DNA from: an uncultured Thermoplasmatales archaeon
GTDB taxonomy: Archaea > Thermoplasmatota > E2 > DHVEG-1
Direction: 5' to 3'
DNA length: 33,719 nt
Assembly: GCA_964517155.1 (NCBI GenBank)
Contig: CAZFAZ010000034.1
Location: 1-33,719, forward strand
The translations under genes were made by a program, and so were the position numbers. Below, one piece after another: positions 1 to 33,719 of this stretch. Positions within the stretch are counted from its first letter, which is position 1, and each line of letters starts with the position of its first letter. Under the pieces are notes generated by a model. The model had not been told where the DNA came from and ran no database searches. It was given only the letters and a program-made list of their open reading frames with translations.

Positions 1-99
1 AGTCTAAACAGCGGGATCAGTTGTCCAGACTGCCTGCAGGTAAGACGCATAGTAGAATGCCGTTTAAAACAGAAAGGGGCTTACGGCCTACACCCAGCA
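1..99 (+). ncRNA. rnpB: RNase P RNA, archaeal type A-like, 3' portion (5' part lies outside the window)
   Basis: AGTAGAAT (51-58) matches CR-IV AGNNNNAU. ACAGAAAGGGGCTTA (69-83) matches CR-V ACNNRANNNNGNNUA exactly. Hairpin AGTCT..ACAGC-GGGATCA-GTTGT..AGACT (1-31) fits P16/P17, GGTAA fits L15, and there is no P18 (archaeal). Exact 3' end uncertain. Confidence 0.9.
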
Positions 100-258
100 T
101 AAATTCAGCTACACCCCTTCAACTCGGATTTTTATATCTGTTGTTTGTGCTTGGCTCAAAAGTTAGCCCTAGCCATATTTTTTTACCCATAACCTATTAT
201 TTCATTTTTCCTTTTTTGCTGCTGATTTTTTTTCAACGTTATTACAACACCCTCCACA

Positions 259-372
259 ATTTTATGTAAAAGATGTTGAGGCTATCTTGGTCATGTTTTT
301 GATGACGGGCCATTGCCACCTGGTAAACGTTTTTGTATTAATTCTGTTGATCTTCATTTAAAGAAAAAATAA
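259..372 (+). pseudogene. msrB: 3' remnant of peptide-methionine (R)-S-oxide reductase MsrB with internal stop
   Basis: Manual translation [36 protein letters not shown] matches the MsrB C-terminal signature CxxCxxHLGHVFxDGPxPTGxRYCINS. In-frame TGA at 277-279; N-terminal two-thirds absent. Confidence 0.85.
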
Positions 373-416
373 ATAAAGTTACAGTAATTTAACCAATAAT
401 TATTAAGGTGTAAAAA

Positions 417-770
417 ATGCCACATGTTGTTCTAAACGGAAATGTAAATCTTGATGATATATTCACTAAATTCAGGGGTGTATTGATTCGTAATGAAAAT
501 GGTGTTCTTAAAACTGATAATATTTATATTAGCCGTGATAAAACTTCTATAATTGTAGAGTCATTAGCTATTGAAAAGGATGCTAAAAATAGTTTTTTAG
601 GTATGATCAGCCATAGGGATGATGGCGTGGTTGTAAGGATATATCCTGGAAGTGAAGTTGAAAAAACTGTAGGCGTTAAAAAAATATTATCCGAAATATC
701 AAGACAATTTCTAGAATTATTTCCTCAATTAAAAATTGGAGAAACGAATCTCTTAGAGTATCTAAAATAA
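417..770 (+). CDS. hypothetical protein (117 aa)
   Basis: Clean ORF with AAGGTG SD-like site upstream and globular composition; family not recognised. Confidence 0.75.
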   Translation: MPHVVLNGNVNLDDIFTKFRGVLIRNENGVLKTDNIYISRDKTSIIVESLAIEKDAKNSFLGMISHRDDGVVVRIYPGSEVEKTVGVKKILSEISRQFLELFPQLKIGETNLLEYLK

Positions 771-852
771 CGGGAATTGTTAAACTAAATGCATAAATGA
801 AATATATATAAAAAGTATTCAGTAAGTTGATTAATTAAAGGAGGTTAAAGTT

Positions 853-1770
853 ATGGTTGAGAAAAAAATTCAGTGTCCAAGTTGTAAAAATCAATTTATG
901 GTTAAAGGAAAACCTTCGGAAAAAATATATGTAACCTGCCCAAAATGTAAAACGTATGGGTCGTTTACTTTTCCGGCAGGGAAATGCGATCCAAATAAAG
1001 TAGAATGTTTCTCGGATCTTGGAGATGTCCGTTTCAAGAAATTAAGGATATTTAATGGAATAATGGGAATTATTCATATGATTCAGGGTTTTTTAATGCT
1101 CATACTAAGTAACACATTTGCCCTACCTTTGACATATACTCGCCCTGAATATAATGCAGTTACAGAAACAATTTCGCCCGTATCAGAAACCTTTTTTAAT
1201 ATACAAATTGGGCCACTTGTAGCTCTGTTTCTTTTTATGTCAGCGATAGCTCATATTCTATTGTCTACCGTGTTATATAAATGGTATGTTAAAAACCTTA
1301 AAAAACATATGAATCCTGCCCGATGGTATGAATACTCTTTCAGTGCATCGTTAATGATTTTTATTATCGGTATGCTTGTTACGATATATGATTTTGGGAC
1401 ATTGCTTGCTTTATTTACCCTTACTGCAGTTATGAATCTTATGGGTCTAGTGATGGAGATTCATAATCAAACGACGACAAAAACAAATTGGACATCTTAT
1501 AATATCGGGTGTATAGCTGGTTTTATTCCGTGGGTTGTCATCTTCATTCCGCTTGTAACTGCGGAATCTGTTCCTGATTTTGTTATTGCAATTTTTATTA
1601 CCATCGCAGTGTTTTTCAATTTGTTTGCAATCAATATGTACTTACAGTATAAGAAGATAGGAAAATGGAAAGATTATCTTTATGGTGAACGAATGTATGT
1701 CATTCTGAGTCTCGTTGCAAAATCAGCATTAGCCTGGCAAGTATTTGCAGGAACTTTGCGACCAATGTAG
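853..1770 (+). CDS. heR: heliorhodopsin with N-terminal CxxC-x17-CxxC zinc-ribbon extension
   Basis: HeR motifs: LRIFN..HMIQG (TM1 His), AIAHIL (TM2 His), NPARWYEYSFSASLM (TM3 counterion Glu), YxYGERMYVILSLVAKSALAWQVF (retinal Lys in SLVAK). The first ~60 aa contain CPSC-x17-CPKC. GGAGG SD near 840-845. Confidence 0.95.
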   Translation: MVEKKIQCPSCKNQFMVKGKPSEKIYVTCPKCKTYGSFTFPAGKCDPNKVECFSDLGDVRFKKLRIFNGIMGIIHMIQGFLMLILSNTFALPLTYTRPEYNAVTETISPVSETFFNIQIGPLVALFLFMSAIAHILLSTVLYKWYVKNLKKHMNPARWYEYSFSASLMIFIIGMLVTIYDFGTLLALFTLTAVMNLMGLVMEIHNQTTTKTNWTSYNIGCIAGFIPWVVIFIPLVTAESVPDFVIAIFITIAVFFNLFAINMYLQYKKIGKWKDYLYGERMYVILSLVAKSALAWQVFAGTLRPM

Positions 1771-1816
1771 ATTAAGGAAAAAAACTGCAGACTTTATGAC
1801 GGTGAGTTACAAATCC

Positions 1817-1886
1817 CTTCTCCTTCACTAAAAATTATTTTTCAGTATATGTACTCAGGAATTAACACATATGCTTACACCCAGCA
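1817..1886 (+). repeat. degenerate rnpB-3'-end composite repeat (R1)
   Basis: TACACCCAGCA (1876-1886) is identical to 89-99 and is preceded by GCT. CTTCTCCTTCACTAAAAAT at 1817 resembles the upstream box of R2-R4 at similar spacing (59 nt). Confidence 0.5.
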
Positions 1887-1937
1887 AACTTAAATTTTAT
1901 CACAAATGTTGTTGTATTTTGTAGTTTTTCATCGAAA

Positions 1938-1978
1938 TTTATAAATATTAGTTAATACCATATATTTATTATTTAATA
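1938..1978 (+). promoter_or_regulatory. TATA box followed by two TATTA-NN-TAATA palindromes (putative autoregulatory operator)
   Basis: TTTATAAA at 1938-1945; TATTAGTTAATA at 1946-1957 and TATTATTTAATA at 1967-1978, 21 bp apart. The AT-rich context weakens significance. Confidence 0.4.
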
Positions 1979-1994
1979 ACAATTGGTGATTAAT

Positions 1995-2273
1995 ATGTCA
2001 AAATCAATTCAAGAATATAAGCTTGAACATTCTCCAACTCTTAATACTGTTTTAATGGTAGAAGAAACTTTAAAAAATATGAACGAAAGTGTAATTACTA
2101 TTGCCAAATTAAAAAAGATACTCCCCAAACAAGTAAATCATAATACCTTAAAGATTATCCTTTTATATTTAGAATATAGTAATAAAATCGCAGTGACATT
2201 AAAAGGAATAACTTGGATACATAATACCAATCCACAACTACGTAAAGCAATTTCAAAAGGTCTTGAATTATGA
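1995..2273 (+). CDS. small winged-helix-like protein, putative antitoxin/regulator
   Basis: ATG at 1995 after GGTGA SD (ORF track starts at 1983). HSPTLNTVLMVEETL...LKIILLYLEYSNKI...ITWIHN pattern. Its stop overlaps the next ATG (ATGA, 2270-2273). Confidence 0.65.
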   Translation: MSKSIQEYKLEHSPTLNTVLMVEETLKNMNESVITIAKLKKILPKQVNHNTLKIILLYLEYSNKIAVTLKGITWIHNTNPQLRKAISKGLEL

Positions 2274-2565
2274 AAAAAGTACGAGTTATTCTTTCACCAG
2301 AAGCAGAAAAAGTATATAAGCATCTGAATGAAGAAGCACCCAGATCAAAAACAGATCAAACAATACTTAAAGCGATTAATAAAAAAGTGGAATATATAAA
2401 GACAAATATGGTGTATCAAACTTATTTAGAATAGAACTTCCAAATTATTGGAGAATGCTTTATACATTAACAGACGGTGAAACAAATATTGAGATTATTG
2501 CGTTTGTTCTTGATTTAATAGATCATCCAACTTATAATAAAAAGTTTGGATATAAAACAAAATAA
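2270..2565 (+). pseudogene. frameshifted/internally deleted RelE/ParE-like toxin gene
   Basis: First frame 2270-2434: MKKVRVILSPEAEKVYKHLNEEAPRSKTDQTILKAINKKVEYIK...*. The -1 frame 2395-2565: YKDKYGVSNLFRIELPNYWRMLYTLTDGETNIEIIAFVLDLIDHPTYNKKFGYKTK*. The V-I-L-S-P-E-A start, WRMLY and DH..Y end fit a RelE-like fold. Confidence 0.7.
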
Positions 2566-2582
2566 GCTTAAATTATCTGCCA

Positions 2583-2655
2583 CTTCTGTCTTCAAAAAAT
2601 GTAAAAAATAAGGAGAAAAAGCTGGTCTAAAGGGGCTTACGGCCTACACCCAACA
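2583..2655 (+). repeat. rnpB-3'-end composite repeat (R2): upstream arm + 24-bp perfect rnpB copy
   Basis: AAAGGGGCTTACGGCCTACACCCA at 2629-2652 is identical to 73-96. It is preceded by CTTCTGTCTTCAAAAAATGTAAAAAATAAGGAGAAAAAGCTGGTCT. Confidence 0.92.
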
Positions 2656-2666
2656 ACATTGTTTAA

Positions 2667-4067
2667 CTATAAATTATTAATTGGATGTTTTGCTGGATGC
2701 CAATCAAAGTTTATATATGGTAATCCTGGTATTATTTTTGGAAGAACTCTAGGTCTATTCCAGTAGTTGTTATTCCACCGGTTACTTTTTGAATTCAGTA
2801 ATAATATTTGTAAAATGTTTTTTTGTAGATTATTGTTTTGAAAGATATTGTTATCTGATTGTTTTAATTGTATTGCTATATCGCAATTCTTTATTGTGTT
2901 GTTTTCTATTGTATTATTATAAGAATTGTATAAAAGGTTAAGACCAGTTTTGCTATTAATTATTATATTGTTTAAAATATGATTATCATGTTGATCTGCA
3001 TCAGAAAATGTTGCTATATGGATTCCTATAAAAATATTGTCTTCTAAAGTATTATTATAGAAAAGATTATACGAGCAAGCAGTAACTGCTGAAAGACCAA
3101 ACATATTATCTGCCACATAGTTATTTCTAACGATATTATGATCAGAGTGATAATCAAGACAGGCTCCATGTAAATTATTAATCAATATATTATTTTGAAC
3201 GATGTTATAATCTGAGTTAAAAAGTATGACTTCTCCATCTGTATCTAAAACTGTTATATTTTCTATTGTGCTATTGTCACAATATGCTAATATCACTGAA
3301 AAATCTGTATTTGAAAGATATAAATCTCTAATTGTTATATTTGAACAATTAACAGCAATAACCTGTCCTGCATCAACTGGCACTTCAAAATTATTATTAT
3401 TTTTATAATAATATAATGGTTTCCCATTAACAGTATTATTATTAATATCGTGTAGGAAATCTTGTTTTGTCAAACTAAGTAATTTTTGATATTGGCCAAG
3501 AAGAATTCCATCTCCAATAAATGAATTATTATTAATCGTTGCATTATAACAAGATGCCATAACTGTTAAACCCATAATATTATTTACAAATCTATTTCCC
3601 ATTATCGTTATATTTGAAGCATATATTCTCAACCCTGATAAATCCCAAATTAGATCTTCACTTAGTGCATTTGTAAAAGTAAAACCTTGAATTGTTACAT
3701 CTGATGCAGAAATATTCATACCGTCAAGGGATTTTTTATTAGCATCAATTACTGTGTTATACTTATTTTCGCCAATAATTGACAATCCTTGTGTTTTAAT
3801 TATAATATTTTCTTGGTATAGTCCTGATCTGACAAATATTGTTTCACCAGGAGTTGCATTGTCGATTCCTTCTTGAATTGTTAAGTAATCATCTGGAATT
3901 ATAATATCTGCACTTATAATATTTAGATTTGTTTTTTCATCATTTTTTATTTCAATGATGGATGCAGTACTTGAGGTCAATGAGAATGCAAAGATAAAAA
4001 TTATCAAAATAGATATTGGACTTTTATAAATCCTATTCATATTTATCACATAATTAATATTAAACAT
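2667..4067 (-). CDS. secreted NosD/CASH (parallel beta-helix) domain protein
   Basis: Signal-peptide-like N-terminus (start may be the ATG at 4040), IPDDYLTIQEGIDNA..G.TIFV.SGLYQENI, Asn-rich PbH1 repeats, NTVNGKPLYYY..AGQVIAVNCSN, C-terminal NNYW..DWHPAKHP. Confidence 0.85.
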   Translation of the reverse strand: MFNINYVINMNRIYKSPISILIIFIFAFSLTSSTASIIEIKNDEKTNLNIISADIIIPDDYLTIQEGIDNATPGETIFVRSGLYQENIIIKTQGLSIIGENKYNTVIDANKKSLDGMNISASDVTIQGFTFTNALSEDLIWDLSGLRIYASNITIMGNRFVNNIMGLTVMASCYNATINNNSFIGDGILLGQYQKLLSLTKQDFLHDINNNTVNGKPLYYYKNNNNFEVPVDAGQVIAVNCSNITIRDLYLSNTDFSVILAYCDNSTIENITVLDTDGEVILFNSDYNIVQNNILINNLHGACLDYHSDHNIVRNNYVADNMFGLSAVTACSYNLFYNNTLEDNIFIGIHIATFSDADQHDNHILNNIIINSKTGLNLLYNSYNNTIENNTIKNCDIAIQLKQSDNNIFQNNNLQKNILQILLLNSKSNRWNNNYWNRPRVLPKIIPGLPYINFDWHPAKHPINNL

Positions 4068-4088
4068 AACATATTTATAGTTATGCTG

Positions 4089-4161
4089 CTTCTGTCTTTA
4101 AAAAATTGAAAAAATCTTGTTTTTCTTCTGTTGCAAAAGGGTTTATGGCCTACACCCAACA
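4089..4161 (+). repeat. rnpB-3'-end composite repeat (R3)
   Basis: AAAAGGGTTTATGGCCTACACCCA at 4135-4158 matches 73-96 at 21/24. CTTCTGTCTTTAAAAAA at 4089 has the same 62-nt spacing to TACACCC as in R2. Confidence 0.88.
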
Positions 4162-5490
4162 ATTAATATTATATGGTTTTTCTACAGGATTTTTATCTAA
4201 TAATAAATAGCTTGGAAAATTTATTTTCTTAGGGCTATGAAGATATGAATCATATAGTGATCTTTGCCAACAAATAATGATTTTTGGAAATATTTTTAAT
4301 AGTTTATGATTCAGACCAATCCATTTATTCCAATAGTTGCTATCCCATACTGTATGGCGGCATTTACCCCATACTTTTACTGTTTCTATTCCACTTGAAT
4401 AGATATTATTTTTCGAAAAGACATTCCAATCAGAGTCGTCTAATTGTATACTGAATGCTTTTTTTTCTGCGTTTGGATGAAAAATACTTGAGTGGAAAAT
4501 ATTAGATGTGAATATGTTATATCTTGATTCCTGTTCTATGGTTATCATTGTAAAAGTATTATTTGTAAAATAATTATAATCAGAAAAACTCAGCCACATA
4601 GAACAAGATGTATTTGTAAAAGTGTTATTTCTAAAAATATTATAATTTGCATATTCTGTCCAGAAACCTTGAAGACTTCCGTTAATTTTATTATTTTCAA
4701 CAATGTTATAATCAGAATAAAATAAATGAATAGTATCTGTTACGTTATTTATTACCAGATTCGATATTTTGCAATAACTACAGTTTACAAGTATTACCTG
4801 CCCTGCATTTTTTAAAACATCAACGTGTTTTTTATTTTTAATATAAACTATTGGTTTTCCATTGGCAGTATTAGACGTATCAATATCATGTATGTAATAA
4901 GAAAGATTTGATTTAAAACCATCAAGGTAATCAAGATAATAAATTAGCAAGTTACAATCAAAGAATTGATTATATCTCAAAGTACAATTTGTACTTTCTA
5001 AGATACACATTCCACATATATTTATTGGTTTTTCTGTGTTATGACTATTTATGAAAATATTATCATTTATTATAACATTAGAAGTTTTATTTATCTCAAG
5101 TAATGAATTATACCAATAATCAAATTTATATGTATTATTTTTCAGAGTGAAACCCGTAAATACAACTTCATCAGCATATATTTGAATGCCTTTATAATTT
5201 CCTTGTACATCAATTATAGTTGAATTTTTATCTTCGCCTATTAAATTGATTTTTTTATCAACAATAATATTGTGTTCATAATATGTACCAGTATAGACAT
5301 ATACCGTATCGCCATTAATTGCATTGTCTATTGCATCCTGAATCGTTGTATAATTTTTAGATCCAGTTCCACCCACATATAGTATATTTTCTGATGAATT
5401 TGTTTGTATTTTTTTACTGGAGGCAAAAAAACCGCTAAAACATAAAGATAACATTAAACATATTACCAGCAATGACACGCATTTTTTCAT
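4150..5490 (-). CDS. secreted NosD/CASH (parallel beta-helix) domain protein
   Basis: Signal peptide, ILYVGGTGSKNYTTIQDAIDNA.NGDTVYVY.GTYYE, DTSNTANGKPIVY..AGQVILVNCS, C-terminal SNYW..DKNPVEKPYNI. The stop codon lies inside repeat R3. Confidence 0.87.
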   Translation of the reverse strand: MKKCVSLLVICLMLSLCFSGFFASSKKIQTNSSENILYVGGTGSKNYTTIQDAIDNAINGDTVYVYTGTYYEHNIIVDKKINLIGEDKNSTIIDVQGNYKGIQIYADEVVFTGFTLKNNTYKFDYWYNSLLEINKTSNVIINDNIFINSHNTEKPINICGMCILESTNCTLRYNQFFDCNLLIYYLDYLDGFKSNLSYYIHDIDTSNTANGKPIVYIKNKKHVDVLKNAGQVILVNCSYCKISNLVINNVTDTIHLFYSDYNIVENNKINGSLQGFWTEYANYNIFRNNTFTNTSCSMWLSFSDYNYFTNNTFTMITIEQESRYNIFTSNIFHSSIFHPNAEKKAFSIQLDDSDWNVFSKNNIYSSGIETVKVWGKCRHTVWDSNYWNKWIGLNHKLLKIFPKIIICWQRSLYDSYLHSPKKINFPSYLLLDKNPVEKPYNINCWV

Positions 5491-5578
5491 AGTATAATCA
5501 CAAAAATTTTATAATATATATTTTAGTAGATATTTATTAAGTTTTTCTTTAATGTGGCATTTTAAAAAATAACCTGAG

Positions 5579-5647
5579 CTTCTGTCTTCAAAAATAGTAA
5601 AAAAATAATGAGAAAATGAAGGTCTAATGCTTACGACCTACAACGAG
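5579..5647 (+). repeat. rnpB-3'-end composite repeat (R4)
   Basis: Arm CTTCTGTCTTCAAAAATAGTAAAAAAATAATGAGAAAATGAAGGTCTAA is highly similar to the R2 arm. GCTTACGACCTACAACGAG (5629-5647) matches rnpB 79-97 at 16/19. Confidence 0.85.
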
Positions 5648-5669
5648 AAAAATATTAATTATTTTTTCT

Positions 5670-5864
5670 TTATATCATTGTTACTTCTACTGCTTTTAAA
5701 CCTTTAACTGTGTTTTCTTTATGATATTCAATATTATCTCCTTTATTTAGAAATATCGTCCAAAAAGGAATATCGCTTTTATGAATAAAGATGTCTTTGC
5801 CATCTTCACCTTCTATAAAGCCATAACCTTGTTTAATATCATACCATTTAACTTTTCCTTTCAT
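5670..5864 (-). CDS. csp: cold-shock domain protein
   Basis: MKGKVKWYD..QGYGFI (RNP1) and DIFIHKSDI (RNP2); GAGGT SD upstream. Confidence 0.92.
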   Translation of the reverse strand: MKGKVKWYDIKQGYGFIEGEDGKDIFIHKSDIPFWTIFLNKGDNIEYHKENTVKGLKAVEVTMI

Positions 5865-5921
5865 AATTATATACCTCTTTTGATTAAAAAAACTGTTAAT
5901 TTTTAAAAACTAAAAAATTTC

Positions 5922-6092
5922 TTAAAAAGAATTCTTGCAATTTTTACAAATTTTATCAGATTCTGAATGTTCTTTTTTTATAAAATCATTACAACTATCA
6001 CTTTCAAATACTGGAATCATCTTAGTTTTACATCTAATTATCTTCTTTTTTTTAATTGGTGTTCTGTTGTTTGTTTTTCTTCGCCTATTCAT
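5922..6092 (-). CDS. small basic Cys4 protein (56 aa, below the ORF-track cutoff)
   Basis: Manual translation MNRRRKTNNRTPIKKKKIIRCKTKMIPVFESDSCNDFIKKEHSESDKICKNCKNSF*. GAAGGT SD-like site upstream; co-oriented between two small genes. Confidence 0.6.
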   Translation of the reverse strand: MNRRRKTNNRTPIKKKKIIRCKTKMIPVFESDSCNDFIKKEHSESDKICKNCKNSF

Positions 6093-6292
6093 TTTTAAAT
6101 ACCTTCGTTTATCAGTTTACCGATAAAAAAACAAAATTGATTTCGTAAATTTATCTAAAAAGATACCAAATCTTTAATTTTTTATTTAATTATCACAAGC
6201 ACTACTACTTTTAACCTTATATAGTTTTACCTAAAAAAAGAAATAGAAAGATTTTGTAAAAAAGTTTAAAATTATTCAAACTTTACTTTTTT

Positions 6293-6463
6293 CTAAAATC
6301 TTTTTGGTTTATGCTTTTGATAGCAATCCCTACAATAAACTGGTCTAGTACCATCTGGTTTGAACGGAACTTCGGTTTCTTTTCCACATTCTGCACAAAT
6401 TACTTTGTGCATTTCTCTTGGAGGTCTATTAAAGCCTCCTCTATTTCTATTTTCTCTATACAT
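6293..6463 (-). CDS. CxxC-x17-CxxC zinc-binding domain protein
   Basis: REMHKVICAECGKETEVPFKPDGTRPVYCRDCY is the typical CxxC-x17-CxxC signature, with an RGG-like N-terminus. The ATG at 6463 is preferred over the TTG at 6499. Confidence 0.9.
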   Translation of the reverse strand: MYRENRNRGGFNRPPREMHKVICAECGKETEVPFKPDGTRPVYCRDCYQKHKPKRF

Positions 6464-6550
6464 ATAACTTATTTTCCTTTTTTTGATTTTAACTAACAAT
6501 AGAAGATTAATATTTAATATTATCCTTTAGATTAAGTTTAATTTTTTGCC

Positions 6551-7822
6551 TTATACGCCCTCAGGTACATATGGCTCTTTTTCATAAGATGTTTGCATTT
6601 CTTCTTTTATTACTTCTGCAAGGCGTTTAACGCCTATTTTTATTGTTTCATCATCGCTGTATGAAAAATTTAGTCTCATTGTGTTATAGCTTCCACCTTC
6701 AGGATAAAAAGCATCTCCTACAACATATGCAACTTTTTTTGCAAGAGCTTTTTGAAACATTACATGAGCATTGATATTTTTTGGTAGTGTAAGCCATATA
6801 AACATCCCTCCTTTTGGTACAGTCCATTCAACGCTTTTGGGAAGATATTTTTCTAGATATTGCAGCATTATATCTCTTTTTCTCTTATACATCTCCCTTA
6901 TTTTTTCAACTTGCTTATCAAGATATCCGCCATTTATATATTCATATGCTACATATTGTGAGAATACATTTGTGCACAAGTCTGTTGCTTGTTTTGCCAA
7001 TGTCATTTTTTCACGTACTTCTTTTGATGCAACAACCCATCCTAATCTAAAGCCAGGGGCAAGTATTTTTGAAAAAGTACTAATATAAACTACTCTACCT
7101 TTTTTGTCAAAAGATTTAATTGGAGGTATTTTTTCTCCTTCAAAGATTATATCACTATATGGATCATCCTCTATAATCAAAAAATCATATTCAGAGGCTA
7201 TATCAAGTAGTTCTTTTCTCTGGCTCAAATTTATTGTTTCTCCAGAGGGATTTTGAAATGTTGGAACAGTGTAGATAAATTTTGGGTGTATGCCTGTGCG
7301 TCGTAATCGTTCTAAGTTTCTTCTAAGTGCCTCAGTATCTATACCATTATGGTTCATAGGTATAGATTCGCAGTTTGCTTCATATGCATTAAATGCTTGT
7401 ATGGCGCCAAGATATGCTGGAACATTTGTAAGATATGTATCTCCAGGATCTAAGAAACAAAGAGCCAAAAGTGAAAGTGCTTGTTGTGCACCACTTGTAA
7501 TTATTATATCATGATATTGACAGTCTATTGCTTTATTATTTCTCATTCTATCTGAAAGAGCACCTCGCAAAGATGTTAATCCTTCGGTTGTACCATATTG
7601 TAATGCGTGATGAATATTATTTTGAAAGGTTTTTTCTATACATTCATGGATGATATCCACAGGAAATGCATTAGGGTTGGGAAGACCTCCAGCAAAAGAA
7701 ATCATATCTGGTATTTGAGTAACTTTTAAAAGCTCTCTTATTTCAGAAGTCTTTAACGTTTTAGCTCTTTTTGAAAATAGTCTTTCTATGTTTACAACCA
7801 TTAAAACACCCATCTTTGACAT
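6551..7822 (-). CDS. PLP-dependent class I aminotransferase (aromatic/2-aminoadipate transaminase-like)
   Basis: ISFAGGLP, LQYGTTEG, ITSGAQQAL, PTFQNPSG, IIEDDPY, STFSKILAPGFRLGW (PLP Lys), RLNFS. Confidence 0.92.
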   Translation of the reverse strand: MSKMGVLMVVNIERLFSKRAKTLKTSEIRELLKVTQIPDMISFAGGLPNPNAFPVDIIHECIEKTFQNNIHHALQYGTTEGLTSLRGALSDRMRNNKAIDCQYHDIIITSGAQQALSLLALCFLDPGDTYLTNVPAYLGAIQAFNAYEANCESIPMNHNGIDTEALRRNLERLRRTGIHPKFIYTVPTFQNPSGETINLSQRKELLDIASEYDFLIIEDDPYSDIIFEGEKIPPIKSFDKKGRVVYISTFSKILAPGFRLGWVVASKEVREKMTLAKQATDLCTNVFSQYVAYEYINGGYLDKQVEKIREMYKRKRDIMLQYLEKYLPKSVEWTVPKGGMFIWLTLPKNINAHVMFQKALAKKVAYVVGDAFYPEGGSYNTMRLNFSYSDDETIKIGVKRLAEVIKEEMQTSYEKEPYVPEGV

Positions 7823-7867
7823 AGATAACTGTTTTATAAAACTATTTATTGGAGAAAAATAGTTTTT

Positions 7868-8959
7868 TTACATCCATTTTTTATGTTTAAAATATGTAAT
7901 CATAACAATTACAAGTCCGGCCATCATACATAATGCCATTGGATAACCAAAGTACCATTTCAACTCAGGCATATTAAAAGGACTATACTCTGGATCAAAA
8001 TTCATACCATATACTCCTGCGATAAAAGTAAGAGGAATAAAAATTGCTGCAAATATGGTTAGCACCTTCATAATCTCGTTCATTTTATTGCTAACGCTAC
8101 TCATATACATATCAAGCATACCTGAAATCATATCTCTAAATGTTTCAATGGTATCAATTACTTGAATTGTATGATCATATAAATCACGAAGATAAATATT
8201 AGTTGAAGATTTAATCAATTTCGAGTCTCCTCGCTGCATTCCATTTATTACTTCCCTTATAGGCCAGACTGATCTGCGAAGATGAATCATTTCACGTTTC
8301 AAATTATAAATTTTATGTAAAGTTTTAGGGGTAGGATTTGATACTAAATCCTCTTCCAGATCTTCTACTTTCTCACCTATTTTTTCAAGAATTACAAAAT
8401 AATTATCAACTATTTCATCAATAAGAGAATATGCAAGATAATCAGCCCCCATTTTGCGAATACGCCCTTTGCCGTTTCTAATTCTTTGCCGTACATTGTC
8501 AAAAACATCGCCAATGCTCTCCTGAAAAGAAATAACAAAGTTTTTACCAAGAATTAAGCTAACCTGCTCAGAATGTATTTCATGTTTTTTTTCATCATAT
8601 AACAGCATTTTTAAAACAAAAAAAAGATAATTTTCAAGATCTTCTATTTTAGGACGTTGGTTTGTATTTAAAACATCTTCTAAAACAAGTGGATGTATAT
8701 CAAAGCAACTGCCAATTTTTTCAATTACGCTAACGTCATGTAAACCATCTATATTTATCCAAGAAACTGTAGACCGTTTTTTCAAAGAAAAACAATCTTC
8801 AATTTTTTTTACTTCTTTTTCTTCAAATTTATCTAAATTATAATCAAAAAAAGTAATTTTTATTTTCTCTGTTTTCTTCTCCCCGATATATACAAGGGCA
8901 CCGGGCGGTAGACCGCTTGATTTAGAGCTTTTTCTTGTTGTAAGTTTCATAAAAATCAC
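7868..8959 (-). CDS. corA: magnesium/cobalt transporter CorA
   Basis: GLPPGALVYIG, WINIDGLHD, HPLVLEDVLNTNQRPK, GMN signature (YGMNF), MPELKW. The start may be the ATG at 8950. Confidence 0.95.
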   Translation of the reverse strand: MIFMKLTTRKSSKSSGLPPGALVYIGEKKTEKIKITFFDYNLDKFEEKEVKKIEDCFSLKKRSTVSWINIDGLHDVSVIEKIGSCFDIHPLVLEDVLNTNQRPKIEDLENYLFFVLKMLLYDEKKHEIHSEQVSLILGKNFVISFQESIGDVFDNVRQRIRNGKGRIRKMGADYLAYSLIDEIVDNYFVILEKIGEKVEDLEEDLVSNPTPKTLHKIYNLKREMIHLRRSVWPIREVINGMQRGDSKLIKSSTNIYLRDLYDHTIQVIDTIETFRDMISGMLDMYMSSVSNKMNEIMKVLTIFAAIFIPLTFIAGVYGMNFDPEYSPFNMPELKWYFGYPMALCMMAGLVIVMITYFKHKKWM

Positions 8960-10014
8960 TTTTGTTTAACATTGTATATTTTTACAATTGGCCATGAAAT
9001 TTCAATGTTTTCTTTATCAAAACGTTTTTTAAGTGCTTTAATAAATTCGTTTCTAACAACAAATCTTTTCATCGGGTCTGATACTCGTAAAACAGCAATA
9101 AAATTGATATTAGAATCACCAAATTCTCTATATCTAAAAACAGGCTCAAAATCTTTTACAGCACCATCCACAGATTGTTGAATTTCTTTTAAAACTTCAA
9201 GCGTTACTTTTTCGACATGTTCAAGATCAGACTCATATGAAACACCGCATGGAACCCATACCGATAAATCTTGTTTAGGAAGAGAATAATTAATGATGTT
9301 GCTCTCAGCAAGTTTGCCGTTTGGTATAATTAAAAGATTATCTGTAAGCATTTTGATTCTTGTTGATCTCCAGCCTATATCTTCGACTACACCTGTTGTT
9401 TTTTCATCAAGCTCGATAAAATCTCCAACATTTATTGGTTTATCTGATAATAAATGTACACCTGCAAAAAAATTAGAAAGTGTGCTCTGCAGGGCAAGAC
9501 CAATAGCAAGAGCGCCTAGCCCAACACCTGCAATCATCGGTGTTATATCAAGTTGGTAATATGATAGTATCACAAAAATAGCTATAATATATATTATAAA
9601 AGTTATAAGTTTATTTATGAGACCGGGTGGCCTGTCAAACCTTCTTTTGGATTTAGCCAATCCAAACATAGATACATTTATTATTCTTGATATTAGAAAA
9701 CTAAATGTAAATGCAAGAGCTATAAAAAAAGTTATATCTAAAAAAACGTGATCAGATTCTCCTATATTTACATGATACGCACTTAGAAAACTAATAGATT
9801 TTAAAGCAGTATATAACCCCGCAATAAAAATAAGTAGCACTATAGGTTTTGATATTCTTTTAAAAGCATATTTTACATATTTTTTATCTTTTCCAAATCT
9901 CATGAATACTAATTTTAAAATTAAATAACACAAGATTATTGAAATTATAGTTATAACTATGACAAATAAAGATTGAAGATATTCATTTTCTATAAATAGA
10001 TCCAACATAAACAT
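8956..10014 (-). CDS. mscS: small-conductance mechanosensitive channel (MscS family)
   Basis: GLGALAIGLALQSTLSNFFAG, KPINVGDFI, GVVEDIGWRSTRI, IPNGKL, FGDSNINF. Confidence 0.92.
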   Translation of the reverse strand: MFMLDLFIENEYLQSLFVIVITIISIILCYLILKLVFMRFGKDKKYVKYAFKRISKPIVLLIFIAGLYTALKSISFLSAYHVNIGESDHVFLDITFFIALAFTFSFLISRIINVSMFGLAKSKRRFDRPPGLINKLITFIIYIIAIFVILSYYQLDITPMIAGVGLGALAIGLALQSTLSNFFAGVHLLSDKPINVGDFIELDEKTTGVVEDIGWRSTRIKMLTDNLLIIPNGKLAESNIINYSLPKQDLSVWVPCGVSYESDLEHVEKVTLEVLKEIQQSVDGAVKDFEPVFRYREFGDSNINFIAVLRVSDPMKRFVVRNEFIKALKKRFDKENIEISWPIVKIYNVKQK

Positions 10015-10041
10015 TTGTTTTTTTTTCTCCTTTTTTATTTT

Positions 10042-10836
10042 CTAAGTTTTTTCTGGCTTTTTATTGTGCATAAAAACTGTAACTAGCATTATTACAGCAA
10101 TAAGTATTATACATATTGCAGAAGCATATGCAATTTCAATGTATTCATTTAATTGAAAACGTTTAAGCATTATGCCTAATAAAGCCCATATAATAACAAG
10201 ACTATATGCTATATCTTTTCTATCTTTAAGAACAAGTATGGTAATTAGTGCCGCAACAAGAATTACTAATATTGTCCAAATCATTTCACCTAAAAATAGA
10301 TCGCCTGCGTTATTTACTACAAGAACTGCTGTAACATTTGCAATTGTTGCAACTGTAATCCACCCGATATATACACTTATTGGAGTATGTATAAACATCT
10401 TTTCTTTAAGACTAGTTTTTGTTTTTCCAATCTCAAGTCTCTGGTAAATCATAAGTAAACTTATGAATAAAACAAACATAGGAACAATAGAGATAGTTAC
10501 TTGTTCATAATGCCACATGAAAATCCATATTATATTTGCAAGGCTCGCAAGCATAAAATAAAAACCTATTTTTTCAATATATTCTGGATTTTTTTTCTTT
10601 ATAAAAACTTCATTTATCTGGTAAAACATAAACAAAATAATCAAAATATATATTATACCCCATATAGCAAAGGTAAGTCCTGTAGGTACAAACAGGTTTG
10701 GAATATTATCTGATAATTGACCTGTATATTTATTATTGATTGGTAGTATATTTGCAAGAGCATTTATAATAATTGTAAAAATAACTGCTAAAGAATTACC
10801 TATTACAAATAATATGTTTTTATTTTTCATTTCCAC
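10042..10836 (-). CDS. TspO/MBR-like (tryptophan-rich sensory) membrane protein
   Basis: Multi-TM protein with NALANILPIN..TGQLSD..PNLFVP.GLTFAIWGIIY, LANIIWIFMWH and PISVYIGWITVATIAN motifs of the extended TspO-like family. Confidence 0.65.
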   Translation of the reverse strand: MEMKNKNILFVIGNSLAVIFTIIINALANILPINNKYTGQLSDNIPNLFVPTGLTFAIWGIIYILIILFMFYQINEVFIKKKNPEYIEKIGFYFMLASLANIIWIFMWHYEQVTISIVPMFVLFISLLMIYQRLEIGKTKTSLKEKMFIHTPISVYIGWITVATIANVTAVLVVNNAGDLFLGEMIWTILVILVAALITILVLKDRKDIAYSLVIIWALLGIMLKRFQLNEYIEIAYASAICIILIAVIMLVTVFMHNKKPEKT

Positions 10837-11059
10837 AATATTCTCCCCCTTTTTTAAAAAATATAAATATTTTCTTTGTTAATTATTGTTTCTAATTAAT
10901 TTTTTAAATACATGTATAAAGACTCTTTTTTTAATCAGGAGCTTTTTTGTACTGCTACGTCGTCAAATCAGGATCAAATTTTTTTCAATTATTCTTTATA
11001 AATAGAGACGTATTATTATCAATTAAAAATCTTAAATATTTTGCAGGGAAACATTGCTT

Positions 11060-11284
11060 TTATCTTATTGTTTTAAACTTTAAAATAGCTCCTGTTCCTT
11101 TAAGTTTTGATTGGATATTTTCAATTAAATTGAGTTCTTCATCTATATTTGCAATCCCTTTCCAATTGTATACAAAATCATGTTCTCCAATTGTTGGTTT
11201 AAGGCCAATTTTTATTAGTTTATTATGAATAACTGATGCTTTTTCACCATCGACATTCAGATAAATATCAATATATGTTTCCAT
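11060..11284 (-). CDS. hypothetical protein (~74 aa)
   Basis: Globular ORF METYIDIYLNVDGEKAS...GEHDFVYNW; exact start uncertain (11284 or 11287). Confidence 0.7.
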   Translation of the reverse strand: METYIDIYLNVDGEKASVIHNKLIKIGLKPTIGEHDFVYNWKGIANIDEELNLIENIQSKLKGTGAILKFKTIR

Positions 11285-11355
11285 CAAATCACGCTAATCT
11301 GTAATTTTCTAATTGGTTAAAAAAGTTGTTAAATAGTATTTAGTATTAACAGAAT

Positions 11356-11745
11356 TTGAAAATGAAGGATAATTGCTGCTTAAAAAATAATTGTATACAA
11401 TGTTGTTTAGATACTATGATGATTCTTTGCCAAGATGATGTTAAACGAATAAAGAATTTAGGTTTTAATCAGGATTTTTTTGTTCTGCAAAAAGATGGCT
11501 GGCTTATGCTTAAAAACCATGATGGACGATGTGTTTTTCACAACGGTAAAAGATGCACTATTTATGATAACCGGCCAATTGGCTGTAGATTGTATCCTGT
11601 GATTTTTGATAAAGATGAAAATTGTGCTGTTTTGGATAATGATTGTCCTTATGGAAATTGTTTTGAGATAACCGAGGCAATTGTTAATAAATTACATGAT
11701 GTTGTAAGAAAAGTTGAATCTGAAAAATATAAAAGAAAAAAATGA
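11356..11745 (+). CDS. YkgJ family cysteine-cluster protein
   Basis: CIQCC...GRCVF...CTIYDNRPIGCRLYP...CP motif series. Confidence 0.88.
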   Translation: MKMKDNCCLKNNCIQCCLDTMMILCQDDVKRIKNLGFNQDFFVLQKDGWLMLKNHDGRCVFHNGKRCTIYDNRPIGCRLYPVIFDKDENCAVLDNDCPYGNCFEITEAIVNKLHDVVRKVESEKYKRKK

Positions 11746-11767
11746 TTTTTTTTATTGTGTTGACTAT

Positions 11768-12262
11768 TTATGAAAACGTGCCTTTTATGTAAAATGTTGG
11801 CCCGGCTTTGCTTACTAATCTAAAGTCAAAACAAGTCTGGTTGTAATCTCCATATCCTGAGTATCCTGTTTCGTTTGTTTTTAATTCATATCCTGGCTCG
11901 TCGATATCTATATCTCCTAGTTGTCCAAATATAAAATGTTCAAAGAAATATATGCCTGTGATATTAGTTTTCTGTGATGTATTCCAATGAGGATAAAAAA
12001 CTCCTTTTAGCACAGATATCGGGCCGAAAATATTTTTATAATGTCCAGATATATTTCCAAATTCAATTTCCACTGTTCCAAATAATAAAGTATATTCTCT
12101 AATCCCCCATGTTCCTGTAAAATTACCTTGAGCCCATGATGGTGTTTCTTTTGATTCTATTGCTGTTTTTAAAAAATTTATGTTAGGTTTTGATGTTGTA
12201 ATAACTGTTGTCATGCTTAATAGTAAAAAACATATAATTAATATCATCGGTATTTTTTTCAT
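11768..12262 (-). CDS. secreted hypothetical protein
   Basis: MKK + hydrophobic signal peptide; Gly/aromatic-rich beta-type body (PSWAQGNFTGTWG). Confidence 0.7.
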   Translation of the reverse strand: MKKIPMILIICFLLLSMTTVITTSKPNINFLKTAIESKETPSWAQGNFTGTWGIREYTLLFGTVEIEFGNISGHYKNIFGPISVLKGVFYPHWNTSQKTNITGIYFFEHFIFGQLGDIDIDEPGYELKTNETGYSGYGDYNQTCFDFRLVSKAGPTFYIKGTFS

Positions 12263-12354
12263 ATTATTTTCCTCTATTATTTTAATAATAGTATTATATA
12301 GTTTATACTTAATAAATATTTCTAAAGAAAAAACAAAAATTTTAAAACTTAGTT

Positions 12355-12789
12355 TTATTCAGCTATTTCTAATAATTTTATCTTAAAAACTAAAGTTTTA
12401 CCAGCTAATGGCGGGTTAAGATCAACAGTTATAGTGTCATCTGAAACCTGTGATATGCGAACAGGTATCTGACGGCCATCTTGTAATGCAACCATGAACA
12501 TCATACCTGGTTGAATATCTTGATCTTGAGGAAAACATCCGCGGGGCATATCTTTTACGAACTCAGGATTATGTGCACCATATGCTTCGTCAGGCGGGAG
12601 TCTGATTTCTTTTTCTTCACCGATTTTCATGCCAACAACAGCGTCATCAAAACCTTTTATGAGCTGACCTGCTCCAACTACAAATTCTAACGGTTCATTA
12701 TGCATCTCTGAACTATCAAAAATCGTTCCATCTTCTAGGCTTCCAACATATTCAACTTTTACTTTATCTCCTTTTTTTGCGATTTCCAA
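12355..12789 (-). CDS. FKBP-type peptidyl-prolyl cis-trans isomerase (SlyD-like short FKBP)
   Basis: GDKVKVEYVGSLEDGTIFDSS, PLEFVVGAGQLIKGFD, PDEAYG, DLNPPLAGKTLVF. Confidence 0.93.
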   Translation of the reverse strand: MEIAKKGDKVKVEYVGSLEDGTIFDSSEMHNEPLEFVVGAGQLIKGFDDAVVGMKIGEEKEIRLPPDEAYGAHNPEFVKDMPRGCFPQDQDIQPGMMFMVALQDGRQIPVRISQVSDDTITVDLNPPLAGKTLVFKIKLLEIAE

Positions 12790-12988
12790 TATATCACCAA
12801 ATTACTTTTTTTAAAGGATAAAACACAAAAATCTCATGTTATTATTTTTTTAAACAAAATTATGAAACTCTTATCCTCATCCTACAGCATACAAAATAAG
12901 CTTTTCACTTAAATAACTTTGGAGTAATAAATGAGTCGTTTTAAAAAATAGTTTTAAGTATAGCGTTACAATCACATAAAAAACTAAG

Positions 12989-13492
12989 GTGAAAAAAATG
13001 ACTATTAAAATTTTGGTAACTGGTGGAACATTTGACAAAGAATACATGGAACTTACTGGGGATTTGATATTTAAAAATACACACATTCATGAAATGCTCA
13101 AACTTGCAAGATGTAAATTAGATATAAAAATACGAACTCTTATGATGATAGATAGTCTTGAGATGACTGAGTATCATAGAAGTATAATACTTGAGAAATG
13201 CAGAAATTCAAAGGAAGATAAAATAGTAATAACACATGGAACAGATACTATGGTAAAAACAGCAAAGATTCTTGGAGAGGCTATAAAAGATAAAACTATA
13301 GTTCTAACAGGTGCACTTGTCCCTTATGCTTTTGGAAGTAGTGATGGACTTTTTAATCTTGGGAGTGCTCTTGCATTTGTACAATCGCTTCCAAATGGAG
13401 TGTATATCGTAATGAATGGAAGATATTTCACTTGTGACAATGTCAAAAAAAACACAATAACTGGAGAATTTGAAGAGATAAACAGCCAATAA
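12989..13492 (+). CDS. short asparaginase (N-terminal catalytic domain only)
   Basis: TGGTFDK and ITHGTDTM carry both catalytic Thr motifs of class 1 asparaginases; IVLTGA; no C-terminal domain. Confidence 0.85.
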   Translation: MKKMTIKILVTGGTFDKEYMELTGDLIFKNTHIHEMLKLARCKLDIKIRTLMMIDSLEMTEYHRSIILEKCRNSKEDKIVITHGTDTMVKTAKILGEAIKDKTIVLTGALVPYAFGSSDGLFNLGSALAFVQSLPNGVYIVMNGRYFTCDNVKKNTITGEFEEINSQ

Positions 13493-13496
13493 TTTT

Positions 13497-14837
13497 TTAA
13501 GTACTATTAAAAGGTTTAATTTTTGCGGGAGGAATTTTTTCAAGAGGCTCGCTGATAATACCAAGGCTTACAAATTTTCCACCTGCTTTTGCAATTATCT
13601 GATTATCTTGTGTAACTCTAAACTTTGCTGCTCGATAATTAAAAAGTCTCTGCAGACTAGCACTAATAATATTATCTTTAAAATATTGTTTGCCTTCAGC
13701 AGTTTTCTGATAGATACGACCTTCTAAATCAATATTAAATTCATTTCCAAGATAATATTGTTCAAGCCACGGATTCTTAGGTTTTAATGCATGAGGTGAA
13801 AAATAACCGATAATTTTATGATTATACATATAACGAAATTGAAGTAGTTTTTCATCAGTGGTTTTACGAGCAAGAAGTATATGAATATCTGCATCATCAG
13901 GTAGGCGAACAGCTCTACCAATACTTTGAATATGATATGCTTCAGTAATAGCAGTTGATACAATAATTAAACATTTAATATTGCGTTTATCATAACCTTC
14001 AGACAGCATGCCTACACTTAAAAGTGCAGATATGCGATCGTTTTGAAAAGCATCAAGTGCTTTTTCATCAGGTTTTTCACTATGATAAGTAGGGATTCCT
14101 GTAATCTTTGAAAGAGTATTTGCTTGGTCAATACGTTTGCATATAACAAGAGTTGGCTTGCCGCTATTTTCTTTCAAGAGTTCTACTGCTTTAGGAATAC
14201 GATTCTCTGCACTGTAAACAAGACTGCGACGTTTAAAAATCATTGAATCAAGTTTTTCACGAAAACTCCATTTCTCTGAATCATTTTCAGCTCGACGCAT
14301 ACGTCCAAGCATTCTGCTAATAACCTCAGAGTATTCTTCATATATTTTGTATTCATCAAGTGTAAGATCGATGCCGTGAAAATAAACTGTGAAATCACTA
14401 ATTTGTGCATCAGCCAAAGGAACATCAATAATTATTCCGCCACAATATTCCAATGATGCTTTGTTTGGAGTTGCAGAAAGACCAAGAATATCATCAAACT
14501 TAATATTCTCATAAATCTTTCTAAAAACAGGGCTAGTGCTGCGATGGCATTCATCAACAACAAAAAGATCACATTTCAAGCCTTTTGATCTATCTTTTGA
14601 AAGAATATGAAATGTTTCAACTGTAATATTATCTACATTATGTTTAACAAGTTCTTTTCTCCACTGATTCCTAAGTTTATTAGTAGGAACACCTATGATT
14701 ACGTTCTTATATCCTCTATCCTTAATAAGTAAAATAGCTCCAAAGGTTTTACCAGTTCCAGCAAATCCTTTAACCACACCAGTGCCTTTGTAAATTCGAA
14801 CAAGACGTTTCTGCCATTCATAAGGTTCAAGCTTCAT
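13497..14837 (-). CDS. superfamily 2 DExH helicase (XPB/Rad25/ResIII-like)
   Basis: PYEWQ (Q motif), AGTGKT (Walker A), VDECH (Walker B), LGLSATP (III), LSEGYD (V), QSIGRAVR (VI). Confidence 0.88.
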   Translation of the reverse strand: MKLEPYEWQKRLVRIYKGTGVVKGFAGTGKTFGAILLIKDRGYKNVIIGVPTNKLRNQWRKELVKHNVDNITVETFHILSKDRSKGLKCDLFVVDECHRSTSPVFRKIYENIKFDDILGLSATPNKASLEYCGGIIIDVPLADAQISDFTVYFHGIDLTLDEYKIYEEYSEVISRMLGRMRRAENDSEKWSFREKLDSMIFKRRSLVYSAENRIPKAVELLKENSGKPTLVICKRIDQANTLSKITGIPTYHSEKPDEKALDAFQNDRISALLSVGMLSEGYDKRNIKCLIIVSTAITEAYHIQSIGRAVRLPDDADIHILLARKTTDEKLLQFRYMYNHKIIGYFSPHALKPKNPWLEQYYLGNEFNIDLEGRIYQKTAEGKQYFKDNIISASLQRLFNYRAAKFRVTQDNQIIAKAGGKFVSLGIISEPLEKIPPAKIKPFNST

Positions 14838-14904
14838 ATATCATCATCTAACAAAGATACTCCCCAACATAAACAAGTAATCCTTAAAATAAGTTGCCAC
14901 TAAC

Positions 14905-16161
14905 TTATGTATATTCAGATAAATATTCCACATTTTTTAAAATACGAGGATCGACAAATCCTTCTAAAGAGATAGGAAACGCTTGGTGTGTGCCAGCAAT
15001 AGAAAAATCACCTTCTATTCTAAGTACGATCCAATCTGGTAAAAGTCTACTTGAACCTGAGAAAAAAAACTTGTAATAAGGTACGTTGATTTCAGTTTGA
15101 ATACAAATTTTATTTTTCGGAGAGATTTGACAGCTATCCATGTTCTCTTGACCTAAAAGTGTTTTTTTCTCGCCGTCTAATCTGTGAATGCTGCAAACTA
15201 AATTATCTGCAACCAAAGGGATATTGCTTGGGTTGTATATTCTGAATCCAATAGTCCCTGAAATTCCTTTTAAAGTTAACTTTAATTGAATCGGTAGACC
15301 AAAATCAATAGTTTCATTATAAAATATGAAATCTTTTATATTTGGTATATCAAAAGATGCATCTGTTGAAAATAAAACTGATTTATTTATGCCTGCAATC
15401 TTTGCACCAGCTGAACCTGAAAGTTTCATCAGAAGTGTTTCTGCATCTAATGCATCATAAAAAATTGTTCCTTTGGATATAAATATTTTCGAACTATTCG
15501 GTTCAATAAAGCTTCTATCTAATTTAATTTGCCCTGCATCTACCTTTTTATCAGTTAAAATATCTAATGTAAGATTATCAATTTTTAATTCAAAGGTAGT
15601 TGGATTATAAATATTGACTGATGTACTAAAGTTCATGCCTTTTTCTGAAAGTTCATCAAAAGAAGAATTGATTTTAATTATAGGTAATTTTAAACTCTCA
15701 AAGATTGTTTCTAAAGAAGAAATAACCGTAACTTTTAGAGGAATAGTTTTTTGTATAAAACCTAAGAATTTTATGCCAATTACAGCATTTACAGTATTTT
15801 TTAAAACTTTAAACTCGTCGCTTTTAAAACTTAGTTTATCGGTTGATTTAAAAGTTTTATTTGTATAAGAATAGATGTTTCCTCCATTTATTTTTATGTT
15901 TCCTATTTCAAGACCCTCTTCAGTTTTACTAGTTACTTTAAGATCTGAAACAATTAACTCAAAACTATTTGGGTTTATAATTTCGATTTTTGTTTCAAGA
16001 ATAAGTTCTTCTGAATTCACATCTAAAATGTTAACATTCATTATTATTTCAGGTGATTCAAATATTTGTATATTTATTATAAGAAAACTTGCAACAATTA
16101 GATTAATTAAAACTAGAATAATCAGAATTATTTTTAGTTTTTTAAGACGTATTTCAAACAT
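14905..16161 (-). CDS. membrane-anchored multi-LEA_2 (WHy) domain protein
   Basis: N-terminal TM, then three repeats carrying the INPN/YNPT/YNPS (NPN-like) motif. The true start is most likely the ATG at 16161, because the longer ORF overlaps the divergent gene. Confidence 0.72.
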   Translation of the reverse strand: MFEIRLKKLKIILIILVLINLIVASFLIINIQIFESPEIIMNVNILDVNSEELILETKIEIINPNSFELIVSDLKVTSKTEEGLEIGNIKINGGNIYSYTNKTFKSTDKLSFKSDEFKVLKNTVNAVIGIKFLGFIQKTIPLKVTVISSLETIFESLKLPIIKINSSFDELSEKGMNFSTSVNIYNPTTFELKIDNLTLDILTDKKVDAGQIKLDRSFIEPNSSKIFISKGTIFYDALDAETLLMKLSGSAGAKIAGINKSVLFSTDASFDIPNIKDFIFYNETIDFGLPIQLKLTLKGISGTIGFRIYNPSNIPLVADNLVCSIHRLDGEKKTLLGQENMDSCQISPKNKICIQTEINVPYYKFFFSGSSRLLPDWIVLRIEGDFSIAGTHQAFPISLEGFVDPRILKNVEYLSEYT

Positions 16162-16252
16162 TTTTTTTATTATTATATAATTTATCACTATAAAAATATA
16201 TTGTGTGCAATAAATTAATAAAATTTCTTTTGTTATACCTATTTGTTTTAAG

Positions 16253-17290
16253 ATGAGATTGTTGATTGTTGGAGGAGGTTTTTGTGGAGCGTTAATTGCA
16301 AAAAAACTAGAAAAAATAAAAGATATTAAAGTTTGTTTAATAGATAAAAAAAGTTTTTTTGAGTATAAACCTAGTCTTCCAAAAATACTTTCAGATGAAA
16401 AATACGAAGAGAAAATCAAAATTTTTTATAATAAGTTTTTAAAAAATACAGAAATAATATGTGAAACAGTTAGAACTATCACGCCAAAAATTGTTGAAAC
16501 TCAAAATGAAAAATATTTTTATGATTTACTTGTCGTTTGTTGTGGTGTGACATATCCTATTTTTATCAAAAATCGAAAAGATGTTTTTACAATAACTGAT
16601 ATAAATCAGACAAAAGAAGCAACTGATAAAATTAAAAGATCCAAGGAGATATTAGTTGTAGGCGGCGGATTTATAGGTGTTGAAATAGTTGGTGAAATAA
16701 TTAATCAATGGCCTGAAAAACATGTTACTATTGTTCATTCAAAAAATCTTTTGATTGAAAGAAGTCCAAAAAGTGCTTCTGATTTTGTTAAAAAATTTTT
16801 TGAAAGGCAAAATGTAAATATCATTTTTAATGAAAGGGTTGTTAACCATACAAACAACATATTTACAACAGATAAAAATAGAAAGATTAAAGCAGATATG
16901 GCCATTTGGTCAACAGGAATAAAGTGTGACACTTCTTTTATGAATGGTTTCAAAGAATCTATTTTTACAAAAAAAGATTGTTTAAAATTAGATAGTTATC
17001 TCAGGCTCTGGAAATTTACTAATATTTTTGTGGGCGGGGATATTACAGACGTAATTGAGGAAAAAACTGCTCATAATTCAGAGCGTCATGCAAAAATAAT
17101 CTCAAAGAATATACAAAAAATCATTAAAAATAAAAAATTATCAAAATATTATAGTTTCAAAGGACCTTTATTTATTAGCCTTGGCGCGAGTAAAGGCATC
17201 TTTGTGTTTAGAAATTTTAGTTTTTCAGGGTTCATTCCTGCATATATAAAAGATATGATTGAGTGGTTTTTTTTAAGAATTGTTTTATAA
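16253..17290 (+). CDS. FAD-dependent pyridine nucleotide oxidoreductase (AIF/FSP1/NDH-2-like)
   Basis: Two Rossmann motifs IVGGGFCG and VVGGGFIGVE; NIFVGGD; EEKTAHNS. Confidence 0.88.
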   Translation: MRLLIVGGGFCGALIAKKLEKIKDIKVCLIDKKSFFEYKPSLPKILSDEKYEEKIKIFYNKFLKNTEIICETVRTITPKIVETQNEKYFYDLLVVCCGVTYPIFIKNRKDVFTITDINQTKEATDKIKRSKEILVVGGGFIGVEIVGEIINQWPEKHVTIVHSKNLLIERSPKSASDFVKKFFERQNVNIIFNERVVNHTNNIFTTDKNRKIKADMAIWSTGIKCDTSFMNGFKESIFTKKDCLKLDSYLRLWKFTNIFVGGDITDVIEEKTAHNSERHAKIISKNIQKIIKNKKLSKYYSFKGPLFISLGASKGIFVFRNFSFSGFIPAYIKDMIEWFFLRIVL

Positions 17291-17352
17291 TTAGTCAGTC
17301 AGCAAGTTTTTTATTATTATAAACTATTAAAGAATTTTGAGAATGATTAAAA

Positions 17353-18072
17353 ATGATAAGCTTAAATTATTTGATACTTGATTTTTTGATTATATTATTT
17401 CCATTAATTTTTTCATTTAAATGGAAATTTAAATATTATCAGTTTTTCAAACCATTGTTTGCATCTATTGCAGTTGTAGGTATTTCTTATATACTATGGG
17501 ATATAATTGTAACAGCTAGGGGAGATTGGAGTTTTAATAAAGAATTTTTAATTGGTATAGAGATATTCGGCTTGCCTATAGAAGAAATCTTATTTTTTAT
17601 AGTAGTACCATTTGCTTGTATTTTTATTTATGAAAATCTTATGTATTTTATTAAAGATAAAAAAGTTCCTTTTAACAAATGGTTTTATATCTTTTTAGCC
17701 GCACTTTTCATATTAATCGGCTTGGTTTTTAGGAGCCAAGAGTATACCATCCTTGCAATGTTTTCATGTGCATTATTCTTTTTTATTGCATCTACTATTT
17801 TTCCAAATATTTTACAATCAAGAAATTATTGGTTTTACATAATACTTTCATTTATTCCTTTCATTATTTTTAATTATCTTTTAACGTCACTTGTTGTTGT
17901 AGAGTATTCTCCAATTGCTATTTGGGGTGGTGATGGTGCTTGGAATGGAAGATTTCTGACGATACCTATTGAAGATTTTTTTTATAATTTTTCAATGCTT
18001 TCATTTTATCTTATGTTTTATTTGTTTTTTAAGGACAAATGGTCCAGCAAAAAGGTTAAAAGTAAAGCTTAG
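17353..18072 (+). CDS. crtY: membrane lycopene beta-cyclase, fused two-domain (CrtYcd-type)
   Basis: Two hydrophobic halves with WD..G.WSFN..GLPIEEILFF and FNY.LT..IPIEDFFYNF motifs; heads a crt cluster. Confidence 0.85.
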   Translation: MISLNYLILDFLIILFPLIFSFKWKFKYYQFFKPLFASIAVVGISYILWDIIVTARGDWSFNKEFLIGIEIFGLPIEEILFFIVVPFACIFIYENLMYFIKDKKVPFNKWFYIFLAALFILIGLVFRSQEYTILAMFSCALFFFIASTIFPNILQSRNYWFYIILSFIPFIIFNYLLTSLVVVEYSPIAIWGGDGAWNGRFLTIPIEDFFYNFSMLSFYLMFYLFFKDKWSSKKVKSKA

Positions 18073-18098
18073 TTTTATGTTATTTGGGGTAGGTTTTT

Positions 18099-19571
18099 AT
18101 GAATAAAAAGAAAGTAATAATTGTAGGTTCAGGTTTCGGAGGTCTTTCTGCAGCAGCTCTTCTTGCCCGTGATGGTTTTGATGTAATGGTTATTGAAAAA
18201 AATGAACAAGCAGGTGGCCGTGCATCTATCTGGCAAAAAGATGGTTTTACTTTTGATATGGGTCCTTCTTGGTATTTGATGCCTGATGTTTTTGAAAAAT
18301 ATTTCGCAGAATTTGGTAAAAAACCAGAGGATTATATGCAACTTGTTCGTCTTAATCCATCTTATAGAGTTTTTTTTGATAAAAATGATTTTGTAGATAT
18401 TTCTGCAGATATTAACAAAAATCTTGAGTTATTTGAAAAATTAGAGCCGGGTGCTAGTAAAAAGATGAAAGAATATCTTGAATTAAGTGAGTACGAATAT
18501 AATATTGCTATGAAAGATTTTATTTATAAAGACTACAAGCATCTTACAGATTTTTTCAAGCCGCGGCTTATAATTGAAGGCACTAAACTTCATATGTTCC
18601 AAAAACTTGATTCATTTGCACAAAGATTTTTTAAAAGTGAAAAAATCAGAAAAATTTTAGAATATACTATTGTGTTTTTAGGTGGAAGTCCATATGATAG
18701 TCCTGCTTTGTATTCTTTGATGTCTCATGTTGATTTTAACATGGGTGTATGGTTTCCAAAAGGGGGCATGGGACAACTTGTAGAATCTATGCAAAAGTTA
18801 GCAATAGAGCAAGGTGTGAAATTTGTTTTTAATGAGCCTGCCGAAGAAATAATCGTAAAAGATGGAAAAGCTGTAGGTATCAAAACCAATAAATCAAAAT
18901 ATGATGCTGATCTTATTGTGGTAAACGCAGATTATGCATGGGCGGATATAAATCTTTTAGATGAAAAATATAGATCTTATTCTGAAAAATATTGGGAAAA
19001 ACGAAAAATTGCGCCATCTGCATATCTTTTATTTTTAGGTCTTGATAAACAACTTAAAAAGTTTGTTCATCATAATCTGTATTTTCATCCTGATTGGGAA
19101 GGTCATTTTGAAGATATTTTTAAAAATATTTGTTGGCCTGAAAAATTTTCTTATTATGTATCATGTATTTCAAAAACAGATAAAAAATCAGCGATTAAAG
19201 GCGGTGAAAATGTATTTGTCTTAATTCCAGTTGCACCGGGCCTTAAAGATACTGAAAAAACAAGAGAAAAATATTTTGATAAAGTAATCAAACATATGGA
19301 AGAGCTTGCTGGTGAAAATATTAGAGATCATATTGTTGTCAAAAGAATTTTTGCTCATAATGATTTTTCAAGTAGATATAATGCATATAAAGGTACAGCA
19401 CTTGGTCTTGCGCATACTCTGAAGCAAACAGCTATCTTTCGTCCTAAACATGAGAGTAAAAAAGTCAAAAATTTGTTTTATACAGGCCATTATACTCATC
19501 CAGGGATTGGTGTTCCCATGGTTATTATTTCATCCCAGATTCTTAGAGATATAATACATAAGAATAAATGA
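18099..19571 (+). CDS. crtI: phytoene desaturase
   Basis: IVGSGFGGLSAA, EKNEQAGGRA, GFTFDMGPSWYLMP, GTALGLAHTLKQTA.FRP, NLFYTGHYTHPGIGVPM. Confidence 0.93.
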   Translation: MNKKKVIIVGSGFGGLSAAALLARDGFDVMVIEKNEQAGGRASIWQKDGFTFDMGPSWYLMPDVFEKYFAEFGKKPEDYMQLVRLNPSYRVFFDKNDFVDISADINKNLELFEKLEPGASKKMKEYLELSEYEYNIAMKDFIYKDYKHLTDFFKPRLIIEGTKLHMFQKLDSFAQRFFKSEKIRKILEYTIVFLGGSPYDSPALYSLMSHVDFNMGVWFPKGGMGQLVESMQKLAIEQGVKFVFNEPAEEIIVKDGKAVGIKTNKSKYDADLIVVNADYAWADINLLDEKYRSYSEKYWEKRKIAPSAYLLFLGLDKQLKKFVHHNLYFHPDWEGHFEDIFKNICWPEKFSYYVSCISKTDKKSAIKGGENVFVLIPVAPGLKDTEKTREKYFDKVIKHMEELAGENIRDHIVVKRIFAHNDFSSRYNAYKGTALGLAHTLKQTAIFRPKHESKKVKNLFYTGHYTHPGIGVPMVIISSQILRDIIHKNK

Positions 19572-19656
19572 TTTTTTCATCAAAATCTTTTTAAATATGT
19601 CCTTATTAACGGGTGTTAATTAAAAGTATTAAAAAGAAGAAAAAAGGAATCTAAAA

Positions 19657-20541
19657 ATGATAAACAAAACATTTTATTCAATATTTCAACAAGGGAGCAG
19701 AACATATTTTTACAGTAGTCTATTTTTTCCCACATATCTAAAAAAAAATGTTTTTAAACTCTATGGCTTTGTAAGAAAAGCAGACAATTATGTTGATTCT
19801 ATACCACAAAAAATACAAGAATTTTATGACTTTAAAAACAAATATTACAAAGCCCTAGATGGTCAAAAAACAAATGATTTAGTAATAGATTCTTTTGTAG
19901 ATTTGATGCATGAAAAAAATTTTGATACTAAATGGGTTGAAGCATTTTTAGAATCAATGGAAATGGATATTATAAAAACAAGATATGAAACTCTTGATGA
20001 AACAATAAAATACATTTATGGTTCTGCAGAAGTAATAGGTCTTATGATGGCAAAGCTTATGAATCTTCCAAATGAATCATTAAAACATGCAAGATATCTA
20101 GGGAGAGCTATGCAATATATAAATTTCATAAGAGACATTTCAGAAGATATTTTATTTGGAAGGATATATTTTCCATTAGAAGAACTTCAAAAACATAATC
20201 TTAAAAATTTAGATTATGAAACAGTAATTAATCAAAAAGATAATTTTTCAAATTTTATTGATGAACAACTTAAAAGATATTTCAACTGGCAAAATTATGC
20301 AGAAAAAGGCTATATTTACATACCAAAAAGATATTTAATACCTGTAAAAACAGCATCTGAAATGTATAATTGGACTGCAAAACAGATAAAAGCATATCCA
20401 TTTACAATTTACAGTCATAAAGTAAAACCTATGATAATAAAAATAATTACAACAACATTTCTAAATGTAATAGATCCTAAAAGAGGAGTTAATCATATGC
20501 CACTTGTTTGCAGTAATGTAAAACAAATTGTTGACAACTAA
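19657..20541 (+). CDS. crtB: phytoene synthase
   Basis: GSRTYFYSS.FFP, LYGFVRKADNYVD, YIYGSAEVIGLM, LGRAMQYINFIRDISED..GRIYFP. Confidence 0.93.
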   Translation: MINKTFYSIFQQGSRTYFYSSLFFPTYLKKNVFKLYGFVRKADNYVDSIPQKIQEFYDFKNKYYKALDGQKTNDLVIDSFVDLMHEKNFDTKWVEAFLESMEMDIIKTRYETLDETIKYIYGSAEVIGLMMAKLMNLPNESLKHARYLGRAMQYINFIRDISEDILFGRIYFPLEELQKHNLKNLDYETVINQKDNFSNFIDEQLKRYFNWQNYAEKGYIYIPKRYLIPVKTASEMYNWTAKQIKAYPFTIYSHKVKPMIIKIITTTFLNVIDPKRGVNHMPLVCSNVKQIVDN

Positions 20542-20579
20542 TTTAAAGTAAAAAATTATTCGTATCAATCAGGAGAAAT

Positions 20580-21041
20580 TTGAAAATGGATGAAATAACG
20601 ATTTTATCATATTTGATAATAGTATTTATAACATTTTTATTTATGGAGTTTGTAGCCTGGTTTCTTCATAAATATGTAATGCATGGAATTGGATGGTATT
20701 TACATGAAGATCATCACAGATATTCAAAGAGAAAAATTGAAAAAAATGATATATTTGGTTTGTTTTTCAGCATAATATCCTTTTTATTCATATTTACTGG
20801 TTTTTTAGATGGTTATGATATAAAATTTGCTTTTGGAATAGGTATAATGATATATGGCTTAGGTTACTTTTTAGTTCATGATATTTTCTTTCATCACAGA
20901 ATTAAAATTAAATATAGGCCTAAAAGCAAATATGTGAAAAGAGTTCTAAATGCTCATGCTGTTCATCACCAGAAAAGCAAAGCCCATGAGGGCATATGCT
21001 TTGGATTTTTATATGCAAGTAAAAAATACAAAGTAGTCTAA
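20580..21041 (+). CDS. crtZ: beta-carotene 3-hydroxylase
   Basis: MEFVAWFLHKYVMHG.GWYLHEDHH, EKND.F, YFLVHD.FFHHR and AHAVHH His boxes. Confidence 0.92.
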   Translation: MKMDEITILSYLIIVFITFLFMEFVAWFLHKYVMHGIGWYLHEDHHRYSKRKIEKNDIFGLFFSIISFLFIFTGFLDGYDIKFAFGIGIMIYGLGYFLVHDIFFHHRIKIKYRPKSKYVKRVLNAHAVHHQKSKAHEGICFGFLYASKKYKVV

Positions 21042-21112
21042 AAATCTTTATTTTCATAGTTATACAAAAAGAAATAATTGATAAAAAAACAAAATTAAAA
21101 TAAAATGAATAA

Positions 21113-21841
21113 TTGTTTCCAAATAGTATGGCTCTATTAGAAATTATAATATTATTTGCAATGGCTTTTTTACCAGCAATAATATATACAGTATGGATTA
21201 GAAATACTGAGAAATACAATCGTGAAAAATGGATACCGATATTTCTTTGTTTTTTATGGGGTGCAACAATTGCAATAATTGCATCTATACTTTTAGAAAT
21301 AGTAATTGGAAGAGTTGCTATTTTCACAGTTGAAGATCCAAGTATCTATCTAATAATCACTGTATCTGTTATCGCACCGTTTGCTGAAGAACTTACTAAA
21401 CCTCTGGCACTTTCTTTAAAAAGAGTTAAAAAAGAACTGGTTGAACCTGAAGATGGTCTTATTTATGGTGCTGTTGCAGGTCTTGGTTTTTCTGCAACAG
21501 AAAACTTATTTTATGGAGCAGATGCATTTTTAAGTCAAGGCCTACTTTATTTTATAATTTTGATTTCCATTAGAAGTTTTTCAGGGTGCTTGCTTCATGC
21601 ATCAGCTACTGCATGGACAGGATATGGTTATGGTAAGGTTGTTATGAAAACTACCAGATTAATAAGAGTCTTACCATATTTTATCTTAGCAATGTTGGTT
21701 CATGGTTTTTATAATTTTATACTTATTTACGGAATGCTGGAAGGTTTATTTATAGGATTTTTTGTTGCTTTGATATTTGTTGCTATATCTATTCGTATTG
21801 TTAGGAAAAAAATAATGAAGTTAGATTCTTTAAATCATTGA
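21113..21841 (+). CDS. PrsW family intramembrane glutamic protease
   Basis: APFAEELTK, DGLIYGAVAGLGFSATEN, LHAS, HGFYN. Confidence 0.9.
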   Translation: MFPNSMALLEIIILFAMAFLPAIIYTVWIRNTEKYNREKWIPIFLCFLWGATIAIIASILLEIVIGRVAIFTVEDPSIYLIITVSVIAPFAEELTKPLALSLKRVKKELVEPEDGLIYGAVAGLGFSATENLFYGADAFLSQGLLYFIILISIRSFSGCLLHASATAWTGYGYGKVVMKTTRLIRVLPYFILAMLVHGFYNFILIYGMLEGLFIGFFVALIFVAISIRIVRKKIMKLDSLNH

Positions 21842-21893
21842 AAACAATTTAAAAGAATTTCTTATTTCATATTTCTGTGGTGAGGAATAAAAA

Positions 21894-22847
21894 TTGAAAA
21901 AAATAGCGGTGTTAACAAGAGATTGTGCAGGAGTAAACGCAGCTATACGCTCTATTGTAAGAACAGCGTGTCATAACAATTTAGAAGTAGTTGGAATAAA
22001 GCGCGGATACAAAGGTCTTATCGAGGGTGATTTTGTAAATCTTGATAGAAGATCTGTATCAGGTATAATAAATCAAGGTGGAACAATTTTAAAAACATCT
22101 CGCTCAAAAGAAATGTTTACTGAAGAAGGACAGAGAAAAGCAAAAGAAAACCTGCAGAAAAATAATATCGATGGTTTAGTTGTAATCGGTGGTAATGGCT
22201 CTCTTGCAGGTGCGCATGTTCTTGCATCTAAATTTAACATACCTGTTGTTGGTGTCCCTGCAACAATTGATAATGATGTAAACAATGTTGATTTAACAAT
22301 TGGTGCAGATACAGCAGTAAATGTTGTTCTTGATGCTTTGGATAAAATCAGGGATACAGCAACTAGTCTTGAAAGAATTTTTATAATTGAAGTAATGGGT
22401 AGAGATTGCGGTTATATCGCACTAGAATTAGCACTTGCTGGCGGATGTGAGGATGTAATAGTTCCTGAGATGGAAATAGATATAGATGTTATAATCAAGG
22501 AAATAAAAGAGGGAAACAGTAAAGGAAAAGTAAGCTGGATAATAATTGTTGCAGAAGGAAAAGCACATGCACATAATATTGCTGAAATAATTACAAGCAA
22601 GACCGGGCTTGAAACACGAGTTGCGGTTTTAGGTCATATACAAAGAGGAGGTAGGCCAACAGCAAAGGATAGAATTCTTGCTGCAAGACTTGGAAGCTAT
22701 GCTGTAGAATGTTTGCTTGAAAACGATTCAGATATATGTGTCACAGAAAAAAATGAACAACTGTTGAAAATACCTTTAAGTATTGCAATAAAAAAGAAAG
22801 ATGTGGATTTTAATCGTTATTATAGACTCATAAAAATCTTAACATAG
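21894..22847 (+). CDS. pfkA: bacterial-type ATP-dependent 6-phosphofructokinase (atypical N-terminal loop)
   Basis: GGTILKTSR, IGGNGS, PATIDND, TIGADTA, EVMGRDCG, LGHIQRGG. The N-terminus reads VLTRDCAG instead of VLTSGGDxPG. Confidence 0.88.
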   Translation: MKKIAVLTRDCAGVNAAIRSIVRTACHNNLEVVGIKRGYKGLIEGDFVNLDRRSVSGIINQGGTILKTSRSKEMFTEEGQRKAKENLQKNNIDGLVVIGGNGSLAGAHVLASKFNIPVVGVPATIDNDVNNVDLTIGADTAVNVVLDALDKIRDTATSLERIFIIEVMGRDCGYIALELALAGGCEDVIVPEMEIDIDVIIKEIKEGNSKGKVSWIIIVAEGKAHAHNIAEIITSKTGLETRVAVLGHIQRGGRPTAKDRILAARLGSYAVECLLENDSDICVTEKNEQLLKIPLSIAIKKKDVDFNRYYRLIKILT

Positions 22848-23615
22848 TTATGCTTCGCTTTTACTGAAAAGATAACTACCTATCAAAAGCATTGTTATAC
22901 AAATTAATGAAACTAGCCCTAGACTTATTAGTGGATTTTGTATTATTGAATGTTCTGTGCCGAGCATACTACCACGAAGACCATCTACCATGTAAAATAA
23001 TGGATTAAAATATGCTATAGCAAGTAGTGTTTTATTTTCAGCTACAGGAAAAAAAGCTGATGATAAAAAAAGAAGAGGCATTATTATAAGATTCATTATT
23101 ATTGGAAAAGATTCAAAATCCCTCATTTTTGAGGCAAGTATAAGCCCAAAGCCTACCGCTGAAAAGGCAATTAATATCATAAAAATTATTGTTAGTATAA
23201 GACCTGTTATTCCAGATAATGGTGTTCCGATCGCAATTGTAATTATAAGAATTATAAATCCTTGTATCAACGCTGTTGTTGCACCACCTATTGTTCTTCC
23301 AATTATTATTGATATGCGGCTTACAGGTGCCACTAGTACTTCTTGTAAGAAACCAAATTGTTTATCCCATAATATAGATACACCTGCAAACATTGATGAA
23401 AAAAGAATAGACATTGCAACAATTCCTGGTGCAAAAAAATGTATATATTCTACGTCTAGACCAGGCATTTTTAATGAGTTGAATCCGGAACCAAGTATAA
23501 ACAAAAATAATAGCGGTTGAATAACTGTTACAATGATTCTGCTTTTTGAGCGTACAAATCTTTTCATTTGTCTAAGCCACATAACATATATAGCTTGAAA
23601 CTCAACTGTTTTCAT
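22848..23615 (-). CDS. ABC-2 type exporter permease (DrrB-like)
   Basis: WLRQMKRF.RSKSR, FFAPGIVAM, WDKQFGFLQEVLVAPVSR, NPLFYMVDGLR. Confidence 0.9.
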   Translation of the reverse strand: MKTVEFQAIYVMWLRQMKRFVRSKSRIIVTVIQPLLFLFILGSGFNSLKMPGLDVEYIHFFAPGIVAMSILFSSMFAGVSILWDKQFGFLQEVLVAPVSRISIIIGRTIGGATTALIQGFIILIITIAIGTPLSGITGLILTIIFMILIAFSAVGFGLILASKMRDFESFPIIMNLIIMPLLFLSSAFFPVAENKTLLAIAYFNPLFYMVDGLRGSMLGTEHSIIQNPLISLGLVSLICITMLLIGSYLFSKSEA

Positions 23616-23617
23616 TA

Positions 23618-24610
23618 TTAATGATGTCCTCCTTTGAATTTCGGTGGTATTGAATTTACTAAATTGTTTTTTTGTTCATCATCGCGCATTGTTCTACCAG
23701 TATATGATAAAAATACATCATCAAGAGTTGGTTTTCTAACACTTATTGATTTAATTTTAACATTTATTTTTTGCGCTATTTCAATTATGTTTGGTATTTT
23801 TTCATCGCCTTTTTCTACGCCGAAAGTGAGAATATCTTCATGTTGTTTTATTTTACTAATCCAGCTTTCTTCTTCAAGCTTCTTTCTAAGTTTATTTAAA
23901 TCATCACAAGATAATGTTATTACATCGTTTCCAATACTATTTTTTAAATTGTCAACATCATCCATCACAAGAATTTTACCGTGGTCTATTATTCCTACTC
24001 GGTCACATAAATAATCTGCTTCGTCCATGTAATGAGTTGTAAGAAAAATTGTAGTCTGCTCTTCTTTATTCATTTTTTTTATATATTGCCATATCGCTCG
24101 ACGCGTTTGAGCATCCAAACCTAGAGTTGGCTCGTCTAAAAATAAAACAGTTGGATAATGCATCAGACCTCTTGCGATTTCCAGTCTTCTTTTCATGCCG
24201 CCGGAATAATTTTTAACTAAAACTTTTCTTTTTTCCTGCATGTCTACTAACTGTAGTACTTCATCTATTCTTTTTTTCCTTTTATCTCTGCTCATACCAT
24301 ACATTCTTGCATGATACTCAAGGTTTTCATCACCAGTAAGCTCTATATCAAGAGCTGGCTCCTGAAATACTATTCCAATGTTTTGTCTTACTTGATTTCT
24401 CTGTTTTATTATATCGTAATCTGTAATGGTTGCAGTTCCATCTGTTGGATTTAAAAGAGTTGTAAGCATTTTAATTGTTGTGGTTTTACCTGCTCCATTT
24501 GGTCCTAAAAAACCAAAGATTTCACCTTTTTTAACTGTGAAACTAACGTTGTCTACTGCCGTAAGTTTATCAAATTTTTTTGTAAGATTTATGGTTTTTA
24601 TAATATCCAA
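23618..24610 (-). CDS. ABC exporter ATP-binding protein (DrrA-like)
   Basis: GPNGAGKTT, YSGGMKRRLE, LFLDEPT, TTHYMDEAD, PTLDDVFL.YTG. Confidence 0.93.
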   Translation of the reverse strand: MDIIKTINLTKKFDKLTAVDNVSFTVKKGEIFGFLGPNGAGKTTTIKMLTTLLNPTDGTATITDYDIIKQRNQVRQNIGIVFQEPALDIELTGDENLEYHARMYGMSRDKRKKRIDEVLQLVDMQEKRKVLVKNYSGGMKRRLEIARGLMHYPTVLFLDEPTLGLDAQTRRAIWQYIKKMNKEEQTTIFLTTHYMDEADYLCDRVGIIDHGKILVMDDVDNLKNSIGNDVITLSCDDLNKLRKKLEEESWISKIKQHEDILTFGVEKGDEKIPNIIEIAQKINVKIKSISVRKPTLDDVFLSYTGRTMRDDEQKNNLVNSIPPKFKGGHH

Positions 24611-24726
24611 TTTTTTATCTCCGAAATCTTTGTTTTTTTTCTTTATCTTGATTTTGTTAATAAATGTATCATTATATTTCTTTTGAACAAAGGTTTTTTA
24701 TCTTATATTTTTTTATAGTCTTTTAA

Positions 24727-26313
24727 ATGGATTTCTATTCTGAGATAACTAATTTAATTATTTCTGGTAAAATTACTAATAAAATTGAGCTTCATAAAAC
24801 AAAGATTTTACTTTGTAAGAAATATGGCATTAGTGTTATTCCTCCCGATAGCGAGATTCTTGCTAAGCTTCCTGAGGATTTTTCTGAGGATGAAAAAGAG
24901 TTTGCTGTATCATTACTTAGAAAAAAAGCTACCCGTAGTATTTCAGGTGTTGCAATCGTCGCTGTGATGACCTCTCCTGAGAATTGCCCTCATGGTCTTT
25001 GTATTCCTTGTCCAGGTGGTCCTAGTGTTGGTACACCGCAGAGTTATACTGGTCATGAACCTGCGGCTATGCGTGCAAGTCTTAATGATTTTGATCCATA
25101 CTTACAGACATGTAACAGAATAAAGCAGCTTAGTGCTATTGGTCATCCAGTTGATAAAATAGATTTTATAATTATGGGTGGTACTTTTACTGCTCGAAAT
25201 CCTTTTTATCAGGAATGGTTTGTTAAGCGTTGTTATGATGGTTTGAATGAAGGGAATTCAAAAACATTAGAAGAGGCAAAGCTTTTTAATGAAACTGCTA
25301 AAAGCCGTTGTATTGGTCTTACAATTGAAACCCGTCCTGATTGGTTTAGACTTTGTCATGCAGATATGGCGCTTTTTTGGGGTGCAACAAGAGTTGAACT
25401 TGGAGTGCAGACTGTTTATGATGAGGTTTTAAATATTATTAATAGAGGTCATACTGTTGCAGATTCAATACTTGCTACAAGAATTGCAAAGGATTCTGGC
25501 TTTAAAGTAGCTTATCATATGATGCCAAATTTACCTGGTTCTGATGTTAACTTGGATTTAGAATCTTTTCAAACAATTTTTGCTGATGATAGGTTTAAAC
25601 CAGATATGATTAAGATTTATCCCACGCTTACAATTAAAGGAACGAAACTGTATGATATGTACAAAAAAGGTGATTATAAGCCACTAGAAACGGATGATGC
25701 AGCAAAACTTATTGCAGAGGTTAAAACATTTATTCCAGAGTGGGTGCGCATTCAGCGCATTCAAAGAGATATTCCTTCCAATTTTATTTATGCCGGGGTA
25801 AAAAATAGCAATCTTAGACAATTTGTTGAAAAAGAACTTGAGAAAAATAATATTCAATGTAGGTGTATTCGCTGTCGTGAAATCGGTCATAAAAATTTAA
25901 AACAAAAAATAGATTTAAACGAAGAAAACATTGGTCTTAACAGTATTTTTTATAAAGCAAGTGACAGTGAAGAAATTTTTATTTCTTTAGTTGATGAAAA
26001 AAATGATGCTTTAATTGCTTATCTTAGGCTTAGAGATATTGTAAATTCTCATAGAGCTGAGCTTGAAAAAAAACCATGTATGATTATACGTGAGCTAAAA
26101 GTCGTAGGTCAAGAACTATCTCTTGGTGAAAAATCAAAAAAAAGCTTGCAACATAAAGGTTATGGTAAAGAATTGCTTGAAGAAGCAGAAAAAATATGTA
26201 TTGAAGAGTTTGATAAAAAACATCTTTTTGTTTTAAGTGGTGTTGGAGTTAAACAGTATTATCGAAAACTTGGTTTTAAAGATGAAGGATTTTATCTTTT
26301 AAAAACACTATAA
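24727..26313 (+). CDS. elp3: tRNA uridine(34) acetyltransferase Elp3 (radical SAM + KAT)
   Basis: RSISGVAIVAVM, CPHGLCIPCPGG, PQSYTGHEPA, GLTIETRPD, RIQRDIP, QHKGYG, SGVGVKQYY. Confidence 0.96.
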   Translation: MDFYSEITNLIISGKITNKIELHKTKILLCKKYGISVIPPDSEILAKLPEDFSEDEKEFAVSLLRKKATRSISGVAIVAVMTSPENCPHGLCIPCPGGPSVGTPQSYTGHEPAAMRASLNDFDPYLQTCNRIKQLSAIGHPVDKIDFIIMGGTFTARNPFYQEWFVKRCYDGLNEGNSKTLEEAKLFNETAKSRCIGLTIETRPDWFRLCHADMALFWGATRVELGVQTVYDEVLNIINRGHTVADSILATRIAKDSGFKVAYHMMPNLPGSDVNLDLESFQTIFADDRFKPDMIKIYPTLTIKGTKLYDMYKKGDYKPLETDDAAKLIAEVKTFIPEWVRIQRIQRDIPSNFIYAGVKNSNLRQFVEKELEKNNIQCRCIRCREIGHKNLKQKIDLNEENIGLNSIFYKASDSEEIFISLVDEKNDALIAYLRLRDIVNSHRAELEKKPCMIIRELKVVGQELSLGEKSKKSLQHKGYGKELLEEAEKICIEEFDKKHLFVLSGVGVKQYYRKLGFKDEGFYLLKTL

Positions 26314-26335
26314 TATATGTTTTTGCTTTCAGGTT

Positions 26336-27223
26336 TTGATAAATATGAATATACAAGCAGAGTGTGTCCCTTGTCTTTTAAAGCGTATTCTTTTTGAGGC
26401 AGAGCTTAGTACGAAGGATAAAAAACTCATAAATGAAACAATGAAGAAAGCATGTACTCTGTTATCAGAGTTGTATGATCCAAATGTCTGTAGTGTTAGC
26501 ATTGCTACAAAGATTCACAAACTTGCATATGATACACTTGGGAATAACGATCCTTATAAAGATTTAAAGAATCAGGCAAATAAAGCTGCTAAAAAACTTA
26601 TTCCTCGGGTTGAAGAGCTGCTAAATGTTTGTGAAGATCCTCTTCGTATGAGTATGTTGTGTAGCATTGTTGGTAACATGATGGATTTTGGGATAGCCGG
26701 TGCCAGCAGTACTCCTGATAAATTATTTGATATCTTTGAGGAAACAGTTTCAGATGATTTAGGTTATGATGATTATGATAAAGTAAAAGATATTTTAAAA
26801 GATGCAAAAAACGTGTTACTTTTTACTGATAATTGTGGTGAGATAGTATTTGATAAAATATTATGTAGAGAGCTTAAGAAACTTAATCCTGATATTTTTT
26901 TAACTGTTATTGTGAAGGGTGAAAACATTTTATCTGATGCAACAATGGATGATGCACTTGAGATAGGTCTTGATAAAGAAGTAGATGATGTACTTACAAC
27001 AGGTTGTTTTGCAGTTGGTGTAGATTTTGAAAAACTTCCTTCAAATGTTAAGAAACTTTTAGATCAAGCAGATATAATTCTTGCTAAAGGAATGGGTAAT
27101 TATGAAGCTTTTTCTGATACAAAATATAGGCCTATTGCTTATCTGATGCGTACAAAATGCTCAGCTATCGCAAATTCTTTAGGTGTGCCTCAGGATATAA
27201 ATGTTATAAAAATTTATCAATAA
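26336..27223 (+). CDS. DUF89/ARMT1-like damage-control phosphatase
   Basis: ECVPCL, DPYKDLK, GNMMDFG, TDNCGE..FD, KGMGNYE, KC..IA. Confidence 0.9.
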   Translation: MINMNIQAECVPCLLKRILFEAELSTKDKKLINETMKKACTLLSELYDPNVCSVSIATKIHKLAYDTLGNNDPYKDLKNQANKAAKKLIPRVEELLNVCEDPLRMSMLCSIVGNMMDFGIAGASSTPDKLFDIFEETVSDDLGYDDYDKVKDILKDAKNVLLFTDNCGEIVFDKILCRELKKLNPDIFLTVIVKGENILSDATMDDALEIGLDKEVDDVLTTGCFAVGVDFEKLPSNVKKLLDQADIILAKGMGNYEAFSDTKYRPIAYLMRTKCSAIANSLGVPQDINVIKIYQ

Positions 27224-27281
27224 ATTGTGTATATGTTTGATGCTGAGGTTTTTATACTTTTAAGATATAACAATTACGTTT

Positions 27282-27599
27282 ATGTTAGGATATTATAAAG
27301 ATTTATTGAAAGATTTCAAAGATATTCCTGGTATTGTAATTGTTTATGGCTCAGTTTCAAAAGAGCAATCTAGGATAGATTCAGATATAGATATCGCTGT
27401 TTTTTCTTATGATAAACAGTCAAAGATTATGGCTGATGAAATTGCAGATGAAATTTTATTTAAAACAGGTAAAGTTGTCTCTATTTTTTGGTTCAATATC
27501 CATGATTTTAAAAGTAGGATAAATGAACCTTTTTTTCAAGATGTTTTAAAGGGGGAGATATTAAGTGGAGGAAAGCTTCTTAAAAGAATTAGTTCATAA
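27282..27599 (+). CDS. minimal nucleotidyltransferase (MNT) antitoxin
   Basis: VYGSVSK....DSDIDIAV (GS-x10-DxD motif), 105 aa, overlaps the HEPN gene. Confidence 0.85.
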   Translation: MLGYYKDLLKDFKDIPGIVIVYGSVSKEQSRIDSDIDIAVFSYDKQSKIMADEIADEILFKTGKVVSIFWFNIHDFKSRINEPFFQDVLKGEILSGGKLLKRISS

Positions 27600-27978
27600 A
27601 GAATTAGATGCTGCAAATGAAAGATTAGAAGCAGCTGAGCTTTTATTTAATGATTCAAAATATGTTGATGCTATAAATCGTGCTTATTACGCTGTTTTTC
27701 ATGCTTCAAAGGCTTTGTTATATTCAATTGGTAGAGATGCTAAAACACATTCGGGTTTAATTTCTGAAATAGGTTTACATATGGTCGGAAAAGGCCTTAT
27801 TGATAAAAGATATGGTGTAATACTAAGGCGACTTTTTGAATCTCGCGAAACATCAGATTATGTTGTTGGTGCTATTTTTACTGAGGATGAAGTCAAAGAT
27901 TCACTTAAAGATGCTAAATTATTTATTGATATGGCATATAAAAAGTCAAACAAATACATTAAAAATTTTTTAAAGTAA
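27565..27978 (+). CDS. HEPN domain protein (MNT-HEPN module)
   Basis: AINRAYYAVFHASKALL, KTHSGLIS, RETSDY. Confidence 0.88.
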   Translation: MEESFLKELVHKELDAANERLEAAELLFNDSKYVDAINRAYYAVFHASKALLYSIGRDAKTHSGLISEIGLHMVGKGLIDKRYGVILRRLFESRETSDYVVGAIFTEDEVKDSLKDAKLFIDMAYKKSNKYIKNFLK

Positions 27979-27982
27979 ATAT

Positions 27983-28621
27983 TCAAAGAAAACTATGAAA
28001 TTTTAACCATTCTTCAATTGCCTTAAACATAAACTGAATTGCAATTGCAACAGTTAAAAGTCCCATAACTCTTGTAAAGGCATCCATTCCTTTTTCTCCA
28101 AGTACTCTTATAACATATGTTGAGCTTAGGAATATAAGATAGGTTATAATCATGGTTAATAGTATTGCAAGTATTGCGATAATTACTGCCATCCACCATG
28201 AAATATTATAGTCTATAGGTAATACTTTCATGCTTACAATTGTAACAGTTATTGCTCCAGGTCCAGCAAGAGACGGCATTGCAAGTGGTACAAGCGCGTA
28301 ATCTGTTTTTTGGTCTTTTCCTGGAGGAGTTTCTCCAAATTGTTGTCCGCGTCTGGTCATATCAAGACCCACAAATAAAAGTAGTATTCCACCTGCGATT
28401 CTTAATGAATATATCTGAATTCCCATGTATTCTAGTATACCTGATCCAGTTATTGCAAAAATGATTAAGAGAATCGATGCATATTTTATAGTATTTTTTG
28501 CAGTTTTTTTTCTTTCTTCTTTTGAATACTTTCCAGTTATTGCTGAAAAAAGTGCTAGTGTTGATGAAGGATTTACTATAATAAATAATGGGACAAATAT
28601 AGCCAGAAACGCATCTATCAT
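27983..28621 (-). CDS. MarC family membrane protein
   Basis: LFIIVNP, RIAGGILL, VPLAMPSLAGPGAI, RVMGLLTVAIAIQ. Confidence 0.92.
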   Translation of the reverse strand: MIDAFLAIFVPLFIIVNPSSTLALFSAITGKYSKEERKKTAKNTIKYASILLIIFAITGSGILEYMGIQIYSLRIAGGILLLFVGLDMTRRGQQFGETPPGKDQKTDYALVPLAMPSLAGPGAITVTIVSMKVLPIDYNISWWMAVIIAILAILLTMIITYLIFLSSTYVIRVLGEKGMDAFTRVMGLLTVAIAIQFMFKAIEEWLKFHSFL

Positions 28622-28658
28622 AATATAGGGTTATTGAAACCTTATATAATAATTTTTT

Positions 28659-30650
28659 TTATTGCTCCTTGTTAAACAACACCCTTAGAGGTATATAATA
28701 CACTAGAATCGCTATAAATATCCATATCAAAAACCCGGGGAGAACTGGGGGTATATCAAAAATTGTGATATTTAGACCTGCTATAATTATAAATGCAACT
28801 ATTACTCCTGTGAGTGCTTCTCCTGCGATAAGTCCTGCTGTGAATAGAAGACCTGTTCGTACTATACGCTCTTTTGGTTTTACTTCTGTTTGTTTTATTG
28901 CAAGCTCCCATTCACTTATTTCTTCGCCTTTGCTTGAACCGTATTTCTTCTCAATTTTTTTATTTGTTATATGTCTTATTACCCCACCAGCAAATATAGG
29001 TGTTGCAAGTGTAAATGGTAGATATATCCCAATTGCTACGGGTAATACTGGTATATTGATTAATATCAAAACAAATGCAAGAACCATCCCTGCGAGTACA
29101 AACGGCCATGTCATTTCTCCGCCTAGTACTCCTTGTATTACTCCAGCCATGAGTCCTGCTTGTGGTGCTGGCAAATTAACACTGCCTATTGTATATGCTT
29201 TATGCAGTGCTGATACTACAAACGCAAGTACTGGTGCTGCTGCAATTATTCCTACAAGTTCTGCCAGTTGCTGTTTCCAGGGTGTTGCGCCTATCATTTG
29301 CCCTGCAGTCATTGATTGCAGTACATCCCCTGATATTGCTGCGCAACATGCAATTACTGTTGCAATAAGTAATGCTACGCCAAATGATGTTGTACCTGAA
29401 AATCCTAATCCTAAAAGTATTAATGAGGTTATCAAAAGTATTGATACTGTTACTCCTGATGTGGGGTTGTTTGATGAGCCAACAAGCCCTGCCATGTATC
29501 CTGCGATAGCACTGGCGATAAAAGCAAAAAGTATTGCAAATACAGCCATTATTCCTGAGACTAGTATATTTTGTGATAACCACATGTACACAAGAAATAT
29601 TGGTATTGTAAGTAATCCTATTGTTAAGAATACATATTTAGAATTCAAATCTTTGTCTGTTCGTTTTTTTGTGATTTCATGTCCACTTTTTATTCCTATT
29701 ATTGCTTCTTTTATTCCATCTGCAAGATTGTTTCGCAGTTTAAATATTGTGTATAATCCACCAACAAGCATTGCTCCTACGCCGATATATTTTACATAAT
29801 GGCTCCATACATAAAAGAAAGCATCTAATGGTTCAGATATTCCTGAGGGCATTCCTGTTGCAAGAAGTATTAATGGCGTTATTATTACCCATCCGAGGAG
29901 TCCTCCGACTAGTACATATGATGCTATTTTTGGTCCTATTATCCATCCTACTCCAAGTAGTGCTGGTGATGTTGCAAGCCCGCCATATATATATGCATCG
30001 TTTTCTCCAGATCCGATGTTAAATTTTCCTATGCTTATTATTCCCTCTATTCTTCCTTGTATTGCTTTAAGTCCTACTTGCCCAAATTTTAATAGTGCGC
30101 CTAGAACTGCTCCTATCAATAACCATATTCCTGATACTCCATGATCTGTTTTTTTATTTGTGCCATCACCTACTGTTGTGGTAAGTACTGCGGCTACTGC
30201 TACGCCTTCTGGAAATGGAAGATCTGTTTTTATTATAAGGGCTCTTCTTAGTGATACCATCCATAGTACTCCAAGTATACCTCCTAAAGATGCAACTATC
30301 GTTGTTTCTACGTAGTGTATTTCTGTCCAAGTTCCTAGAAATAGCATTGCAGGTATAGTAAAAATAACACCTGCAGCAAGTGCTGTTCCTGCAGCGGCAC
30401 CCATCATTCCAATGTTTACTTCAAGAATTGTTCCTTTTAGTGGTTTAAGTAATGCAAAAGCCATAACTGCACCGGGAATTGCTGCAGATACAGTCATTCC
30501 TGCGTAAAGTCCAAAATAAGCGTTTGCTGAGCCTAAAATGATTGCAAGTAATGCGCCTACTAACACTGCTTTTAATGTTAGCTCAGGCATACTTGTTTTT
30601 TCAGGTATAAATGATTGGAAATTTTCTCTGTATGACATGATATTTACCAT
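28659..30650 (-). CDS. OPT family oligopeptide transporter
   Basis: PELTLKA, ANAYFGLYAGMTVSAAIP, LPFPEG.A, GLVGSSNNPTSG, GATPWKQQ, PAPQA, GLIAGEAL. Confidence 0.92.
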   Translation of the reverse strand: MVNIMSYRENFQSFIPEKTSMPELTLKAVLVGALLAIILGSANAYFGLYAGMTVSAAIPGAVMAFALLKPLKGTILEVNIGMMGAAAGTALAAGVIFTIPAMLFLGTWTEIHYVETTIVASLGGILGVLWMVSLRRALIIKTDLPFPEGVAVAAVLTTTVGDGTNKKTDHGVSGIWLLIGAVLGALLKFGQVGLKAIQGRIEGIISIGKFNIGSGENDAYIYGGLATSPALLGVGWIIGPKIASYVLVGGLLGWVIITPLILLATGMPSGISEPLDAFFYVWSHYVKYIGVGAMLVGGLYTIFKLRNNLADGIKEAIIGIKSGHEITKKRTDKDLNSKYVFLTIGLLTIPIFLVYMWLSQNILVSGIMAVFAILFAFIASAIAGYMAGLVGSSNNPTSGVTVSILLITSLILLGLGFSGTTSFGVALLIATVIACCAAISGDVLQSMTAGQMIGATPWKQQLAELVGIIAAAPVLAFVVSALHKAYTIGSVNLPAPQAGLMAGVIQGVLGGEMTWPFVLAGMVLAFVLILINIPVLPVAIGIYLPFTLATPIFAGGVIRHITNKKIEKKYGSSKGEEISEWELAIKQTEVKPKERIVRTGLLFTAGLIAGEALTGVIVAFIIIAGLNITIFDIPPVLPGFLIWIFIAILVYYIPLRVLFNKEQ

Positions 30651-30763
30651 ATTAATATTAACTTACAAATATATAAAATAATCGTAAAAATTAGCAATTT
30701 TTATTTTTGGTTTTTTCCAAAGCAAATCCTTTTCAATATTCTGTAAAAGTAAAATCTAAAAAC

Positions 30764-31171
30764 TTATTCTTGGATAAATCTGCGAATATCTGGCCTTGTA
30801 TAAGCAATATCCGTAACAGTAACAATACCCACAAGGTTATCTTTTTCAGTTACTCCCAATTTTTTAATGTGATTATCCTTTAAAATCGAAATTGCATAAT
30901 TAATAGTATCATTAACATCTATGGTTTTTACATCTGTACTCATTATTTCTCTAACTTTAGTTGTATTTGGGTTTATATCTAAACAAATAGTCCTTTCAAT
31001 GATATCTCTTTCTGTAATAATGCCAACGACTTCTTCATTTTCAATTACAAATAAAGAACCAATTTTTTTATTTTTATATAAAGTACATGCATCTTTTATT
31101 GTACTATTAACATCAATTTTTACAATTTCCTTTTTCATTATATCTTTAACAAATATGAGACATTCCTCCAA
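30764..31171 (-). CDS. CBS domain-pair protein
   Basis: VKDIM..., VGIITERDI, KVREIMS, LVGIVTVTDI. Confidence 0.9.
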   Translation of the reverse strand: MEECLIFVKDIMKKEIVKIDVNSTIKDACTLYKNKKIGSLFVIENEEVVGIITERDIIERTICLDINPNTTKVREIMSTDVKTIDVNDTINYAISILKDNHIKKLGVTEKDNLVGIVTVTDIAYTRPDIRRFIQE

Positions 31172-31272
31172 ATTTTAACTAAAAAGTGTAACCTAAAGAA
31201 GTATTTTAAACTGATGTTAGAAATTTGGCAGTTTTTTGTATAAATTTTTTTCAATAAAAAATAATAAAGTTA

Positions 31273-31357
31273 TGCAGGGGGAGGGATTTGAACCCGCGAA
31301 CCTCTTCAGGAATAGATCTTGAGTCTATCGCCGTAGACCAGGCTTGGCTACCCCTGC
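31273..31357 (-). tRNA. tRNA-Leu(CAA), intronless, CCA not encoded
   Basis: The minus strand reads GCAGGGGTAGCCAAGCCTGGTCTACGGCGATAGACTCAAGATCTATTCCTGAAGAGGTTCGCGGGTTCAAATCCCTCCCCCTGCA: acceptor GCAGGGG/CCCCTGC, anticodon arm ATAGA-CTCAAGA-TCTAT, long variable arm, discriminator A. Confidence 0.95.
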
Positions 31358-31385
31358 ATGTAAAGAAACTAGAAATAAAATACTC

Positions 31386-31393
31386 TTATAAAA
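31386..31393 (-). promoter_or_regulatory. putative TATA box of tRNA-Leu
   Basis: TTTTATAA on the minus strand ~30 bp upstream of the tRNA 5' end. Confidence 0.5.
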
Positions 31394-31443
31394 CTTTATA
31401 CAAAAAGTATTATTTTTTAAGCTATACGAGTTTAATAGATTTT

Positions 31444-32007
31444 TTAATTGTTGTCATTGTTGAATTTTTTATCAATTGCATCTTCAATTTTTTTACCTAT
31501 GTCTTCACCCATTTTCTCCATTTTTTCTTCAAAATCAGAACATGTCTTTTTCTTCCAGGATGTCCAGACAAAACTTAGGATAAGACCTATAGATAGAATC
31601 AATATCATAATAACTGCTATATGTTGCCATATAGTAAAATTGTAATTCCAGAAATAATAAATAAGGCCTGAAATGCCAATGAGTGGTAGAATAATAGATG
31701 TTATAATTCTTGATCTAAAACCTGTGATATGCATCATCTGCCATCCTCCTTTTGGAATGAGTCTTATTGACCATATTATCCAAATACTACCTATTAAAAC
31801 TATTAAAATTAAAAGTGACAGCAGTATTATTGCGATTTTTTTTTCATAAGGATGAATTTCTGCAGAAAAAAACGCAAGCCATGCTATAATAAATATAAGC
31901 CAGGAAACTGCTAATGCTCCAGAAATTTTTGGTCTCCATGAAGTGTCATATTTTTTAGCATCCATAAACATATTTTTTTCCTCCACCATTTGATATATAA
32001 ATAACAA
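31444..32007 (-). CDS. hypothetical membrane protein (4 TM, internally duplicated)
   Basis: Two similar helical hairpins (WRPKIS..WLIFIIAWL..IAIILLSLL and FRSRIITSI..IAVIMILIL). The start is probably the ATG at 31989. Confidence 0.7.
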   Translation of the reverse strand: MLFIYQMVEEKNMFMDAKKYDTSWRPKISGALAVSWLIFIIAWLAFFSAEIHPYEKKIAIILLSLLILIVLIGSIWIIWSIRLIPKGGWQMMHITGFRSRIITSIILPLIGISGLIYYFWNYNFTIWQHIAVIMILILSIGLILSFVWTSWKKKTCSDFEEKMEKMGEDIGKKIEDAIDKKFNNDNN

Positions 32008-32151
32008 AATTTGTTTTATATCTTTTCTTAATATTATCTGACTTTGGTATATACTTTCCTAATCTTTAAACATATTCTATATAGATTACATATTAAAGGC
32101 TTTTTAATGATGTGAGAATAATGTAGAATTAATCGCAGGAGGAATAACTTT

Positions 32152-33021
32152 CTGAAAAAATGTGAACGATGTGGGTATTCTGGAATAGAAAGAGATATTA
32201 AAAAATGCCCCAGCAATATTGCTGTCTGGAAAAAAACAGATATTTGTTCTAATTGTTATAAAGAGCTTAAAGAAGAACTTTTAAATAAAAAACTTGAAGC
32301 AAAAAAACCATTGCAAAAAGATGCTTTGAGATTAGAAATAACTCCAAATTTGAGTGATAAAACCCAATGTCCATATTGTGGTAGTTGGGTTGGAAAAAAT
32401 GCTAGTATATGTGAACATTGTCGTTTTGATTTTAAAACTAAAAAAGTTTCTAAAAAACCTCGAAATTATGAGTCTTCTTTTCAAGAAGGTAAAGATTTTT
32501 CAAAAATTGGAATTGAAAAACTTGATAAAAAAGATTTAAAGGAATTGGAAAAAAAAGAGCAGTTTAAGCCAAAGGCAAAGTTTGATTTAAAACCCGTCTT
32601 TTTTATGTTTGCAGTTTTAGTTATTGCAGTTTTTTTAACTTTTCAATTCGGAATTTTTTCTGCGTTAACTTCTGGTGGAGTTTTATATAATGCTGGATTT
32701 ATTGGTAATTGGCAGCTTGGTGATATGTCTGGTGCTGCTGATGATTATATTGATCAATATTGGAGTTTTCATGATAATAATTCTGTAAAAATTGAGACAA
32801 AACCAAAATCTGATAAAGGTTCTGTTAGTGTTCAATGGTTAAATTGGGATACGGTGGGCAGTGAGTTGCAGATTTATCATGATTATTCTAACTCAGATAC
32901 TAGTTTATATTTTAACATTGCCCCCTCTTATACATATAGTTTTTCAAAATCTGCTGACGAGGTAACTCTTACTTTTTTTTATCAAAATATGGAACTTAAG
33001 ATGCCGCTTAATAAATTGTGA
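32152..33021 (+). CDS. double zinc-finger, single-TM protein with extracellular beta domain; probable CTG start
   Basis: The ORF-track frame (32311) stays open upstream to a TAA at 32119. AGGAGG (32137-32142) lies 9 nt before the CTG at 32152, giving MKKCERCG...ICSNC...CPYC..CEHC, then a TM and FIGNWQ..WSFHDNN. Confidence 0.7.
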   Translation: MKKCERCGYSGIERDIKKCPSNIAVWKKTDICSNCYKELKEELLNKKLEAKKPLQKDALRLEITPNLSDKTQCPYCGSWVGKNASICEHCRFDFKTKKVSKKPRNYESSFQEGKDFSKIGIEKLDKKDLKELEKKEQFKPKAKFDLKPVFFMFAVLVIAVFLTFQFGIFSALTSGGVLYNAGFIGNWQLGDMSGAADDYIDQYWSFHDNNSVKIETKPKSDKGSVSVQWLNWDTVGSELQIYHDYSNSDTSLYFNIAPSYTYSFSKSADEVTLTFFYQNMELKMPLNKL

Positions 33022-33026
33022 TTTTT

Positions 33027-33719
33027 TTAACCGAATCTCCCTGTTATATAATTTTGAGTGGTTTCTTTTTCAGGTTTTACAAAAAGTTTTCTAGTAGGGC
33101 CAAATTCTATTAAATCTCCCAGGTACATGAATGCTGTGTAATCTGATACTCTTGCTGCTTGCTGCATGTTGTGTGTTACTATTACTACGGTGTATTGTTT
33201 TTTTAGTTCATGTATTAAGTCTTCTATTTTTTTTGTAGCAATCGGGTCTAGTGCGCTGCATGGTTCATCCATGAGTATTACTTCTGGTTGAATTGATAGT
33301 GCTCTTGCGATGCAGAGTCTTTGTTGTTGTCCACCTGATATTCCCATTGCTGATTGGTCGAGTCTGTCTTTCATTTCATCCCAGAGGGCTGCATCTTTCA
33401 GGCTTTGTTCTACTATTGTGTCTAGTTTTCTCTTGTTTTTTAAGCCCTGCATTTTTGGTCCGTATGCTATGTTTTCCCAGATGCTTTTTGGGAAAGGATT
33501 TGGTTTTTGAAAGACCATTCCAACTTTTCGTCTTAATTCTACCACGTTTGATGTTTTTGAGTTTATGTCTTGTTTATCTAGATATATTTGTCCGTTTACT
33601 TTGCATTCGTCGATTATATCATTCATGCGGTTTAGACATCTTATTAGTGTTGATTTTCCGCATCCTGAAGGACCTATCAAGGCTGTTACTCTTTTTTCAG
33701 GTATTCTTAAGTTTATATT
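33027..33719 (-). CDS. pstB: phosphate ABC transporter ATP-binding protein (5'-truncated by the window edge)
   Basis: [65 protein letters not shown]; the frame is open to the window end. Confidence 0.95.

Follow-up and report, generated by a model that had tools for sequence, protein, structure and literature searches.

The analysed window comprises 33,719 nt, namely contig CAZFAZ010000034.1 of assembly GCA_964517155.1 from an uncultured Thermoplasmatales archaeon, whose genome is labelled G000 in the following. It begins inside the gene of the RNase P RNA (rnpB). Infernal aligned positions 1-95 to the archaeal RNase P model (RNaseP_arch, RF00373) with 58.3 bits (E 1e-14) and a match that is cut at the 5' end, in agreement with the original prediction that window 1-99 represents the rnpB end. 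Since the rnpB of the window is cut, this score does not reach the gathering score of 84. The 5' part of the gene was found on contig C51 (positions 1-270, 151 bits, Infernal), the end of which overlaps with the window start by 82 nt. Beside an insert, rnpB retained its full length (model positions 1-288 of 288, 195 bits). When G000 was compared with G002, a genome of the same genus, homology broke off sharply at window position 99. The features of the locus are as follows:

1..95, + strand: 3' part of rnpB, RF00373 model positions 194-288 (Infernal, RNaseP_arch)
73..99, + strand: attachment core (attB/attL side), formed by the terminal 24 nt of rnpB and 3 further nt; homology with G002 reaches as far as 99
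259..348, + strand: msrB stump of 30 codons; 70% identity to the intact MsrB encoded on contig C12 (its residues 92-121)
417..770, + strand: open reading frame of 117 aa, no family match
853..1770, + strand: heliorhodopsin of 305 aa with a zinc ribbon, probably native DNA that was displaced
1817..1886, + strand: possible decayed composite repeat at the left edge of the toxin-antitoxin cassette (no match with nhmmer)
1995..2273, + strand: antitoxin-like gene of the toxin-antitoxin cassette, 93% aa identity to the copy in G011
2270..2562, + strand: partner toxin, broken gene; the G011 copy is weakly ParE/RelE-like
2570..2657, + strand: composite att repeat 1, arm with box, core 24/24 compared with rnpB
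2667..4067, - strand: NosD/beta-helix protein with signal-like N-terminus (cassette 2)
4079..4162, + strand: composite att repeat 2, core 21/24; the core variant equals the rnpB allele of G011, another genus
4150..5490, - strand: NosD-like protein of cassette 3, sharing 31% identity with that of cassette 2
5569..5649, + strand: composite att repeat 3, decayed, distal array end (nhmmer E 4.8e-12)
5670..5864, - strand: cold-shock protein gene, start of the conserved chromosomal flank

The array of the window thus consists of three units, of which one is a toxin-antitoxin pair whose toxin is broken and the other two encode NosD-like surface proteins. The toxin had been predicted to be RelE-like; a weak ParE/RelE likeness is retained by the G011 copy, but the gene in the window is broken, its N-terminal and C-terminal halves lying in different frames. 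The last codons and the stop of the second NosD-like gene fall inside the core. A recent tandem duplication of NosD was ruled out, as the two proteins share just 31% identity while the repeats are near-identical. In the Logan contigs of two possible source runs, positions 70-2446 and 2628-6500 were each recovered in one piece. These contigs break within the core at 2628-2632, such that the join between the toxin-antitoxin cassette and the first NosD cassette is provided by the original assembly alone.

Direct repeats of the rnpB end had been proposed from the sequence of the window. A 24-mer search allowing up to 3 mismatches returned positions 73-96, 2629-2652 (0 mismatches) and 4135-4158 (3 mismatches) and no match in 100 shuffles, which shows that these repeats are real. 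Decayed copies of the rnpB end lie near 5624-5647 and at 1873-1886. The repeat unit is, however, not 24 nt but about 85 nt long and is composed of a 60-nt arm, which is absent from rnpB, followed by the rnpB core. Two shorter copies that had been reported are real but incomplete descriptions of larger elements: positions 5629-5647 are a fragment of the decayed composite copy at 5569-5649, and the 11-nt core at 1876-1886 is a piece of the core at 1873-1886, from which 7 internal bases are missing. The latter is preceded by a box-like 11-mer at 1817-1827, and the homology of the toxin-antitoxin cassette to its copy in another genus starts exactly at 1873.

The arm contains an A-rich tract and an 11-nt box with constant spacing. 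Of 43 composite copies, 29 had the box, and in 22 of these 29 its distance to the core anchor that follows was exactly 58 nt. In integrase-bearing elements (see below) copies of the box were also seen just 3' of the rnpB core; integrase-less cassettes carry it on the arm side only, with none after the upstream core. Using nhmmer we detected 7 composite copies at three loci within the 1.59 Mb of G000, all of them in arrays. Copies are therefore neither scattered over the genome like a MITE or a terminator nor confined to the rnpB locus, as had been supposed, since three reside on contig C52 and one on C12. As first noted, they are placed at gene boundaries and were always intergenic. Where array copies carry variants of the core, these correspond to rnpB alleles from other genera.

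Block 1, consisting of the msrB stump, the 117-aa frame and the zinc-ribbon heliorhodopsin, is probably displaced native DNA and no clean cassette. Its right end carries a decayed repeat only. In every relative except G018 the heliorhodopsin gene is located elsewhere on the chromosome. At 22 other heliorhodopsin loci, including that of the same-genus G002, no repeat match (E < 0.5) was found within 1.5 kb, and the 117-aa frame was absent from all of them, which speaks against heliorhodopsin as a cassette gene. A native location of heliorhodopsin beside the zinc-ribbon ABC exporter of C52 was not seen within 1.5 kb in the relatives either. From the four blocks first described as cassettes, blocks 2-4 are discrete and one of them recurs in other genera, but block 1 is doubtful.

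An integrase had been postulated to be encoded elsewhere. In six genomes from six genera the first block contains a XerA-like tyrosine integrase gene in convergent orientation to rnpB, with 82-1706 nt between the 3' ends of the two genes. Defining an integrase match as at least 50% identity to the G030 protein, the gene resides on the rnpB contig in 6 of 7 relatives with such a match (G030, G023, G011, G021, G036 and G002). Pfam assigned a Phage_integrase domain, with 85-113 bits in five proteins, and a SAM-like N-terminal domain (Phage_int_SAM_4) to the integrases of the relatives. Identity between the proteins of G030 and G011 is 69%, and an alignment of five sequences contained the invariant residues R133, K157, H226, R229, H252 and Y261, which we infer from the alignment to be the catalytic set. 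The element integrase reached 181 bits with the XerA model (cut-off 220) and 27.9 bits with NF011946 (cut-off 435), and its best solved relative is Thermoplasma XerA (5HXY). Decay was apparent in G002, where the gene is truncated, and in G036, where a stop lies inside the match.

No integrase of the rnpB-element family was found in G000 (90.8% complete) at E 1e-20, nor was there a remnant in window 1-6000 (best tblastn E 1.9). The postulated enzyme thus adjoins the rnpB end in six relatives but was not found in the window or in G000. For G018 (94% complete), which has a 7-copy array, zero Phage_integrase matches were obtained, and in G027, G015, G010 and G032 tyrosine recombinases are on other contigs than the arrays. 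With recombinases missing or unlinked, most arrays sit in genomes without the enzyme. IMG/VR contained no close relatives of the integrase (6 matches, all 25-30% identical), and a scan of a genome collection with one integrase as query gave only 4 loci and identified the group as Thermoplasmata MAGs. Integrase-bearing blocks, which start at the rnpB core and end with a composite repeat, are 3.1-6.5 kb long and make up 4 of 40 blocks. Searches with Pfam and PHROGs recognised a helicase-like AlbA_2 protein and an HNH nuclease within them, and neither resource revealed genes for replication or virions.

Most units carry one or two genes and no integrase. The relatives contain 35 integrase-less blocks of 0.5-4.3 kb with att sites on both sides, to which the window adds 3. 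Among the cargo are toxin-antitoxin pairs of the ParE, HicAB, PIN and MNT-HEPN kinds, AAA ATPases and NosD-like proteins. Small cassettes are shared between genera, where their neighbours differ. The stretch at window 1873-2657 has an 81% match in G011 and a 79% match in G010, and the MNT-HEPN unit on C52 is 82% identical to a unit in the rnpB-anchored array of G011. A ParE unit is common to G030, G010 and G011; in the alignment homology runs from one core to the next while the upstream arms differ. One ParE unit occurs twice in one genome, in two different arrays and at 94.6% identity. Between genera cassettes are 81-88% identical, compared with 73-78% for heliorhodopsin, the single comparator gene.

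The cassettes are set into a conserved frame, with an aminotransferase, a CARDB protein and rnpB on one side and csp, a zinc-finger protein and an aminotransferase on the other; the latter flank also follows rnpB in other genera. Where both sides share a contig, rnpB and the distal flank are about 3 to 14 kb apart. Gene content downstream of rnpB differed in every relative examined. All genomes are metagenome bins. Arrays away from rnpB were found on C52, on C12, on contig C11 of G018 and at a hycI-trxB site. Such arrays need secondary sites or rearrangements; a copy of the rnpB tail at the hycI-trxB locus of G000 was absent at up to 5 mismatches. Logan contigs of four runs provided eight joints, none of which had the form of a core-to-core excision. 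No circle, empty site or excision junction was present among these assembled contigs, where the sides of the joints are short (given as 20-46 nt and as 25 nt or less) and none of the joints was reliable.

With the anatomy of the repeats, the linkage of integrase and rnpB in the relatives and the sharing of cassettes with breakpoints at the core as observations, we consider it likely that rnpB-targeting integrative elements and non-autonomous cassettes are stacked here by site-specific recombination. The last ~27 nt of rnpB would serve as the chromosomal attachment site for small integrative elements, the carriers of the XerA-like tyrosine integrase in a family of uncultured Thermoplasmata. Integration inside the core would rebuild the rnpB end and place a second copy of the core at the distal border of the insert, just behind the ~60-nt arm that the element itself contributes, with the 11-nt box and the A-rich tract. 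Repeated integration would stack the units head to tail. Strand exchange would take place within the core, the arm may be a protein-binding site, and the integrase-less units would be non-autonomous cassettes that rely for movement on the integrase supplied in trans by a full element. In the window, displaced native DNA would lie in front of the three units. As no integrase of this family was found in G000, the array may at present be a passive store. Weighing against this reading are the arrays located away from rnpB, the one-sided box of the integrase-less cassettes, the many array genomes in which the integrase is missing, the assembled contigs in which no excision product appeared, and the origin of all genomes from metagenome bins, with one junction of the window array seen in a single assembly.

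A more far-reaching reading is possible, although we lean slightly against it: an integron-like capture system may have arisen independently, with an XerA-derived integrase, docking at the rnpB end and cassettes that bring their own double-stranded, sequence-defined site of ~85 nt. If true, the rnpB end, and its copies elsewhere, would be a docking site at which one- or two-gene cassettes are inserted and excised individually, the cassette site being box, A-tract and core. Arrays would then act as exchangeable reservoirs, from which genes for toxin-antitoxin pairs, defence-like functions and surface proteins pass from one genus to another.

One could instead imagine that complete integrase-bearing elements accreted at rnpB and later lost their integrases by deletion, leaving the small units as immobile scars. 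Full elements of 3.1-6.5 kb do occur at rnpB, the integrase is missing from most array genomes, and decay is visible in the integrases of G002 and G036 as well as in the broken toxin and the distal repeats of the window. We nevertheless regard this scenario as unlikely. The same minimal units, running from core to core, are found in several genera with other neighbours and in another order, and independent deletions would not yield identical edges each time. The ParE unit present in two arrays of one genome at 94.6% identity and the higher identity of cassettes than of heliorhodopsin between genera, as judged from this single comparator, also argue against immobile scars. Movement of the cassettes by the chromosome-resolving XerA of the host, in an IMEX-like manner and with a dispensable element integrase, would be in line with the XerA likeness of the element integrase (181 bits, 5HXY), with a XerA-like gene on C85 of G000 (171 bits) and with the size of the core, which is about that of a Xer site, described as 11-bp arms and a 6-bp spacer (PMC2958812). 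This reading appears very unlikely, given that G018 has an array and no detectable tyrosine recombinase, that the core is rnpB sequence and probably no dif site, and that the XerA-like protein of G000 is merely 23% identical to the element integrase.

That the repeat acts as a regulatory or RNA element (terminator, promoter or small RNA) or as a recombinase-independent MITE, its likeness to rnpB being incidental or at the RNA level, is highly improbable. The minus strand of the arm contains T-runs that could act as terminators for NosD and other genes on that strand, and the intergenic position of all copies would fit. Against this stand the restriction to 7 copies at 3 array loci, the absence of an Rfam match and of a fold, the linkage to an integrase in 6 genomes, and the break of cassette homology at the core. 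A true integron, with an IntI integrase and folded attC sites, has next to no probability, being contradicted by profile scores and folds. Toxin-antitoxin-rich cassette arrays and an integrase of the wider Xer/IntI branch with a Phage_int_SAM_4 domain are what such a system shares with ours. Yet the integron-integrase model TIGR02249 gave 78 bits against a cut-off of 265, six composite-repeat folds contained no attC-like hairpin (z-scores +1.61 to -1.79), the repeats are conserved in sequence and not in structure, and the integrase lies within the first block and converges with rnpB. The integron-like array first suggested is accordingly not an integron in the strict sense, while an array of small site-ended cassettes is present.

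No description of an rnpB-anchored cassette system was found in the literature searched. Integrative elements at tRNA and tmRNA 3' ends, including tandem integrations in archaea, share with it, in the part of the review available to us (PMC8371274), the tyrosine recombinase, a stable RNA gene as target whose 3' end is rebuilt, the displaced copy of the gene end at the far border and the tandem stacking. Here, in contrast, the target is rnpB ('RNase P' and 'rnpB' are absent from this review), the integrase is short and XerA-like, and most units are small (0.5-2 kb) and without integrase. The tycheposons of Prochlorococcus (10.1101/2020.12.28.424599), as far as the available part of that report describes them, are likewise cargo elements; a tyrosine recombinase occupies one of their ends, they use few RNA genes and form islands behind them, and their cargo behaves as a 'plug-in cassette'. 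They are bacterial and have 7 tRNA/tmRNA targets, with 0 occurrences of rnpB or RNase P in that source. Many carry replication genes, of which none was recognised in the rnpB elements, and the same part of the report describes no composite repeat of 85 nt for them.

Chromosomal integrons and CALINs (integrase-less attC clusters) resemble the rnpB arrays in that one- or two-gene, promoter-carrying cassettes are each ended by a recombination site, toxin-antitoxin cassettes are abundant and many arrays lack a nearby integrase. The repeats of Vibrio integrons are highly alike within a lineage, as are those of the rnpB arrays. Integrons in Archaea are the subject of one preprint (10.1101/2022.02.06.479319). 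The rnpB arrays differ by the lack of an IntI signature and an attC fold, by their anchor, an RNA gene end instead of an attI beside intI, and by an integrase that is itself within a mobile block. Cis-mobilizable elements (CIMEs), known from the tandem accretion of streptococcal ICE-related islands, are integrase-less att-flanked units in tandem with a related integrase-bearing element, which presumably mobilises them. Unlike the rnpB cassettes they are bacterial, tied to conjugative elements and larger, and form no long arrays of minimal cassettes.

On the proposed mechanism, rnpB would join the short list of RNA-gene integration sites in archaea, and cassette arrays would have a second, mechanistically different route besides integrons. 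A compact integrase with a site of ~27 nt is a possible genetic tool for a group without genetics. The rnpB site would mark fast turnover of accessory genes, i.e. toxin-antitoxin pairs, AAA ATPases and NosD-like surface proteins, and the frequent assembly breaks at rnpB in these archaea would thereby be explained.

The window begins within the RNase P RNA gene (rnpB), since positions 194-288 of the archaeal RNase P RNA model aligned to window 1-95 as a 5'-truncated Infernal match (58.3 bits, E 1e-14), the remaining part of the gene formed the end of contig C51 of the same genome (G000; 151 bits), and the C51 end (1-82) and the window start (1-82) overlapped by 82 nt within rnpB. The assignment of window 1-99 to the rnpB end in the original prediction was thus borne out. 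A second rnpB variant with the same 82-nt stretch was present in X1 and X2, the sequencing runs likely holding the source of the window, at ~40x versus ~90-100x. The contig break inside rnpB was probably caused by this shared stretch.

The original prediction further described direct repeats of a 24-mer from the rnpB end. The copies at 73-96, 2629-2652 (24/24) and 4135-4158 (21/24) were recovered, with matches in 0 of 100 shuffles. The repeat unit is longer, however: every copy outside rnpB carries ~60 nt of non-rnpB DNA (the arm) before the core, i.e. the last 24-27 nt of the rnpB end. A profile built from seven such composite copies was run on the 1.59-Mb G000 genome and returned exactly these seven and the rnpB end itself; the next-best matches all had E > 2.

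Composite copies (arm plus core) in G000, from the profile search
Window 2570-2657: composite copy
Window 4079-4162: composite copy
Window 5569-5649: composite copy
Contig C52 7793-7877: composite copy
Contig C52 9085-9169: composite copy
Contig C52 10584-10668: composite copy
Contig C12 5005-5093: composite copy

The C52 repeats flank a HEPN and nucleotidyltransferase pair and an AbiEi-like and AbiEii pair, while a DUF2683 and ParE/RelE pair adjoins the C12 copy. No repeat beyond this single copy was detected on C12 (62-5093, locus L003), so that the ParE and AAA_14/DUF4143 region there may be an old decayed array. The AAA_14/DUF4143 ATPase gene (971-2137) lies beside the ParE pair and is of a type found as cassettes elsewhere. 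The two NosD-like proteins that separate the window copies share just 31% identity, and recent gene duplication was therefore ruled out as the source of the repeats. The second NosD-like gene, on the minus strand, ends within the core, which contains its two final codons and stop (window 4150-4158). NosD-like genes also adjoin, and terminate at, the rnpB core in the relatives G003 (L067:11132-12340) and G016 (L068:2045-3340).

With an 88-nt composite copy as query, 38 of 61 genomes (G000 and 60 relatives, all metagenome bins) gave matches at E <= 0.01. Of the 36 family members besides G000, 31 were among them. A single match was usually the rnpB end itself; many genomes held several matches in rows, e.g. 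G018:C11, G011:C57 and C65, G030:C168, G027, G010, G023:C14 and G015:C2. The G018:C11 row, from a different genus, comprised seven copies (nhmmer) with as much as 93% identity to the window copy. Of the 61 genomes, 47 had a located rnpB gene. Among the 26 of these that belong to the family, 8 had one or more composite copies downstream of it on the same contig (G000, G011, G021, G022, G023, G026, G030 and G032). In several genomes (G012, G024, G027, G028) no more than a few hundred bases separated the rnpB end from the end of the contig. No array was present at rnpB in G004 and G009, both complete genomes, and G009 held one composite copy far from it.

Site anatomy was derived from 43 composite copies. 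Their ~27-nt core was at least 90% conserved at most positions, an A-rich tract was also among the conserved parts, and the stretch from this tract to the core came in two or three sequence types. An 11-nt box, CTTCTGTCTTC, was present in 29 of the 43 copies (<=2 mismatches) and stood exactly 58 nt before the core anchor in 22 of these 29. Box copies in the same orientation were also found 10-90 nt past the rnpB core in the integrase-bearing elements of G023, G002 and G030. Core variants of array copies, such as the TTATGG form at window 4135-4158, equal rnpB alleles of other genera, which fits their import along with the cassette.

The first block past rnpB in G030 and G011 encodes a protein of 334-340 aa that combines a Phage_integrase domain with a SAM-like N-terminal domain (69% identity between the two proteins). 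Searching the same 61 genomes with the G030 protein gave matches at E <= 1e-20 in 13. Identity reached at least 50% in seven relatives, and in six of these the gene shares a contig with rnpB, which its 3' end faces.

Integrase genes on rnpB contigs, with distance from the rnpB 3' end
G030: ~85 nt
G023: ~85 nt
G036: 105 nt; stop within the match
G002 (the window's genus): 82 nt; only the C-terminal 190 residues left
G021: 912 nt; toxin-antitoxin pair between
G011: 1706 nt; one gene between

In the seventh relative, G001, neither rnpB nor a repeat was seen near the integrase match. An integrase encoded elsewhere had been guessed for the window; a tyrosine integrase indeed resides at rnpB in these six relatives, but the same search gave no match in G000, whose own three tyrosine recombinases are 20-25% identical to the rnpB-linked family. 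The integrase is closest to archaeal XerA (NF040815, 181 bits versus a cut-off of 220; PDB 5HXY, E 5e-38), and a small DUF7557/VapB-like ORF lies beside it in G030, G011 and G036. Integrase-bearing blocks, bounded by the rnpB core on one side and a composite repeat on the other, are 3.1-6.5 kb long, and their cargo varies outside the integrase module. We recognised no replication or virion genes in them and found no close integrase relatives in IMG/VR. Most arrays occur without an integrase: G018 (94% complete, 20 contigs), with its seven-copy array on C11 (L038/L039), had no Phage_integrase (PF00589) at E <= 1e-5, not even XerA.

We defined blocks as the DNA between two same-strand repeats in the fetched loci of relatives (n=40). 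Four carry an integrase, and one 9.5-kb block was set aside because it had a solo copy at one end and an array at the other. The remaining 35 span 0.5-4.3 kb. Seventeen of these are toxin-antitoxin-like as read from Pfam tables (ParE/RelE with DUF7557, HicAB, PIN, MNT-HEPN), counting three with a weak ParE match or homology to such and two with HicB only; the remainder hold AAA_14/DUF4143 ATPases, NosD/beta-helix proteins, a peptidase, UbiA enzymes, MarR-like regulators and unknowns. Individual units are shared between genera. Window 1873-2657 matched G011:C57 (81% over 843 nt) and G010 (79%), the C52 MNT-HEPN unit matched the rnpB-anchored array G011:C65 at 82%, a ParE unit was common to G030, G010 and G011 (83-85%), a two-unit stretch to G018 and G011 (87%), and one ParE unit occurred twice in G027 in different arrays (94.6%). 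In the three-genome ParE alignment homology extended from one core to the next while the upstream arms differed; a unit thus consists of a core, the cassette DNA with its own arm, and a second core. Recombination within the core would be expected to yield just such a unit. The cassettes likely move independently. Between genera they are 81-88% identical versus 73-78% for heliorhodopsin; as this involves one comparator gene, it gives only a hint that cassettes may be exchanged laterally between genera. The toxin gene of the window cassette (2270-2562) is broken, with residues 1-49 and 62-117 of the G011 homologue aligning in different frames, and its antitoxin is intact (93% identical to the G011 copy).

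In most relatives an aminotransferase and a CARDB-like protein are encoded upstream of rnpB, and the genes for a cold-shock protein, a small zinc-finger protein and another aminotransferase lie ~3 to 14 kb downstream. In line with the original prediction, gene content downstream of rnpB differed in every genome looked at. G000 shares 94% identity with G002, a member of its genus, as far as window 99, after which the two sequences are unrelated. G023, G015 and G009 carry a second cassette site, flanked by hycI and a trxB-like gene. Cassettes there follow a ~37-nt rnpB-tail copy without arm in G023 and G015, and G009 has its single composite copy at this site; no rnpB-tail copy (up to 5 mismatches) was present between hycI and trxB in G000.

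Second-site loci, hycI to trxB-like gene
L043:8831-10995
L047:9059-11229
L050:10491-10551

Block 1, the window stretch between the rnpB core and the toxin-antitoxin cassette, begins with an msrB stump, and its right end (1817-1886) resembles a degraded arm followed by a core that is short of 7 bases, a feature absent from the nhmmer matches. Heliorhodopsin homologues occurred in 22 of the 61 genomes. Only that of G018 lies near rnpB, without a repeat. The 22 other heliorhodopsin loci had no repeat match at E < 0.5 within 1.5 kb, and none had the 117-aa ORF of block 1; msrB or msrA adjoins heliorhodopsin in G034 and G033. We read block 1 as native DNA brought beside rnpB by rearrangement or capture. 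The N-terminal zinc ribbon of the heliorhodopsin (window 853-975) resembles the N-terminus of an ABC-transporter ATPase (46% identity over 41 residues) whose gene (G000:C52:12016-13083) adjoins the C52 cassette array; in relatives the pair was not found together within 1.5 kb.

The proposed integron-like cassette array is thus real and wider than predicted, but it is not an integron: the integrase scored 78 bits with the integron-integrase model, well below the cut-off of 265, and no folding of the composite repeat beyond chance was found. The best reading is a system of rnpB-targeting integrase elements and stacked non-autonomous cassettes. Its nearest analogues are elements targeting tRNA and tmRNA genes, tycheposons (bioRxiv 10.1101/2020.12.28.424599), integrons (bioRxiv 10.1101/2022.02.06.479319) and CIMEs. 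Literature searches turned up no account of an archaeal attachment site at rnpB, and neither 'RNase P' nor 'rnpB' occurs in the available text of a 2021 review of archaeal tyrosine recombinases (PMC8371274).

No reliable excision joint was seen in the assembled contigs of the likely source runs. These contigs confirmed 70-2446 and 2628-6500 as single pieces at ~80-95x and broke in the core at 2628-2632. Unrelated to the array, a tRNA with a long variable arm lies at window 31273-31357 on the minus strand (49 bits, Rfam tRNA).

Follow-up and report, generated by a model that had tools for sequence, protein, structure and literature searches.

A heliorhodopsin with an N-terminal zinc ribbon downstream of the RNase P RNA gene in a Thermoplasmatales-type archaeon, and the wider use of the ribbon as a tag

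RESULTS

An intact ribbon-heliorhodopsin gene lies between rnpB sequences

The window, the whole stretch of DNA analysed here, is 33,719 nt long and makes up an entire contig (CAZFAZ010000034.1) of a 1.59 Mb genome that is 90.8% complete and holds one heliorhodopsin (HeR) gene. The host is a Thermoplasmatales-type archaeon, its closest genomes being labelled Thermoplasmata, Thermoplasmatales or Thermoplasmatota, and the window encodes an archaeal RNase P RNA and ELP3. The features discussed below are collected in Table 1. The RNase P RNA gene (rnpB) scores below the Rfam gathering score and was found by E-value threshold because the contig end cuts the gene; the rest of it lies on another contig (C51), and the 82 nt in which this contig and the window overlap are 100% identical.

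Table 1. Positions of the described features, counted from the first nucleotide of the window
Feature	Position	Strand	Remarks
Archaeal RNase P RNA gene (rnpB), 3′ part	1..95	+	58 bits; cut by contig start
rnpB 3′-end segment, left copy	74..100	+	
117-aa ORF between rnpB and the HeR gene	417..770	+	no family match
GGAGG ribosome-binding site	840..844	+	8 nt 5′ of the ATG at 853; read from the sequence
Znf-HeR gene	853..1770	+	single intact ORF, 305 aa plus stop
Zinc ribbon, residues 1-40	853..972	+	four predicted strands, MJ0042_CXXC match, x17 spacing
Ribbon Cys8/Cys11; Cys29/Cys32	874-885; 937-948	+	CPSC-x17-CPKC
Conserved segment between ribbon and TM1, residues 41-63	973..1041	+	constrained length; low model confidence
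Cys45; Cys52	985-987; 1006-1008	+	within GKCDPNKVECF
Heliorhodopsin seven-helix domain, residues 64-305	1042..1767	+	profiles, alignment, AF2, Foldseek
His75; His134; Glu160; Lys290	1075-1077; 1252-1254; 1330-1332; 1720-1722	+	HeR domain
Direct repeat of rnpB 3′ end	2629..2655	+	26/27 vs 74-100; 27/27 vs rnpB end of same-genus genome G002
Third rnpB-end copy	4137..4162	+	more diverged
Fourth rnpB-end copy	about 5628..5647	+	degenerate; just before synteny with L136 resumes
Carotenoid cluster: lycopene cyclase, phytoene desaturase, phytoene synthase, FA_hydroxylase-type gene	17353..21041	+	15.6 kb from HeR gene

The initial annotation, made from the sequence of the window, had described an intact reading frame with a strong Shine–Dalgarno sequence at the upstream ATG, and both are as described. 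An in-frame TAA at 832 lies upstream of the ATG at 853, and nearly all genome-derived ribbon-bearing HeRs (Znf-HeRs, 304-311 aa) have a common start position, M-x-x-x-K/x-I-x-C. Were translation to begin downstream, the ribbon would lie outside the protein and its annotation would be an artefact. The expression search returned no data for the gene region, a point in favour of such an artefact, and the RNA search (one run, a 0.07 share of words), whose contigs cover 1270-1796 at 85-97% likeness with none over the ribbon, is uninformative on transcription or start. Against an artefact, the Shine–Dalgarno sequence precedes codon 1, and a start-codon scan found codons 17-70 to be free of ATG, GTG and TTG, so an intact TM1 cannot be translated without the second CxxC. 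The frame and the cysteines are also kept in 93 distinct sequences, with the near-uniform start among genome-derived ones, and synonymous changes are in excess: against ten relatives, in pairs that have one common query and are hence non-independent, the proportion of changed codons whose change is synonymous rises from 47% in the ribbon through 64% in residues 41-63 to 80% in the HeR domain. Judged by these codon comparisons the ribbon is coding and constrained, yet less than the other parts, and is the least constrained section of the protein. We consider a downstream start hardly credible.

The heliorhodopsin domain is complete and has a ribbon-less crystallised relative

Both family profiles match the HeR domain far above their cut-offs (Pfam Heliorhodopsin PF18761: E=1.3e-94, 316.5 bits against 26.7, residues 64-302 on profile positions 1-242 of 242; NCBIfam HeR NF038020: 343.1 bits against 100). 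The Glu counterion, the Lys and the TM1 and TM2 His noted initially as marks of an intact HeR are all present; Lys290 (SLVAK, the TM7 Schiff-base Lys), Glu160 (RWYEYS, the TM3 counterion), His75 (TM1) and His134 (TM2) are each invariant in 71 aligned HeRs. The AF2 model built on a 71-sequence alignment, which superseded a run on a shallow 14-sequence alignment (pLDDT 59.8), has a mean pLDDT of 89 and contains seven helices and the long beta-hairpin typical of heliorhodopsins.

The top Foldseek match of this model is TaHeR 6is6 (TM 0.98, rmsd 0.9, 76% identity). Across its structures (PDB 6is6, 7clj and 7u55), TaHeR, itself from a Thermoplasmatales archaeon, is 75-77% identical over residues 58-305 and matches the model at TM 0.96-0.98. 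It aligns to those residues only, beginning at its own residue 12; ahead of the TM1 start R-F-x-K/R-F/L-R it has ∼11 residues and no ribbon, whereas the Znf-HeR has the ribbon there. On this alignment, TaHeR is a natural ribbon-less control for the Znf-HeR. As a member of the HeR family, the protein would be expected to bind retinal and to have the inverted topology, in which the N-terminus is cytoplasmic, a location that a Cys4 zinc site fits.

The N-terminal ribbon is conserved in spacing and in its distance from TM1

The motif CPSC-x17-CPKC, which had been placed in frame before the HeR domain, is present at residues 8-32. In the AF2 model the ribbon forms four short strands within residues 2-39 (pLDDT 78-86), and it is basic, with nine Lys and Arg against two Asp and Glu in residues 1-44. 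The initial annotation had proposed a search for Heliorhodopsin and zinc_ribbon/MJ0042-type domains. The HeR profiles pass, as does the isolated ribbon with NCBIfam MJ0042_CXXC (67 residues, 25.4 bits against a cut-off of 20.9; whole protein, 20.2 bits), and all 13 ribbons compared match that profile at E<=0.01. Pfam Zn_ribbon_4 remains below its cut-off of 30.3, with scores of 18-20 bits (18 for the whole protein), and ten of the 13 ribbons match it at E<=0.01. A search of solved structures with a ribbon profile gave nothing significant (best E 0.022). The ribbon is probably an MJ0042-type C4 zinc ribbon and, by its four cysteines, presumably binds zinc.

To judge conservation we assembled 173 HeR loci, drawing on collections of genomes and of metagenomes; of 526 candidate stretches in the metagenome scan, 485 encode a relative, and the best 80 were kept. 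After removal of 12 frames that lacked the TM1 anchor pattern and three cut N-termini, 143 distinct HeRs had a readable N-terminus, 93 of them ribbon-bearing and 50 ribbon-less. The CxxC-x17-CxxC motif, always with exactly 17 residues, occurs in all 93, so that loss of the cysteines among ribbon-bearing homologues, which would have spoken against the fusion, is not seen. Pro follows the first Cys in both knuckles in 91 of the 93, and in 85 exactly 34 residues lie between the second CxxC and the F-N anchor of TM1. A search for the ribbon as a gene of its own, whether stand-alone or split off, gave only three short proteins (73-142 aa), which we rejected as stand-alone ribbons: they look like cut-off HeR N-termini, and two have the HeR Pfam domain.

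The segment between ribbon and TM1 carries alternative cysteine pairs

The segment that connects the ribbon to TM1 is modelled with low confidence (pLDDT 52-63 at residues 41-58). Its constrained length and this low confidence fit a segment that may fold only on a partner or a metal. The two further cysteines pointed out initially, Cys45 and Cys52, are there but are not fixed in homologues, which have two alternative pairs with Cys52 in common. Among the 93 Znf-HeRs, 46 have Cys at positions 52 and 60, and 32 at 45 and 52, as here; position 52 alone is Cys in seven and position 45 alone in two, three have none and three show other patterns. Cys52 is therefore nearly constant and in most cases has a partner on either its N- or its C-terminal side. 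On the tree of genome-derived sequences (36 rows), six changes are required to explain these states; the type of pair goes with clade, and since there are only six changes, their covariation rests on few events. The ABC-ATPase ribbons that align with the ATPase of this genome (see below) lack such a pair in the linker.

In an HeR tree the fusion is archaeal and requires several changes of state

Of 41 related genomes, this one counted, 15 have an HeR gene. A quick maximum-likelihood tree was built from 82 distinct HeR domains; its 37 ribbon-bearing rows are all archaeal, and the ribbon is absent from all 25 bacterial rows and from the haloarchaeal row. The ribbon label requires at least five changes on this tree, three of which are forced by well-supported branches. 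One apparent loss of the ribbon, in a metagenomic sequence (L045), was set aside as merely a contig edge.

The ribbon is an N-terminal tag found across the order, mainly on ABC ATPases

A profile built from 13 HeR ribbons was searched against 1.84 billion representative proteins and gave at least 150 matches at E<=1e-3, 29 of them at E<=1e-10. We scanned 145 of the 150 listed matches for domains, leaving out one already known and four long proteins. In 21 of these ABC_tran lies directly behind the ribbon, in one a T2SSE ATPase does, and a further three are pieces of HeRs. Several of the others are uncharacterised polytopic membrane proteins or have multiple ribbons. At 13 of 21 loci the best non-HeR carrier is ∼340-365 residues long and contains a Walker A motif, and these carriers align end to end with an ABC ATPase of the window's own genome. 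That genome has three further N-terminal x17 ribbons, two on ABC ATPases (one of them DrrA-type, 355 aa) and one on a T2SSE/FlaI-type ATPase.

Among the 41 genomes the profile matches 35, namely this one, all 24 others of its family and all ten of two sister families, with one to nine copies per carrying genome; it matches none of the six genomes from other families of the class. Genomes without any HeR match have the ribbon too. Its presence on ABC ATPases, even where no HeR was found, indicates a general module that the rhodopsin borrowed and not a light-specific output domain, which weakens the earlier proposal of a built-in transducer. A tagged ATPase is encoded within the flanks of the Znf-HeR at one of 100 ribbon-HeR loci (L037, an ABC ATPase 0.9 kb upstream). 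Complex prediction for the HeR ribbon with a tagged ABC ATPase of this genome scored 0.00, a run without controls that we read as no answer.

The rnpB 3′ flank shows signs of past recombination

In the initial annotation, the position of the gene inside an rnpB-anchored block had suggested a route for mobility. Part of this is borne out: repeats of the rnpB end flank the region, tyrosine recombinase genes stand at the rnpB 3′ end in relatives, and the HeR tree conflicts with genus assignment. The copy at 2629-2655 matches the rnpB end of G002 at all 27 positions, as would be expected if an incoming element had supplied a new rnpB end and displaced the previous one in the downstream direction. 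A Phage_integrase ORF (E=1.4e-14) directly follows rnpB in G002, where the gene bordering rnpB on the opposite side is syntenic with C51. One metagenome contig (L204) carries an ORF that is integrase-like by sequence likeness, rnpB and a Znf-HeR in a row; another (L058) has a plain HeR 950 nt after rnpB, and two more (L164 and L136) have an rnpB-end fragment after the HeR gene. An AU test rejects a clade of the HeRs of this genome (G000) and same-genus G002 (p=0.0002), a grouping chosen with the tree already in view and for which paralogue sorting is possible.

Other observations run against it. None of the recombinase and integrase families searched was found among the ORFs of 1-6600, and in the closest metagenomic relative (L136, 93% identical) the HeR gene lies directly beside the homologue of the sequence from 5669 onward, which places the window-specific insert at 1820-5669, beyond the HeR gene. 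This insert holds two NosD-like paralogues and the rnpB-end repeats. No rnpB was found within 8 kb of the Znf-HeR at the loci of nine relatives. The 117-aa ORF occurs in this genome only among the 41 relatives and has homologues, 65-68% identical, on three metagenome contigs; a viral collection contained no relative of it, and three stretches in that collection encode an HeR relative. PHROGs gave one weak match, to a family of unknown function, for the three small ORFs of the block. We read the rnpB 3′ flank as a recombination hot spot in this family at which the HeR gene sits, and the copy in the window as at most part of a decayed island.

Photoprotection genes differ between this genome and a relative

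The carotenoid genes of the window lie at some distance from the HeR gene (Table 1). A search of this genome (90.8% complete) for photolyase and UvdE families found neither, and its positive controls matched. The beta-carotene dioxygenase profile PF15461 had no match here; its control matched in no genome either, which makes the result uninformative. In G002 the HeR gene is away from rnpB and lies 32 nt after a photolyase gene, within a cluster of UvdE, photolyase and carotenoid genes.

DISCUSSION

The architecture is already known, having been published in 2021, and the remark in the initial annotation that zinc-ribbon HeR fusions had been noted in Thermoplasmata was accurate. Bulzu et al. 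2021 (mSphere 6:e00661-21, PMC8612252) describe six Thermoplasmatales HeRs with an N-terminal zinc_ribbon_4-like extension, which they named Znf-HeR; they give the motif as "CxxC-17x-CxxC", base the zinc_ribbon_4 similarity on HHpred, and list carotenoid genes, photolyase and UvdE as neighbours. The description is repeated by Cho et al. 2022 (PMC9529153), who report that a ribbon was sought upstream of AbHeR and not found. Our literature search, in which subscription journals were thinly covered, found no experimental work on Znf-HeR. The published Znf-HeR ntv1 is, from its description in PMC8612252, the same in kind as the protein studied here, with an N-terminal CxxC-x17-CxxC on an HeR, a Thermoplasmatales-type host and carotenoid genes in the region, here at 15.6 kb; photolyase and UvdE, described there as neighbours, are not found in the present genome. 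Compared with the six sequences described there, the present set has 93, together with a connecting segment of fixed length and alternative Cys pairs. The additions that this comparative analysis would make are incremental: the family size, the 34-residue segment, the alternative Cys pairs, the order-wide tag, the TaHeR control and the rnpB hot spot.

The nearest studied analogues of the ribbon, in architectural resemblance, may be the ZnR domains of GltJ (Myxococcus) and ZitP (Caulobacter). According to PMC11135422, these are N-terminal protein-docking modules of membrane proteins, and the GltJ domain also binds its own linker as a switch. The anatomy would be much alike: a membrane protein starts, on the cytoplasmic side, with a C4 ribbon of ∼40 residues that a linker joins to the rest, and the Znf-HeR, in its predicted fold, likewise begins with a beta-hairpin ribbon of about that length in which the two CxxC knuckles sit. 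The GltJ and ZitP domains differ in being bacterial and in their spacing, which PMC11135422 gives as CxxC-x19-CxxC (C5, C8, C28 and C31) against x17 here, and their partners MglB and PopZ are not expected in archaea. Among HeRs, the other N-terminal cytoplasmic fusion described in PMC8612252 is MORN-HeR, read there as a docking or oligomerisation module; it has MORN repeats and comes from haloalkaliphilic Firmicutes, while Znf-HeR has a zinc ribbon and comes from archaea. The HeRs with reported partners, namely glutamine synthetase (PMC9529153), the ABC transporter OmrDE (PMC11109279) and photolyase (PMC9769723), act by protein contact on the cytoplasmic side and carry no ribbon.

The reading that we favour, and to which we give about an even chance, is that the Znf-HeR is a retinal-binding, non-pumping sensory HeR whose ribbon, as a tethered module, docks proteins on the cytoplasmic face of the membrane. 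The tag on several membrane-linked machines, the constrained length of the segment and its low fold confidence together point to such a module, for which the ZnR domains of GltJ and ZitP are a precedent. On this model the ribbon, carried on a length-constrained and usually two-Cys segment leading into TM1, would serve as the docking module; a light-driven shift in the loops and at the cytoplasmic end of TM1 would alter how ribbon and connecting segment are presented, and the altered presentation would modulate the binding of a candidate partner. Several observations run against it. The tagged ABC ATPases are almost never encoded beside Znf-HeRs (the single locus in 100 given above), constraint is lowest in the ribbon, HeRs of the same family, TaHeR among them, lack the ribbon altogether, and photolyase, which belongs to the published HeR partner classes (PMC9769723), is not found in this 90.8%-complete genome, nor is UvdE. 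That soluble ATPases carry the tag as well as a rhodopsin may also point away from signalling to something generic, be it proximity to the membrane, folding or the stability of an oligomer.

This last thought leads to a purely structural role, in which a fast-folding ribbon would hold the N-terminus in the cytoplasm or stabilise the protein or oligomer with no part in signalling. Its tag carriers (HeR, ABC ATPases and the FlaI-like ATPase) are all oligomers at the inner membrane face, the ribbon is basic, and HeRs of the same family, crystallised TaHeR included, do without it, so the ribbon is dispensable for basic HeR function and accessory. Dimer stabilisation was moreover proposed for the MORN fusion by Bulzu et al. 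2021 (PMC8612252). Soluble ABC ATPases, however, need no topology anchor, and a merely passive anchor would not readily account for the fixed 34 residues and the recurrent Cys pair of the connecting segment. Helices far from TM1 make up the interface in solved HeR dimers. The two ribbons of a dimer would have to meet through long tethers, and we think a structural aid rather unlikely, at perhaps one chance in a handful. The Cys pair is the starting point of a different proposal, that ribbon or linker cysteines are oxidised or exchange metal under light-induced oxidative stress and so alter HeR output. Exactly two linker cysteines are present in 80 of 93 sequences (78 with C45+C52 or C52+C60, and two near variants), the Cys52 equivalent is kept in all but one of those 80, and the pair is absent from the aligned ABC-ATPase ribbons. 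Bulzu et al. 2021 (PMC8612252) link HeRs to oxidative-stress genes and cite a report that TaHeR and 48C12 bind zinc at their cytoplasmic face. Yet three of the 93 have no extra Cys and nine only one, the pair states follow clades with the six changes noted above, the host group consists of sediment archaea, as judged from relatives and from two DNA runs with near-identical sequence that may be its source, and no redox partner is encoded nearby in the window. A redox or metal switch seems to us doubtful.

Zinc ribbons are frequent nucleic-acid binders. A membrane-tethered ribbon of that kind would bind DNA or RNA and let the rhodopsin control gene expression directly. Bulzu et al. 2021 (PMC8612252) also mention nucleic-acid binding by zinc ribbons; the net positive charge would be suited to it, and some homologues of the tag match the Brz transcription-regulator ribbon weakly, below threshold. 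The main carriers are transporter and secretion ATPases, though, for which DNA binding is improbable; the search of solved structures returned no significant match to a nucleic-acid-binding ribbon, its best E being the 0.022 already given, and the ribbon of the window has no Brz match at E<=0.01. Direct control of gene expression is in our estimate very unlikely.

The docking reading bears on a standing question, the signal output of HeRs, to which a built-in cytoplasmic domain offers the most direct handle. TaHeR, solved, 76% identical and naturally ribbon-less, makes a clean comparison available. Since ABC exporters and a secretion-type ATPase have the ribbon in common with the rhodopsin, the question shifts from a zinc finger on a rhodopsin to what the membrane-machine tag of the order binds. 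A bolder form of the docking reading, which we regard as improbable, is a GltJ-type switch: in the dark the ribbon would be held on its own segment or on the face of the rhodopsin, light, redox or both would free it for a hub shared with the tagged ABC exporters and the FlaI-like ATPase, and the HeR gene would have arrived with the rnpB island. If this were true, one photoreceptor would tune a whole set of tagged membrane machines.

A separate observation concerns the neighbourhoods of 39 HeR loci, where the only candidate operon partner of the ribbon to emerge was a secreted protein of ∼215 aa without a Pfam family. We rejected it as a partner of the ribbon, as its signal-like N-terminus marks it as extracellular and it is absent from this genome. 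The gene adjoins 14 of 28 Znf-HeR loci and 0 of 11 plain HeR loci.

Repeats and possible insertion at the RNase P RNA gene

The window carries ∼27-nt copies of the 3′ end of rnpB, the archaeal RNase P RNA gene, and a 26-nt motif, CTTCTGTCTTCAAAAA, lies ahead of every copy except the first. In a genome of the same genus (G002), this motif stands directly 3′ of rnpB itself. Taken together, the copies and the motif in the window look like a series of scars, stacked at an rnpB hot spot by past integrations or duplications. Tyrosine-recombinase ORFs follow directly after the RNase P RNA 3′ end in two relatives, G002 and, by sequence likeness, a metagenome contig, L204; rnpB is apparently targeted for integration within the window's Thermoplasmata family.

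The tandem NosD/beta-helix paralogues downstream of the heliorhodopsin (HeR) gene sit in ∼1.5 kb units that take in the rnpB-end repeats. The nearest metagenomic relative, L136, lacks a segment equivalent to window 1820–5669, and it is within this window-specific insert that two small overlapping ORFs fall, neither of which matched a family.

Positions of the features discussed
Feature	Location	Strand	Remark
rnpB 3′-end copies	window 1–100, 2583–2656, 4089–4162, 5579–5647		ranges holding the copies
96-aa and 54-aa ORFs	window 1983–2434		ATGA overlap; shortly after HeR gene
NosD/beta-helix paralogue 1	window 2667–4067	−	signal-like N-terminus
NosD/beta-helix paralogue 2	window 4150–5490	−	signal-like N-terminus
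Carotenoid genes	window 17353–21041		reach as far as cyclase and hydroxylase-type gene
Nucleotidyltransferase (Polbeta/NTP_transf_2) and HEPN genes	window 27282–27978		overlapping pair
ABC ATPase	window 33027–33719	−	N-terminus, where a ribbon would lie, cut off by contig end
FlaI/T2SSE-type ATPase	window's own genome, contig C52 23264–24889 (L016)		also in L126
∼215-aa AHVPY(L/I)EH protein	L021 561–1241	−	example
Tyrosine-recombinase ORF	L130 (G002, contig C99) 190–756		
Tyrosine-recombinase ORF	L204 3–689		

Neighbours of zinc-ribbon heliorhodopsins and light-related genes

In 14 of 28 loci, the zinc-ribbon heliorhodopsin (Znf-HeR) gene adjoins a gene for a ∼215-aa protein that has an AHVPY(L/I)EH motif, a signal-like N-terminus and no Pfam family. 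This gene, mostly divergent from the adjoining Znf-HeR gene, was not seen next to any of 11 ribbon-less HeR loci, and the window's genome lacks it.

A compact light cluster was seen in another G002 locus, L041 (3391–8915 and 13143–16822), where SOUL, DUF523/DUF1722, UvdE, PNPOx-like and photolyase genes precede Znf-HeR, which begins 32 nt after the photolyase gene on the same strand; crtZ-like, crtB, crtI and lycopene cyclase genes lie 4 kb beyond it. The window's own genome yielded no member of the photolyase or UvdE families; the beta-carotene dioxygenase family gave no match there either, though the controls of the same search were also silent.

Other ATPases and a putative toxin–antitoxin pair

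The N-terminus of the FlaI/T2SSE-type ATPase, at both loci, is the same x17 zinc ribbon as in the heliorhodopsin and the ribbon-tagged ABC ATPases. In the window, the layout of the nucleotidyltransferase/HEPN pair matches that usual for HEPN-MNT toxin–antitoxin systems.
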